NCBI RefSeq assembly: GCF_037042905.1
Contig: NC_087252.1
Location: 992,001-1,054,000 of the forward strand
Reading direction: 5' to 3'
DNA from: Lytechinus pictus
Taxonomy: Eukaryota
DNA: 62,000 nucleotides
Program-made: the position numbers and the translations under genes
Notes under the pieces: generated by a model
Told to the model about the DNA's origin: nothing
Database searches by the model: none
Seen by the model: only the letters and a program-made list of their open reading frames with translations
Shown here: positions 1 through 62,000 of the stretch, in pieces
Layout: every line of letters begins with the position of its first letter
Numbering within the stretch: the first letter of the stretch is position 1

Positions 1-980
1 AGTCCGATTTGCATGAGGTATGGAAGCTTGGGGTCGTACTAAACCAAAATTGATGTGTAAAGGTAAACCAACGACCGAAGGACCTGTGACAACAAAATAT
101 TCCTGTACTTATTTAGGGGTTCGTTTCAGGGAATACTTGCCAAGACTAGAGTATCGTTTTGTTCCCAATACTTGTTAAGGGTAGGGTTTCACACGCCAAT
201 ACTAAAAGCTAGGTTTTCATTCCACTATTCTTTAACAAAAATAACTCGACCTTGTATTCAGATGTCGAATAGAGACATGATATCACGTGACAGTATCAAT
301 ACAAAGAAATGTAACTATCCGACTGGGGGCTTTCAGTCGTATTCGACGGTAGATATCAATAATAAGATAATGGCCACATGAAGGCCTCAGCGTCTGGCAT
401 ATTCGTTAGCCACTTCTTCAAAATGACCAACACTAATCAAGCCGAGAATGCCGCTTGACTGCTTCATATCAATCAATGCTTAGTGTTTTGAGCGTCTCAC
501 TTTTCAACCCAGGAATCATAACATCTCTAAAATCAATCCAGGTTGCATGGCATGGAACTGTAAAAACTAAATTATCAGCTTCAGCTGGTCCTGTCTCTTC
601 GGTCGCCTGATGATGCTGCATTTTCTGTTATTTGACAGATGAGTGAAAGGACGAAAGAACAGACCATATTCTGTCCTGGATCGAGGGTATATAATTATGA
701 AGCTGGAGGGACGAACTTAATGTTGACACAATTAAAATCTGTTTTGGCTTGAAAAGAAGTCTTGACAAGTGTGTGTGTTTAAATGTCACCATCTGACAGG
801 ACGTGACCAGGGCTCGAATCTCCAACCTCTGCATCAATTTATAGCTTCCTCATTGTAGCTTGGATCATACAGTCGCACACCACACCGCCCAGGAAAACAT
901 TGACGAGCAACGTCTTGACCAAGAAAGATCTGGAATATATATCCCGACCCGGATCGAAAGACGCACATGTACAAACTAAG

Positions 981-1176
981 ATGGTGGAGGAGTCGCACAG
1001 ACCGTCATTGAGAAGGTGGCTCATTCTCGCAGGCGTGTCCCTGACCTTCTTCCTCGAGGTAGGGGTCCTGAAGAGCTATGGTGTCTTCCTGAACGATATC
1101 ACCAGGGACCTTGACACGACCACTGGATTAGTGGGACTAGTCTCGGGACTTGCTCAAGGAATTATGTATTTGTTAG
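981..1176 (+). CDS. MCT-like transporter coding exon 1 (TM1-2)
   Basis: ATG at 981, MVEESHRPSLRRWLILAGVSLTFFLEVGVLKSYGVF..., donor G|GTAGGT at 1177. Confidence 0.85.
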
Positions 1177-1236
1177 GTAGGTACATCATTGAGGTGATGA
1201 TGGTGATGATGATGGCAATGATGATGATGATGGCGA

Positions 1237-1267
<31 letters not shown>

Positions 1268-1478
1268 GATGATGGATTATGATGATGATAATGGATGATG
1301 ATGATGATGGATGACGATGATGATGATGATGATGATGGTGATGGTGGTGGTGGTGATGATGATGATGGTGATGATGATGATGGTGGTGGTGGTGGTGATG
1401 ATGATGATGATGGTGGTGGTGGTGATGATGATGATGATGATGATGGTGATGGTGATGGTGGTGGTGGTGGTGATGATG

Positions 1479-1510
<32 letters not shown>

Positions 1511-4500
1511 GATGTTGATGATGATTTTGACGATGGTGATGATGACGATAATGATGATAGGGGTGATTATGACGGTGACGATGATGACGACGATGATGAC
1601 GATGGTTGTGGTGGTGTGGTGGGTGATGATGATACTGATGACGTGGATTTAAATCATGACTATATTCATAGAGGAAACGTCTTCAAATGGTTTATTTCCA
1701 ATTGCCAACTCTTCTACTACCATTTGGTCTATCATCAGTTCGTCTACTCACCACATGGTCTACTTTCATTTAGACTAATGCCATTCTGTCTAATAACCAG
1801 TTGGTCCAAAAGCCATTTAGTCCATATACCATTTGATCTAACCAAACTAAAGTGTCAATTGTGAAAAATGAATGAAAATTGGTATTAGACCAACTGGTTA
1901 TTAGACGAAATGGTAATAGACGAAAGGGTGATTAGACGAAATGGAGATTAGACGTAGTGATGATTGGACCAAATGGTTGTTAGACGAAATGTTGATGGAC
2001 GGAATGTCATTCGACTAAATGAAGGTAGACCATGTGGTGAGTGGACGAGTTGGCAGTGGACGAACTGGCAATTTACCCTTCAAAGTATGTCATTCGACTA
2101 TATACATATCAACATTGCCATCAAGATCAACGATCATTAGTGATTACGATGATGCAATTATTGTATAATCACAATGATCATGTTTAATTATGTTTATAGT
2201 GATGATGAATGGACGTGATCATTCTTAAAGGTCAGAACGTTGCATGTGGGGCTCAATTTCTAAATCATCGCAATAATCCCAAGCGAGTGAGCGAAAAGTT
2301 TGGCATTTACAAACAAAAATCTAATTTGTGACCCTCCCGCCCCCCCCCCCATTTTCTTGTCTGACTTCGTGTTTACTGTGTTTTTTTCTCTGTCTTGTAA
2401 CATTTTAAGGGGATGCCCCCCCCCCACAAGCCCCGCCACTGTCTATGCGCCAGTGATTAGAGAAAAAACCCATCAATATTAATTTCTCTCCCTCCGTCTC
2501 TATCTCTGTCAGTTCCCAGTCTTGTCCCTATTATCTTTCTATAACTTTGAATTTAATGACATAGATTTTGAATATAGTGCATTTTTAGTACTTTCACAAG
2601 TTTACATGATGAACAGACAAAAATTTAGGGGTATTATTACTTAAGGTTAACGTTATTTCAAAGCTCTATTTACTTTGAAGTACTAATTGAGCAACAGTGC
2701 TGATACCTTCTCATTATTGATATGAAGAGTTTAGTTGCAAAAGGGGTTAGGTCCACTTTTTACCATTCCGAGAAAAACCATGTTTTTTATTCTCACTTAC
2801 TGCAATACTCTTATGAGAAAGTAAATTGTCATGATGTACTACCCTATCAAGTGAACATAAAATTGAGTATAAAAGAAATCTACCTGTCTTCAATTTTTTT
2901 CTATATATTCTTTTAAAAATTATCATCGTGGACCTTACCCCTTTTAAAAAAGTGATTTTTGCCACTTTTATTCACGTTTTCATGTGAATTTCAAATTTTC
3001 GTTGTTTTCATCAGAATGACTAAAATTTATAGGTTTTGAGACAGAAAACAATAAAAAATTATGAACATTGGACCTAGCCCCTTTTGACAAATTAGCTCTT
3101 CACTAATAGTTTGTTTTCAAAAGGGGTTAGGTCCACTCCAAGAAAATCATTTTTGTCTCACCTGCATAGCAGAGTGAGACTATAGGCGCCGCTTTTCCGA
3201 CGGCGGCGGCGGCGTCAACACCAAATCTTAAACTGAGGTTAAGTTTTTGAAATGACAGCATAACTTAGAAAGTATATGGACCTAGTTCATGAAACTTGGC
3301 CATAAGGTTAATCAAGTATTACTGAACATCCTGCCTGAGTTTCATTCATTCATTCATTCATTTCATTTATTTTCCACAAATCAATCAAAATACAAAAACA
3401 TATAACTCATTCCAAAATAGTATGCATAATTACAATATAAATGCAGATTCAAAGTGGATGGACCTAAAGTAAAGCAAAAGCTTGTTGTGGATAGGCCCTT
3501 AACAAATAATTAATGTGTAATCATTGATAGCATTGATAGCTAAAAATAGTTACAGAAAAAATAGAGCTGAGCTCGGAGAAAGTTACAGAAATGGACAAGG
3601 ACGAAAACAGAGAACGTTACAAAGAACAGGGACACACAGGTTACTAGACAAGACAAGGAAGACAAAGCAAAACATAAAAGAAAGAAAGAAGGAAAGAAGA
3701 CCCGTCTATTATATTGCTGTTCACGATTGCGACGTTTAAGGATGACATGAAATATTTTGACAGAATTGGTCGTATGCCAATGAAATAGAAAATAGTAGAC
3801 GGGTCCTTTGTAAGGGTATATAAGGGTAATTCATTCATTTTGTTTTCAATCTTGTCAAAAAACATATTGTCAGTGTAATATTTTGAATCTTGTTTATATA
3901 TTAATAATTCATCATCATGTGGTGTAAAATCAAAATTTAATGAGTTGGTATTAAGATCATCTGCCATTAGCTGATCAAAAACATCTGGGGCAAAATTCCC
4001 AGAGGATTCATGAGTAGGTGTATGAGCATAAGTTTGGAAAGCTGAATGAAAATCATTATCATCCAATGCTAAAAAAGGGAAAATGTTACACAAACTCATC
4101 ATGGGTGTGAAAGGATGTATATATCTCAGTGTACATGAACATCATGGTAAATACGACATACCGTAGCAAGTAATATTGAACATATGTAAGTAACATAAAT
4201 ATATGGGACATGTTTTTAGGGAATTCAGAGCTGCAGATACCCAGACAAACAAAAACACATGATAAAAACATTTAACGGATGATAAGCGTAGCCGAGAACG
4301 AGGTGACAAAGGGATTGGTTCAATTAAATAATGGGGCAATCTAGTCTCTCCTGCCAGAATTAAAGCAAAGTTTTCATATTCTCTTATAACAGTAGCATAG
4401 GAGTCAGGAGGTCAAGATATAGGGAAGACTGAGGACAGGGAGAGAGAGAAATAGAGAGAGTAGGGAGGAAAGAAGGGAAAAAAAGAAGTTTACATCGTTG

Positions 4501-7500
4501 AAGATTTTTTTTTTTAATGTTACAAAATACAAATTCAGTAGTTGACATATCATCATGATCATGATATGTCGAATGAGAAAAGAAAAAAAAAACATTATAT
4601 ACAGTAAACGATATATATACATACAAGCAAGGTCAATGTCTATTCCACAGAAGTATAGATTCAAGTCTATTCCACCGAAGAAAAGGCATGTCACATGACT
4701 AAGGTCATTTAGGGTCAATGAACTTAGACCATGTTGGGGGAATCAACATCAAAATCTTAACCTAAGGTTAAGTTTTTGAAATGTCATCATAACTAAGAAA
4801 ATATATGGTCCTAGTTCATGAAACTTAAACATAAGGTTAATCAAGTATCACTGAACATCCGGCATGGGTTTCACGTCACATGACCAAGGTCAAAGGTCAT
4901 TTAGGGTCAATGAACTTTGGCCGAATTGGGGGTATCTGTTGAATTACCATCATAACTTTGAAAGTTTATGGATCTGATTCATGAAACTTGGACATAATAG
5001 TTATCAAGTATTACTAAACATCCTGTGCAAGTTTCAGGTCACATGATCAAGGTAAGAGGTCATTTAGGGTCAATGAACTTTGGCCAAAGTGGGGTATTTG
5101 TTGAATTACAGCCATAAATTTGAAAGTGTGTTGGTCTAGTTCATAAAACTTGGACATAAGAGTAATCAAGTATCACTGAACATCCTGTGCACATTTTAGG
5201 TCACATGACCATGGTCAAAGGTCAATGAACTTTGGCCATAATGGGGGTATCTGTTGAATTACCATCATAACTTTGAAAGTTGATGGATCTGACTCTTGAA
5301 ACTGGGACATAAGACTAATCAAGTATCACTGAACATCCTGTGCGAGTTTCAGGTCACATGATCAAGGTCAAAGGTCATGTAAGGTCAAAGAACTTTGGGC
5401 ACGTTGGGGGTATTTGTTAAATTGCCATCATATCTCTATAAGTGTATTGGTCTAGTTCATAAAACGTGGAAATAAGAGAAACCAAGTATCACTGAACATC
5501 TTGTGCGAGTTAAAGTAGTTTTCAAAATCAGCACTGCTACTATATTGAATCGCGTGATGCAGGTGAGACGGCCAGAGGCATTCCACTTGTTTAATCTCCA
5601 ATATTGCAATATTTTTATGCGAAACTAAATTTAATGATACCCTACCATGAGAACATAAAATTGGGTATAAAAGAAACCTACCTGTCTTCATATCTTTTAA
5701 AATATTATTTTCCCAAAAAATACTGTGTGGACCTAACCCCTTTTGCAACCAAACTGAAATGGACCTAATCCCTTTTGAAAAAAAGGTGATTTTTCTTTGC
5801 CATTCTAGATCACATTTTAATTAGAATTTCAACTTTTATTTGGTATCATCTTATAGAGCTACTAAAAATCTATACATTGAGACAAACAAATCAAATTTGA
5901 TGAAATATGGACCTAACCGCTTTTGCAAGTGAGCTCTTCATATACGGTTCAGAAAGCAGTATTTAAACAGACTTAGGGATGATTGCATTTCGTCTTTAGA
6001 ATCATTGGACCTTTCACACGCTCACTCGAAAACTGTGATTTGAACGGAATGGAACTGGAATTCACCTCAGGGAGTAGAATTTGAATTCGTGATTGTGATT
6101 ACCGTTCGTGATTCTAATCATGTTTTAGTAAGGTTTCACACGTGCTAGAAATTCGTCATAAGCCTTATTTTTCGCTGCACAGCAAAAACTGTGGTGTTAA
6201 CCGGTGTACATAGAGGACCACACCAGTTATTTTACACCGGTGTTAAATTGGTGGTGTTAGTTTTACACCTATAGGTGTTATTACAACACCTATGGTTGTT
6301 ACATTTACAATCTTTGGTGTTATGTTCAATCTCTAGGGTGTTATTTTAACACCTCAGGGTGTGGTCCTCTATTAACACCAATTGGTGTCACTTTTAACAC
6401 CACAGTTTTTACAGTGTGGAATCATCATTCAAATTAAGTTTTTTTAACCGTGTGAAAGGGCGGATAGTGATTTTTTTTCTCATCGGATTGATAATACAGT
6501 TAACTAAAATTTAAAGATTTTGCCAGTGTTTTATTTGAGGGATTGATAGGAATTTTAGCTCAGCATTCTGACCCCATGAGACCCAATGTATTGGCTCAAG
6601 TCTTGACTGCGTATTTCGATACACTGCAAAAAATCCGGTACTGATTTAACACCAGCCCGGAATCTATATAAAATTATGTCCACACCGGCCAGAGAAGTAT
6701 TGAAACAACACCAGTTTGGAATCAAACCGATGCTGTTTTAATACTAATTGATGTTGTATAAACACCTATCTGGTGTTAGACCAAAATCAAACTGGGCCCT
6801 TGTTTAAAACTTCTCTGGTGTGGACGTATATAGATACCGGGCTGCACTGTAAAAACTGTGGTGTTAAAACTGACACCAATTGGTGTTAATAGAGGACCAC
6901 ACCCTGAGGTGTTAAAATAACACCCTAGATATTGAAAATAACACCAAAGAGTAAATGTAACAACCATAGGTGTTGTGATAACACCTATAGGTGTAAAACT
7001 AACACCACCAATTTAACACCGGTGTAAAATAACTGGTGTGGTCATCTATGTATACCGGTTAACACCACAGTTTTTGCTGTGTGGTGTTAAATCAACACCG
7101 GTGTTTTTGCAGTGTATACCCAACTTTCAAAAATGCCATTTCAGAATTCCGGTCTGATTTCCGACACTAAACGTTTTTTTTTTTCGTTTGGCCTATTTTA
7201 ATGTCAATGTAAATTTAAAGTGAGGAGCATGAATTTCACTTGAAATGTTGAGGTCTTAAGAAAAGGGAGACAATTGGATTTAAAAAAAAAGTTGGTTTGA
7301 AAAGGTATTACACAATCTTACTGTAAATGTCACATTCGCATGCTGCTTACAAATAACAAAGAAAATTATGATTTTGAGACGAATCTGAGGGTAGCCTATA
7401 GAAATAGTCTAGATCCGGACGTTTGTAGTTATTTTTCGAAAACCCTACACTCACTCACTCACCCCGCGGACAGAATACTGTGTGAGATGAAAGAGTGTAG

Positions 7501-7664
7501 GTTTTTCCAAATAAATGACTACTAACGTCCGGATCTAGACTAGTAGAAATATTGAGGACACTGCGGGAATTTAAACAAGGGAAAAAATGGGATGGGATCT
7601 ATAGAGAGAGGGGAAGACATGGAAGAGAAAGAAAGATATGGAGAAAAGAAGCGAGAAATGAATG

Positions 7665-7709
<45 letters not shown>

Positions 7710-9999
7710 TGGAGAGTGGAAGAAAGGGTAATAAGCGGGGGGGGGGGTGGGGGTGCGAGGGAGAGAGGAATAAGAAGAGCAATATGTAGAATGGAAAAGA
7801 GAATTAAAGAGATAACGTGGAAACAGTAAGAGTGAGGGGGGGGGGGAGAGATGGGAAGACTGAGAGTGAAAACCGAAGGGGATGTGGGATAGCGAAAGGA
7901 AGAAAAATAGCATTTTGGAGAATATGGAAGAGGAAAATAAATAAAAGGAGAGAGAGGAGGGCCGGGGGTAATAAGCAAAGGCCTGTGGCGACAACTGGGC
8001 ATTTTAATAGGAGGGGGGGGGGGGGGAGCAAGATGCCGATATGCATCTTTATCAACAAAAGTATTTTGTTTTATAAAGACTGCATTCCTCCCCGTCGTCC
8101 TTTGACACTCAAGGACGATTTGCTTTGTTAATGCAGTCTCAGAATAATGGTGTTTTTTAATAAGAAAAAGTGAGGGCTGAGGAGATATCTTTCAGTCTCT
8201 GAAACCCTTTCAATTCACTCATCTGAAGGTTTTCAATTCAATTCGATTCAAAACAACATTCACTGCATTCAAATCCGTTAACTTTTCCTTTTTAGGGTCC
8301 GTAAGTGTATATATCACTGCTGTGTGTGGGCCCTACAAGCGGAGCAACCACAATATTGCCTTTCCATTTCTATATGTTGATTAAAATTCGCAAAATCTAT
8401 TTCAAAAGACTGCCCATAAAATAAATTTGGCATTCTCCTCAGAAAGCAGCTTTTGTAGTAAATCTAAGATACGATTCTTCGTGTTTTTTTAATACTTTTA
8501 TTATTGATGAAATATTTTGTAAACCTTAAGATGTATTACGCGCGGGACGCGCGTTTCCGTTTTACACCCTGGCGAAGGCATTTTCCGGGAAAATAGCCAC
8601 AAAGCGACTAGTGAAGAGTCTACGTCTACGTTTGTTTACATAATCAGCTGGGCGCGCGATCCAAAAGTCCGCACCGAAGATATCCGCAGAACATTATGAA
8701 ATGCAGCTGAGCTTATAGACCAAAAGCTTCAGTCTCTGTATTTTGGTTGTTCCGCTGAACTATATACGTTGGCTTCATGATTTTTTTTTTTACTTTATCG
8801 CACATGATCGTTTATATGAATGAAAACGATTAATAGCTAAAATATTGAACAATAAAACACATAATTACTTTTTTTCATATTATATCTATCATATCTGTCT
8901 ATCCACTATCTATGTTATAAATCAATCTATGGAACTACATGATATATCTATCTGTTATTTTGTCTATCTACTCTGTCTCTCTCATTCTCTATCTACCTAT
9001 CTATCTGTCTATCTATCTATCCATCTAACATCTATCTCTCAAATTCTCTATCTATCCATCTGTCTCTCTTTTATTTCTCTCTATCCATCTATTAATCTAC
9101 TCATGTGCAATATCAACACTGCTTCGACTTCCTTCGGGAGTCTATTTCTTCAGCTCTACTTTTCCCTTTTTTGTGCTCGATTCGATTCAATTACTATACT
9201 TTATTTACTTGTTACCATTGTTAAATGTCTTGTATTGCATAATGAGTTTTTTTTCTGAAGGTTGCCTCCTATTCTCTTTCAAATTCCACCTCTTGCTTTC
9301 CCTTCTCTTTGTCTTATCCCAATTTCTTTCCCTTCTCTCACCTCTTTCTTCTTAATCTTTCATTCCACTTTTTTTCTTCTTTGGTGACACTTTGTAGTAC
9401 TTTTGGCCTTTTGTATTTATTTATGATACATTTCTTTTTCATCTGTATGAATTTGTATTGTATTTGATATTTATTTATAATGTTTACTTTATATTTTGTT
9501 ATGATTCTATTTGTATGTAAACATTCACCTATTTCAGTCTTTGACTGCTTGTGATTGTATTTTGATAGTTTTTATTGCAATAAAATCCAATATATATATA
9601 TATATCTCAAATTCTCTCTATCTATCCATCTGTCTGTCTTTTTCTCTCTCTCTCTATCCGTCTATCTATCTCTCGAATTATCTCTATCCCTCTATCTGTC
9701 TGTCTCTCAAATTCTCTCTCTCTCTATCTATCTATCCATCTGTCTGTCTTTTTCTCTTTATCCGTCTATATATCTATCTATGTAACTACAGTATAAATCT
9801 ATCTGTTAATCTTCTCTGTCTCTCTCATTCTTTATCTATCTAACATCTATCTATCTTTCAAATTCTCTATCTCTCTCTCCCTCTATCTATCTATCCATCT
9901 GTCTGTCTTTTTTTCTCTCTTTCTCTATTTCTTTTTTTCCGTCCATATATATATCTATCTATCTATCTATATGATCTCTCCATCTCTCAAGTTCTCCCC

Positions 10000-10032
<33 letters not shown>

Positions 10033-10084
10033 CATCTCTCTGTCTTTCTCTCTCTCTACTTCTATATCTTTCTATCTATCTATC

Positions 10085-10116
<32 letters not shown>

Positions 10117-10171
10117 ACATCTCTCCATCTCTCAAGTTCTCACCCCCATCTATATCTATCTATCTAAAAAG

Positions 10172-10202
<31 letters not shown>

Positions 10203-10205
10203 ACT

Positions 10206-10236
<31 letters not shown>

Positions 10237-13200
10237 CTCTATCTATTTATCAGTCTTCTATATCTATCTTTCGACATCTAAGTGTATCAATCCATCAAAC
10301 TTCAATTTTCTTTCTATTATATGTATCTGTTTATTTTTATTTTGTCTGTCATTCTATTCATTTAGTTAATAATTTATATTTAGAAAACAAACTTTTTCAT
10401 AATTTTTCATTAAAAAACCGTAACTGCAAAAGCATGTTCGGATTTCACTCATATGACTGCTCTCTGTACATGAAGTGCCGAGGAACTCTATGCTCTGATC
10501 AGTATGTGCAGATTCCAAGCGGTGGTGTGGGACTCGCCTGTGTCGCACGCTGCAACCAGCGACGCGTGTAGACTCTTCACTAGTCGCTTTGTGGCTATTT
10601 TTGCGGAAAATGCCTTCGCCAGGGTGTAAAACGGAAACGCGCTTACGGCGCGGACATAGCAGTGTAATTTTCTCTACAAATTGATCCTGTATTTTTGTTA
10701 CTCCGTCTTTGTCTTTCAGCTCCAGTGAGTAGGTTCTTGATGAAACATTTTTCCACACGACAGGTTTTCATCACCGGAGCAATAATTGGTAGTTCATCCT
10801 ACATAATAGCTTCCTTTTCATCATCAGCTTTGCAATTTGGAATTTTTTTGCTCTTATCAGGTAACTACATAACAAGGGTATTATTCTCTCCGTTTAGGCG
10901 TTTAGTAGGGAGTTTGCGCACTCACTGAACAGACGCTTTCTATATCGCAGAGATATCACGCCCTCTACGTCCTCGTCAGGTGCTTCATCCCTGCTTTTTG
11001 TCAAAGCCCTTCAATGAAAAAATCTATCGAAAATCGGTGGATCAAAACAACAATGTCGTCCTGGACTCTGGACAAATTACTTTTTTGCACTTTTTCGTCC
11101 CGTCTGAATCTTCGGACGATCTGTTGTCCTGGTCCACCAACTTTCGACAAAAGCTTCTTACATGTACATTTTTATTTGACTTACATTTTCAAAGGAATTG
11201 GTGCGTTATAGAAAGCGTCTGCGTCGTGATCGTTGCGAAAAAAATACGCTAGTCTGATCTTTATCGGTCTAATTCTTGTTCTAGAGCCATTTTATCTTTG
11301 TTCTAACGGCCATCTAGCCAAATCAATTGCACTGTGAAAAATGAAGTGCTATTTAGCAGTCAATATACAAGCACTGTAAGTGCTATAAATGAGCACTTCC
11401 TTTTACAATTTTTTTAATATGTCTACTTCTTCTTGCCACCTAATAAGTCTGAATGTAAGAGGATTAAGGAACAAACATAAACGCAGTCAAATATATAGAT
11501 GGTGTAAACAACAAAAAGTTGATATATTGTTTTTGCAAGAAACCTACTGGACTGAGGAACTTGAAACCATTATTAATATGGAATGGAGAGGAAAATGTTT
11601 CTTTTCACATGGTACCAATCATTCTTGCGGTGTTGCTGTTCTTATAAGTGACAAAGTTGTTTTCACAAAATGATGGAAGAACTTTACTCCTTGATGTAAT
11701 GATAGAAGGTAACAATTATGTTTTAGTCAATGTCTATGCACCTACTGAAAGAAAAAAGAGAGAACATTTCCTACTGAAAATGCAAAAGTGGTTATCTCCT
11801 TATGATATTTCAGAAAACAAAACCCCTTTTATCTTAGGTGGTGACTGGAATTGTATATTGGATACAAAGAAAGATGTTCAGGGTAGTCAAAGTTCATACT
11901 ATAAAACACCACAAAAATTAATTCAACTTTGTAAACAAAAAAGATTGATAGATATTTGGAGAAAGACCCATTTAAATACGAAACAATTTACGTGGAGAAA
12001 TTTATATTTGAGAGTTGCATCAAGATTTGATTATTGGTTAATAAGTAAAAACCTGCAAGCAAAGGTCACATCAACTGATATAAGACCCTGCTTTAAAGCA
12101 GACCATAATGCTATTTCTCTCAAATTGACGACATCAAATATTTTAAAAGGAAGAGGATGTTGGAAAATGAATACAGAGGTGTTAAAAGAAAAGTGTTTTA
12201 AGAAAAAATTAGATTATTAATTAATGATATTTTAGAAAGTACAAATTTATCTCCTATGCATATATAGGAAAATATATAGATTAAAGCACGTAAATTCATA
12301 CAGAGGTATTGTAAAAGCAAGGCCTGCAAAAAGAAGGATACAAAGACTATTTTAGAAAAAAGATTCGCTGAACTCCAAAGAAAATTTGATGTTGACATTG
12401 ATTTCAGTGAACAGAAAGAATACATCTGTATAAAAAAGAATTGGAACAAATATATGAAAGAGAGTGTAAAGGTGCTGCTATTAGAGCAAGAGTCAGGTGG
12501 TTAGAAAAAGGTGAAAAGTGCACAAGTTATGTTTTAGGTTTAGAGAAATACAATTAAGAAGAAAAATATATTACCCAATTGCTATCTGTAAACAAAGATA
12601 AATATTGTACTAAACAAACAGAGATATTACAGGAAGTCGTAAAGTTTTATTCATTGTTATATAGAAAATCTGATATCGATAAAACTGAGAGAAATAATTA
12701 CTTTAACTCAGTACATGTTCCAAAGCTGAGTGATGAGGGAAGAAATAAATGTGAAGGATTGTTAACAAGTGCCGAATGCAAATGTGCTGCTTTTTCTATG
12801 AATAAAAACAAATCACCTGGTCTGGATGGTATTCCCATAGAGTTTTACCAAACCTTTTGGGACGACATCAAAGATATTTTATTGAGCGCTCTTAATGAAT
12901 GCTTTACAAATGGAGAAATGTCTGAAAGTCTGAAAGCTGGTCTTATTACAATGATTTGTATGAAAGGAGACCATAGATATCTAGAAAACTGGAGGCCAAT
13001 CTCGCTTTTAAATTGCGATTATAAAATAATGGCCGCACGATTGCAATCGGTTATTGGACAGATCGTTAACGAAGAACAAACTGGTTACATAAAACATCGC
13101 CTGTCTGCCTCCAATATACGTCTTACAATCGATGTCATTGAATTTATGAAAAGCAAATATTTAGATGGTGCTATAATGATGGCAGACTTTTCTAAAGCTT

Positions 13201-16200
13201 TTGATGTAATAGATATCAATTTTGTGTCCTCATGTCTGGAAAAAATGACTTTTGGAAATAATTTCCAGACATGGATAAAAATATTGTACACAGATATTCG
13301 AAGCTCTAGTATTAGTAAATGGCTTGATATCAGAGCCCTGTTCAATGCAAAGGGGAATCAGACAAGGTTGTCCACTTTCAGCATTACTTTTTGTCCTTGC
13401 AGCAGGATTTATGTCTAAAAAAATAAGAAATAATGAATACATAAGAGGAATACCTGTTTTGAAACCAGAAGATAATTGTGAGGTTAAAGTACTACAATAT
13501 GCTGACGATACCCTGTTCTTTGTGTTAGATAAACGATTACTAGAATTGATAAATGAAGAACTTGAGTTATTTGGGAATGTAGCAGATCCAAAACTTGATA
13601 AAACTAAGACAGTAATTATGTGGGTGGGGAGAAGTAACTCCAAATGGTCACTCAATGATATTGGTTTATCATGGACAGATATTCCTACAAAATTCTTAGG
13701 GTCTTACATCTCACCTGATATAGAAAAAGCACATAAAATGAACTGGGAAAATAAACTAACGAAATTGCAAAGATTATTAGATAATTAGAGAAAAAGAAAG
13801 CTTACTCTTTTTGGAAAAGTAACCATTGTCAAAACTCTAGGTTTAAGTCAGTTAGTACATATTCTCATGGTTGATATTATTCCTGAGAAAATGTTAAAAG
13901 ACTGAATTCTTTAATGTATACTTTTATTTGGCAAACAAAGATTGAAAAAGTGAAAAGAACTATAATGACCAACAAACTGGACAATGGAGGGGTCAACATG
14001 ATTGATCTTTATACCCAAAAGTTGAGCTTTCGACTAAAATGGCTGGGGCGCACTCTTGCGTCTATTAAAGGAATGTGGTGTAAATTCAGCCTTTATTGGT
14101 TTAATATTTTAGGTGTTTTGAAACTACTCCTTAATTCAGACTTTGATGCTTGGAATATAAAACATATATGCAAGCACCATCTTCCAGTCTTTTACATTGA
14201 AATATTACAGGCCTGGTTAAAGATAAAGAATAATGCTTGTTTGAAATATCACCCGAAAGTACATGGTGTACAATACGAAATTTTGTGGCACAATAAAAAT
14301 GTAACCTTTCGCAGCATCACCCTATTTTTTGAAGGATGGTATGAATCTGGGATAGTATTTTAAAAAGATATTCTCAGGAATAGAAATTTCTTACCTACAA
14401 TGGAGATTAATTCCCTTCTTAAATCGCAGAAGAGTAAGCAAAGATTGATATTTGACTACACTTTATTACGTCAGGCTATCCCTCAAATTTGGATAAATGA
14501 TATTACAACACATTGTACCAACCGCAATAATAAACCTTCATTAGAGTTTCCCAAAATAGATGTAGGGACAAAAAATCAAATAAAAAATATTCATGATATT
14601 TCAAGTAAACAATTTTATAGACTATTATCCTTAGATTTATCGAGCACTAACAGATAATATGGTCACCATTAGATTGGACAAAAACCTTTAAAAGAAATTT
14701 GTGTCACTGTAAAGAAAATAAACTGAAAGAATTCAATTTTAAGGTTATATATAATTTATCGCCAGTAAGAAAGAATTTGTTTAAATGGAATGCTGTAACA
14801 GATGGGAGATGCCCGCATTGTTACGTGGACGAAGATAATGTACATGCTTTCCTTGAGCGTAAGCTAAATAAGAGATTCTTTTCTTATTTAATGTCGACCT
14901 TCAAATAACAGAATTGCATTTACTTAAGGCTCACAAAGAAACCGGACTTGATTCTTTTCTTACAATTGCTTTTTGGTGCATTTATAAATGTATACTTATA
15001 AGAAACAAAACAGGAAGATTGTCGAGAACTAAATTTTGAATATTTGCTTGAAAAAAAAAATGTAAACATGTGATGTGATTTTGAATGTTCAATTATGTAT
15101 ATAATAAATGCCCATGGTGGGTTTTAAAAAAAAAATGAGCACTTAATTTTTTTAAAAGAATTTTGTCTAATTTGCAAAAAACGCAATAACTATTTCGCCT
15201 TGCCAACTTAGTCTATATGGTTGGATGAACTATTTATAAACCCAATTTTCATTGTAGACCTGAAATAGTTATATGAGTGAAGAAAGACGTAAATCATGAA
15301 GAACACATGGATTTTAGCTAGGGATATTGATTTTAGGATATCCTTTACCTTTTTGAATTGCTTCCTTGCCCAAAACAAACTTAATAGAGCCCCCCCCCCC
15401 TCCCCACACACTGAGGCCAACGTGATGATATCTGCTTTAAACGGAGCTGTGGTTCAAATGAAATGGGTGAGGCTTGATTTTCCTTCTGCTAATCTTTTTC
15501 AAGCTTGGGAAAAATGTGGATAGACAAGTAAAAAATGAAATGTGAAATGTTAACCAACTTTAAATGATAAAACCTCAGTAACAAATGGCGGAGGTGACTG
15601 AAATAAACTTATGTTTACATTCAGTTATGCCCTCAGATCCAGCTGGCACAAAAAGGTAAAGGTTGTGCTAACCTAGAGTTCAAGTGTTAATTTGGGCAGC
15701 AAAGTTGTTACAAAATGTTTAAATGCATCTGTTTGATTTCAGTTGGCTAAAATGCAAAAGAAATGTATGATCGATGTACCGCACGGTAAGTTTGTATTAG
15801 CATTTTTCCTTGGCACAGCGTGGAATAGAGTATTTCTGCGAGTTTTACAAATTAAAATGGACAGTGCTCACTCAAGTGTAACATTCTGTCAAAATTGTTA
15901 CTTTTATTTGATAGATGAGACCCAAACCCAAGAATACATGAGAAAAAAATATCAAAATGTTGTATAATTTTCAATTCCCAGGACGTTTGAAAGTGTAACT
16001 ATTTATTGATATGCACTGTGTGTTTATACGTATATACATATATTTATATATATATATATAAGATTTACCATGATCTGGATCCATTACTTGAGAGAATTCA
16101 GCTAACCCTGTTTTAATTGTTTACCAATATGGCACAAAATGCTTTGTTAGGAAGCCAAATCAAAAGAAGTTTATTTACTTTATTAAAACCGGGTTGGTCG

Positions 16201-17790
16201 AATTTGCCTCTGCCATAAGAAATATTTCTTCACTTCAGGTACCGGCTACAGCTTGGTGGCGTTTCCTGCTCATGCATTCCCGGTTCAGTACTTCCCAGAT
16301 AAATTCGAATTAGCTTCCAGCATCATCGCGACAGCTGGAGGTCTCGGCATGATGGTGCTCCCTGTCATAGCGGAGCAATTTAATCGCATCTATGGTTGGC
16401 GGCAAGCCATGTTACTTCTTGGTGCTGTCAGCCTACACAACATCCCCATCGGCGCGTTGGTGAAGACAAAGGAAAGTACTTCCGGGGCAAGGACACCGTC
16501 ACCGAATGATGATGATGTGGTGCACCATGGAAATGAATATTGTTCTACAAGTGTCTCGGAACCACTTTTAAAGTCAACGTCAGTCGACTGTCAAGCTGAA
16601 ACATCATGTGGTGAGTCATCGAGCGGCTGTAGAAGAGATGATTATGATGGAGATAATCACTTGAATGCACTAAGTAACACCAAACCGAATACACAGTCAA
16701 AGGATACTTCAAACCATCTCCTTAAATATAATAACTCTAAGACATCGAATGTGATTTCCAATTCAAAGACAATTGTCACCGAAAAAGAGACGGGTAGTGT
16801 CAACAACAGCTTACAAGAATCACTCTGGCAATCGTTGAAAATTCTTACAGGATTTGACCTGGTGGAAAAGAAGCCAGATGTTTTGAGTAGTATATTCGCC
16901 ATACTTACGCTAGGCATGTCTTACAGTGGTTGGATTATATTTGTCGTGCCAAACGGCATCGCCAAAGGATATCCACTGGAAACGTCGATACTTCTTGCAG
17001 CAGTCGGGGGAGGATCCAATATTTTTGGACGTTTCATCATAGGGTTCGTAAGCAAATGGCAACTTTTCTCAAATCAAACGCTATTTGTTATGTTATGCGT
17101 TGTGTGTTCCGTAGCATACGCAATGAACATCTTATCAACTCATTTTTGGACCTTGTGCGTTCTGGCGGTCATAAATGGAAGCACATTAGGTGCTATGACA
17201 ACAATGCTATCATTTCTTGCCAGGGATGTAGCACCTGACGGGGACGTAGAGGGCGTGATATCTCTGTTTCTTGTTGCTCTAGGAGGAGGTCTTCCTCTCG
17301 GTGGCTATGCTGTTGGTAAGATACTCGGACCCCCTTCTCATAATTCATTTAAATGCAAATATTAATTATGTGTGTGGGTGGGTGATGAGAGCGAGCGCGT
17401 GCTTGTGTAGGTGTGGGGGTGGTAATGTTTTACATTCGTCCATTTCAAAGAAAAGGAACTCTGGTGCTCTGTTCCGATCTCATAACATAACATCTCTGCT
17501 CCTGATTACAACTACCAAATTTGATTACTGTCTGGCAAAAAAATGTATCTAAAGCAAAAAGTTTTAACAGATAATCATCATCTACCGTTATTTTTTGCTA
17601 AATCATTTTACCTCGTTTTGGTATCATGTTTTCAGGTTGGCTATTTGACAGATCCAAGTCCTATGACGTGCCTTTCATGTTTCTTGGGTCGGTCGGCCTT
17701 GTCTCAGCCTTTTTTATCATCATCCCAAGCATCCCCAATACGTGCTGTTGTGTCTACCAGTCAATCTGTAACGCCGTCTTCACGAAATGA
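981..17790 (+). CDS. Monocarboxylate transporter-like (SLC16/MCT family, MFS) gene, join(981..1176,10720..10860,16239..17315,17636..17790), ~522 aa
   Basis: Four exons with GT-AG boundaries, all introns phase 1, total 1569 nt in one open frame. MCT-like motifs: EVGVLKSYGVF, QYFPDKFELASSI, YGWRQAMLLLG, large central loop, NIFGR, GWLFDRSKSYDVPF. The exact SLC16 member cannot be assigned. Confidence 0.9.
1190..1640. repeat. (GAT)n/(GGT)n compound microsatellite
   Basis: Trinucleotide repeats seen directly at the start of intron 1. Confidence 0.95.
1700..2077. mobile_element. Fold-back MITE with internal ~20-bp AGACGAAATGG-type subrepeats
   Basis: Left arm (aattgccaactc...ctcaccacatggtctactttcattta) is the inverse of the right arm (taaatgaaggtagaccatgtggtgag...ggcaattt). 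Confidence 0.7.
3152..5591 (+). mobile_element. Non-autonomous Helentron-type element (HINE/DINE-1-like) with internal ~150-190-bp tandem repeats
   Basis: Sub-terminal IR GTCTCACCTGCAT (3155-3167) / ATGCAGGTGAGAC (5557-5569), 5' hairpin gtctcac..gtgagac, (CGG)n, tandem core repeats, T-rich insertion site. Confidence 0.75.
3345..4686 (-). mobile_element. Internally deleted CR1/L2-group LINE derivative inserted in the HINE
   Basis: (GAAT)n tail at 3345-3365; 3' stem-loop resembles that of the LINE at ~41855-41905; ORF 3644..4102 resembles the pre-endonuclease region (CNIFPFLALDDNDF..SKYY); interrupts a HINE unit at gagtttca|tgtcacatg. Confidence 0.6.
5978..6462. mobile_element. Harbinger-like MITE (…GTGTGAAAGGGC end), interrupted by a CAC-type MITE; relative at 28811-29310
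   Basis: Colinear similarity with 28850-29310, which lacks the 6178-6416 insert. Confidence 0.65.
6178..6416 (+). mobile_element. CAC-terminated (EnSpm/CMC-like) MITE, 2-bp TG TSD
   Basis: TIR cacagcaaaaactgtggtgttaa / ttaacaccacagtttttacagtg, TG on both sides; near-identical inverted copy at 6845-7081. Confidence 0.8.
6622..7114. mobile_element. CACTGCAAAAA-type MITE (TA TSD) containing a nested MITE
   Basis: TIR cactgcaaaaa / tttttgcagtg; uninterrupted relative at 45770-46002. Confidence 0.8.
6845..7081 (-). mobile_element. Second copy of the 6178-6416 MITE, nested, TG TSD
   Basis: Reverse complement of 6178-6416, flanked by TG. Confidence 0.8.
7405..7542. mobile_element. Short MITE with 19-bp TIR TAGTCTAGATCCGGACGTT
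   Basis: Perfect inverted repeat 7405-7423 / 7524-7542. Confidence 0.65.
7580..8030. repeat. Purine-rich low-complexity region with (GA)n and G runs
   Basis: Seen directly. Confidence 0.8.
8880..10270. repeat. (TCTA)n/(TC)n degenerate microsatellite field
   Basis: Seen directly. Confidence 0.8.
10720..10860 (+). CDS. MCT-like transporter exon 2
   Basis: Acceptor tctttcag, APVSRFLMKHFSTRQVFITGAII..., donor CAG|GTAACT. Confidence 0.88.
10906..11251. mobile_element. AGGGAGTT-terminated MITE-like repeat; relative at 43501-43820
   Basis: Shares the tagggagttt start and ttttcaaaggaatt.gtgcgtt.tag block with 43501-43820; degenerate IRs. Confidence 0.45.
11399..15132 (+). mobile_element. L1/Tx1-clade LINE, ORF2 only, frameshifted, in intron 2 of the MCT gene
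   Basis: APE motifs (SLNVRGL, LQET, NVYAP, GDWN, SRFDY, DH), RT motifs (KSPGLDG, WRPISLLNCDYK, DFSKAFD, RQGCPLS, YADD), CPHC zinc finger; AATAAA at 15103, polyA tail, TSD AAATGAGCACTT at 11387-11398 and 15133-15144. Confidence 0.92.
15145..16018 (-). mobile_element. Truncated, diverged copy of the Tc1/mariner-type non-autonomous element at 39080-40146
   Basis: Inverse similarity (cctcagatccagctggcacaaaaagg, cacacactgaggcc); ends gaaagtgtaac...gcactg. Confidence 0.7.
16239..17315 (+). CDS. MCT-like transporter exon 3
   Basis: Acceptor cacttcag, matches ORF 16253..17365 (TM segments plus hydrophilic loop), donor G|GTAAGA. Confidence 0.92.
17636..17790 (+). CDS. MCT-like transporter exon 4 (last TM, stop)
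   Basis: Acceptor ttttcag, GWLFDRSKSYDVPFMFLGSVGLVSAFFIII...FTK, TGA at 17788. Confidence 0.88.
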
Positions 17791-17879
17791 AATTCGGAAG
17801 GTTCCAACTGCTACAGCTTTTTCTGATACGACACTACAAAAACCATTGACTCTTTTTCCGTAAAATAATATCTACATGT

Positions 17880-17900
17880 ATACTACCCCTACTACTACTA

Positions 17901-17947
<47 letters not shown>

Positions 17948-18085
17948 ACTACTACCTCTACTACTGCTACTACTACTAATACTACCACCACCACCACCAC
18001 TACTACTACTACTACTACAACTACAACTACAACTACTACTACTACTACTTCAACTACTTCTACTACTACTAATACTCCTACTGTC
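17880..18085. repeat. (CTA)n/(CTG)n microsatellite
   Basis: Seen directly. Confidence 0.95.
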
Positions 18086-18254
18086 ACGTGGCGAGTGATT
18101 TTTTTTATTATTTACCTACTGCTGCTTGACACAAAATAAGGAATACGTAAAACTGATGAATACGGTTATCAAAATATTGAATCAAATCTCTTAAATCATT
18201 ATTTTGTTTCCTTTTGATTTGTTTTACAATAATTGTACATGAAAATATACAAAT

Positions 18255-18440
18255 TGCTTATATAGCGCTCAACATCAAAAGTCTCTAAGCGCTCTTCATA
18301 TGCAGCGGAACTACCCTGGCTTTAGCAGAGCAGCGGTTACGTGTTCAGCGTTTTTAGGAATAAATTCCTGCCAGCTAGGTTACCTCACCCATTTACCTCA
18401 CCTGGGTTGAGTGCAGCACACTGTGGATCAATTTCTTGCT
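18255..18440 (-). mobile_element. Head-less copy of the tRNA-derived SINE family
   Basis: Shared core cctcacctgggttgagtgcagcaca. Confidence 0.7.
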
Positions 18441-18589
18441 AACACAAAAACTGCATTTATACCAGCTACAGTCATTCTCACTTTTGGACATGGTAGATGT
18501 ACTATACAAGTGCTTCATGGACCCTCCAGGACATTTTATACTTTGGCCGAGTCAATGAATAAGATGTAGGCCTAGTCTAAGTAAAACTC

Positions 18590-21500
18590 GTTTGTGTGAG
18601 TGTGTGAGTGGGGAGGGTTGTGAGGGTGTGTGTGTGTGTGTGCGTGGCTCACATATATGTCATGAATTTTGTTTTCTATTATTTGTTAATTTCATGTTTA
18701 TGTTCTTTCCATGTCTCATCTGGTTTTGAATATGTTACTATCAAATCGTTTAAGCGCGTAAAATACTTTCGCTCCCGGATTTTATATTATCATAATTCCG
18801 TGGCCATCTTTCAAACAACAATATACCAGGCACATAATCAAGTCTTTTTTCGTCTTTTATTGTCTGGCGACGTTGAAACAAATCCCGGTCCGAACTATAA
18901 ATTCCCTTGTGGTCATTGCAAGAAACCCGTTAAAAATAACCAAAATGGACTGTTGTGTACCACTTGTCAAAAGTGGTATCACACTAAATGTCTTGAGATC
19001 TCTTTAAAGGAATATACTAGGCTGTATCAAAACCCAAATGAGAATTGGATATGTTTAACCTGTTCATTGCCGCCATTTTGTGACTCCATTTTTACACAAT
19101 CCTTGATTGATGTTCAACCCACCTCAACAGTTAATGCACCTCCTATCCCTGAATTTAACACACCTAGTGGAATTGATAAGGCTGTTTTATGCAAATCATT
19201 TAATGATATATTTAAAGCAAAAGGGTTGCATTTCGTTCATTTAAATATCAGATCCATTTTATATAAAATTCCTGAACTACGCGTCCTTCTCTGCGAAAGT
19301 AGAATTTCAGTAATTGCAATTACTGAAACATGGTTGAATTCGTCCATAAATGATGAAGAAATTTATATCGATGGTTATTCTATATTAAGACGAGATCGTG
19401 CAGGCGACCATGGTGGTGGGGTCTGCCTTTATATTAGAAATGATATTGCATTTAATCTAAGAGAAGATCTTACACCTGATGGTATTGAATCATTGTGGAT
19501 CGACATTCTATTACCACATACAAAGCCTATTACTTTAGGTGTAGTCTACAGACCCCCGAGAGACAATCACTTTATTGATTCTCTCCCAGATATATTGGAC
19601 ATATTAACAAAAGATGATGAGGTTATACTTTTAGGGGACATGAATATTTGTCTATTACAACAAGCGGCACTGACCAAAAGATACAAGAATATTTTGAATT
19701 TATATGGTTTGAGCCAACTTATAACAAAACCCACCCGAACTACACCTACCACTTCTTCATTAATAGACCATGTAATTTGTAGTAAAGAAGAAAATATTTG
19801 TCAAAGTGGTGTTTTTGAAATTGGCTTAAGTGATCACTATTTAACGTATTGTTCAAGGAAACTTATCAGGCCTGTATTCGGGCAGCATAGAACTATAAGC
19901 ATTCGATGTATGAAAAACTATTGTGAAAATGATTTTAATTTCGTTTTATCTCAAATCAATTGGTCTGTTATATTTGAATGTAATGAAGTAAATATTGCTT
20001 GGTCACACTTCAAAAGTATTTTCATGTCAGTAGTTGATAAGTGTGCACCTCTAAAACAAGTAAGAATTAAGCAAAGAACAGAAAGATGGATGAACAGTGA
20101 AATTATTGGTTTGATAAGACAACGAAATATAGCTTTCAGGAAAATGAAAAAGGATATTGGTAATTTAGAACTCGAAAGGAAATTTAAACTATTGAGAAAT
20201 GTGGTACAAAGGAAAGTGAGGAAAGCTAAAGACGAATTTTTCCAAAATCAAATTGAAGACAATAAACATGATTCTAGGAAATTATGGAAGAATCTCAAAG
20301 AGTTTAAAAAACAAACAAAAAAATATTCAGAAAAGTGTTATTAATATTGAAGGGGAATTATGTCATGATAATCTAAAGATAGCCAACGAATTTAACAATT
20401 ATTTCACAACAGTGGCCGATAAATTAGCTTGTGAGCTCCCCATTACGGACAGAAGTGAGTTTGGGGCCGACAGTCCTAATTAAAAAAAAACTATACGACA
20501 ATAAAGGTATACAAAGAGGCTGTTTTAATTTTTCTCCTGTCACAGAAAAGTTTGTATTAGATGAATTATCCAAGTTGAAAATATCAAAAAGTACCGGACT
20601 TGACTTGGTTCCTGCTAGATTTTTAAAGGATGGTGCAAAAAATGTCTTTATACCTTTAACTTACATTATTAACCTATCTATTCAAATTGTACATTCCCTG
20701 ATGAAATGAACATCGCTAAAGTCACACCACTACACAAAAAGAAAGACAAAACTCACGTTGGGAATTATAGACCTATTAGTGTGTTAAGCATAGTGTCGAA
20801 AATTTTGGAGAAATGCGTGTATTCTCAAATTGAGAAATACTTTAAAGAATACAAAATCATATATGAATTTCAGTCTGGTTTTAGGAATGGTTATTCTACT
20901 GAAACATGTTTAATTCACTTGTTGGATTTTGTTAGGAATGAAATTTCCGAATGCCGTTATGTTGGGATGGTTCTTCTTGACTTACAAAAAGCATTCGATA
21001 TGGTTAATCATGAAATACTCTTAAAGAAATTAGAAGTGATGGGTTTGAATTTAGCATGCTTGAATTGGTTTAGGTCTTACTTGACCAATCGCCGTCAAGT
21101 GGTATCCATGCAAAATGTACTTTCATATTCTATGCCTATAAAGTGTGGAGTTCCACAGGGGAGCATATTAGGTCCAATTCTTTTTATGTGCTATATCAAC
21201 GATATGTGTATTTGTGTTAATGAAAGTAAATTACTTTTATATGCAGACGACAGTGTTTTACTCTACTCTGATACAAGTCCTAAGCTGATCGGTTAAAAAT
21301 TTAGTTTAGAATTATCAAATTGTGTTAAATGGATGACAGATAACAAGCTTAGCTTACATGTTGGTAAGACTGAAAGTATTTTGTTTTGTTCGCGGGGTAA
21401 GTCTAAGCATACAGATGATATCAATATATACTATAACAATCAATTAATTAAGAGACAGAATTCCGTGAAGTATTTAGGCCTGATATTAAATAGTGATCTC

Positions 21501-22681
21501 TCATGTACATCTATGGTTGACTCTATTGTCAAAAAAGCTAATGCTCGTTTGAAATTTCTATACCGGTACCAAAATTGCATGAATACGAAATCCAGACGCA
21601 TTTTAAGCTTTTCATTAATACAGTGTTTATTTGATTATGCTAATGCAGCATGGTACTGCAGTCTTGGAAAGGTTGATCAAAAAAAGTTTATAATTATTCA
21701 AAATAAGATTGTTAGATTTATTACTTGCTTACACCCAAGAACACATGTTGGGAAGAATGAAATCGAAAAAGCTGGCCTTCTTCGCATAGACTTGAGGTCG
21801 CAACAACTTATACTTCACCATGTTCATAAAATTTTCTATTCAAACGAATATCATTACATATCAAACAATTTTACACGGTCATCTAATATTCACGGGCATG
21901 AAACAAGAAGTAGTCTGTTTAACTTTGTTGTACCTATGAGAAAAGGTCAAATTGGTAATACATTTTATTATAAAGGTATACATTTTTGGAATTCCCTCCC
22001 TAATCATGTTAAATCGGTTAAGACTTTTACACAATTTAAAAGAGTATTGAAACAACACTTAAAAAATGTCTCCACTCTGTAATGTTAAATATTCTTTCTA
22101 ATTTCATGTGTATCGTGTATAGTCTTATATATAACTATTTAGTTATGATTTATTTAATCAACTTGTTTCACATTGTTTCATCATATTTTGTTGTTTGCGT
22201 GAAAGTTTGATGTCAAACTTATTGTACTTTTTCATATCTTAGGTTTTAAGATTCATGAATCTTGTTTTAGTTACGATGCATTTAGCGCTACTTAAAAACT
22301 GATTATTAGTGTAATTCTCATGTGTAACTTAGAAGTAATGATCGTTTACTCAACCTGTTTTACAATTATTTTAATCATATTTTGTTGACTGCGTAAGTGT
22401 TTTTCATGGCAAACTTATTTGTTTTTGTCTTTTTATATATTAAGTTTTACAATTCATCGTGTAAATTTGGTGGTCTAGACTTAATTGATGTAGTTTGTAG
22501 ATTTCTATAGGTGTTTTTTCATAGATGTACATTGTCTTCAATTACTGATGTAAGGACCCCATTGGAAATAAGCCATCTCGGCTTTCATGGGTAATCCTGT
22601 CAAGGTATACACTTCTGTTTATAATTTCCTTGTACTTGTAACATAGTTACCTGACAAATAAAATCAATCAATCAATCAATC
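18590..22681 (+). mobile_element. Near full-length CR1/L2-group LINE encoding leader - 2A peptide - PHD - APE endonuclease - RT (3 frameshifts, 1 in-frame stop)
   Basis: ATG at 18662; LLLSGDVETNPGP at 18854-18892; C4HC3 PHD; APE (HLNIRS, ITETWL, YRPP, GDMN, SDH); RT ([28 protein letters not shown]); AATAAA followed by (AATC)n tail. The 5' boundary is uncertain. Confidence 0.9.
18851..18892 (+). other. 2A-like ribosomal skipping (StopGo) motif RLLLSGDVETNPG|P
   Basis: Exact match to the D(V/I)ExNPGP consensus, in frame with the downstream PHD-APE. Confidence 0.9.
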
Positions 22682-23063
22682 ATAACAAAATATAACTTAA
22701 CTTAACAATAATTGTCGACTCGATCCCCCATCATCTCATCTGGCCTGACATGCCCCACTCGGCCCTGGTGGTCGGTCCAGTTTCTGGCCTCTGCAGCTTG
22801 CGATGTCTCTTCCACTCGGCCTCGGCCTCCGCAGACAGTGTTGCCTCTTGATGAGTAGCCCCCAGATCAGAGAGATGTGGCTTCAACGAATTAGTGGACG
22901 AGATCGAGCCCCAATGATGACATGAATTTTGACGAATCATGTCGGTGGAGCACCGGCGCGCGGCGGCAGCTGGGGTCGTTATCTCGTCACCGACGTAGTC
23001 CCTCAGGTTTAACTTCGACTGCCTATACATACATACATCTGTGGTCTATTCTAGCTTAGGTGG

Positions 23064-24749
23064 TGTTACGATACTGCAACAAATAGCAATGAAATATTTT
23101 TGAGTGTTGAAGTTGAATTTCCTTTTTTTTATTACAGGAAATTAATTATACATTTACAAATCATAAATTGAAAATGGTCTTACGTCTCTTGATTGCTCTC
23201 GAGATTGCGATAATAATCCAAATGATAGTATCCAGATAAAAGTTCACAATGATGGCGATGATGAAACTGATGTTGAAGCACGATGAATAACAAGAGTCAC
23301 TGTAACGAGTTGAAATATCCGTGAAGACGATGTTGATGATGATTAACAGTCAATTTCAGCAATCCATGGGTTGAACATGTTGAAGAGTGTTCATTGAACA
23401 GGTTGATGATGTTGATGATCTCGATGAGAACTGAGAATTCCTCTCTCAAAATAACTGCAAACAGTTCATTGATGGCGGGCAAATAATTCCACAAAAGATA
23501 AATATTCCAGGTGGAAATAAACTCTGCTCTGACATAAAGTCTGACGTGAAACTCTTAGTTCTGATCTGATGTTTCTGTTTGTTTCTATTTGTGGTAACTC
23601 CCGTAGGAACTCGGCAGGACAGCATTGTTTGCTGGTAAACGCCAAGCTGGTATATAACCAATTACCATGGAAACATTTTACGTCTAGGTTAATCAGTCAT
23701 AGTGGCTGACGTAATAGACGACAGATATTACTCTTGGGCCTTTTTATCAAAGTGGAGACAATGGCAGAGTTGGGATTCGAACTCACCACCTTGCGATTAT
23801 GAGTCCAATGCTCTAACCACTGGACCACACGACCCGTTGTGATGAAGTGATCTGATGTGATAAGGTGATCTGATCTGATATGATGAAGTCCTTGAAGAAA
23901 CTGCAGTTTATATATACACATTTCAACTATTCTAGAGACTTCTAGTATTCACTATTATTTAGAACATTCTCCTTCTTCCTGGAGCATTCTACATTTCTAA
24001 AACATTCTTGAATGACCTGAGTGAAATCAACGACATGTCAACAAAATAGCTAAGCCTATTGTTCATTTCCACTTCCAATACAAATGTATTCAAACATCCT
24101 ATTGTTCGCTTTTCCCTATTCAAAAATAAAACTCCTTGGCCTTTAAATAGGCAAGAGGCCTGCAGAACAAAAGCTTTTCCAAACATGTTCTCGAATGTTC
24201 TTTATCATTCTTGGCTATGGATATCCTTAAAGAGGAAATAACTAAATAAATTAATGTAATTGCTCTTACAATTCTTATATATAACAGTGTTTCTTTCTGA
24301 ATTACTGAAATTAACCTCCTAATATACCCTACCGTTATTAGGACTAACTGTAAAATTTCTATAAAGTAATTCAAATAATTTCAATAACAGATGAGTGCAT
24401 AAAGCAACACATTCTATTAATAAAAGACACTTCCTGTGCATCTGTACACCTACATTCATCAATGCTAGAGCACTTTTGGCTATTCATGACACCTGTATAT
24501 GAAAATGCTTCACCTAATACGAAATGATTCTAACGCTTGAACAAAATATGGCATCAACCTGATCTTGTACTCTAAGGGGGGGGGGGGGGGGGTATCAAAC
24601 GTTTCCAACGCTTGCTTTTGAAATATTCAAAACATATGTACATGCTTGTCTACAGGCCTATCCTAACCTGGACCAAGTAAATATTTTAAACACATGTTTG
24701 AACTCTAACTGAAACACATGTATAAAAACATTACATTTCTTTCCTGACA
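23064..24749 (-). mobile_element. Possible solo LTR
   Basis: Minus strand starts TGTCAGG and ends CGTAACA; internal TATATATAAA and GAA/TTC-rich array; no TSD found. Confidence 0.35.
23700..23835 (-). mobile_element. tRNA-derived SINE head (second family; CAT anticodon-like loop)
   Basis: Minus strand has A box TGGTCCAGTGG, ggactCATaatc and B box AGTTCGAATCC; stems imperfect. Confidence 0.6.
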
Positions 24750-24750
24750 C

Positions 24751-24757
24751 CTACTAT

Positions 24758-24832
<75 letters not shown>

Positions 24833-24905
24833 GTACTACTACTTCTACTACCACTACTACTACGTACTAATTCTAATACTACTGCTATTGCTACTGCTAC
24901 TACTG

Positions 24906-24944
<39 letters not shown>

Positions 24945-24947
24945 TTT

Positions 24948-24989
<42 letters not shown>

Positions 24990-25121
24990 TACTACTACCA
25001 CTACTACTACGTAATAATTCTACTACTACTGCTATTGCTACTGCTACTACTACTACTACTACTACTACTACTAATAATAATAATAATAATAATATTTCTA
25101 CTACTACTACTACTACTTCTA

Positions 25122-25178
<57 letters not shown>

Positions 25179-25285
25179 GTACTACTACTTCTACCACCAC
25201 TACTACTACGTACTAATTCTACTACTACTGCTATTGCTACTGCTACTACTACTACTACTACTACTACTACTAATACTACTACTTC
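24751..25285. repeat. (CTA)n compound microsatellite with higher-order repeats
   Basis: Seen directly. Confidence 0.95.
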
Positions 25286-25454
25286 TAATTTGAAGTCATG
25301 GATTTGTTTTGGGGTTTCCAGCATTATAAGTATACATTTTTCATATACCGTTTTTCATCACTTTTTAAATATTTCTTTTTTATACTTTGGATTGGTATTT
25401 TTTTAATGAATGAATCAAATAAATACTGCTATAATACTACTTATTCTCCTGATG

Positions 25455-25485
<31 letters not shown>

Positions 25486-25487
<2 letters not shown>

Positions 25488-27560
25488 ACTTTCCTGATGA
25501 TATGAAATTTGCAAAAGTTACCTCGCTACATAGAAAGAAAGATAAAGCTGACGTTGGTAATTATGGGTTTATAAATGTATTAAGTGTAGTGTCGAAAATT
25601 TTGGAAACATCTGTTCATGCTCAAGAAAATAAGCTAATATACAAATTTCAGCCCGGCTTCCATAACGGATATTCCTCTGAAATTTGTTCAATACATTTAA
25701 CAGATTTTATCAGGAATGAAATGTTACATGGGCGCATGGTTGGAATGGTTCTACTAGACTTACAAAGGGCCTTTGATACTGTAAATCATAACATACTTTT
25801 AAAATAATTAGAAGTAATGGTTTTAGAATCTGCATGTGTGACATGGTTTAGATCATATTTATCTAACCGTCATCAAGTAGTTACAATGCAGACGGTTCTT
25901 TCTAATTCACTGCCTATTAAATGCGGAGTCCCTCAAGGAAGCATTTTAGGCCCCATTCTTTTTATTTCTTACATTAATGACGTGTACTTGCGTTAACGAA
26001 TCTAGATTAATTTTATAATTTATGCTGATGAAAGTGTCTTGCTATATTCAGATACAAATCTCAAAATAATTGATAAAAAAAACTTAGTGCAGATTTGGCA
26101 AATTGCATCCAATGGATGTCTGACAACAAGCTTAGTTTACATGTTGGGAAAACGGAAAGCATATTTATTTTGTTCGAAACGAAAGTTAAGATACACACAC
26201 GATTTCAAGGTTTCATATAATAATCAGGTAATTGACAGAAAAGATTCAGTAAAATATTTGGGAACCAGTGGCGTACCTAGGATTTTCCACAGGGGGGGGG
26301 GGCAAAACCGTCCGCCAAAAAAATTGACAAGCAAAAAAAAAAAAAAAAGGGTTATCAATCACAAATAAAGGATTTCGTACCAGAAAAAAATTTGACAAGC
26401 CAAAAAAAATTTATATATATTCAAGCACGTCAGGGGGGGGCAATAGAGGTCTTCAAGCTCGTCAGGGGGGGGGGGGGCAAAAAAGGTCTTTCAAGCTCGT
26501 CAGGGGGGGGCATGGATACGTCCTTTGCATGGGTGGTGGCTCCTACCCCTACCCCCCCCCCCCCGTTGGTACGCTAGTGTTGGGAACTAATTTCACAAGT
26601 GACCTATCATGGACGGGTTTGGTAGACTCAATCGTCAAAAAGGCACATTCACGCTTAAATTTTTGTATAGATATCAAACCTGTTTGAATATGAAGTCTAG
26701 ACGTATTTATGCTTTGCTTTAATACAGTGTCTATTCGACTATGCTAATGTGGCTTGGTACGGTAGTCTGGGTGTTACGGATAAGAAAAAGCTAAGAACTG
26801 AAGAATAATTCAAAATAAAATTGTAATATTCATAAATGTTTTAGGACCAAGAGCACATGTCGGATATAATGAACCTGAAAAGGCAGGATTACTTCATGTA
26901 GATCAAAGATCTAAACAATTAGTATTACACTATGTGCATAAGATATTCTATTCGGATACATAAGATCATTACATAGCAAATAATTTCACCCGTGTAACAA
27001 ATATCCATAGGTACGATACTATTTCTAGTATACCATTTGGTCTAATTGGACTTAGTGTTGAATAAGTTTTATTTTGTATTATCAAAACGTAATATAGGGA
27101 ACACTTTTTATTTTAATGGCATCAAATTTTTTAATGCTCTTCCTAATCAATTAAACGCTGTTATAAATTATCCTCACTTTAAGAGTGCATTTAAAAAGCA
27201 CCTAAAACTAGAATCTACTCGAGAACAGTATTACCAGTAAAAATCACACATATTGTACAGTTTGTTTCCAGTATTGTAGATAATAAATATAGTTTTGTTT
27301 CATATATTAGGTAGATTGATGTTTGCTTCAGGTGTTTGTAAATTATTTGACTGATGGATATGTCTTTTTTTAAACCATTTTCCAGTACTTGTCGTAGTTT
27401 ATTCTTTTTGTTGTTACAATATATTAATGTTTTATACTAACATAGGACCTCGTTGGAAAAAAAAAGCCTTTCGGCTTTCATGGGCTTTCCTGTCAAGGTA
27501 TTCTTCAAATTCATTGTAATCACCTGTGATATTCTTGACAAATAAAATCAATCAATCAAC
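25486..27560 (+). mobile_element. 5'-truncated, degenerate LINE related to the 2A-PHD element (RT region and 3' UTR)
   Basis: [51 protein letters not shown]; same terminal stem-loop and (AATC)n tail. Confidence 0.85.
26266..26579. mobile_element. hAT-type MITE inserted in the LINE fragment
   Basis: TIR CAGTGGCGTACC / GGTACGCTAGTG; 8-bp TSD TTGGGAAC at 26258-26265 and 26580-26587. Confidence 0.85.
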
Positions 27561-27899
27561 CAATACTACAACTGCTGCTGCTGCTACTACTAAACAATTG
27601 GATGTTGGGGATTTGGGCATGTTAAGGGAGGCGCCAGGTTTCACATGAAGCTATGGAAAGTCTGGGGTGTGATACTCATCACGGCACCCCTTATAGGTAT
27701 GCCCGATTATTGAACCAGTGTGCGTAATATAAGGCGAACGTGATCTTGTTAAAAATTACCTCGAAATGATTGAACAAGATAAAAACCCTTATAGAATTTT
27801 TAATTTACTTGTCTTTAAAATGACATGTTAATTTCAAGGTAACACGCCTGTTTTATGAAGGTGATTCTAACTTGATTGGGCACGGTGTTTAATACCTAA

Positions 27900-28230
27900 T
27901 ACCTTGGTCACATTTGCTCTACGGCGGCCGTACGGCGAGTCGAAAACAGCCGTTTTAACATTTTTTTTTGTCCAACTACATATAGGTGGTTTGAATTAAA
28001 ATTAATAAAACGGCGTTTTCGACTCGCCGTACGGCCGCCGTAGGGCAAATATGACCAAGGTATCAGTCACATTTGCTCTACGGCGGCCGTACGGCGAGTC
28101 GAAAATAGCCTTTTCACCGTTTTTGTAGGCCTACCAACTAAACATACATGACATAGCTGGTTGGAACAAAAATGAATGAAACGGCTGTTTCGACTCGCCG
28201 AACGGCCGCCTTAGGGGAAATATGACTGCA
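27900..28230. mobile_element. Two adjacent copies of a ~165-bp fold-back MITE
   Basis: taccttggtcacatttgctctacggcggccgtacggcgagtcg with its inverse ending 28062; second copy 28064-28230. Confidence 0.8.
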
Positions 28231-28810
28231 GCATTAATTAGACGAATCTTAATTAAACGCATGCTGATCAAAATGAGATTCTCAATTAACATTCATATGC
28301 AACGGATTTTTTGTTTCCTTTGGAGAATGACGTTGATAGGAGGCAATTAAAACCATGACCCATCATACTCATTGACTTTGTTGACGCCATGGAAGTTTAA
28401 TATGTAGATGATTTTTAATTGAGGGTTTCATTTGCAAATATCATCGTATGTCTATGGTTGCTGACAATGTGCTGACAAGGTGCTGACAACGAAGTGATTG
28501 GTAACGGACAAATTGGATATGACAAATATTCACAAAGGTATGTTTTTTTCATTCTTTCTACCTCCATGATTACACTAAAGATAATCTGAATTTTTACGGC
28601 TACCATGTGAAAGAATCACTGAAATATTACAAGTTACATTTACCATAAAATAAACTGATCATTTCCTCATCTTTACACTGATGCCTTATTTGTTCCACTA
28701 ACATCATATGCATGGCTCAATAAATTGATTTGGAAGGACAAAAATTACAGATTTTGTTTTTCCAAGTTTCGTTAAAATGAGTGAAGTGAATTAAAGCTGA
28801 CCACTCATTT

Positions 28811-29310
28811 GGGCTTTTTCACACGTGAATGTTGAATATTCATTGTAATGATGATCGCAATTCGTCTTTAGAATCATCGGACTTTTCACACGCTCACTCG
28901 AAAACTGTTGTTTGAATTAGAATTCCTGAGCAAAGGTGGTATGTGTCCTTGGTGACTTGTCAATCAAAGCACTGCATCGCAAATGCAAACTATGATGAGT
29001 GCATGGAAATTGTATTATCTACGGAAGTGCGTAAGTCACGTAAGCCCTGCCCCCCCCCCCAAAAAAAAAAGAAGATGTTTTGGATGTCAAGCCTTTCACA
29101 CTCAAAATTCATACCGTCATTTGAGTGAAACTTAACTGGATTTCACCTCTGGAGTAGAATATGAATTTCGTGAATGTGATTAATAGCGTTCGTGATTCTA
29201 ATCATGTTCTAGTTTGGTTTCACACGTGCAAAAAATTCGTCATTAGCCTTATTTTTTTTCACTGGAATCACCATTCCAATTACGATTTTTTTTTACCGTG
29301 TGAAAGGGCG
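28811..29310. mobile_element. Harbinger-like MITE (GGCTTTTTCACAC...GTGTGAAAGGGC)
   Basis: Imperfect TIR; similar to 5978-6462. Confidence 0.65.
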
Positions 29311-29416
29311 GAAAGAAACTTCTAATTTCTAAGCTGAGGTATCAGCGAAAATGTAAAGTATTAAGTCAATAGCTTGATATTAACCCTCAAAAAATGTATA
29401 ATTGATATCCAGTATT

Positions 29417-29870
29417 GTGGGCGCGTCGTGGTCTAGTGGTTCCTACTCTCGCCTTTCAAACAGAGGTTAGCGGGTTCGAATCCTAGCCATGGCGTGTTTT
29501 CTTTCAGCAAGAAATTTATCCACAGTGTGCTGCACTCGACCCAGGTGAGGTGAATGGGTACCCGGCAGGATTATTTCCTTGAATGCACTGAGCGCCGGTG
29601 TTGGTAGCTCGAGTAAAACAAATATACAACGCTGTTTACTATATGAACCTTACAGTATTTGTTTAAGCAGTTTAAACAAGTGTTTAAATCTTAGCAACAA
29701 AGTTTAATATTCAATATCTAATCTTCAATAAATTAAACGGTTAAACAAATACTGTAAGGTTCATATAGTAAACAGCGTTGTAAAAAATCTTAAACAGCGG
29801 TTTTACTGATATATCCTCAGGCAAAAAGCGCTTTATAAATCCAGCTATTATTATTATTATCATTATTATT
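29417..29870 (+). mobile_element. tRNA-derived SINE, interrupted by a small fold-back insert (~29611-29808)
   Basis: A box TGGTCTAGTGG (29429), B box GGTTCGAATCC (29473), conserved core tgtgctgcactcgacccaggtgaggtgaatgggtacc, (ATT)n tail. Confidence 0.8.
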
Positions 29871-29957
29871 ACCGCTATTCTTTTCCCCCTCTTCCATTTC
29901 CCATCTTTTTTCTTCATGGTAATCATGGTTACCATTCTCTTGCTATTGTTCTGTGCT

Positions 29958-30376
29958 TAATGGTTTTCATATAATAATAATAATGTAAAAGTAATAATAA
30001 AAACAACAACAACAAATAATGGTTTTCATATAATAATAATAATGTAAAAGTAATAATAAAAACAACAACAACAAATAATGGTTTTCATATAATAATAATA
30101 ATGTAAAAGTAATAATAAAAACAACAACAACAAATAATGGTTTTCATATAATAATAATAATGTAAAAGTAATAATAAAAACAACAACAACAAATAATGGT
30201 TTTCATATAATAATAATAATGTAAAAGTAATAATAAAAACAACAACAACAAATAATGGTTTTCATATAATAATAATAATGTAAAAGTAATAATAAAAACA
30301 ACAACAACAAATAATGGTTTTCATATAATAATAATAATGTAAAAGTAATAATAAAAACAACAACAACAAATAATGA
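29958..30376. repeat. 59-bp minisatellite, ~7 near-perfect copies
   Basis: atggttttcat recurs at 29960, 30019, 30078 and onward. Confidence 0.92.
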
Positions 30377-30416
30377 TGATGATAACACTATGCAGCTAAT
30401 ACTTCTTCTACTACTA

Positions 30417-30642
30417 CTAGCCATGGCGTGTTTTCCTTCAGCAAGAGATTTACCCACATTGTGCTGCACTCGACCCACGTGAGGTGAATGGGTACCCGGC
30501 AGGATGAATTCCTTGAATGCATTGAGCGCTGAAAGGCAGCTCGAGCTAAAGCCGGGGTAATAATAATAATTACAAAATGCACCTCGGAATAAATTATTTA
30601 TAGATAGATGACGCTATACAAATGCCTTTTATTATTATTATT
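30417..30642 (+). mobile_element. 5'-truncated tRNA-SINE copy
   Basis: ctagccatggcgtgttttccttcagcaag...gaatgggtacccggcagga. Confidence 0.8.
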
Positions 30643-30754
30643 AATATTATCATTATAGCTATATCATTATTACTAATACTACTACTAATAATAATATAAC
30701 GCATATCACTCAATGTGACAATTGAATGTTACTTAATATAACTACGCTGTTTAA

Positions 30755-31690
30755 GGACGTTCCACAGTTATGTTTGTGCGCATTATGATCTGCGCATAGT
30801 TTACACTCTGCGCGCTGACGTCACAATGGATGAACAGGTGATTAATTAGCTGCGGGTATGAGCTGATTTTTCTCATCTTCTGCACTTTAACTGCAGATCC
30901 GATGCGTTATTTCATGAAGCTAAAAAATGGAATTATTCAATGGACCATTCAAAGAAATATTCTCTACAATTTCAAAATACTTTACTCTGCAGTGCTGCCA
31001 AGAATCACGAATATTACCCCGAGTTTGAATAAATGGTAGAGTGGTTTTGATTTTTTTCTTCACATAGATACTAAGCATTCGGCGCATTTTTTGTGTTTTA
31101 AAAAGCACATTTGCTCTAATAAAATGCTGATAGTTTAAAAACAAGCACATGAACCCTTATTTTTTAACGTTTGTACCTCTTAGGTATACCTTACTCTACA
31201 ACTCTGCAAATTTTGGTGAGAATGACATGGATTTTGAATAAAGTGCAGCATTTATTGTACGTTTGTAGTTTGTTATTGAAATTTTACATTTTTCAGATTG
31301 GGATTTTGTTATCTTTTACGCCATTTTTAAGAACTGACATTGCTGTTAAACTTAAAATTGCAAACAAACAGCACTATAAATAGATTCTCCATTCTAACGA
31401 TACAATTATTAACTCTCTTGCGAAATTTGATGACTTTTTCATTTATTTTGACTGAGTAATAGAGGTTTAAACTCATTGTAGTAATCTTGGGCGGTCTAAA
31501 AATGTCAAATTCTTTTGAATGCGCAATTCTTAAGAACATCAATTTGGGTGAACTTTGAAGCTCTATAGCAAAAAATCAAGCACATGGACCTATGTTAATT
31601 TTTGCATATTTCGAATATTAAGGTTCTAAAGTATCTATGTGCAAAGTTTGGTGAAAACGACATGGATTTCACTTTAACTGTGGAACGTCC
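30755..31690 (+). mobile_element. Non-autonomous TIR element with TTAA TSD (Kolobok-like GG..CC ends)
   Basis: TIR GGACGTTCCACAGTTA, TTAA on both sides; highly similar inverted copy at 57922-58856. Confidence 0.88.
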
Positions 31691-31735
31691 TTAATTTGAT
31701 ATTTATATGTACTTTGTTTCCCTTTGATTTTACAG

Positions 31736-31805
31736 ATGGAACATCAATTCATAATTGTAATCGTTGTTACCAGCTGGTATTTTTCGATAACATGTCAACA
31801 AAATG
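31736..31805 (+). CDS. Paralog 1 signal-peptide exon
   Basis: ttacag|ATG MEHQFIIVIVVTSWYFSITCQQN, donor G|GTAAAT; parallel to 47363. Confidence 0.7.
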
Positions 31806-34800
31806 GTAAATACTTTATTTCTCGACCCAATAATAGTATTATTAGAGAGCATATGCTTCTGTATTGCAATGGTGATAATGGTAAAGCACTTTTCCGCTAT
31901 ATATTTCTGATAATATTAATAATGACAATTCTGTAATATGATCATTAATTGTATACTATTGTATTACTGTATTTTTCCTTATTTTCAAATACCATGTAAA
32001 GCGTCAGATTTCAAATGATTTTCTTCCGGTTTTTTTTTTTTTACTGTTGCAATCGCTTTTTCTTCTACATTTATCATTATATCCTACATAGAGTAAATCC
32101 TGTATAGTGATTGGTTCAAGTAGCATCATGTGACCGAATATATTTCAACTATGATGTTGCGTGACGTCAGACCTCGATATATTTTTGGATATACCAATAT
32201 TCTGACGTCATTATTTCACAAAACTGGATATCTCGGCGCACCGGCTTGCGCGCCCTCTCTCTCCCGGGCGCGCAAGTCCAGCGCGATGCGTCAGCGCAGA
32301 CACTAATCTGCGTTCCGCTGGGCGCGGTGGCTCGGAGAAAAGTAGGTAATTCAACAGGACTTTGCATGCTCAGCGCATAGATTTTGGTTATAAATTATTA
32401 AAAGTAGGATATAAAGCAAATATGTCAGGCGTTTCATTCGAAAGCATAGTGGGAATTATTAATCCTCGGTTGGACTGGCAAAACTACTATATTTCCCTCG
32501 GGGCTTCGCCCCTCGGGAAAAAATAGTAATTGCCAGACCAACCTCGGATAAATAATTCCACTATACTTTCTCAAAGCCCGATATATTTGTTTATTGTACA
32601 CTCCTACTTAGCTAGTTGTACGCGAGCAAATGGGAGGCTGAATGTCAAACATTCGTACCGTTGCACAGAAGACGTACCATCCAAAATGTACCGTTGCACG
32701 GCTTTAGGAGGTGGCGTCACAATACGATTTAATTCATTGCGCTCGGTAAAAATGAACAATACGCGTATAAGCCAGCTGGCTAAATGCGCAAGGCTGCCCA
32801 AGGTCATGTGCGCTTGTGGGATTTTGCTTTCTGCTTTCGGTATTTTTGCTCCCTTTTCATAGATTACTATAGGGATAACCTCTTTGTTTTTTCATATTTC
32901 GCTAAATTCCGAGGCGTTGTACAACACAAATATGAGGCGCCGAATGTACCAATATTATATAGCACAATTATTTGTTATATAATCATTATTTGTTAAATAA
33001 TAACCATTATATATATATAATTGACATTTTATTTGTAAATAAAAACTATTATATAAAATAACATTTCTAATTATTTATATATAATTCCAACTAATACTTC
33101 ATTATTTGTAAATAATAATAGTTCGATATTCCATTATTTATAAATAATGATTATTTGTTTTTCATTATTTATAAATAATGATGTTTTCTTTTTCATTATT
33201 TATAAATAAAGAATATTTGTTTTTTCATTATTTATAAATAATCATTATTTGTTTTTCATTATTTATAAATAATCATTATTTGTTTTTCATTATTTATAAA
33301 TAACGAGTTTCGTTTTTCATTATTTATAAATAATCATTATTTGTTTTTCATTATTTATAAATAATCATTATTTGTTTTTCATTATTTATAAATAATCATT
33401 ATTTGTTTTTCATTATTTATAAATAATGATGTTTTCTTTTTCATTATTTATAAATAAAGAATATTTGTTTTTTCATTATTTATAAATAATCATTATTTGT
33501 TTTTCATTATATATAAATAATCATTATTTGTTTTTCATTATTTATAAATAACGAGTTTCGTTTTTCATTATTTATAAATAATCATTATTTGTTTTTCATT
33601 ATTTATAAATAATCATTATTTGTTTTTCATTATTTATAAATAATCATTATTTGTTTTTCATTATTTATAAATAACGACTTTCGTTTTTCATTATTTATAA
33701 ATAATCATTATTTGTTTTTCATTATTTATAAATAATCATTATTTGTTTTTCATTATTTATAAATAATCATTATTTGTTTTTCATTATTTATAAATAATCA
33801 TTATTTGTTTTTCATTATTTATAAATAATGATTATTTATAAATAATGAAAAACAAATAATGATTATTTATAAATAATGAAAAAACAAATAATGATTATTT
33901 ATAAATAATGAAAAACGAAAGTCATTATTTATAAATAATGAAAAAAAAATAATGATTATTTATAAATAATGAAAAACAAATAATGATTATTTATAAATAA
34001 TGAAAAAACAAATATTCTTTATTTATAAATAATGAAAAAGAAAACATCATTATTTATAAATAATGAAAAACAAATAATGATTATTTATAAATAATGAAAA
34101 ACAAATAATGATTATTTATAAATAATGAAAAACAAATAATGATTATTTATAAATAATGAAAAACAAATAATGATTATTTATAAATAATGAAAAACGAAAG
34201 TCGTTATTTATAAATAATGAAAAACAAATAATGATTATTTATAAATAATGAAAAACAAATAATGATTATTTATAAATAATGAAAAACAAATAATGATTAT
34301 TTATAAATAATGATTATTTGTTTTTCATTATTTATAAATAATGATGTTTTCTTTTTCATTATTTATAAATAAAGAATATTTGTTTTTTCATTATTTATAA
34401 ATAATCATTATTTGTTTTTCATTATATATAAATAATCATTATTTGTTTTTCATTATTTATAAATAATCATTATTTGTTTTTCATTATTTATAAATAATGA
34501 CTTTCGTTTTTCATTATTTATAAATAATCATTATTTGTTTTTCATTATTTATAAATAATCATTATTTGTTTTTCATTATTTATAAATAATCATTATTTGT
34601 TTTTCATTATTTATAAATAACGACTTTCGTTTTTCATTATTTATAAATAATCATTATTTGTTTTTCATTATTTATAAATAATCATTATATAATGAAAAAC
34701 GAAACTCGTTATTTATAAATAATGAAAAACAAATAATGATTATTTATAAATAATGAAAAAACAAATATTCTTTATTTATAAATAATGAAAAAGAAAACAT

Positions 34801-37800
34801 CATTATTTATAAATAATGAAAAACAAATAATGATTATTTATAAATAATGAAAAACAAATAATGATTATTTATAAATAATGAAAAACAAATAATGATTATT
34901 TATAAATAATGAAAAACGAAACTCGTTATTTATAAATAATGAAAAACAAATAATGATTATTTATAAATAATGAAAAACAAATAATGATTATTTATAAATA
35001 ATGAAAAAACAAATATTCTTTATTTATAAATAATGAAAAAGAAAACATCATTATTTATAAATAATGAAAAACAAATAATCATTATTTATAAATAATCATT
35101 ATTTGTTTTTCATTATTTATAAATAATCATTATTTGTTTTTCATTATTTATAAATAATCATTATTTGTTTTTCATTATTTATAAATAACGACTTTCGTTT
35201 TTCATTATTTATAAATAATCATTATTTGTTTTTCATTATTTATAAATAATCATTATTTGTTTTTCATTATTTATAAATAATCATTATTTGTTTTTCATTA
35301 TTTATAAATAATCATTATTTGTTTTTCATTATTTATAAATAATGATTATTTATAAATAATGAAAAACAAATAATGATTATTTATAAATAATGAAAAACGA
35401 AAGTCATTATTTATAAATAATGAAAAACGAAACTCGTTATTTATAAATAATGAAAAACAAATAATGATTATTTATATATAATGAAAAACAAATAATGATT
35501 ATTTATAAATAATGAAAAAACAAATATTCTTTATTTATAAATAATGAAAAAGAAAACATCATTATTTATAAATAATGAAAAACAAATAATGATTATTTAT
35601 AAATAATGAAAAACAAATAATGATTATTTATAAATAATGAAAAACAAATAATGATTATTTATAAATAATGAAAAACGAAACTCGTTATTTATAAATAATG
35701 AAAAACAAATAATGATTATTTATAAATAATGAAAAACAAATAATGATTATTTATAAATAATGAAAAAACAAATATTCTTTATTTATAAATAATGAAAAAG
35801 AAAACATCATTATTTATAAATAATGAAAAACAAATAATCATTATTTATAAATAATGGAATATCGAACTATTATTATTTACAAATAATGAAGTATTAGTTG
35901 GAATTATATATAAATAATTAGAAATGTTATTTTATATAATAGTTTTTATTTACAAATAAAATGTCAATTATATATATATAATGGTTATTATTTAACAAAT
36001 AATGATTATATAACAAATAATTGTGCTATATAATATTGGTACATTCGGCGCCTCATACACAAATAGCGAATATTCTTATTCGTGCAATGGTGCGAGATTT
36101 CGCATTCGGTGAAAGAAAGAAACGCTCTATTCAACTCGGCTCACGCCTCGTTGAATAGAGCATCTTTCTTTCACCTCATGCGAAATCTCGCACCATCGCA
36201 CTCATGCCTATTCGCTATTTGTATATTGATATTCATCATTTTTACTCATTACTAGTTATTATCCATAAATGCCTATATTATTATATTAACGTATTATGAT
36301 AATCGTAATAGGATTACGAAAAACTGGTTAAAAGTGGTTACATTAACATCTTTAATATGACAGTAAACATGGTAAAACATAGTAAAATAGGCCTAGGTTA
36401 GACATTGACACATTTCACAACAAATCTATTCCAGATTTTAAAATTTGTTTGATTAAATCTTGACCAAACCAACGAACCTTGTTGTCACGTATTTCTGTTC
36501 CCTAAGCATGTGCTCCCAGTCTCATTCAACACCGCGGATCTTGTTATCACTTCGCTCAGAACGAATCGAATTTCACATCGGCCAAATCATCCTGCGAAGA
36601 CCTCGGCATGCACCTTGTCTACATAGACACTTATCCTGAACAAGAATTCCTTGTGAATACCGTGCAACACAACAGCGGTTCCTGGATAGGGTTGTCTGGA
36701 TTTTCCTGGATGGACGGGTCAGGTTTGAGCTTCAGTAACTTCGGAGGTAATGCATTCAACGAGAAGGGGCTTTGTTTTAGGATACAACAATTCGATCTCA
36801 AGTGGTATGACAGGAGGTGTACGGCGTCCTTCTCGCATATCTGTGAAAAATCAGGAAGTGAGTATTTATCAATCATTCTTCTTTTTCATATTTTTATTAC
36901 ATATATTTCATTCGTCATATAACATTACAGTGACAACTTCGGGGGAAACCATTCAAATTCAAGACACATGATATGGAGAATCGTAAAATACTATACAAAA
37001 TATTAATAAATTGACCCATTCACCCTCATAAAAAATACGAATATACATCTTCTGTCTTTTGTAATTCTTTGTCATTCTATCGCAGCTTTCCACCTGTAGC
37101 CTATGCTAATTACGACACACAGCATGTTGATTCCTTCTCTCTTCTATCATTATTTCACTCTATTGCTTCTTCTCACTTGTAGCCTTTGCTGATCAAAATG
37201 ATACGGAACATGCTTGTTCCTACACCACATTTTTCAAATCCTCATCTTCATCACCTCAAGTTTGGCTCTCATTTTTTATTTGTCCCATTCACCCTTATTT
37301 CTCAAGGTCTTTGACTTCTGTTATTCATTGTAACTCTTTTGTTTCTCCCATCTGCCTGTGCTGATCAGAACGAAACGAAGCACGCTGGTTCTTGCTATCA
37401 CTTCTTCCAAATCTTCACCAACTGAAGCACCTCAAAGTTGACTCTCATCTTTTGACCCATTATCCCTCGACAAAATCTTTACGATATTTATCTTCTGTCT
37501 TTTTTATTTCATTATCATTCTCTTGCGCCTTTCAACATATGTAGCCTATGCAGATCAGAACGACACGGAGTACGCTGGTTCTTGTTATCACTTCTCTCAC
37601 AGCGCCATCAACATCATCACCTTAAGATTGACTCTAATATGTTGACCCACTCTCCCTCGACAAAATCTTCAAGATATCTCTTGTGTCCTTCTTTCACTAT
37701 CTTGCTTTTTTTACCTGTAGCCTGTGCAGATCAGAACGACATGGAGCATGCTGGGTCTTGTTATCACTATTCTCACAGTTCCACCAACTTCAGCACCGCA

Positions 37801-40800
37801 TTATCACTATGTGAGGGTCGGGGAATGCATCTGGTTTACATCGAATCGGAGCAAGAACACGATTTCTTAGCCCTTAACCTCCAAAATGGCGGCCACTACT
37901 GGATAGGTCTCTCACACATGACATGGCAAGATGGATCAAGCCCTGTATACAACAACATCCCAGATCAGAACTATGAGTTCGACGATGGGGGAAGCTGTTT
38001 CCAAGCAGCCTGGAGTTTTGGCTGGGAAGACATTAGCTGTTCCGACATGCATTATTACATCTGCGAGAAAGAAGGTGGTATCTTGATCTTGACCCTATTC
38101 TGATAACTCAAAAGCAACTAGATAGAAATATAGAGGATTGCTGAGGCTTAAATAAAAGAGAACAATCGCATATATAGTTCCAATCAAATCATATTATCAC
38201 CCCCCCCCCCCATCTAAAATATAGATCGACGCACCTGCGTGATGCTCTTGATTAGCACCCGGCATGCCTGAAGAATATTGCAATCACTAAATGAGTTCCG
38301 AGAGAGTGGAACTTAGCACTCTGTTTTTTAAATAAAGTTTAACTGATCATCTCAACGATAATCATTCAACAAAGAGATGGAATTTGTTACGGGATTTCAA
38401 GTTTTTATGTATCTCTGCATTCATTGCTTTTAGGTTTGCACAAGAGAAGTGGGCAGTCAAAGGTTAGGCTTCAACAAGTGCTGTAAAAGCATTATGCTCG
38501 TAATGATAATTATTGTTATCGAATTTCTGTAGTTTGTTTGTCAGATATCCTCTCATACGGCGGATCCTGCTACCACTTCGTCCACACCATGTCCAACTTT
38601 TCCTCTGCAAAATCATCATGCGAATCAGTTTCTGATTCGCATCTCGTCTATATCGGCTCGCCGGAAGAACAAGACTTCCTTGAGAGGGAGCTTCCAGACA
38701 TGGCGGAGGGATACTGGATTGGTTTATCCAGTGTGACCTGGCTTGATGGTAGTAGTCTCACCTACAACAATTTCGGAGGACCTTATGTTTCACAGTTTAA
38801 TGATGAAGGGGTTGCTTTCCGAATATTAAAGGGTTCTCGAGCATGGTACGATGTGAGTTACAATGGGAATTTCCGCTACATTTGTGAAAACGAAGGGGGT
38901 GAGTATGATAATAATCATTTTTTTTTTTTTTGGGGGGGGGGGCGTGTTTACATTAGTACCACTTTACTGTTAATACCATCTTATCTCTGTGCTTCATCAG
39001 AGATGTCGGTGTCCACTAACTTGCATTTTTATGGCCCTATGCTTAATGGCATGCATGGTCGGTTCTGTAGACATTTATACAGTGCGTATCAAAAAAAAGT
39101 TTACACTTTGAAAAAGCCCTGGGAATTAAAAAATATACAACATGTGGGTAATTTTTTCACATATAATTTTGGGTTTGGGTCTCATCTAGACATTATTCAG
39201 ACCAGACGAGACATTATTCATAATCGTGATATGCGCTATACAAGAACTGTTTATTATTATTATTATCTATCCAATGAAAGTAAAAGTTTTGACGGAATGT
39301 TACACTAGAGTGAGCACTGTCCATTTTTGTAAAGCTCGCAGAAATCTGTTTGCGGAGAAATGCTTGTTTTCACCGCTGTGTCAAGGGGAAAGGGCAAAAT
39401 CAAACTTACCCTGCTAAACATTTCTCATACATTTCCCTTGCACTTTTAGTCAATTGAAATAAAACGGATACATTCAATCATTTTGTAACAATTTTGCCAC
39501 CCAAATTTAAATTTCAACACTTAGTAAGCACAACCTTTACCCTTTTTGTGCCAGCTGGATCTGAGGACATAACTGAATCTGAACAAAAGTTTATATCAGA
39601 CATCTCCAGCATTTTTTCACTAAGTTTTTATCATTTTAAGTGGGTTTACATTTCATTTATCATTTAATACTTGTTTTTCCACACTTCTCCCAAGCTTGAC
39701 AATGATTAACAAAATGAAAATCAAGCCTAAGCCATTTCATGTAAATCACAGCTCAGTGTAAAGCAAATATCGTCACGATGGCCTCGGTGTGTGGGGAAGT
39801 GGGGTGAGGTGAAATGCACTTTTTGAAGTGTTTTGGGCAAAGAAACAAGTCAAGAAAGGTAAAAGATATCTTCAAATAAATTTTACTAGCTGAATTCCAC
39901 GTGTTCTTCATGATTAAGGTCTACTTTTATTCGCATACCTATTTCAAAGTTCTGCGCAAATCATTTTTCACTAACTTTTCAAAAGTAAGTGGTGCTCACT
40001 CAAGCAGAAATATTTTTCGACAGTTATATCGTCATTTGCTTAAATGGATCTGTACCAATGTTGAAATGTGGAAAAATCTTCAGGATATTACAAATGTATA
40101 ATTTTACAGGATTTTTTCAAAGTGTAAACTTTTTTTTGATACACTGTATAATTCGATATTCTTCCTTAATTCAGCTTTTTCGATTGTGAGTTCTCTATAA
40201 TCTGTAAGTTGTATTTGATTAGTTTAGCAATTACCTGAATAATACCACGTGGTCAGTCCATCTTCTCTATAGATCATCACAATGTTGTCTTTGTTTTGGC
40301 TGATTAGAAGGTCTTTGTTTTGGCTGATTAGACGGTCTTTGTTTTGGCTGATTAGAAGGTCTTTGTTTTGGCTGATTAGAAGGTCTTTGTTTTGGCTGGT
40401 TAGAAGGTCTTTGTTTTGGCTGGTTAGAAGGTCTTTGTTTTGGCTGATTAGAAGGTCTTTGTTTTGGCTGGTTCGACGGTGATTCGTTCCTTTATCCATT
40501 TTATTTAACACAAGCAACAAAACTGTAATCTTTTGTTATTTTTTTCCAATATGCAAAAATCTGCACAAAGTTTGCTCAATAAAGCCAACACGATTCGTAT
40601 AAGTGGTTCAAGAATTATCTAACCGGGCGTTCACAGTTCGTTTCACTTGATTGTAATATTTCTGAACGTAAACCTGTCCTTTGTGGAGTTCCACAGGGCA
40701 GCATTCTTGGTCCACTTTTGTTCATTACTTATATAAATGATATTGATATGTCATCTAGATTGCTTCAATTTATACTTTTCGCTGATGACTCTAATATATT

Positions 40801-41763
40801 TCTGTCGCACCCCGACCCAGAGCAATTGACGCAAATATTTAATGACGAACTAAAAAATGTGTCTAATTGGATAACAGCTAACAAACTCTCTCTTAACCTA
40901 GAAAAAACTAGCTACATGCTATTTAGCAACAAAATTACGAGTGTACCAAAAGATGTAATTTTAAATGATATTGTCATTCAAAGAGTGCGATCTACTAAAT
41001 TTTTGGGACTGATCATTGACGAAAAACTTTCTTGAAAAGCACATATTGATAATATTTGTAAAATCATTGCTCGCAACATCGGTGTCATTAGAAAATTAAG
41101 TTACTTCTTACCCCATTATATTTTGTTATTGTATTCAACGTTAATTTTACCTTATTTGAATAACGGAGTTGTTGCGTGGGGTAATGCAGCGAATTCTCAA
41201 ATTAATGGACTTTTTATTTTACAAAAAAGAGTGATTCGTATTATTAGTCATGCAGAATTCAGGGCACATACAAATATTCTGTTTTTGAGAAATAAAGTCT
41301 TGAAGGTTAAAGATTTATATTCTTTTCAACTCGGACAGTTAATGTTCAAGTTTATCAATAAACAATTACCGTTACCTTATAATAATATGTTTGTAAAAAA
41401 TGATACAATTCATAAGCACTTCACTCGCCAGGCGAGTTCCTTTCATTTACCTCTGAATAGAACATCGTTTGCACAGAAGACATTTGTTTTTACTGGTCCA
41501 AAATTATGGAATTATTTTTCAAAGGATATTATACAATGTAATTCAATACACAATTTCAAAGGAAAACTTAAAAAATATCTTCTGAATTCATATTAGATTA
41601 TCGTTTTTTCCCCAAAGTAATGTAATTCAGAACTTAATATGTAAATGTGTTTATTAATTTCTCTTTGTATATATGTTTAATCGTTTTATGTTTTATGTAA
41701 ACAGTGTATACTGAATCATTTATTTTTATTATTATTTTCTTTTTATTTGTTTATTTTTTATTC

Positions 41764-41803
<40 letters not shown>

Positions 41804-44433
41804 GTTTATTTCTTTATTTCATCTTATTTTTTATTTATAAAATTTACTTATAAAAGGGGGCCTTCACCATACAAGCTCTGCTTTTTAGTTGGTCTCCTTC
41901 CCTTTCGATTTCATGGTATTATTGTATTATAAAGAAATGATTTAAATGTTATATTTTGTAAATATGTATATTGAACTATCATTGTAAATGTAAAAAGATT
42001 GAAAGAGAAAATAAAATGAATTGAATTGAATTGAAGTCAGAATTCCATGCGACAAAGCAGAGTATCTTTGAATACGACGATTTCCATAACTCGATTATTC
42101 AGTTAGTTCTAACGACAATGAAACTCACCTAATATTCTCCCGAAGCTGCCTGTGGTGGAGATGACATCGGACACAACGGTTCGTGCTACCACTTCTCAGC
42201 GGTGACCTCCAGGTTCCCTGAATCAAGATCTACCTGTGAAGGACTCGGGATGCACCTGGTTTTCATTGGATCTCAAGAAGAGCAGGACTTCCTTGTCAGC
42301 AACTTGGTAGATACCGAAGAGTACTGGATCGGTCTGTCCAGTATGGTCTGGCTTGATGGCTCACATCTCGTTTACAACAATATCCCATACCATGACTATG
42401 CCTTTGATGACGAGGGAAAATGCTTCAGGATGTACCCATCGGACCTTGTGTGGTACGATAAGAACTGTTCCGATAGCTATCATTACATTTGTGAGAAAGA
42501 AATCGGTGAGTAGGAGGAATGCTAATTGTGGATCGAGGGCAGTTGATCAAGGGGGGGGGGGGGGGCTCCTATGAAACCTCTTTTAAAAAGGAAATTCCAA
42601 TGAAGGGCATTTCCTGGGGGTCCTGACAAGTCAAGATTTTGTGGTGGAAATGTGGGCCTGCTATTTCTGGTAATTCCTTGATCTGTTTTGAGAAATCCTT
42701 AACGAGACAACAGATGCTTGCCTACCACTTTACTTTTAAAATGGAATCAACTTCATGATAGTCGCCAGATATCACAGATAAGCATATAATGATATTCCCA
42801 TTACATTTTGATGATTATATATTTATGAAGTTATGAATATAAGCATGACAATGGTTTAGAGTTTCAAATTGCTTTGAACTTAGATACCTTTAATGTCGAA
42901 ACGAAGTTCTGCAAGTATTTAACAATATATGCACATCTACCCCGATTCGAAAACTAAACCTGCGTCACTTGTTTCAATTAAGTCCGGTTGCATAAAAAAT
43001 GCAATCAAACTATGTATAAAAAGTAAATCGCATCTTAATTTTCAACCCATCAGAATGCCACATTTAGGATATGCGCTTGATTAAATCCATTCAAACAAGT
43101 TTTTTGGCATATAGGTCACCACGGATTCCGTGCAGTCTCTGGCAATTTTGCAATACTTTGCAAGCTATAAAAATGATATCAGTTATAAATAAAGTTGAGT
43201 TATAGCTATAAAAAGGCAGTCATCAAAGCAATAAAGCTGTTCTCAATGAAATATCTATTTCAATTAATGTTTGACAGATGACCAAGAACCAACTTCGACG
43301 GTACAGCCTTCATCCGATCAAGGTATGCTGTGCACTTCCAACAAAACTAGTTCCGGTTCTGTGCTGTCACGTGGTTTGCAATTCAGTGTGATAGATCATC
43401 ATTGATCATAACATTCCACCTTGGCTATGATCAAAGGAGTTGATTATAGAGATAGGGCCTGTTTTTTGTATAGTTTTGTTGAACCTCGCCATGCTCACGA
43501 TAGGGAGTTTTCGCTTTTACTTCGGGGAAACTATCTACAACGCATCGATTCCTTTGAAAATGCAATTAAAATCAAAATGGAGAGCTGAGAGGCGGTTGTC
43601 GAAAGTTGGTGGACTGGGCCGGCAGATCATCCGATGATTTACCGCGGAAGAACAATTTACCGTGCAAATTACATGTACGTCGTTGTCCAGAGTCAAGAGA
43701 TGCTGCCCCGGTCCATCAACATTCGACAAAAGCCTCTCAGCTCTCTTAGTCATTTGACTTGCATTTTCAAAGGAATTTGTGCGTTGTAGCGAGTTTCCTC
43801 CTAAGAAATGCGAAAAGTCCGGATTGCACTTCGGAAGAACATATTGTGGACTTGCGTGGTACGTGCTGGGGTCGTTCAAACGAGTACTGCACAGCAAGCA
43901 ATAACAACAACAAATTATAATAATAATAAGTCAGGGAAAAATAAAACAAAAATATTGGTGAATATTTGACGAAAATTAGCAAATTAAAGAGTAATTAAAT
44001 TAATGGATTTGAAAACTATTAATGTAACAGTTGAAGACTGAGAGACACAAAGTATTTTATAACACTTAATCAATGGCGCCAATCACCGAGACTGCCACTC
44101 CTCAGGGAAATTATTATCGGCTTATCTCAAATTTCATTGACTTTGTTTTTACGTTTCGTTTAACATTTATCCTCCACAGCCCGCAGTAGATCGTCATTCA
44201 TCAAACTTATCGCCGTCAACTCGTCGCTCACCGGAAGTCACGTGATTGCATCTCATAGCGTTCATTCTGTTACTAGATGCGCCAATTTATGTCTTGATGT
44301 AGAAACATGCTCATGTTTTACGTTCATCGAACACGAGATGGCGTGCTTACTTGGAGTAACTTGTGTGGTCGAAGACGACCTGAACTTTATCGCACAACAA
44401 GGGGCTATAACATACTCCCAACTACATCTTTGA
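31736..44433 (+). CDS. Secreted 4x C-type lectin domain + PAN/Apple-like protein, paralog 1; join(31736..31805,36507..36857,37721..38077,38533..38898,42146..42505,44180..44433), ~585 aa
   Basis: Signal-peptide exon, four phase 1-1 CTLD exons (GSCY, C..GMHLV.I, EQEFL, WIGL, W.DG, CF, W.D..C, YICE) and a terminal PAN-like exon (CANLC..CSCFTF..C); AATAAA downstream. The exon 3 donor is 38074 or 38077. Confidence 0.85.
32077..32596 (+). mobile_element. Crypton-like non-autonomous element with long 3' hairpin
   Basis: 5' ttatatcctac pairs with internal gtaggatataa (32404); long imperfect hairpin 32415-32594 with apex CCCTCGGGGCTTCGCCCCTCGGG. Family assigned by structure only. Confidence 0.55.
32597..36225 (+). 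mobile_element. Second Crypton-like element, split by the 3.1-kb fold-back
   Basis: Terminal hairpin 36058-36225 with apex CTCGGCTCACGCCTCG and stem acaaatagcgaat / attcgctatttgt. Confidence 0.55.
32931..36057. mobile_element. 3.1-kb AT-rich fold-back element, TATG...CATA ends, 6-bp TSD CACAAA (IS3EU-like non-autonomous), internal 31-bp satellite
   Basis: TIR of >200 bp starting TATGAGGCGCCGAATGTACC; TSD at 32925-32930 and 36058-36063; unit cattatttataaataatcattatttgttttt. Confidence 0.85.
36507..36857 (+). CDS. Paralog 1 CTLD exon A
   Basis: ACAPSLIQHRGSCYHF...WIGLSGFSWMDG...HICEK, donor GTGAGT. Confidence 0.9.
37000..37790 (+). repeat. Degenerate ~180-bp tandem duplications of the intron/exon-B junction
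   Basis: tgtagcc(t)..gc.gatcag/aa.gac..gga.ca.gctgg motif at ~37095, 37178, 37353, 37540 and 37716. Confidence 0.75.
37721..38077 (+). CDS. Paralog 1 CTLD exon B
   Basis: CADQNDMEHAGSCYHY...WIGL...YICEK. Confidence 0.88.
38533..38898 (+). CDS. Paralog 1 CTLD exon C
   Basis: CLSDILSYGGSCYHF...YICENEG, donor GTGAGT. Confidence 0.9.
39080..40146 (+). mobile_element. Tc1/mariner-type non-autonomous element, TA TSD
   Basis: TA|CAGTGCGTATCAAAAAAAAGTTTACACTTTGAAAA ... TTTTCAAAGTGTAAACTTTTTTTTGATACACTG|TA. Confidence 0.85.
40287..40475. repeat. 24-bp minisatellite (gtctttgttttggctgattagaag), ~8 copies
   Basis: Seen directly. Confidence 0.92.
40596..42034 (+). mobile_element. 5'-truncated CR1/L2-group LINE (RT C-terminal half and 3' UTR)
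   Basis: [49 protein letters not shown] followed by (GAATT)n tail. Confidence 0.88.
42146..42505 (+). CDS. Paralog 1 CTLD exon D
   Basis: ACGGDDIGHNGSCYHF...YICEKEI, donor GTGAGT. Confidence 0.9.
43501..43820. mobile_element. MITE-like repeat (GGGAGTTTTCGC...GCGAAAAGTCC)
   Basis: Imperfect TIR, including ctacaacgca..ttcctttgaaaatgcaa / ttgcattttcaaaggaa..tgcgttgtag. Confidence 0.55.
44180..44433 (+). CDS. Paralog 1 terminal PAN/Apple-like exon
   Basis: Acceptor ccacag, RCANLCLDVETCSCFTF..ACLLG, TGA at 44431. Confidence 0.82.
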
Positions 44434-44641
44434 GAATACGATATTACAATAATGCTTTCAAATTTTAAGTGGTTATAAATAAACTGTGCATAGATATTAG
44501 ACCGATGAATAAAGAGATCGAGTCGGTTGTAGACTAAATGATTATTAGACTAAGTGAATAAACCAAGACAAGTAGACGGTTGAACAAACTGGTCAGGGAC
44601 CAAAGTGGCCTTGAGACGAAGTGGCAATTAGACCAACAGGT

Positions 44642-45099
44642 CCGGGGGGGGGGCAGTCAAATGTATTGCTGTACACACGCGTGGCCAAATTATTTCAAAA
44701 TACCCCCTTAACCAGTTTTTCTCTGTGTGCAAAATAACCCCCTAAACAAGTTTTTCGCGGGCTTTATTTACACATTTTGGCCCCTAAACAAGTTGTCGCC
44801 AGAATATGACCCCGGGTAAAAGGCTTGGACAAAAAAAATGCAATAAATACGTTTGGCTAGTCTTAAAAAAAGCTTTGAAAAAAATACATACCCTAAATAT
44901 GTTTGACCCTGCGATTGACAATTGACCAGTCTTTTCAAAACTACCCCTTATTTTTGATAATCGGTGTTTTTGATACCCTTAACAAGTGCACGCGCGGCCC
45001 GCGTCCAATACTGAAAAAACACCCCTTTAAACGCGTTTTTTTTGGGGGGTCACGTGTTTGTACAGCAATATATTTGACTGCCCCCCCCCCCCCCCCCGG
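44642..45099. mobile_element. CCGGGGG-terminated MITE
   Basis: TIR ccggggggggggcagtcaaatgtattgctgtaca / tgtacagcaatatatttgactgcccccc..cgg. Confidence 0.8.
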
Positions 45100-45271
45100 C
45101 AACGGAGGTAATACATGCTACTGCTGACAGGCCTGAGGATTATTATTTTTCTTTTAATTGGCAGGACGATTAATTTTTTTTCTCATGTATTAAATTAGTT
45201 TAATGTGCAGTTGGCATGGTGGGGGACGAAAGACTTTTGACGGTATATAGGATCCTTGAAGAGACCCAATA

Positions 45272-45606
45272 TGTGATATGACTGTCGTGCACATTTTAGT
45301 AGATATACCAAAATATGCACAGCAAATTCTCTTCATTTGCATTTTGTCGTGTTTGTTTTTAACATTATTCTTATATCGTATCCATGTTATACTTAGTCAC
45401 TGACATGATGATCTTGTTTTAGCCTGGCTTCTATTCATTCAGTCAAGCATTTTGATTACGATGACTGGCCTCTGCATGCATTATCATCACTTGTACTTGT
45501 TTATTTATGGATTTTATCAATGAAATTATTTATTGTAATCTAAATGTTGCGTTGCAATATGATAGAAATGTTGGTTTTATTCGCTATCGCAGATTTGCAT
45601 TTTTAT
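45272..45606 (+). repeat. Direct repeat, near-identical to 61672-62000
   Basis: tgtgatatgactgtcgtgcacattttagtagatatacc... at an offset of 16400. Confidence 0.9.
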
Positions 45607-45769
45607 TTAGAAATTAATTTAGAAACTCCTGCAAGCAATCAACATGATTTTGTTCATTTTCGATATTATGTGACACATAACATATTTAATCTTCCATAAA
45701 TTTAATCATGTTTAGTGATTGCTGATGTCGATTCTCTGCTTAAGTTTATCCACAATTGTCGCAATTAAA

Positions 45770-46002
45770 CACTGCAAAAACACCGGTGTTGATTTATCAC
45801 CAGCACAGAATCTATATATGTCCACACCAGAGAAGTGTTAAACAACACCAGTTTGGTTTTGGTCTAACACCAGATAGGTGTTTATACAACACCAATTAGT
45901 AGTAAAACAGCAATCCAAACTATTGTTGTTTCAATACTTCTCTGATGTGGACAAATATAGATTCTGGGGTGGTGTTAAATCAACACCTGAGTTTTTGCAG
46001 TG
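45770..46002. mobile_element. CACTGCAAAAA-type MITE, AA TSD
   Basis: TIR cactgcaaaaacaccggtgttgattt / aaatcaacacctgagtttttgcagtg. Confidence 0.8.
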
Positions 46003-47034
46003 AACGCCACACGACTGCTACATGAGCTTTCTAATATATTTTTTGATCAATAAAAGAAACCTAGTTTTCATTCACTTCGGTTTATTGTAAAACCCTCTCG
46101 TTAAAAGTGTGTGTGCATATGAGAGGGTGTGTATGTGTATCAATGATATAAATATCCTATAGAACTCTAAAATTTAGAATAGAGAAGTAAATGATTTTAA
46201 TTAAATGGATATTTGCCCAAACCACATTCGTATCATGGCACAACCAAGTACATGGAGAATAGATAGAGATTTGAAATCATTAATAAAGTCATGCAGGCAT
46301 ATTTATTCAGGTCACGAATCCCTTTTCGAGGTGGATATTTGATTTTAAACTGGTAGCTTGAGATGCAATGTGTGCAGGTAATATCCTGAGGAACTGCAAT
46401 TAGGTTGAGCGGGGCTGAAATTTGTTATATATTATTTATAATAAAAATACTCAGAGGCAAGAATCGTAGAGAGAATAATATTTCAACGAGAATTTCACGA
46501 ATTAGATTAATATTTGCTCAATACCGATTTCGTGGAATGATTCTCTTACATTCTCCTCGGCATGTGTCTTAAATAGAGATATATCAGCATTCTCATCACA
46601 CCTTCTCAAAAAGGGTGACGAGTATCCAGCAGAAGGAACATTTTTCACGAGAAGAAGAAGCTCATCCAGTTTGATCTCATAGTGAGTTTTGCAATTAACT
46701 CATTGATTTATGAGTTTTTTAATTACCATATACATCGTCTAGGGATCATTCGCTTCCGGTAGTCAATTCGATATTGAATCACTATTGTACTTTTGCTGAA
46801 GGGTGTACTTGGTGGTCATACGAGCAAGAATAAGTTGATTGATGCAGACATTCATATGTAATTCCTGATTTAATCTTTGTTAAATTCGTGAAAAAGACAA
46901 AGAGAGATAATTGTGATATGAGAACGATCAAATGGGAATAGGCTTAATGTTGTAAATGCCATGTAAGGTAGAATGACAGTGTGTGTGTTCAGGTGTATAT
47001 TCAAATTGATTCGGACTTCAATATTACACTCTAT

Positions 47035-47345
47035 GGCCCGTATTTTGAAGTCAGGTTTAACTTAGACCATGGTCTAACTCTGTACTAAAATTATGGGAAG
47101 CCAAAAGTGTCAAAATTTGTAATAATTTGTATGATTCTTATGGTTACTGTGCTCTTTCCTGATTCATCGATGGTGGAGATAATCATCTATTTATACTTCC
47201 TAGACAATTATGAATGATCTGAGAGCCAGAAGATGTGAAATATTATGTCTCTACTGTTAGTGATTTATGTAGCAATTGGCTATCTATACTTAAACTACAA
47301 CTTTAAACCGGAGTTTAAGTTAAACCTTACTTCGGAATAAGGGCC
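47035..47345. mobile_element. GGCCC-terminated (Harbinger-like) MITE
   Basis: TIR ggcccgtattttgaagtcaggtttaac / gttaaaccttacttcggaataagggcc. Confidence 0.75.
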
Positions 47346-47362
47346 AATGTTTTTATTTACAG

Positions 47363-47435
47363 ATGGAGCTGACGTCGTTGATTATTTTCGTTGTGGTGTT
47401 CAACCAACACATAACATTTACTCTTCAGCAAGAAG
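47363..47435 (+). CDS. Paralog 2 signal-peptide exon
   Basis: ttacag|ATG MELTSLIIFVVVFNQHITFTLQQE, donor G|GTAGGT. Confidence 0.72.
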
Positions 47436-50400
47436 GTAGGTACTAAACCTCATTGTACTTTTGCTCATTATGAAATACATTAAGATTCATATATTTCCCT
47501 ATAGATTCACAAGATCAATGACATAACCATTGCTCTGCATCAATGATCATCTATGAGTATCCCTATTTCATTTATCGTATATTTTCATTCATTAATTTAT
47601 CATTTTTAAATCATATCTTCTTCAGGTTATATCAAATGTCTTTTTAAAAATAATTTATGTGATATATATGACTATAGAAAAAAAACCAAGGATCCACATC
47701 TTTATTATTCTATAAAAGAAATAATACACAGTTTTTGCCATTATTGAATGCTTTCTTAAATTGATCTACAGGCAGTTGGTCTGTCAGTTGAGTGTACATA
47801 TAGCACTTTGAATAATAAACAGCATTGCCATTACATCAAATGTCCAGATGTTCTTAGTTCCATTTCGTTATTTTGCAACTTGTGCAATACACATTTTGAT
47901 CATAAACGATTCGTCTGATCATATAGACCATGGACAGTAGTAGGTCTATGTATAAAATATGTTGTGGTAAACCCCGGGGAGGGGGGCACTCACATACATT
48001 GGTGGTACAGGGACGTATCGCTTTGATGACCCCCTTTCCCAGACCTAATTTTCAGTTCCCTAGATACTCCGAATGACAAACGTTCCGTTCAGAAGCTGTC
48101 CCATCAAGACCCTTGTTACGAAACGTCTCCGTTCCCCAGCCCTGCCTAAATTGTCCAGCGCGAGCACCGCAAAACTATATTGCGGCAAACACGGCTTCAT
48201 ATTCCCTTTATTACAAGTACATATCAGATGAAATGAGAATATCTTGTCTTGAAATTATAAGGCGTGGTAAATCAATGATAATAATAATAACAAAAATGAT
48301 CTAAAAAAAAACAATAATAATTCGGCATATTTAGCAAAGATAGCCACTTCATTTCCGAAAACTGGTCTTCCAGCGGACCGTGCTATTATTATTACCCCAT
48401 GCTAATAGGTGTTAAAGCATGATTCAAGGATTTCTTTTCCTACCGGGTACCCATTCACCTCACCTGGGTTGAGTGCAGCACTATGTGGGTAAATTTCTTG
48501 CTGAAAGAAAACACGCCATGGCTAGGAATCGAACCCACGTCCTTCAGATTGAAAGCTGATAGTTATAACCACTACACTATACCACAACACCCCATGATAA
48601 TTATGTTGACCAGACTGAGGACGGCTAAGTGACATATGGTCAGACTATATGGGATGAGAGTAAATAAAAAAGAAGACAAACTGGATAAAGAACAAGTACC
48701 AAGTTACCATACTATCATCACTCGGACACAGTTACTTGGTTCAGACATTGGGGATCCTGGTCGGATTAAAATTATATTATGCATGGATTGAAATAAAATA
48801 CATTAAAAAAAAAGATATTTCTCTTACCATGACCAACACAAAGGCTAGTTGGTCGTAGGTAGATACACCTCCACCTTCCCCCGACCAAGATACTCCTGGA
48901 AATCAGATCTGACCTTTCTGCCGACTAGGTCTCCTCCGATCAAAAGAGCCTTGTCTTGGTAAGAGAAATATTTTTGGAATTTTAAAGATCAAATCAATCA
49001 ATCAGTACTTTGTTGTTCAAAATAAAGATCTGAGAATAGAAATATTCCGAAAATCCATTGTGCCTAATTGTTTGTGGGCCCGGCAGCCACTGTGCAGCGC
49101 CAGGTCGACGACAGTCCATGTATAATATGATTTAACTTCGAAAAGGATCCCACGCGTCTGGACGAGGCTATAGATTTACCCGAGCTTTCTTTACCTTCAC
49201 GTTTGTTGCCAGCATGCGAATCACATCTCACTGAATTCGAAGGATCATGCTATTACTTCGCTCAAGGCAAAACCAATTTCTCGACGTCTAGGACATCTTG
49301 TGAGGGTCTTGGGATGCACCTTGTCTACATAGACTCCAGATCGGAACAAGAATTCCTGGTGAACACCATGCAACGGGGTAATACATCCTGGATAGGGTTG
49401 TCCGCTTTGGTCTGGCTGGACGGGTCAGGTCTTAGCTATAGTAACTTCGGACGTGGGGCATTCAATGATGGTGGACATTGCTTCAGGATGAAAGAATCTG
49501 ACGGCAGATGGTATGATAGAAGCTGTTCTGTCGCGTATAGATTTATCTGTGAAAAACAGGGCGGTAAGTAATCGGTTTTGGTGGTGTAACATATGCATAA
49601 AGAGAAATACAGACCTGCATCATGACTGGTTTCCCCTTTATTTTCATTTGAAGTATTTCAGGCAAATCGGAAATAAATAATGAAGTAATATGATTACTTT
49701 TAGGCCCACGTTAGCGATAAGGTAATGAAGAAGAGGGATATATACGCCATTTAAGAGTTTAATGTGAAGGAATTGAAGAAGCCAATTCCAACTTGGGTTC
49801 GCATGGAGTTTATGTTATCTAGGATTACCATTTCCATTGTGGATTCTCAACTTAACAATAACTTTTCCTCGATTTTTTTCTCCCTGTCTCTCTATAATTG
49901 TGTCTGCCTGCACGTCTGTTTGCCCCCGCCCCTCCCCGCAAAACATACAAAAAAAAAAAAATCAGCATGTGGTCAGGACTTACCTCTTCTTCATGAGGAA
50001 AACGCAGGCTCCTGCTACCACTTCTCAACAAGCGAGGCCAGTTTTAGTGCCTCGGTGACTCGATGTGAGGACCTGGGAATGCATCTTGTCTGCATCGAGT
50101 CGCTAGAGGAACAAGATTTCTTGCGATCGAACCACCGTGACGACTACTGGATAGGCATCTCACCAATAACCTCGTTGAATGGCTCAACTGCCACCTTCAA
50201 CAATGTTCCCGATGAGTATACTGAGTTAGCACATGGAGGGCAGTGCTTCCAGGTGGAATGGAGTTTCGGATGGGAAGACACTGACTGCTCCAACATGCAC
50301 TATTATATTTGCGAGAAAGGTGAAGGTGGGTGATCTGATGTGATTCGAAACAAAATTTGAAATGTGATAAAGATGATAAAGACAACATTAATACAAGGTT

Positions 50401-53400
50401 CATTTGATCTTTTTATCTAATTACATATGGCCGCATTTAAACTGTATTTTCTATGACATTTTTTTTTAAAGGCGCTGTGAAAAGAAAAATGCCTTCTTTG
50501 TACAACTTTGCATCTGCATTTATCGAGTGAAAAATTATGAGAAACAAGTGTTAAAGTTACCACTTTCAAACACCTTTTCTATATATTATTTCATATGTCC
50601 TCTACAACCTGAAGAGGTTAATAATGTATGAGTGGTTTATTAAAATTATTTAGTTTCTTCCTTTCTCTCTTCTGTCACAGACGTCGCACCCGACTGCGGA
50701 TCAAGTGACCTAAGTTTCTCACACTCCTGCTACGTCTTTCACGAAACAAAGTCCAATTTCTCCTCTGCAAGACAGTCGTGCGAAAGTGTTCATGGACAGC
50801 ATCTCGTCTTCATAGGGTCTTACGAGGAACAGGAATTCCTGGAGGCGAACCTTCCAAACGATGGGGAAGGGTATTGGATAGGACTATCTAGTGTAACCTG
50901 GTTGGATGGGTCTGGTCTGACGTACAACAACTTTGGCGGCCCATACATTTCCGACTTTAATAATGACGGGGATGAATTTCGTCTGGTAGAGGGTTCTCGA
51001 GAATGGCATGACACGTGGAATGACTATATTTTCCGTTTCATCTGTGAGAGCGACTCACGTGAGTACTATAATACTAAACTACTGCTGGGAAAACAGATTG
51101 TCTCACACAGTGTGCTACAAAAGTGTGTTCGCAGTGTGATCACAATGTTGAACATTGTGTTCACAGTGTGTTGTATCCACAGTGTGCATGTTAACAGTGC
51201 GTCCCCAGAGTGTTTTCACAGTGTGTTCATAGCGTTGTCCCCAAGAGTGTGTTAATAGTGTGTTCAGTGTATCCGCAGTGTGTTCACAGTTTGTTGTGTC
51301 CAAAGTGTGCATGTTAACAGTGTGTCTCCAGAGTGTGTTCATGGTGTGTCACAAGTTTGTTCGCCGTGTGTTCACAGTGTTTCCCCAGAGTGCGTTCACA
51401 GTGTGTTCATGGGGGTGTTTACAATGTGTTTATGGTGTGCATGTCAATAGTGTGTTCACAGTGTGTTCACGGTGTGTCGCAGTGTGTTCACAGTGTGTCA
51501 TTCAGAGTGTGCTCACATGGTATTTCCAGTGTGTCCTTCAGAGTGTACCCACAGTGTTAATCACTTTGTGAAATCACATTTACACTATTAAGCGTTTCAA
51601 AGGCGCATTATCGTCTGTTTTCACGAGGAATCTGACACCATTCGGCTATAATTCACCCAGAGAAGAACGACATTTTGACCAGTAGACGCTATGCAATACC
51701 ACTGGGTAATGCATCAAAGTATTACAATGGCAATAACAGTGTGAACCACATTTTCACTTCCGCCGTGTCCACAGTCTGGAATAATGTCCACACTAATAAA
51801 TTTGAGCATTTATACAGTTTGATTACCACATTGACATAGTTCAACACACAATGTAGACACACTGTCATGACTGCTAACATACTGTGGGGGCAGTGTGTAT
51901 ACTAACATAGTGTATGATTATATAATGTTTTATCGGTCGGTGGTGGTGAAGCTGCCTACTGAAACTAATCAATATGATGTGTTGGGTTTTTTTCATTTGT
52001 ATTTTCCTTATTTTATTTGTTAAAATATGAACCTCTATTTTTTGCAGCATGTAGTGAAATGAATGAAATAGAGCAAAACGGTTCCTGTTACTTCTTCTCT
52101 AACCATGCTGACTCTAAGAGGGACTTTTTCCAGGCTGACGATTTCTGTAAGATCCTTGAGATGAATCTGGTGTCAATTGGATCACAGGAAGAGCAAGACT
52201 TCCTGGTCAGTCATCTTGATGATAACGAAGACTATTGGATTGGTTTGCGTGGAATATCCTGGCTCGATGGCACATCTCTTGTCTATAATAACTTTCCGTA
52301 TTACGATTCTGCTTTTGATGACGACGGTCGCTGCTTCTTTATGCATCCATCAGATCTGCTGTGGTACGACGAGAGCTGTTCCGCTAGCAGCCATTACGTA
52401 TGTGAAAAGGAAATCGGTAAGTCGTATGTATCATTAGGAAGAAGAACCAAGTGTTCTTTCTGGTTCATGTTGGTTTGGTCTACAAGCAGGTGGTCATTTG
52501 GTATTATTCTCAGATTGTCGAATTCCACATTGACTTTATAGCTCACTGTCAATTTGCTCTAATGGCCGCTTGATCTACACTTGATTTAATACATACCACT
52601 TAGTCTAATTTTCATTTAAGCCTATTCTAATGCACAGTAGTGGAAATTTTCACTTATTTAATAATCTAGGCTACTCATAAGCTTCTTACTTTGCCAATTG
52701 AAACTTGTTTCACTAACAGTTACTCGAACTCTACAGACTGGTTCGTGTTAAACGAAGTGGATATAAAGCAAGAACTTTAAAGGGGTGAATCCTAACTAGA
52801 TATTAACAAAAAATAGCAAGTGATAGGCTTAAAAAGGAAAAGTGAAAATTTTAATAAATGTTAGTTATCAGCTGGTAGTAGGTAAAAAAATATAGCGTTG
52901 TTGCGATGCATTTAGATTATCTGGTATTTAAAATGACGTGAGGTTGAATATACGAAGAAAGAATTACGACATTGTCCAAACATTTTGGAGAAACGCTTTT
53001 CACATCTAATGTCAAAGACCAATGGCGTATCCCTTACGAAGAAAAGTTCAACGACCAAGAGAAATGATAGATAAGGAAAGGGAAAAGGGTGAAAGGTGGA
53101 GTTATATCCTGTATATCAAAATCTCAAAATTACGTCTTCGCTGCTCGCGACTCTTTGGTTATACGCCAATGGTCAGGGCGGTTTCATCTCATTTTCCGAA
53201 TACATCGGTGTTCACAAAATGTATCTTTTCAAAGAAGTTATTTGGATTCAATTAAGTGATACAAGCTTTATAAATTTTCTGAGAAACACCGCCTATTAGA
53301 AGCTTATTTTCATTTTATTGTGCAGGGGAAACCTCTACTGACGGAGAGCCAGTACAGACTTCTGATTCGCCACCCAGCAAAGGTAAATGGCTATAGCCCA

Positions 53401-56147
53401 ACAGTTACTTTTAAATCATCCATTACACCTTGGATATCATTAGTTTTGGATGACCCCCCCCCCCCCCGAAGATCCATAGTAAATGATCACCCTATAACCA
53501 ATATTATACAACTCCAGATAATGTTCTGTAATCTGATCGGTCCAAATCGGATCACGTGATATTTAGCGAATTGCACTATAGCATCCAAAATGCACTATCC
53601 TGCACTCTGACGTCATACCAAATGCACTATCCTGCACTCTGACGTCAGAGTGCAATATAGTGCGAGGTCTGGAATTATCTAGAATTTAGATAAAACATAG
53701 CATTCGGGGGAGGGGAGGTTGTATTAAACAAACAATGCACGCATTCTTGTGCATAGAGGACCTAAATAATGAACTCTGTGCTCGACTCGCCAAATGGATA
53801 CAGCGCACTCGGTCCTGCGGACCTCGGTGCGGTATATCCATTGGCTCTTCTCGCACATCGTTCATTATTTGGCCCTGCATGCACGCGCTTACGTGTATGG
53901 CGCGCCGTTTGATCAATAATTCAGATAAACACTGTTTATCGCCGATAAACAGTGTTTATCGCCGATAAACACTGTTTATCGAGCGATAAACACTGTTTAT
54001 CAAGCGATAAACAGTGTTTATCGAGAGAAACTATGTTTATCGACTGAAAAACACAGTTTCTCTCGATAAACAGTGTTTATCGCCGAAAAACACTGTTTAT
54101 CGCCGATAAACACTGTTTATCGCCGATAAACACTGTTTTTCGGCGATAAACAATGTTTATCAAGCGATAAACACTGTTTATCGAGAGAAACTGTGTTTTT
54201 CAGTCGATAAACATAGTTTCTCTCGATAAACAGTGTTTATCGCTTGATAAACATTGTTTATCGCCGATAAACAGTGTTTTTCGGCGATAAACACTGTTTA
54301 TCGAGAGAAACTATGTTTTTCGACTGATAAACACAGTTTCTCTCGATAAACAGTGTTTATCGGCGATAAACACTGTTTTTCGGCGATAAACACTGTTTAT
54401 CTGATTTATTGGGCAAATGGCGCGCACTTATGGCGCGCCGTTTGACCAATAATTCAGATAAACACTGTTTATCGCCGATAAACAGTGTTTATCGCCGAAA
54501 AACACTGTTTATCGAGCGATAAACACTGTTTATCAAGCGATAAACAGTGTTTATCGAGAGAAACTATGTTTATCGACTGAAAAACACAGTTTCTCTCGAT
54601 AAACAGTGTTTATCGCCGAAAAACACTGTTTATCGCCGATAAACACTGTTTATCGAGAGAAACTGTGTTTATCAGTCGAAAAACATAGTTTCTCTCGATA
54701 AACACTGTTTATCGCCGATAAACACTGTTTTTCGGCGATAAACAATGTTTATCAAGCGATAAACACTGTTTATCGAGAGAAACTGTGTTTTTCAGTCGAT
54801 AAACATAGTTTCTCCCGATAAACAGTGTTTATCGCTTGATAAACATTGTTTATCGCCGATAAACAGTGTTTTTCGGCGATAAACACTGTTTATCGAGAGA
54901 AACTGTGTTTTTCAGTCGATAAACATAGTTTCTCTCGATAAACAGTGTTTATCGCTTGATAAACACTGTTTATCGCTCGATAAACAGTGTTTTTCGGCGA
55001 TAAACACTGTTTATCGGCGATAAACAGTGTTTATCGGCGATAAACAGTGTTTATTTGAATTATTGGTCAAACGGCGCGCCATATACGTGCATTGTTTGTA
55101 CAATAATTATAATAGATAATAATAACAATATGTCCATTTATATAGCGCAGTTACTATGTGCATATATACTCAACTGCGCTTTGATACTTGGTATCATATT
55201 ATTACCCCGGCTGTAGCTAAGCCGCCATATTAATAGGCGCTGAAGGGTTCAAGGAATAAATCCTACCGGGTACCCATTCACCTCACCTGGGTCGTGTGCA
55301 GCACAATGTGGATAAATTTCTTGCCGAAGGAAATTACGCCATGGCTGGGATACGAACCCACGACCCTCTGTTTCAAAGTCCGGAGACTAATCCACTGGGC
55401 CACAACGCTCCACAATGATAATGATAACGCAGTTCTTGTACAGCGCATATCACATTATGACAGAACGTCCCTATGCGCTTCCTAAAAGACTTGGCTATTT
55501 ATACTATCCTGGCTTTAACAGCGCGGAGGTATATCAAGCAATATATTTCTACCAGGTACCAATTCACCTCACCTGGGTCGAGTGCAGCACAATGTTGATG
55601 AATTTCTTGCCGACTCGGGTAATTACGCCATGGCTAGGATTCAAACCCACGACCCTCTGTTTCAAAGTCATAAGACTAATCCACTGGGCCACAACGCTCT
55701 TTAGATGAAATAAATGTGAGAACATGGCAACCCGGTGACATCTTTAGAATTTTTGTAATAGTCTGAGATGTAAGAATATCCCTTAGATTAATGTGTGCAC
55801 TCAACATGCCTTATGCTATAATATATGCTCCTTCTTTTTATTTTTCCACGTGTTGTCCTAACATCACTAACGCCTTCATATGCATTTTGCTTTATATAGG
55901 CCACGGGAGATCAATGTCCATCAAACTTGTTGCTGATGATTCTATTCTCAAGAAACCTCATGTGCTTGCTTCACACCGTGTATCATCAGTGAGTAGATGC
56001 GCTATACGATGCCTTGCCGAAGAGAGTTGTTCCTGCTTCACCTTCATCGAACAAGAGAGGGCGTGCTTACTTGCTGTTGCTTGCGATACTGGCGACGGGG
56101 TGAACTATGAGCCGATGCAAGGGGCTCGAACATATTCGAAAGTGTAG
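47363..56147 (+). CDS. Secreted 4x C-type lectin domain + PAN/Apple-like protein, paralog 2; join(47363..47435,49213..49563,49966..50325,50681..51058,52048..52416,55900..56147), ~592 aa
   Basis: Same exon order and phases as paralog 1; each domain is most like its positional counterpart; frame open throughout. Confidence 0.85.
48315..48594 (-). mobile_element. tRNA-derived SINE copy
   Basis: B box (ggttcgattcc on minus strand) and shared core. Confidence 0.75.
49213..49563 (+). CDS. Paralog 2 CTLD exon A
   Basis: ACESHLTEFEGSCYYF...FICEKQG, donor GTAAGT; 351 nt like exon A of paralog 1. Confidence 0.9.
49966..50325 (+). CDS. Paralog 2 CTLD exon B (atypical acceptor)
   Basis: CGQDLPLLHEENAGSCYHF...WSFGWED..C.NMHYYICEK. 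Confidence 0.78.
50681..51058 (+). CDS. Paralog 2 CTLD exon C
   Basis: PDCGSSDLSFSHSCYVF...EGYWIGLSSVTWLDG...FICESDS, donor GTGAGT. Confidence 0.9.
51100..51900. repeat. CACAGTGTGTT-rich degenerate satellite or MITE-like repeat
   Basis: Many short cacagtgtg repeats; boundaries unclear. Confidence 0.55.
52048..52416 (+). CDS. Paralog 2 CTLD exon D
   Basis: CSEMNEIEQNGSCYFF...YVCEKEI, donor GTAAGT. Confidence 0.9.
53504..55105 (+). mobile_element. Third Crypton-like hairpin element, split by a fold-back insertion
   Basis: atacaactcc (53506) / ggaggttgtat (53714); hairpin stem aaacaatgcacg...cgtgcattgttt with apex CTCGGTCCTGCGGACCTCG. Confidence 0.55.
53896..55083. mobile_element. Fold-back element, TATG...CATA ends, 6-bp TSD TACGTG (IS3EU-like), internal ~20-bp palindromic array; head-to-tail dimer
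   Basis: TIR TATGGCGCGCCGTTTGA(T/C)CAATAATTC; TSD at 53890-53895 and 55084-55089; second left TIR at 54429; core GATAAACA(C/G)TGTTTATC. Confidence 0.85.
55125..55413 (-). mobile_element. tRNA-derived SINE copy
   Basis: Minus-strand A box TGGCCCAGTGG, B box GGTTCGTATCC, shared core. Confidence 0.8.
55425..55698 (-). mobile_element. tRNA-derived SINE copy, tandem with the previous one
   Basis: Same head and core, different tail. Confidence 0.8.
55900..56147 (+). CDS. Paralog 2 terminal PAN/Apple-like exon
   Basis: GHGRSMSIKLV..RCAIRCLAEESCSCFTF..ACLL, TAG at 56145. Confidence 0.82.
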
Positions 56148-56567
56148 ATTTAAGTGACTAATGATACAAGCAAGATTCAATTTTAAGAAGTACAAGTCGA
56201 ACTAGATCAAGTCTGAAGTCATATTATTTCTTAAGTGGGCAACGAATAAGAATGCATGCTGCAACCTTCGTAGAACACACTAAATTATCTATGATGTACA
56301 TTTATAAGACGTATCGCATTGTCATCTTTAGTCGGTGTAAGAATCCTTAGTCTAGCGAAATGCCTTAATAATCACTATGACTGTCTTGTATTCCAACAAT
56401 GACACTCCATTTTTTAATAACTTAAATCCGTAAGAGGTCCTAACATGAACCAATATAATTTCCCCTTCGGTATATTAGGCTTCTTTTCAAAATTAACGTT
56501 TGAGATAAATAAAATCAAGCGATGAATGAATTCAAAGCTAATATCCATTATTTGTATTGTTCAAATT

Positions 56568-57165
56568 GTAATAATAATAAATAATAATAATAGTACATTT
56601 CTTAAAAACGCATAACACCTACAGGTCTCTATGCGCGATTGACTAAATCAAACATTCTGAAAGAGGTGGGTTTTTAATTGAACTTTGAATTTCTCAAGCT
56701 GGGTAATATTTCTTAATGTCGGTGGTAAAGAATTCCATAGTGCTGGTGCAGCTTTCTGGAAAGCCCGATCCCCATATGATTTGGTCTTGACAGTAATTAC
56801 AGAGAGAAGATTTTGTGAGCCAGAACGGAGATTACGCTTGGGTTTATGAATCTGGACAAGTTCTTGAAGATAAGCAGGGGCAATACCATGAATACATTTG
56901 AATGTTAATATGAGAAGTTTATATTTGATCCTTGATCGAATGGGTAGCCAGTGAAGGTCAGATAAGATAGGGGTGATGTGTTCAAATTTTTCTTTTCGAG
57001 TTATAAGTCTTGCAGCAGAATTTTGGATGTGTTGTAATTTATCAAGAAGCGATTCCTGTATTCCGAATAGTAAACTATTATTATTATCTAAGTGACTTAA
57101 GATGAAGGCATGTACTAACTTTTCTGTTGTTTTCCTATCAAGATATTTTCTCATTTTCCCAATTT
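56568..57165 (-). mobile_element. 3' fragment of an L2-like LINE
   Basis: ORF 56648..57154 (RKYLD..LVHAFI.S.LD..NSLL, LHWLPI, AP.LWNSLP); (ATT)n tail. Confidence 0.85.
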
Positions 57166-57432
57166 TGTCATGCTTAATCTAGCCCAATAGAGTTACATTA
57201 AAATCAATCGCTGGCACTTAGTACTTTGTTTAATTTATGTATTTGAATGTTTGAATACCGTTGAAATAATCGCTCTAATTTTGCAATGTTTATTATTGCT
57301 GTATTCGCAATTCGCATTGTTGACACATGTCATTTTGAATGTTTTCTTTCTATAAATATTATCTGTTATTGCATTCTCGTGTATAGGGGTTCCATGGAAG
57401 ATCAAATGTTGTTGAATGGGCTACCCTTTATT

Positions 57433-57560
57433 TGAAGAGTTTAGTTGCAAAAGGGGTTAGGTCCACTTTGGACCATTCCGAGAAAAACCATGTTTTTATT
57501 CTCACTTATTGCAATATTCTTATGAGAAACTAAATTATCATGATGTGCTACCCTATCAAA
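57433..57560 (+). mobile_element. Left end of the TGAAGAG TIR element (as at 2723)
   Basis: Near-identical to 2723-2850. Confidence 0.75.
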
Positions 57561-57921
57561 AATTAAAAAAAGTATTTTGTAAGCTGCACTTTTTTCAAAA
57601 TCCATGTCATTTTCATCAAATTCGGCTAAATTGTAGAGGAATGCATATCAAAGGTGTAGGGAAGTAAAAAATATGGGGTCCATGTGCTCGTTTTTTAACT
57701 ATGAGTGTTCAAAGTGATGCGAGTTGGCATGAAAATCGCCCAAATGCGCCCAAAACGTGCAAAAGTCTAATAATGCCGTCTAAAATGCGAATGGTTCCGT
57801 AGTTTTGCCCCCAAACATTCAAAATCCATGTCATTTTCATCATACTCTCCAGATTTGTAGAAGAATATATTCTGAAGACATTAAAATATTAAAAATATGG
57901 GGTCCATGTGCTCGTTTTTAA

Positions 57922-58856
57922 GGACGTTCCACAGTTAAAGTGAAATCCATGTCATTTTCACCAAACTTTGCACATAGATACTTTAGAACCTTAATATTCG
58001 AAATATGCAAAAATTAACATAGGTCCATGTGCTTGATTTTTTGCTATAGAGCTTCAAAGTTCACCCAAATTGATGTTCTTAAGAATTGCGCATTCAAAAT
58101 AATTTGGCATTTTTAGACCGCCCAAGATTACTACAATGAGTTTAAACCTCCATTACTCATTCAAAATACATGAAAAAGTCATCAAATTTCGCAAGAGAGT
58201 TAATAATTGTATCGTTAGAATGGAGAATCTATTAATAGTGCTATTTGTTTGCAATTTTAAGTTTAACAGCACTGTCAGTTCTTAAAAATGGCGTAAAAGA
58301 TAACAAAATCCCAATCTGAAAAATGTAAAATTTCAGTAACAAAATACAAACGTACAATAAATGCTGCACTTTATTCAAAATCCATGTCATTGTCACCAAA
58401 ATTTGCAGAGTTGTAGAGGAAGGTATACCTAAGAGGTAGAAACATTAAAAAATAGGGGTTCATGTGCTTGTTTTTAAACTATCAGCATTTTTATTAGAGC
58501 AAATGTGCTTTTTAAAACACCAAAAATGGGCCGAATGCTTAGTATCTATGTGAAGAAAAAATTAAAACCACTCTACCATTTATTCAAACTCGGGCTAATA
58601 TTCGTGATTCTTGGCAGCACTGCAGAGTAAAGTATTTTGAAATTGTAGAGAATATTTTTTTGAATGGTCCATGGAATAATTCAATTTTTTAGCTTCATGA
58701 AATAACGCATCGGATCTGCAGTTAAAGTGCAGAAGACGAGAAGAATCAGCTCATACCCGCAGCTAATTAATACCTGTTCATCCATTGTGACTTCAGCGCG
58801 CAGAGTGTAAACTATGCGCAGATCATAATGCGCACAAATATAACTGTGGAACGTCC
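57922..58856 (-). mobile_element. Second copy of the TTAA-TSD (Kolobok-like) MITE
   Basis: TTAA|GGACGTTCCACAGTTA...TAACTGTGGAACGTCC|TTAA; inverse of 30755-31690. Confidence 0.88.
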
Positions 58857-58867
58857 TTAAACTATCT

Positions 58868-59293
58868 GGCCCGAATTCACAAAGGTGGTTTTGAAAACCA
58901 CACATGGTTGAGTCCATGGTTTATGCAGATTTCCTGTATAAATTACGCTTAATTTAGCGCGTGTATAAAAAATGTCCAATACTGATGCACGTTTTTGTCA
59001 CAATGCGCCAAATTGATGCCTGTTACCATGGTTGGATACGCTATTTTATTCATGAGTCCACTGTTTGAAGAGTGGACTCATGAATAAAAACAGTGGACTC
59101 ATGAATAAAATAGCGTATCTAACCATGGTAAAAGGCGTAAAATTGGCGCACTGTGACAAAAGCGCGCATCAGAATTGGACATTTTTTATTCACGCACCAG
59201 ATACGCACTAAATTAAGCGTAATCTATACAGGAAATCTGCATAAACCATGGACTCAACCGTGGGTTTTCAAAACCACCTTTGTAAATTCGGGC
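58868..59293. mobile_element. ~425-bp near-complete palindromic (fold-back) MITE, GGCCCGAATT ends
   Basis: Arms are reverse complements over ~190 bp. Confidence 0.85.
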
Positions 59294-61134
59294 TTAGTCT
59301 CTAAACTGTTGCGAGTTGGCTTGAAAATCGCCTAAAAAGCGCCGAAAACATGCAAAGTCTCTTAATACCCTCTAAAATGCAAATGGTTCCATATTTCGCT
59401 CCAAAACATTCAAAATCCATGTCATTTTCATCATACTCTAGATTTTTAGAGGAATATATTCTAAAGACATTTAAATATTAAAAATATGGGGTCCATGTGC
59501 TCGTTTTTAAACTATCAGTGTCCAAAATGTTGCGAGTTGGCTTGAAAATATTGAAATCCACCTAAAATGCGCCGAAAACGTGCAAAAGTCTAATAATACC
59601 GTCTAAAATGCGAATGGCTCCGTAGTTTTGCCCCCAAACATTCAAAATCCATGTCATTTTCATCATACTCTCCAGATTTGTAGAAGAATATATTCTAAAG
59701 ACATTAAAATATTAAAAATATGAGGTCCATGTGCTCGTTTTTAAACTATCAGTGTCTAAACTGTTGTGAGTTGGCTTGAAAATCGCCTAAAAAGCGCCGA
59801 AAATATGCAAAAGTCTCTAAATACCCTCTAAAATGCAAATGGTTCCATATTTCGCTCCAAAACATTCAAAATCCATGTCATTTTCATCATACTCTCTAGA
59901 TTTGTAGAGGAATATATTGTGAAGACGTTAAAATATTAGAAATATGGGGTCCATTTGTTCGTTTTCAAATTATCAGTGTCCAAATTGTTGCGAGTTGGCT
60001 TAAAACAGTCTATAATGCGCCTAAAACGGGCAAAAGTCTAATACCATCCAAAATGACTAAAATACGAATGGTTCCTTAGTCCTGCTAACAAACATTCAAA
60101 ATCCATGTCATTTTCACCATACTCTCTAGATTTGTAGAGAAATATATTCTAAAGAAGTTAAGACATTACAAATTTGGGGTCCATGTGCTCGTTTTCAAAT
60201 TATCAGTGTCCAAAGCATTGCGCGTTGGCTTGAAACAGCCCAAAATGCACCGAAAACAAGCAAAAGTCTGTTAATACCGTCTAAAATGCGAGTGGTTTCG
60301 TAGTCTTGCTCCCAAACATTGAAAATCCATGTCGTTTTCATCATACTTTGCACATAGATACTTCAGCACCTGAATATTCCAAATATGCAAAAAATAACAT
60401 TGGACCTTGTGCTTGATTTTTTGCTATAGAGCTTAAAAGTTAACCCAAAATGGATGATGTTCTTAAGAATTGCGCATCCAAAAGAATTCGGCATTTTTAG
60501 ACCTCACGATATCACAACATTGAGATTAAAGCCCTATTACTCAGTCAAAATCCATGAAAATTTCATCAAATTTTGCAATATGATTAATAATTGTATCCGT
60601 AAGATGGATAATCTATCAATTGCTGTCAATTGTTTGCTCATTTAAGTCTAAGAACACTCTCAGTTCTTAGAAATTGCGGGAAAGATACTCAACCTCAAAA
60701 ATTTCAAATTTCAATAACAAGCTTGAGAAGTATAAGAAATGCTGCACTTTATTCAAAACCCATGTCATTTTCACCAAACTTTGCAAAGTTGTACAGTAAG
60801 GTATACCTAAGAGGTGCAAACATTAAAAAATATGGGTTCATGCGCTTGTTTTCAAACTATCAGCACTCTTATTAGAGCAAATTTACTTCTTAAAACACCC
60901 CAAAACGCGCCAAAAGCAGTATCTATGTGAGGAAAAATTCCGAACCACTTTTCCATTTATTCATACTGGGGGTTCATATTTATCATACTTTGCAGCACTA
61001 CAGAGAAACTATTTTGAAATTGTAGAGGAATTAAAAAAATGGTCCATGGAATAATTCCAGTTTATTGGCTTCATAAAATAACACATCAGATCTGCAGTTT
61101 AATAAATCAGCTCACATTACCTACAGCTGACTAA

Positions 61135-61585
61135 TACCGTGTTTACACTTAATCGGCATTTGAATCGGCTCGCGGTTCTGAACCGCGAGCTGATGCAGCA
61201 TCGGCTTTTTCATAGCGTGTAAACGCGAGTAACTTGCATCGGCTCGCGGTTCAGAACCGGCAATTCGCACCACCAAAGTAGTAGGTTCTGAACCGCGAGC
61301 CGATGCAGAATCGGCTTTTTTACTACGTGTAAACAGAAAGCCGATTCTGCACCGGCAATTTGTGCGCATTTCATTTACTTTACCATTGTGACGCAATTGT
61401 AAGCGCACGGATCCAGCATTGTCTTTATTATGACGTATAGTTTAGGTGTGCGTATCATTTCAGGTTTTTGCATCGGCTCGCGGTTCTGAACCGCGAGATG
61501 TAACAACGTGTAAACGCAAACCAAAAGCCGATTCTGCATTGGCTTTTGGTTCTGAACCAAAAGCCGATTAAGTGTAAACACGGTA
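61135..61585. mobile_element. Fold-back MITE TACCGTGTTTACACTTAATCGGC
   Basis: 23-bp perfect TIR; internal ctcgcggttctgaaccgcgag palindromes. Confidence 0.8.
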
Positions 61586-61671
61586 AAAATCACAAGTTCA
61601 TCCATTGTGACGCCAGCGCGCAGAGTGTAAAATATGCGCAGATCATATGTGTTCATATATATTCTCAAATG

Positions 61672-62000
61672 TGTGATATGACTGTCGTGCACATTTTAGT
61701 AGATATACCAAACTATGCACAGCAAATTCTCTTCATTTGCATTTTGTCGTGTTTGTTTTTAACATTATTCTTATATCGTATTCATGTTATACTTAGTCAC
61801 TGACATGATGATCTTGTTTTAGCCTGGCTTCTATTAAGTCAAGCATTTTGATTACGATGACTGGCCTCTGCATTCTCATCACTTGTACTTGTTTATTTAT
61901 GAATTTTATCAATGAAATTATTTCTAGTGTAATCTAAATGTTGCGTTGCAATATGATAGAAATGTTGGTTTTATTCGCTATCGCAGATTTGCATTTTTAT
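61672..62000 (+). repeat. Direct repeat of 45272-45606, running off the window end
   Basis: Near-identical sequence. Confidence 0.9.

Follow-up and report, generated by a model that had tools for sequence, protein, structure and literature searches.

A conserved, signal-like leader ends in a 2A/StopGo site at the start of a single-ORF LINE in the sea urchin Lytechinus pictus

Some LINEs have dropped ORF1 and placed a 2A sequence near the N-terminus of their protein, and why they did so was a question raised between 2006 and 2013. Earlier proposals for the N-terminal 2A were the down-regulation of ORF2p and an unspecified 'function upstream of 2A'. In the APE-type elements of Odon 2013 (PMC3708506) the 2A lies about 40-80 aa from the N-terminus, a PHD finger is placed between the 2A and the APE, and the 2A replaces the ORF1/ORF2 layout. 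N-terminal 2A-like sequences are also found in sea-urchin NLR genes, where they are described by Roulston 2016 (PMC4981915) as signal sequences with dual targeting, the skipped product being cytosolic and the unskipped one exocytic. In L2 LINEs the esterase ORF1p binds phospholipids and liposomes, as reported by Schneider 2013 (PMC3905857).

We analyzed a stretch of 62,000 nucleotides of the L. pictus genome (the window), which holds a LINE of a family named here family A. By published description, this family is like the elements of Odon 2013, notably STR-24/25/34/35_SP of S. purpuratus: they share one ORF, no ORF1, the PHD-APE-RT order and an echinoderm-type host. For sea-urchin LINEs, a single ORF in the order 2A-PHD-APE was published before, in that work. 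The skip site after residue 76 of our element falls at the 2A position given there, and a leader-bearing relative is the Strongylocentrotus record XP_011667388.1. Both APE and RT domains are present, matching an APE-type non-LTR retrotransposon with an N-terminal 2A, although in the window copy they lie in different frames.

Positions 18254-22682 of the window represent a fossil copy of a single-ORF non-LTR retrotransposon without an ORF1, an anatomy that we regard as practically certain (Table 1). The alignment with other family A copies has its 5' edge at 18254-18261, and the 3' edge was placed at 22682 because a query of the 3' kb starting at 21700 aligns up to its position 983. Five longer family A copies reach about 660 nt further 5', a part of the 5' UTR that the window copy lacks. 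First-look searches gave 579 candidates for the 3' kb versus 19 for the 5' part, indicating dispersed and mostly 5'-truncated copies. The long ORF (18662..20344, 560 aa) opens with MNFVFYYLLISCLCSFHVSSG. The ORF list and Pfam confirmed what the first-pass annotation had read from the ATG at 18662: a 76-aa leader, FFRLLLSGDVETNPG↓P (the arrow marks the predicted skip site), a PHD finger and an APE endonuclease, all in one frame. Its 'polyprotein' is, however, incomplete in the window copy, where the frame meets a stop at 20342-20344 and the RT lies in another frame. The RT frame contains stops between 20481 and 20670 plus an in-frame stop at 21294. Because the frame is broken, no enzyme is made from this copy, which rules out the free PHD-EN-RT product that had been proposed for it. 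In three RNA-seq runs bearing the same species label (97% likeness), depth was 0-7 per bin over the element and 0-1.7 in the leader bins; it was 0 in the flanks, and neither a transcript start nor a strand was readable in these runs. An Rfam search over 18200-18700 gave nothing at E up to 1.

Table 1. Features of the family A copy in the window (positions are those of the window)
Feature	Position	Strand	Evidence
Single-ORF PHD-APE-RT LINE (family A), 5'-truncated and frame-broken copy	18254..22682	+	alignment of copies
Retained 5' UTR with seven upstream ATGs and a GT microsatellite (about 18596-18650)	18261..18661	+	copy alignment, list of upstream ATGs
Two-codon uORF ATG TCA TGA, its stop overlapping the main ATG	18657..18665	+	
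ATG that opens the long ORF (gtcATGa, with a purine at -3)	18662..18664	+	
Apolar segment FVFYYLLISCLCSF, aa 3-16, size of a signal-peptide h-region (14 aa)	18668..18709	+	
Polar stretch HVSSG, aa 17-21, compatible with a putative signal-peptidase c-region (Ser -3, Gly -1)	18710..18724	+	by-eye reading
Conserved box KRVKYFRSRILYYHNSVAIFQ, aa 31-51	18752..18814	+	pN/pS of family A vs B; leader alignment; library matches
11-aa spacer of variable sequence, aa 52-62, specific to A and B	18815..18847	+	gap in leader alignment; distance table
2A/StopGo FRLLLSGDVETNPG↓P, aa 63-77	18848..18892	+	
PHD finger, aa 83-134	18908..19063	+	Pfam PF00628, E 4.4e-8
APE-type endonuclease, aa 215-394	19304..19843	+	Pfam PF03372 (Exo_endo_phos, aa 215-392), E 5.8e-14; PF14529, E 1.6e-6
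Frame-loss zone	20301..20706	+	stop 20342-20344; no frame open throughout; tblastn of nearest full-length relative changes frame
Reverse transcriptase, not in the leader's reading frame	20736..21272	+	Pfam PF00078 (RVT_1), E 1e-29; ORF 20706..21296
C-terminal region of the LINE protein	21333..22082	+	ORF list; alignment with relative P0163 reaches its aa 1141
(AATC)n microsatellite tail, 3' end of the element	22664..22682	+	

The 5' UTR of full-length family A elements is about 1 kb long. No shared ORF was found in the 5' regions of family A (about 1 kb) or of its sister family B (about 640 nt), which bears out the earlier view of a single ORF in place of ORF1/ORF2. A candidate ORF1 of 48-104 aa starting MHIITLTSLL in the 5' UTR of five family A copies was rejected, being interrupted at varying points, and so was an ORF1 in family B, whose 5' regions have no ORF of at least 50 aa in common. 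The main ATG falls within the repeated element itself, and the two-codon uORF overlapping it is the same in 8/9 other aligned copies, differing in the 5'-truncated L009.

The leader ends in LLLSGDVETNPG↓P, with Gly76 at 18887-18889 and Pro77 at 18890-18892. The residues DVETNPGP at aa 70-77 conform to the 2A consensus D(V/I)ExNPG↓P. Back-translated D(V/I)ExNPGP was located at 143 sites in the 812-Mb genome versus 1 for the reversed control, and for this reason the 2A word is not a chance match. It is kept in 8/9 other aligned copies (in one with a V to I change) and lost in L010. The motif is a canonical 2A, in line with the virus-like StopGo of the first-pass annotation: its final 13 residues, LLLSGDVETNPGP, match the 2As of the dicistroviruses DCV and ABPV at every position. 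The activities of these viral 2As are 0.38 and 0.94 (Cell Rep 2025 supplement), and the tables of that paper contain no value for the exact family A sequence. RLLLSG precedes the motif and provides the Leu-rich, helix-forming upstream context; this hexapeptide belongs to the 'LLLLSG-like' class in the available text of PNAS 2026, a class shared with DCV and ABPV. However, the residues further upstream differ between the LINE and these viruses, and the viral 2As are placed between polyprotein domains, without a signal-like leader. By analogy with the tested 2As, StopGo is very probably active in intact relatives of the window copy.

The part of the leader that is best conserved is a box that covers the block RxxYYxNSxAxFQ singled out at first pass, includes RILYYHNSVAIFQ (aa 39-51) and has the general form KY..I.YYxNSx(A/S)(T/S)F(Q/N). 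In an alignment of 11 leaders N45 is invariant and Y35, Y42, Y43 and F50 are nearly so. The box was found in 117 of the best 150 library matches, and in 84/117 its Asn is located at -21 from the terminal Gly, a near-fixed distance to the skip site. In families A and B the 11-aa spacer shifts it from -21 to -32. The middle of the leader outside the box is not conserved. N-glycosylation of the box was rejected as evidence: x-S/T follows the invariant Asn in 65/117 matches, but family A has NSV and the box is Ser/Thr-rich anyway. The Asn-x-S/T count in those 65 matches is kept as a mere lead.

Selection was assessed by comparing 5 family A copies with 10 copies of sister family B. The whole leader showed pN 0.25 and pS 0.65, the box pN 0.045 and pS 0.87, the 2A pN 0.098 and pS 0.60, and the spacer pN 0.43. 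For aa 1-21 the values were pN 0.385 and pS 0.50, giving a dN/dS of about 0.67 with synonymous sites near saturation; all seven substitutions at aa 3-13 exchange one apolar residue for another. The leader is therefore kept under purifying selection between the two families, and it is almost certainly selected as a protein.

At the N-terminus of the leader, FVFYYLLISCLCSF has the make-up of a signal-peptide h-region, which is apolar, N-terminally placed and about 7-15 residues long. On the Kyte-Doolittle scale the leader peaks at 2.25 for an 11-aa window, from aa 3, while the best 19-aa window in family A is 1.49, under the membrane threshold of 1.6. In the AlphaFold2 model of the leader a helix at aa 2-15 is the sole confident part (pLDDT 90 over the first 10 aa), and no fold was predicted past it (mean pLDDT 65.8). 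Read by eye, a candidate cleavage context VSSG↓F fits the small residues at -3/-1. In family A the n-region carries no positive charge, Met-Asn alone preceding the h-region, and the residues that follow the apolar segment are strongly basic. Positive charge in the n-region is usual, not obligatory, in eukaryotic signal peptides; by the positive-inside rule, an uncharged n-region with a basic flank would favour an N-out anchor over a cleavable signal.

We counted an N-terminus as apolar when its best 11-aa Kyte-Doolittle window within the first 40 aa reached 1.98. Such an N-terminus occurs in 21/23 otherwise dissimilar leaders of the L. pictus genome (the exceptions are L052 and L080), against 1/123 post-2A 40-aa segments, 0/20 leader middles and 14/115 other frames of the same DNA. 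Among the best 150 of 772 profile matches in the library, 95/113 complete leaders have it and 18/113 lack it, versus 9/283 control segments that score, a count that is partly circular since the profile included N-terminal columns. We also picked 111 long homologues through their PHD/APE part and not through the leader. In this independent set the apolar N-terminus was present in 32/46 homologues that combine a 2A-like motif with a leader no shorter than 60 aa (absent in 14/46) versus 7/57 that have no such motif (Fisher p = 2.6e-9). The hydrophobic N-terminus noted at first pass is thus a selected feature and not an accident of the window copy. The segment starts at a median residue 6. In the 95 passing library leaders the median length is 12 aa for the apolar run (IQR 10-14) and 80 aa for the leader (IQR 74-87), and the end of the run lies a median of 62 aa (IQR 57-66) from the terminal Gly. 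The net charge of their n-region is positive in 32, neutral in 50 and negative in 13, and 68/95 reach the 19-aa threshold of 1.6. A homologue search with aa 1-200 at near length gave no match among 125 candidates, and longer homologues had to be admitted. The best Protein Atlas scores of the 77-aa leader, 0.77 and 0.76, were to unnamed bacterial-type clusters and under the useful level.

In working relatives the ORF opens with a conserved module, a leader of about 70-85 aa formed by the apolar segment, the YYxNSxATFQ box and a canonical StopGo/2A. The ribosome would free the leader at Gly76 and resume at Pro77 to yield a separate PHD-APE-RT protein, a step well supported by analogy with tested 2As. 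The following step is more speculative. During the 2A pause the apolar segment would be about 60 residues from the peptidyl-transferase centre and, because of this distance, outside the exit tunnel and free for SRP and the ER translocon. The translating element could then be drawn to the ER, the leader passing to the membrane or lumen while the enzyme stays cytosolic, and chains that do not skip would be ER-targeted. Such targeting is plausible by analogy, at slightly less than even odds. Several points count against it: the released 76-aa chain may exit the ribosome before targeting, a nuclear-acting enzyme has no obvious gain from an ER location, translocation of the upstream protein can inhibit 2A according to de Felipe 2010, and the copy is dead, with a leader RNA depth of 0-1.7. 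For the whole explanation, a conserved leader split off by StopGo with ER targeting, we estimate a probability of about 0.5, a figure set by its weakest step, ER targeting. The observation of the first-pass annotation is confirmed and its interpretation partly supported; secretion, ER entry and a 'regulatory sink' are proposed by analogy with the sea-urchin NLR 2A-signal sequences.

Other explanations were weighed. The true start could lie elsewhere, the 'leader' being untranslated or part of a longer protein, as the full-length 5' UTR of about 1 kb, the seven upstream ATGs in its retained part and an in-frame upstream extension in the relative L054 might suggest. This is very improbable: the nearest upstream in-frame stop (18605-18607) lies 18 codons before the ATG, the leader has no second Met, the start position is identical in sister family B, 17/20 family start codons examined have a purine at -3, and conservation is of the coding type from the first part of the leader onward. 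A more serious alternative, although still improbable, takes the freed leader as a micro-ORF1p acting in trans on the element RNA or RNP and not as a cleaved export signal. Binding of RNA would fall to the basic, Tyr-rich middle KSFKRVKYFRSRILYY, and the N-terminus would be an N-out membrane anchor (with the basic part cytosolic) or an oligomerisation helix. The uncharged n-region and basic C-flank agree with such an anchor, as do the 68/95 library leaders that reach the 19-aa threshold, but a median apolar run of 12 aa is short for a membrane span and the family A value of 1.49 is below 1.6. The absence of ORF1 in families A and B also speaks for a micro-ORF1p, together with the functions N-terminal of the 2A, as a discrete product, proposed in the available text of Odon 2013 (PMC3708506) and the lipid-binding ORF1p of L2 elements in the accessible part of Schneider 2013 (PMC3905857). 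The box, the most conserved part and kept in A and B despite the 11-aa shift, points the same way; yet its near-fixed distance to the skip site (Asn at -21 in 84/117) fits an intraribosomal role better than a free peptide, the middle outside it is not conserved and AlphaFold2 found no fold there.

A similarly low probability was given to an apolar N-terminus without any targeting role, which would tune translation or StopGo (for instance through chaperone action or by a force that pulls at the nascent chain), mark the small by-product for rapid degradation, or be a tolerated outcome of T-rich 5' DNA. The leader-coding DNA is rich in T over its first 120 nt (T 0.345), and an apolar window appears in 10/46 alternative sense frames; against composition, however, 21/23 leaders have the segment versus 14/115 other frames of the same DNA. 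The fast evolution of aa 1-21 would suit a segment without a targeting role, but its size and spacing are narrow, it is always at the extreme N-terminus (median start residue 6; leader middles 0/20), and it is associated with the presence of a 2A (p = 2.6e-9). The position of the Ryan laboratory, in the texts available, that 2A chiefly down-regulates the downstream product, and the lower protein abundance tied to Leu-rich 2A-like peptides in the accessible part of a 2026 preprint, are also in its favour.

As for the described systems, Odon 2013 (PMC3708506) treats the 2A alone, and the apolar N-terminus, the YYxNSxATFQ box and the spacings are absent from its text. No signal peptide on 2A LINEs was found in the texts of Odon 2013, Luke 2013, Roulston 2016, Cell Rep 2025, PNAS 2026 and the 2026 preprint, nor in the text of the openly accessible literature. 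The signal-like leader is apparently an undescribed, though widely conserved, part of a known kind of element. With the NLRs of Roulston 2016, in its available text, the LINE shares a signal-type element and a StopGo at the start of the protein in the same kind of genome. In the NLRs, however, signal and 2A coincide in a single 26-aa sequence of a cellular immune gene, whereas in the LINE, a transposon, they are two parts about 60 aa apart with the box between them; the apolar residues are aa 3-16 and the 2A ends at 77, unlike one N-terminal sequence of about 26 aa that serves as both. Likely NLR 2A-signal examples were also seen in the L. pictus genome, as several short first exons clustered on contig C4. 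The esterase/PHD ORF1p of the CR1/L2 group (PMC3905857) resembles our LINE in having a PHD finger and in the connection proposed between membranes and retrotransposition. There, however, a separate ORF1 encodes a folded, lipid-binding esterase, whereas the window LINE lacks ORF1, its PHD is joined to ORF2, and a short apolar leader would be its membrane link, if it has one.

So far the leader module is known from echinoid and ophiuroid records plus a single one from an eel (P0262), while a coral record (P0221) has a 2A-like site without the box and without the apolar N-terminus. A dedicated, conserved 'target-then-release' leader in a large group of animal LINEs is a bolder proposal, which we hold to be rather unlikely. 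A true signal peptide would be exposed exactly during the pause at the 2A about 60 residues downstream and would bring the element's own mRNA-ribosome complex to the ER, and StopGo would then free the enzyme. Some 21 residues from the skip site, the box would act within the nascent chain as a second element, shielding StopGo from the pull of translocation. The box may also find practical use where an upstream protein is to be secreted, a case in which 2A constructs are known to have difficulties (de Felipe 2010), by supplying a natural 'long 2A' context.

The peptide upstream of the 2A is a selected module with a signal-peptide-like head and a box at a fixed distance, and not as a spacer. If ER targeting is true, LINE translation would be tied to membranes, a connection hinted at so far solely by the lipid-binding esterase ORF1p, and it would suggest an origin for the sea-urchin NLR signal-2A sequences. 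If the leader does target and then release, no transposon known before would have put the secretory targeting machinery to work in its own translation, and the signal-2A sequences of the sea-urchin NLRs would have a natural forerunner in these LINEs.

The LINE under study is a single member of a dispersed repeat that we call family A. A search of the species' own 812-Mb assembly with bases 18560-19100 returned 21 matches, eight of which, at 94-98% identity, cover no fewer than 528 of the 541 bases. Alignment of the window copy with the others begins at about 18254-18261, and since five copies (L002, L004, L007, L008 and L010) have some 660 nt of extra 5' sequence in common, the window copy is truncated at its 5' end, where the complete UTR measures about 1.06 kb. 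The element ends after an (AATC)n tail, and first-look candidates in the genome numbered 579 for the 3' kb versus 19 for the 5' part, the usual LINE 5'-truncation profile. The long ORF opens with MNFVFYYLLISCLCSFHVSSG in the start context gtcATGa, with an in-frame stop 18 codons upstream. Re-reading returned the same leader (aa 1-76, ahead of the skip site), conserved box and 2A (StopGo) sequences as the first-pass annotation had given, and Pfam placed a PHD finger and an APE domain after the 2A in the leader's frame, as claimed. The description of a LINE polyprotein held for these two domains only in that they share the leader frame; RVT_1 falls on a separate ORF, the frame being broken. The leader frame matches the nearest full-length relative, P0163 (1151 aa), over 18752-20335; the remainder of P0163 aligns to 20301-22061 in another frame, which is interrupted by stops between 20481 and 20670 and at 21294. 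The copy in the window is dead, a fossil of an element that belongs to a published kind. No long ORF common to the copies was found in the full-length 5' region of family A or in the 5' regions (about 640 nt) of family B, a sister family in the same genome; both are single-ORF elements.

Features of the LINE copy and its 5' flank, in window positions or residues of the 560-aa ORF
Feature	Position	Strand	Basis or remark
Open frame with Major Facilitator Superfamily match, just 5' of the LINE	16349-17365	+	PF07690, E 2.2e-15; probably a host transporter exon
87-aa "ORF", nearly all Thr/Ala runs	17876-18139		ORF reading
Start of alignment to other copies	about 18254-18261	+	Copy alignment
Stretch similar to a ~100-nt repeat unit	18330-18440		Peak 18387-18440
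Two-codon uORF, ATG TCA TGA	18657-18665	+	Stop overlaps main ATG
Long ORF, 560 aa	18662..20344	+	ORF reading from ATG 18662
Box region RILYYHNSVAIFQ	aa 39-51	+	Sequence reading
2A FFRLLLSGDVETNPG, then Pro	Gly76 18887-18889, Pro77 18890-18892	+	Sequence reading
PHD finger	aa 83-134, leader frame	+	Pfam
Exo_endo_phos (APE)	aa 215-392, leader frame	+	Pfam
RVT_1	20706..21296	+	Pfam, separate ORF
Element 3' end	22682	+	After (AATC)n tail

Among the nine other aligned copies, eight have the two-codon uORF unchanged; it may represent a termination-reinitiation arrangement behind a long, uATG-rich 5' UTR. The Thr/Ala frame was ruled out as a gene, its runs marking it as a simple-sequence repeat, and reads over it were skipped for that reason. 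Three rRNA-depleted RNA-seq runs bearing the same species label, aligned at 97% likeness, gave a depth of 0-7 per bin over the element (0-1.7 in the leader bins), 0 in its flanks, and no reads between 17600 and the LINE. The sole deeply covered stretch (depth 300-400, by reads fitting in part only) comprises about 110 nt of the 5' UTR that are 79-86% identical to a unit with 1749 first-look candidates in the genome; the flanking letters of these reads include the word GGGATTCGA, which we take to resemble a tRNA T-arm or B box. Rfam gave no match on 18200-18700, and the unit may be a SINE-like repeat having a piece in common with the LINE 5' UTR.

Back-translated D(V/I)ExNPGP occurs at 143 genomic sites, against one for the reversed control. 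Of the nine other aligned copies, eight retain the motif (one with V to I) and L010 has lost it. Drosophila C virus and acute bee paralysis virus have 2As that end in the same 13 residues; the two are listed with activities of 0.38 and 0.94, respectively, in the Cell Rep 2025 survey supplement, where no value appears for the exact window sequence. The hexapeptide upstream belongs to the "LLLLSG-like" class named in the accessible text of the PNAS 2026 structure paper. The motif excess, its retention, the viral identity and the hexapeptide class make StopGo activity likely for this family, and we infer with good support that in intact relatives the leader is freed at the Gly and the ribosome restarts at the Pro.

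The apolar N-terminal segment (head) was scored as the best 11-residue Kyte-Doolittle window in the first 40 residues, with a pass at 1.98 or more. Candidates for the in-genome set were another 20 PHD-type relatives whose open frames are long and, from 100 of the 143 sites, 26 more (one for each of 24 distinct 2A DNA words and two from a cluster on contig C4). Duplicate or truncated copies of families already in (L054, L055, L057, L059, L060, L062, L067, L089) were left out, as were loci without 2A (L069-L071) or in-frame ATG (L072, L077, L082-L084, L093) and leaders of 13-24 aa (L090-L092, L094, L096, L097) or of 38 and 48 aa (L088 and L075). The final set holds 23 leaders of 69-137 aa, just two pairs of which exceed 40% identity over the first 35 aa. 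All pass but L052 and L080 (21/23), and in each of the 21 the passing window is the leader's most apolar outside the 2A, with the peak of L066 two residues later; among controls, 1/123 post-2A 40-aa segments of the same proteins, 0/20 leader middles and 14/115 of the other five frames of the same DNA passed.

A profile of 11 short leaders matched 772 proteins at E ≤0.001 among 1.84 billion representatives, and the best 150 yielded 113 leaders with a single NPGP 55-140 aa from the N-terminal Met; 95 of these pass (median window start at residue 6; 9/283 post-2A segments), a count that is partly circular because the profile contains weakly conserved N-terminal columns. Amphiura filiformis and Strongylocentrotus were named members in the ten clusters looked up. 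In an independent set of 111 homologues of at least 981 aa, picked by PHD/APE similarity only, a 2A-like motif, strict or relaxed, lies within the first 230 aa in 54. There the head goes with the motif: 32 of 46 with a motif and a leader of at least 60 aa pass, versus 7 of 57 without a motif (Fisher p = 2.6e-9).

In P0262, a member of the PHD/APE set whose record is named Gymnothorax javanicus (a fish, an eel), an apolar head, the box in the form YYSNATSTFQ and a 2A-like site occur together; P0221 (the coral Paramuricea clavata) has a 2A-like site alone. Precomputed Pfam annotation assigns PF27108 and PF28493 to many full-length relatives in the PHD/APE set. A few (P0200, P0206, P0211) carry PF13472, presumably the GDSL/SGNH lipase family, which would mean an esterase fused into the LINE protein. 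PHD-less families (L073, L074, L076, L079, L087, L095 and relatives) have the same head-box-2A leader, then a tract of about 90-115 aa that precedes the APE domain and contains a basic patch resembling KRKTHRG(S/K)(K/R)GG; they may correspond to the STR-51/61/142/197_SP type in the available part of Odon 2013 (PMC3708506). Contig C4 harbours no fewer than 11 canonical 2A sites clustered at about 23.85-25.94 Mb (L082-L084, L096, L097), with a similar site on contig C8 (L090). Three sampled loci (L090, L096, L097) read as short first exons M...VLLL(M/R)SGDVExNPG/P with about 3 more codons before a stop, and L082-L084 show the same short stretch downstream, without in-frame ATG; in sequence these putative exons resemble the 2A-like signal sequences at the N-terminus of sea-urchin NLR proteins in the portion of Roulston 2016 (PMC4981915) available.

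In the 95 passing library leaders, median lengths are 12 aa for the apolar run (IQR 10-14), 80 aa for the leader (74-87) and 62 aa for the distance from run end to terminal Gly (57-66). Ahead of the apolar window, 50 of them have a net charge of 0, 32 a positive one and 13 a negative one. A 12-aa run is the size of a signal-peptide h-region, not of a membrane span. The hydrophobic N-terminus originally noted in the 76-aa product is, in the window family, a 14-aa apolar run, FVFYYLLISCLCSF. In the AlphaFold2 model (41-sequence alignment; mean pLDDT 65.8) the confident part is a helix at aa 2-15 only, with pLDDT 90 in the first ten residues and 56-63 in blocks of ten past residue 20. The n-region is Met-Asn only, the best 19-aa window (1.49) is under the 1.6 used for membrane spans, and VSSG/F, judged by eye, would fit the -3/-1 rule.

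The box, YYxNSx(A/S)(T/S)F(Q/N), occurs in 117 of the 150 best library matches, with its invariant Asn 21 residues ahead of the terminal Gly in 84 of the 117 and 19-22 residues ahead of it in 113. So constant a spacing suggests that the box acts before the chain leaves the ribosome. According to the available text of PNAS 2026, only the last 13 residues of F2A are resolved in the exit tunnel, so the box sits further down the tunnel. We conjecture that it may be a 2A context of the kind treated in the accessible part of de Felipe et al. (2010), in which translocation of an upstream protein could inhibit 2A. A variable insert of 11 aa shifts the box to -32 in families A and B, where it is still the most conserved part.

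Family B came out of a genome search with residues 1-143 as protein query, in which 150 of 484 candidates were scored. It is 64% identical to family A across all 143 residues, and some of its copies are open for about 1155 aa. Nei-Gojobori counts between 5 copies of A and 10 of B, in which pairs are non-independent and synonymous sites near saturation, gave pN and pS of 0.25 and 0.65 for the whole leader (aa 1-77), 0.385 and 0.50 for aa 1-21, 0.045 and 0.87 for the box (aa 31-51), 0.098 and 0.60 for the 2A (aa 63-77) and 0.177 and 0.96 for the PHD finger; aa 22-30 look neutral. At aa 3-13 all seven substitutions swap apolar for apolar. The leader has therefore been selected as protein, the box more strongly than the PHD finger, and the check that the first-pass annotation proposed, for conservation of the leader and its RxxYYxNSxAxFQ block, came out positive, most of all for the latter.

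We hypothesize, with a probability of roughly 0.45, that in intact relatives the leader would target the translating element to the ER. At the 2A pause (PNAS 2026, in the part available) the head would be about 60 residues from the catalytic centre, outside the tunnel and available to SRP or the translocon; if it were bound, the element's mRNA-ribosome complex would be brought to the ER. The leader would end in the membrane or lumen, and the enzyme would be a separate cytosolic chain. Unskipped chains would go to the ER, like the NLR case, in which, by the available part of Roulston 2016, chains are cytosolic when skipped and exocytic when unskipped.

Several points stand against ER targeting. 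The 76-aa chain may be released ahead of targeting, a nuclear-acting enzyme gains no evident advantage, and leaders without the head make up 2 of 23 in the genome, 18 of 113 in the library and 14 of 46 in the independent set. The n-region of the window family is uncharged and the flank after the head basic, which under the positive-inside rule would favour an N-out anchor. Alternatively, the leader might act in trans as a micro-ORF1p with a membrane or oligomerisation helix, which we consider unlikely; equally doubtful is a head without targeting role, serving translation tuning or as a degron, or simply a product of composition. A misassigned start codon is very improbable.

Much of the setting is known. 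In the available parts of Odon 2013, 2A-like sequences lie about 40-80 aa from the ORF2 N-terminus in APE-type LINEs, the hosts include S. purpuratus and no fish, ORF1 is absent from most of these elements, a PHD stands between 2A and APE in STR-24/25/34/35_SP, and the 2A is suggested to have permitted the switch from ORF1 plus ORF2 to a single ORF; the portion of Roulston 2016 available describes 26-aa N-terminal 2A-like sequences of sea-urchin NLR proteins that function as signal sequences. Neither the 2A nor the layout nor the "dual fate" idea is therefore a novelty. No description of a signal-like head or fixed-distance box was found in the literature searched on 2A LINEs and 2A sequences. 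The head and the box are both real, conserved and widespread, and the conserved leader module, as read from sequence, appears to be the new part.
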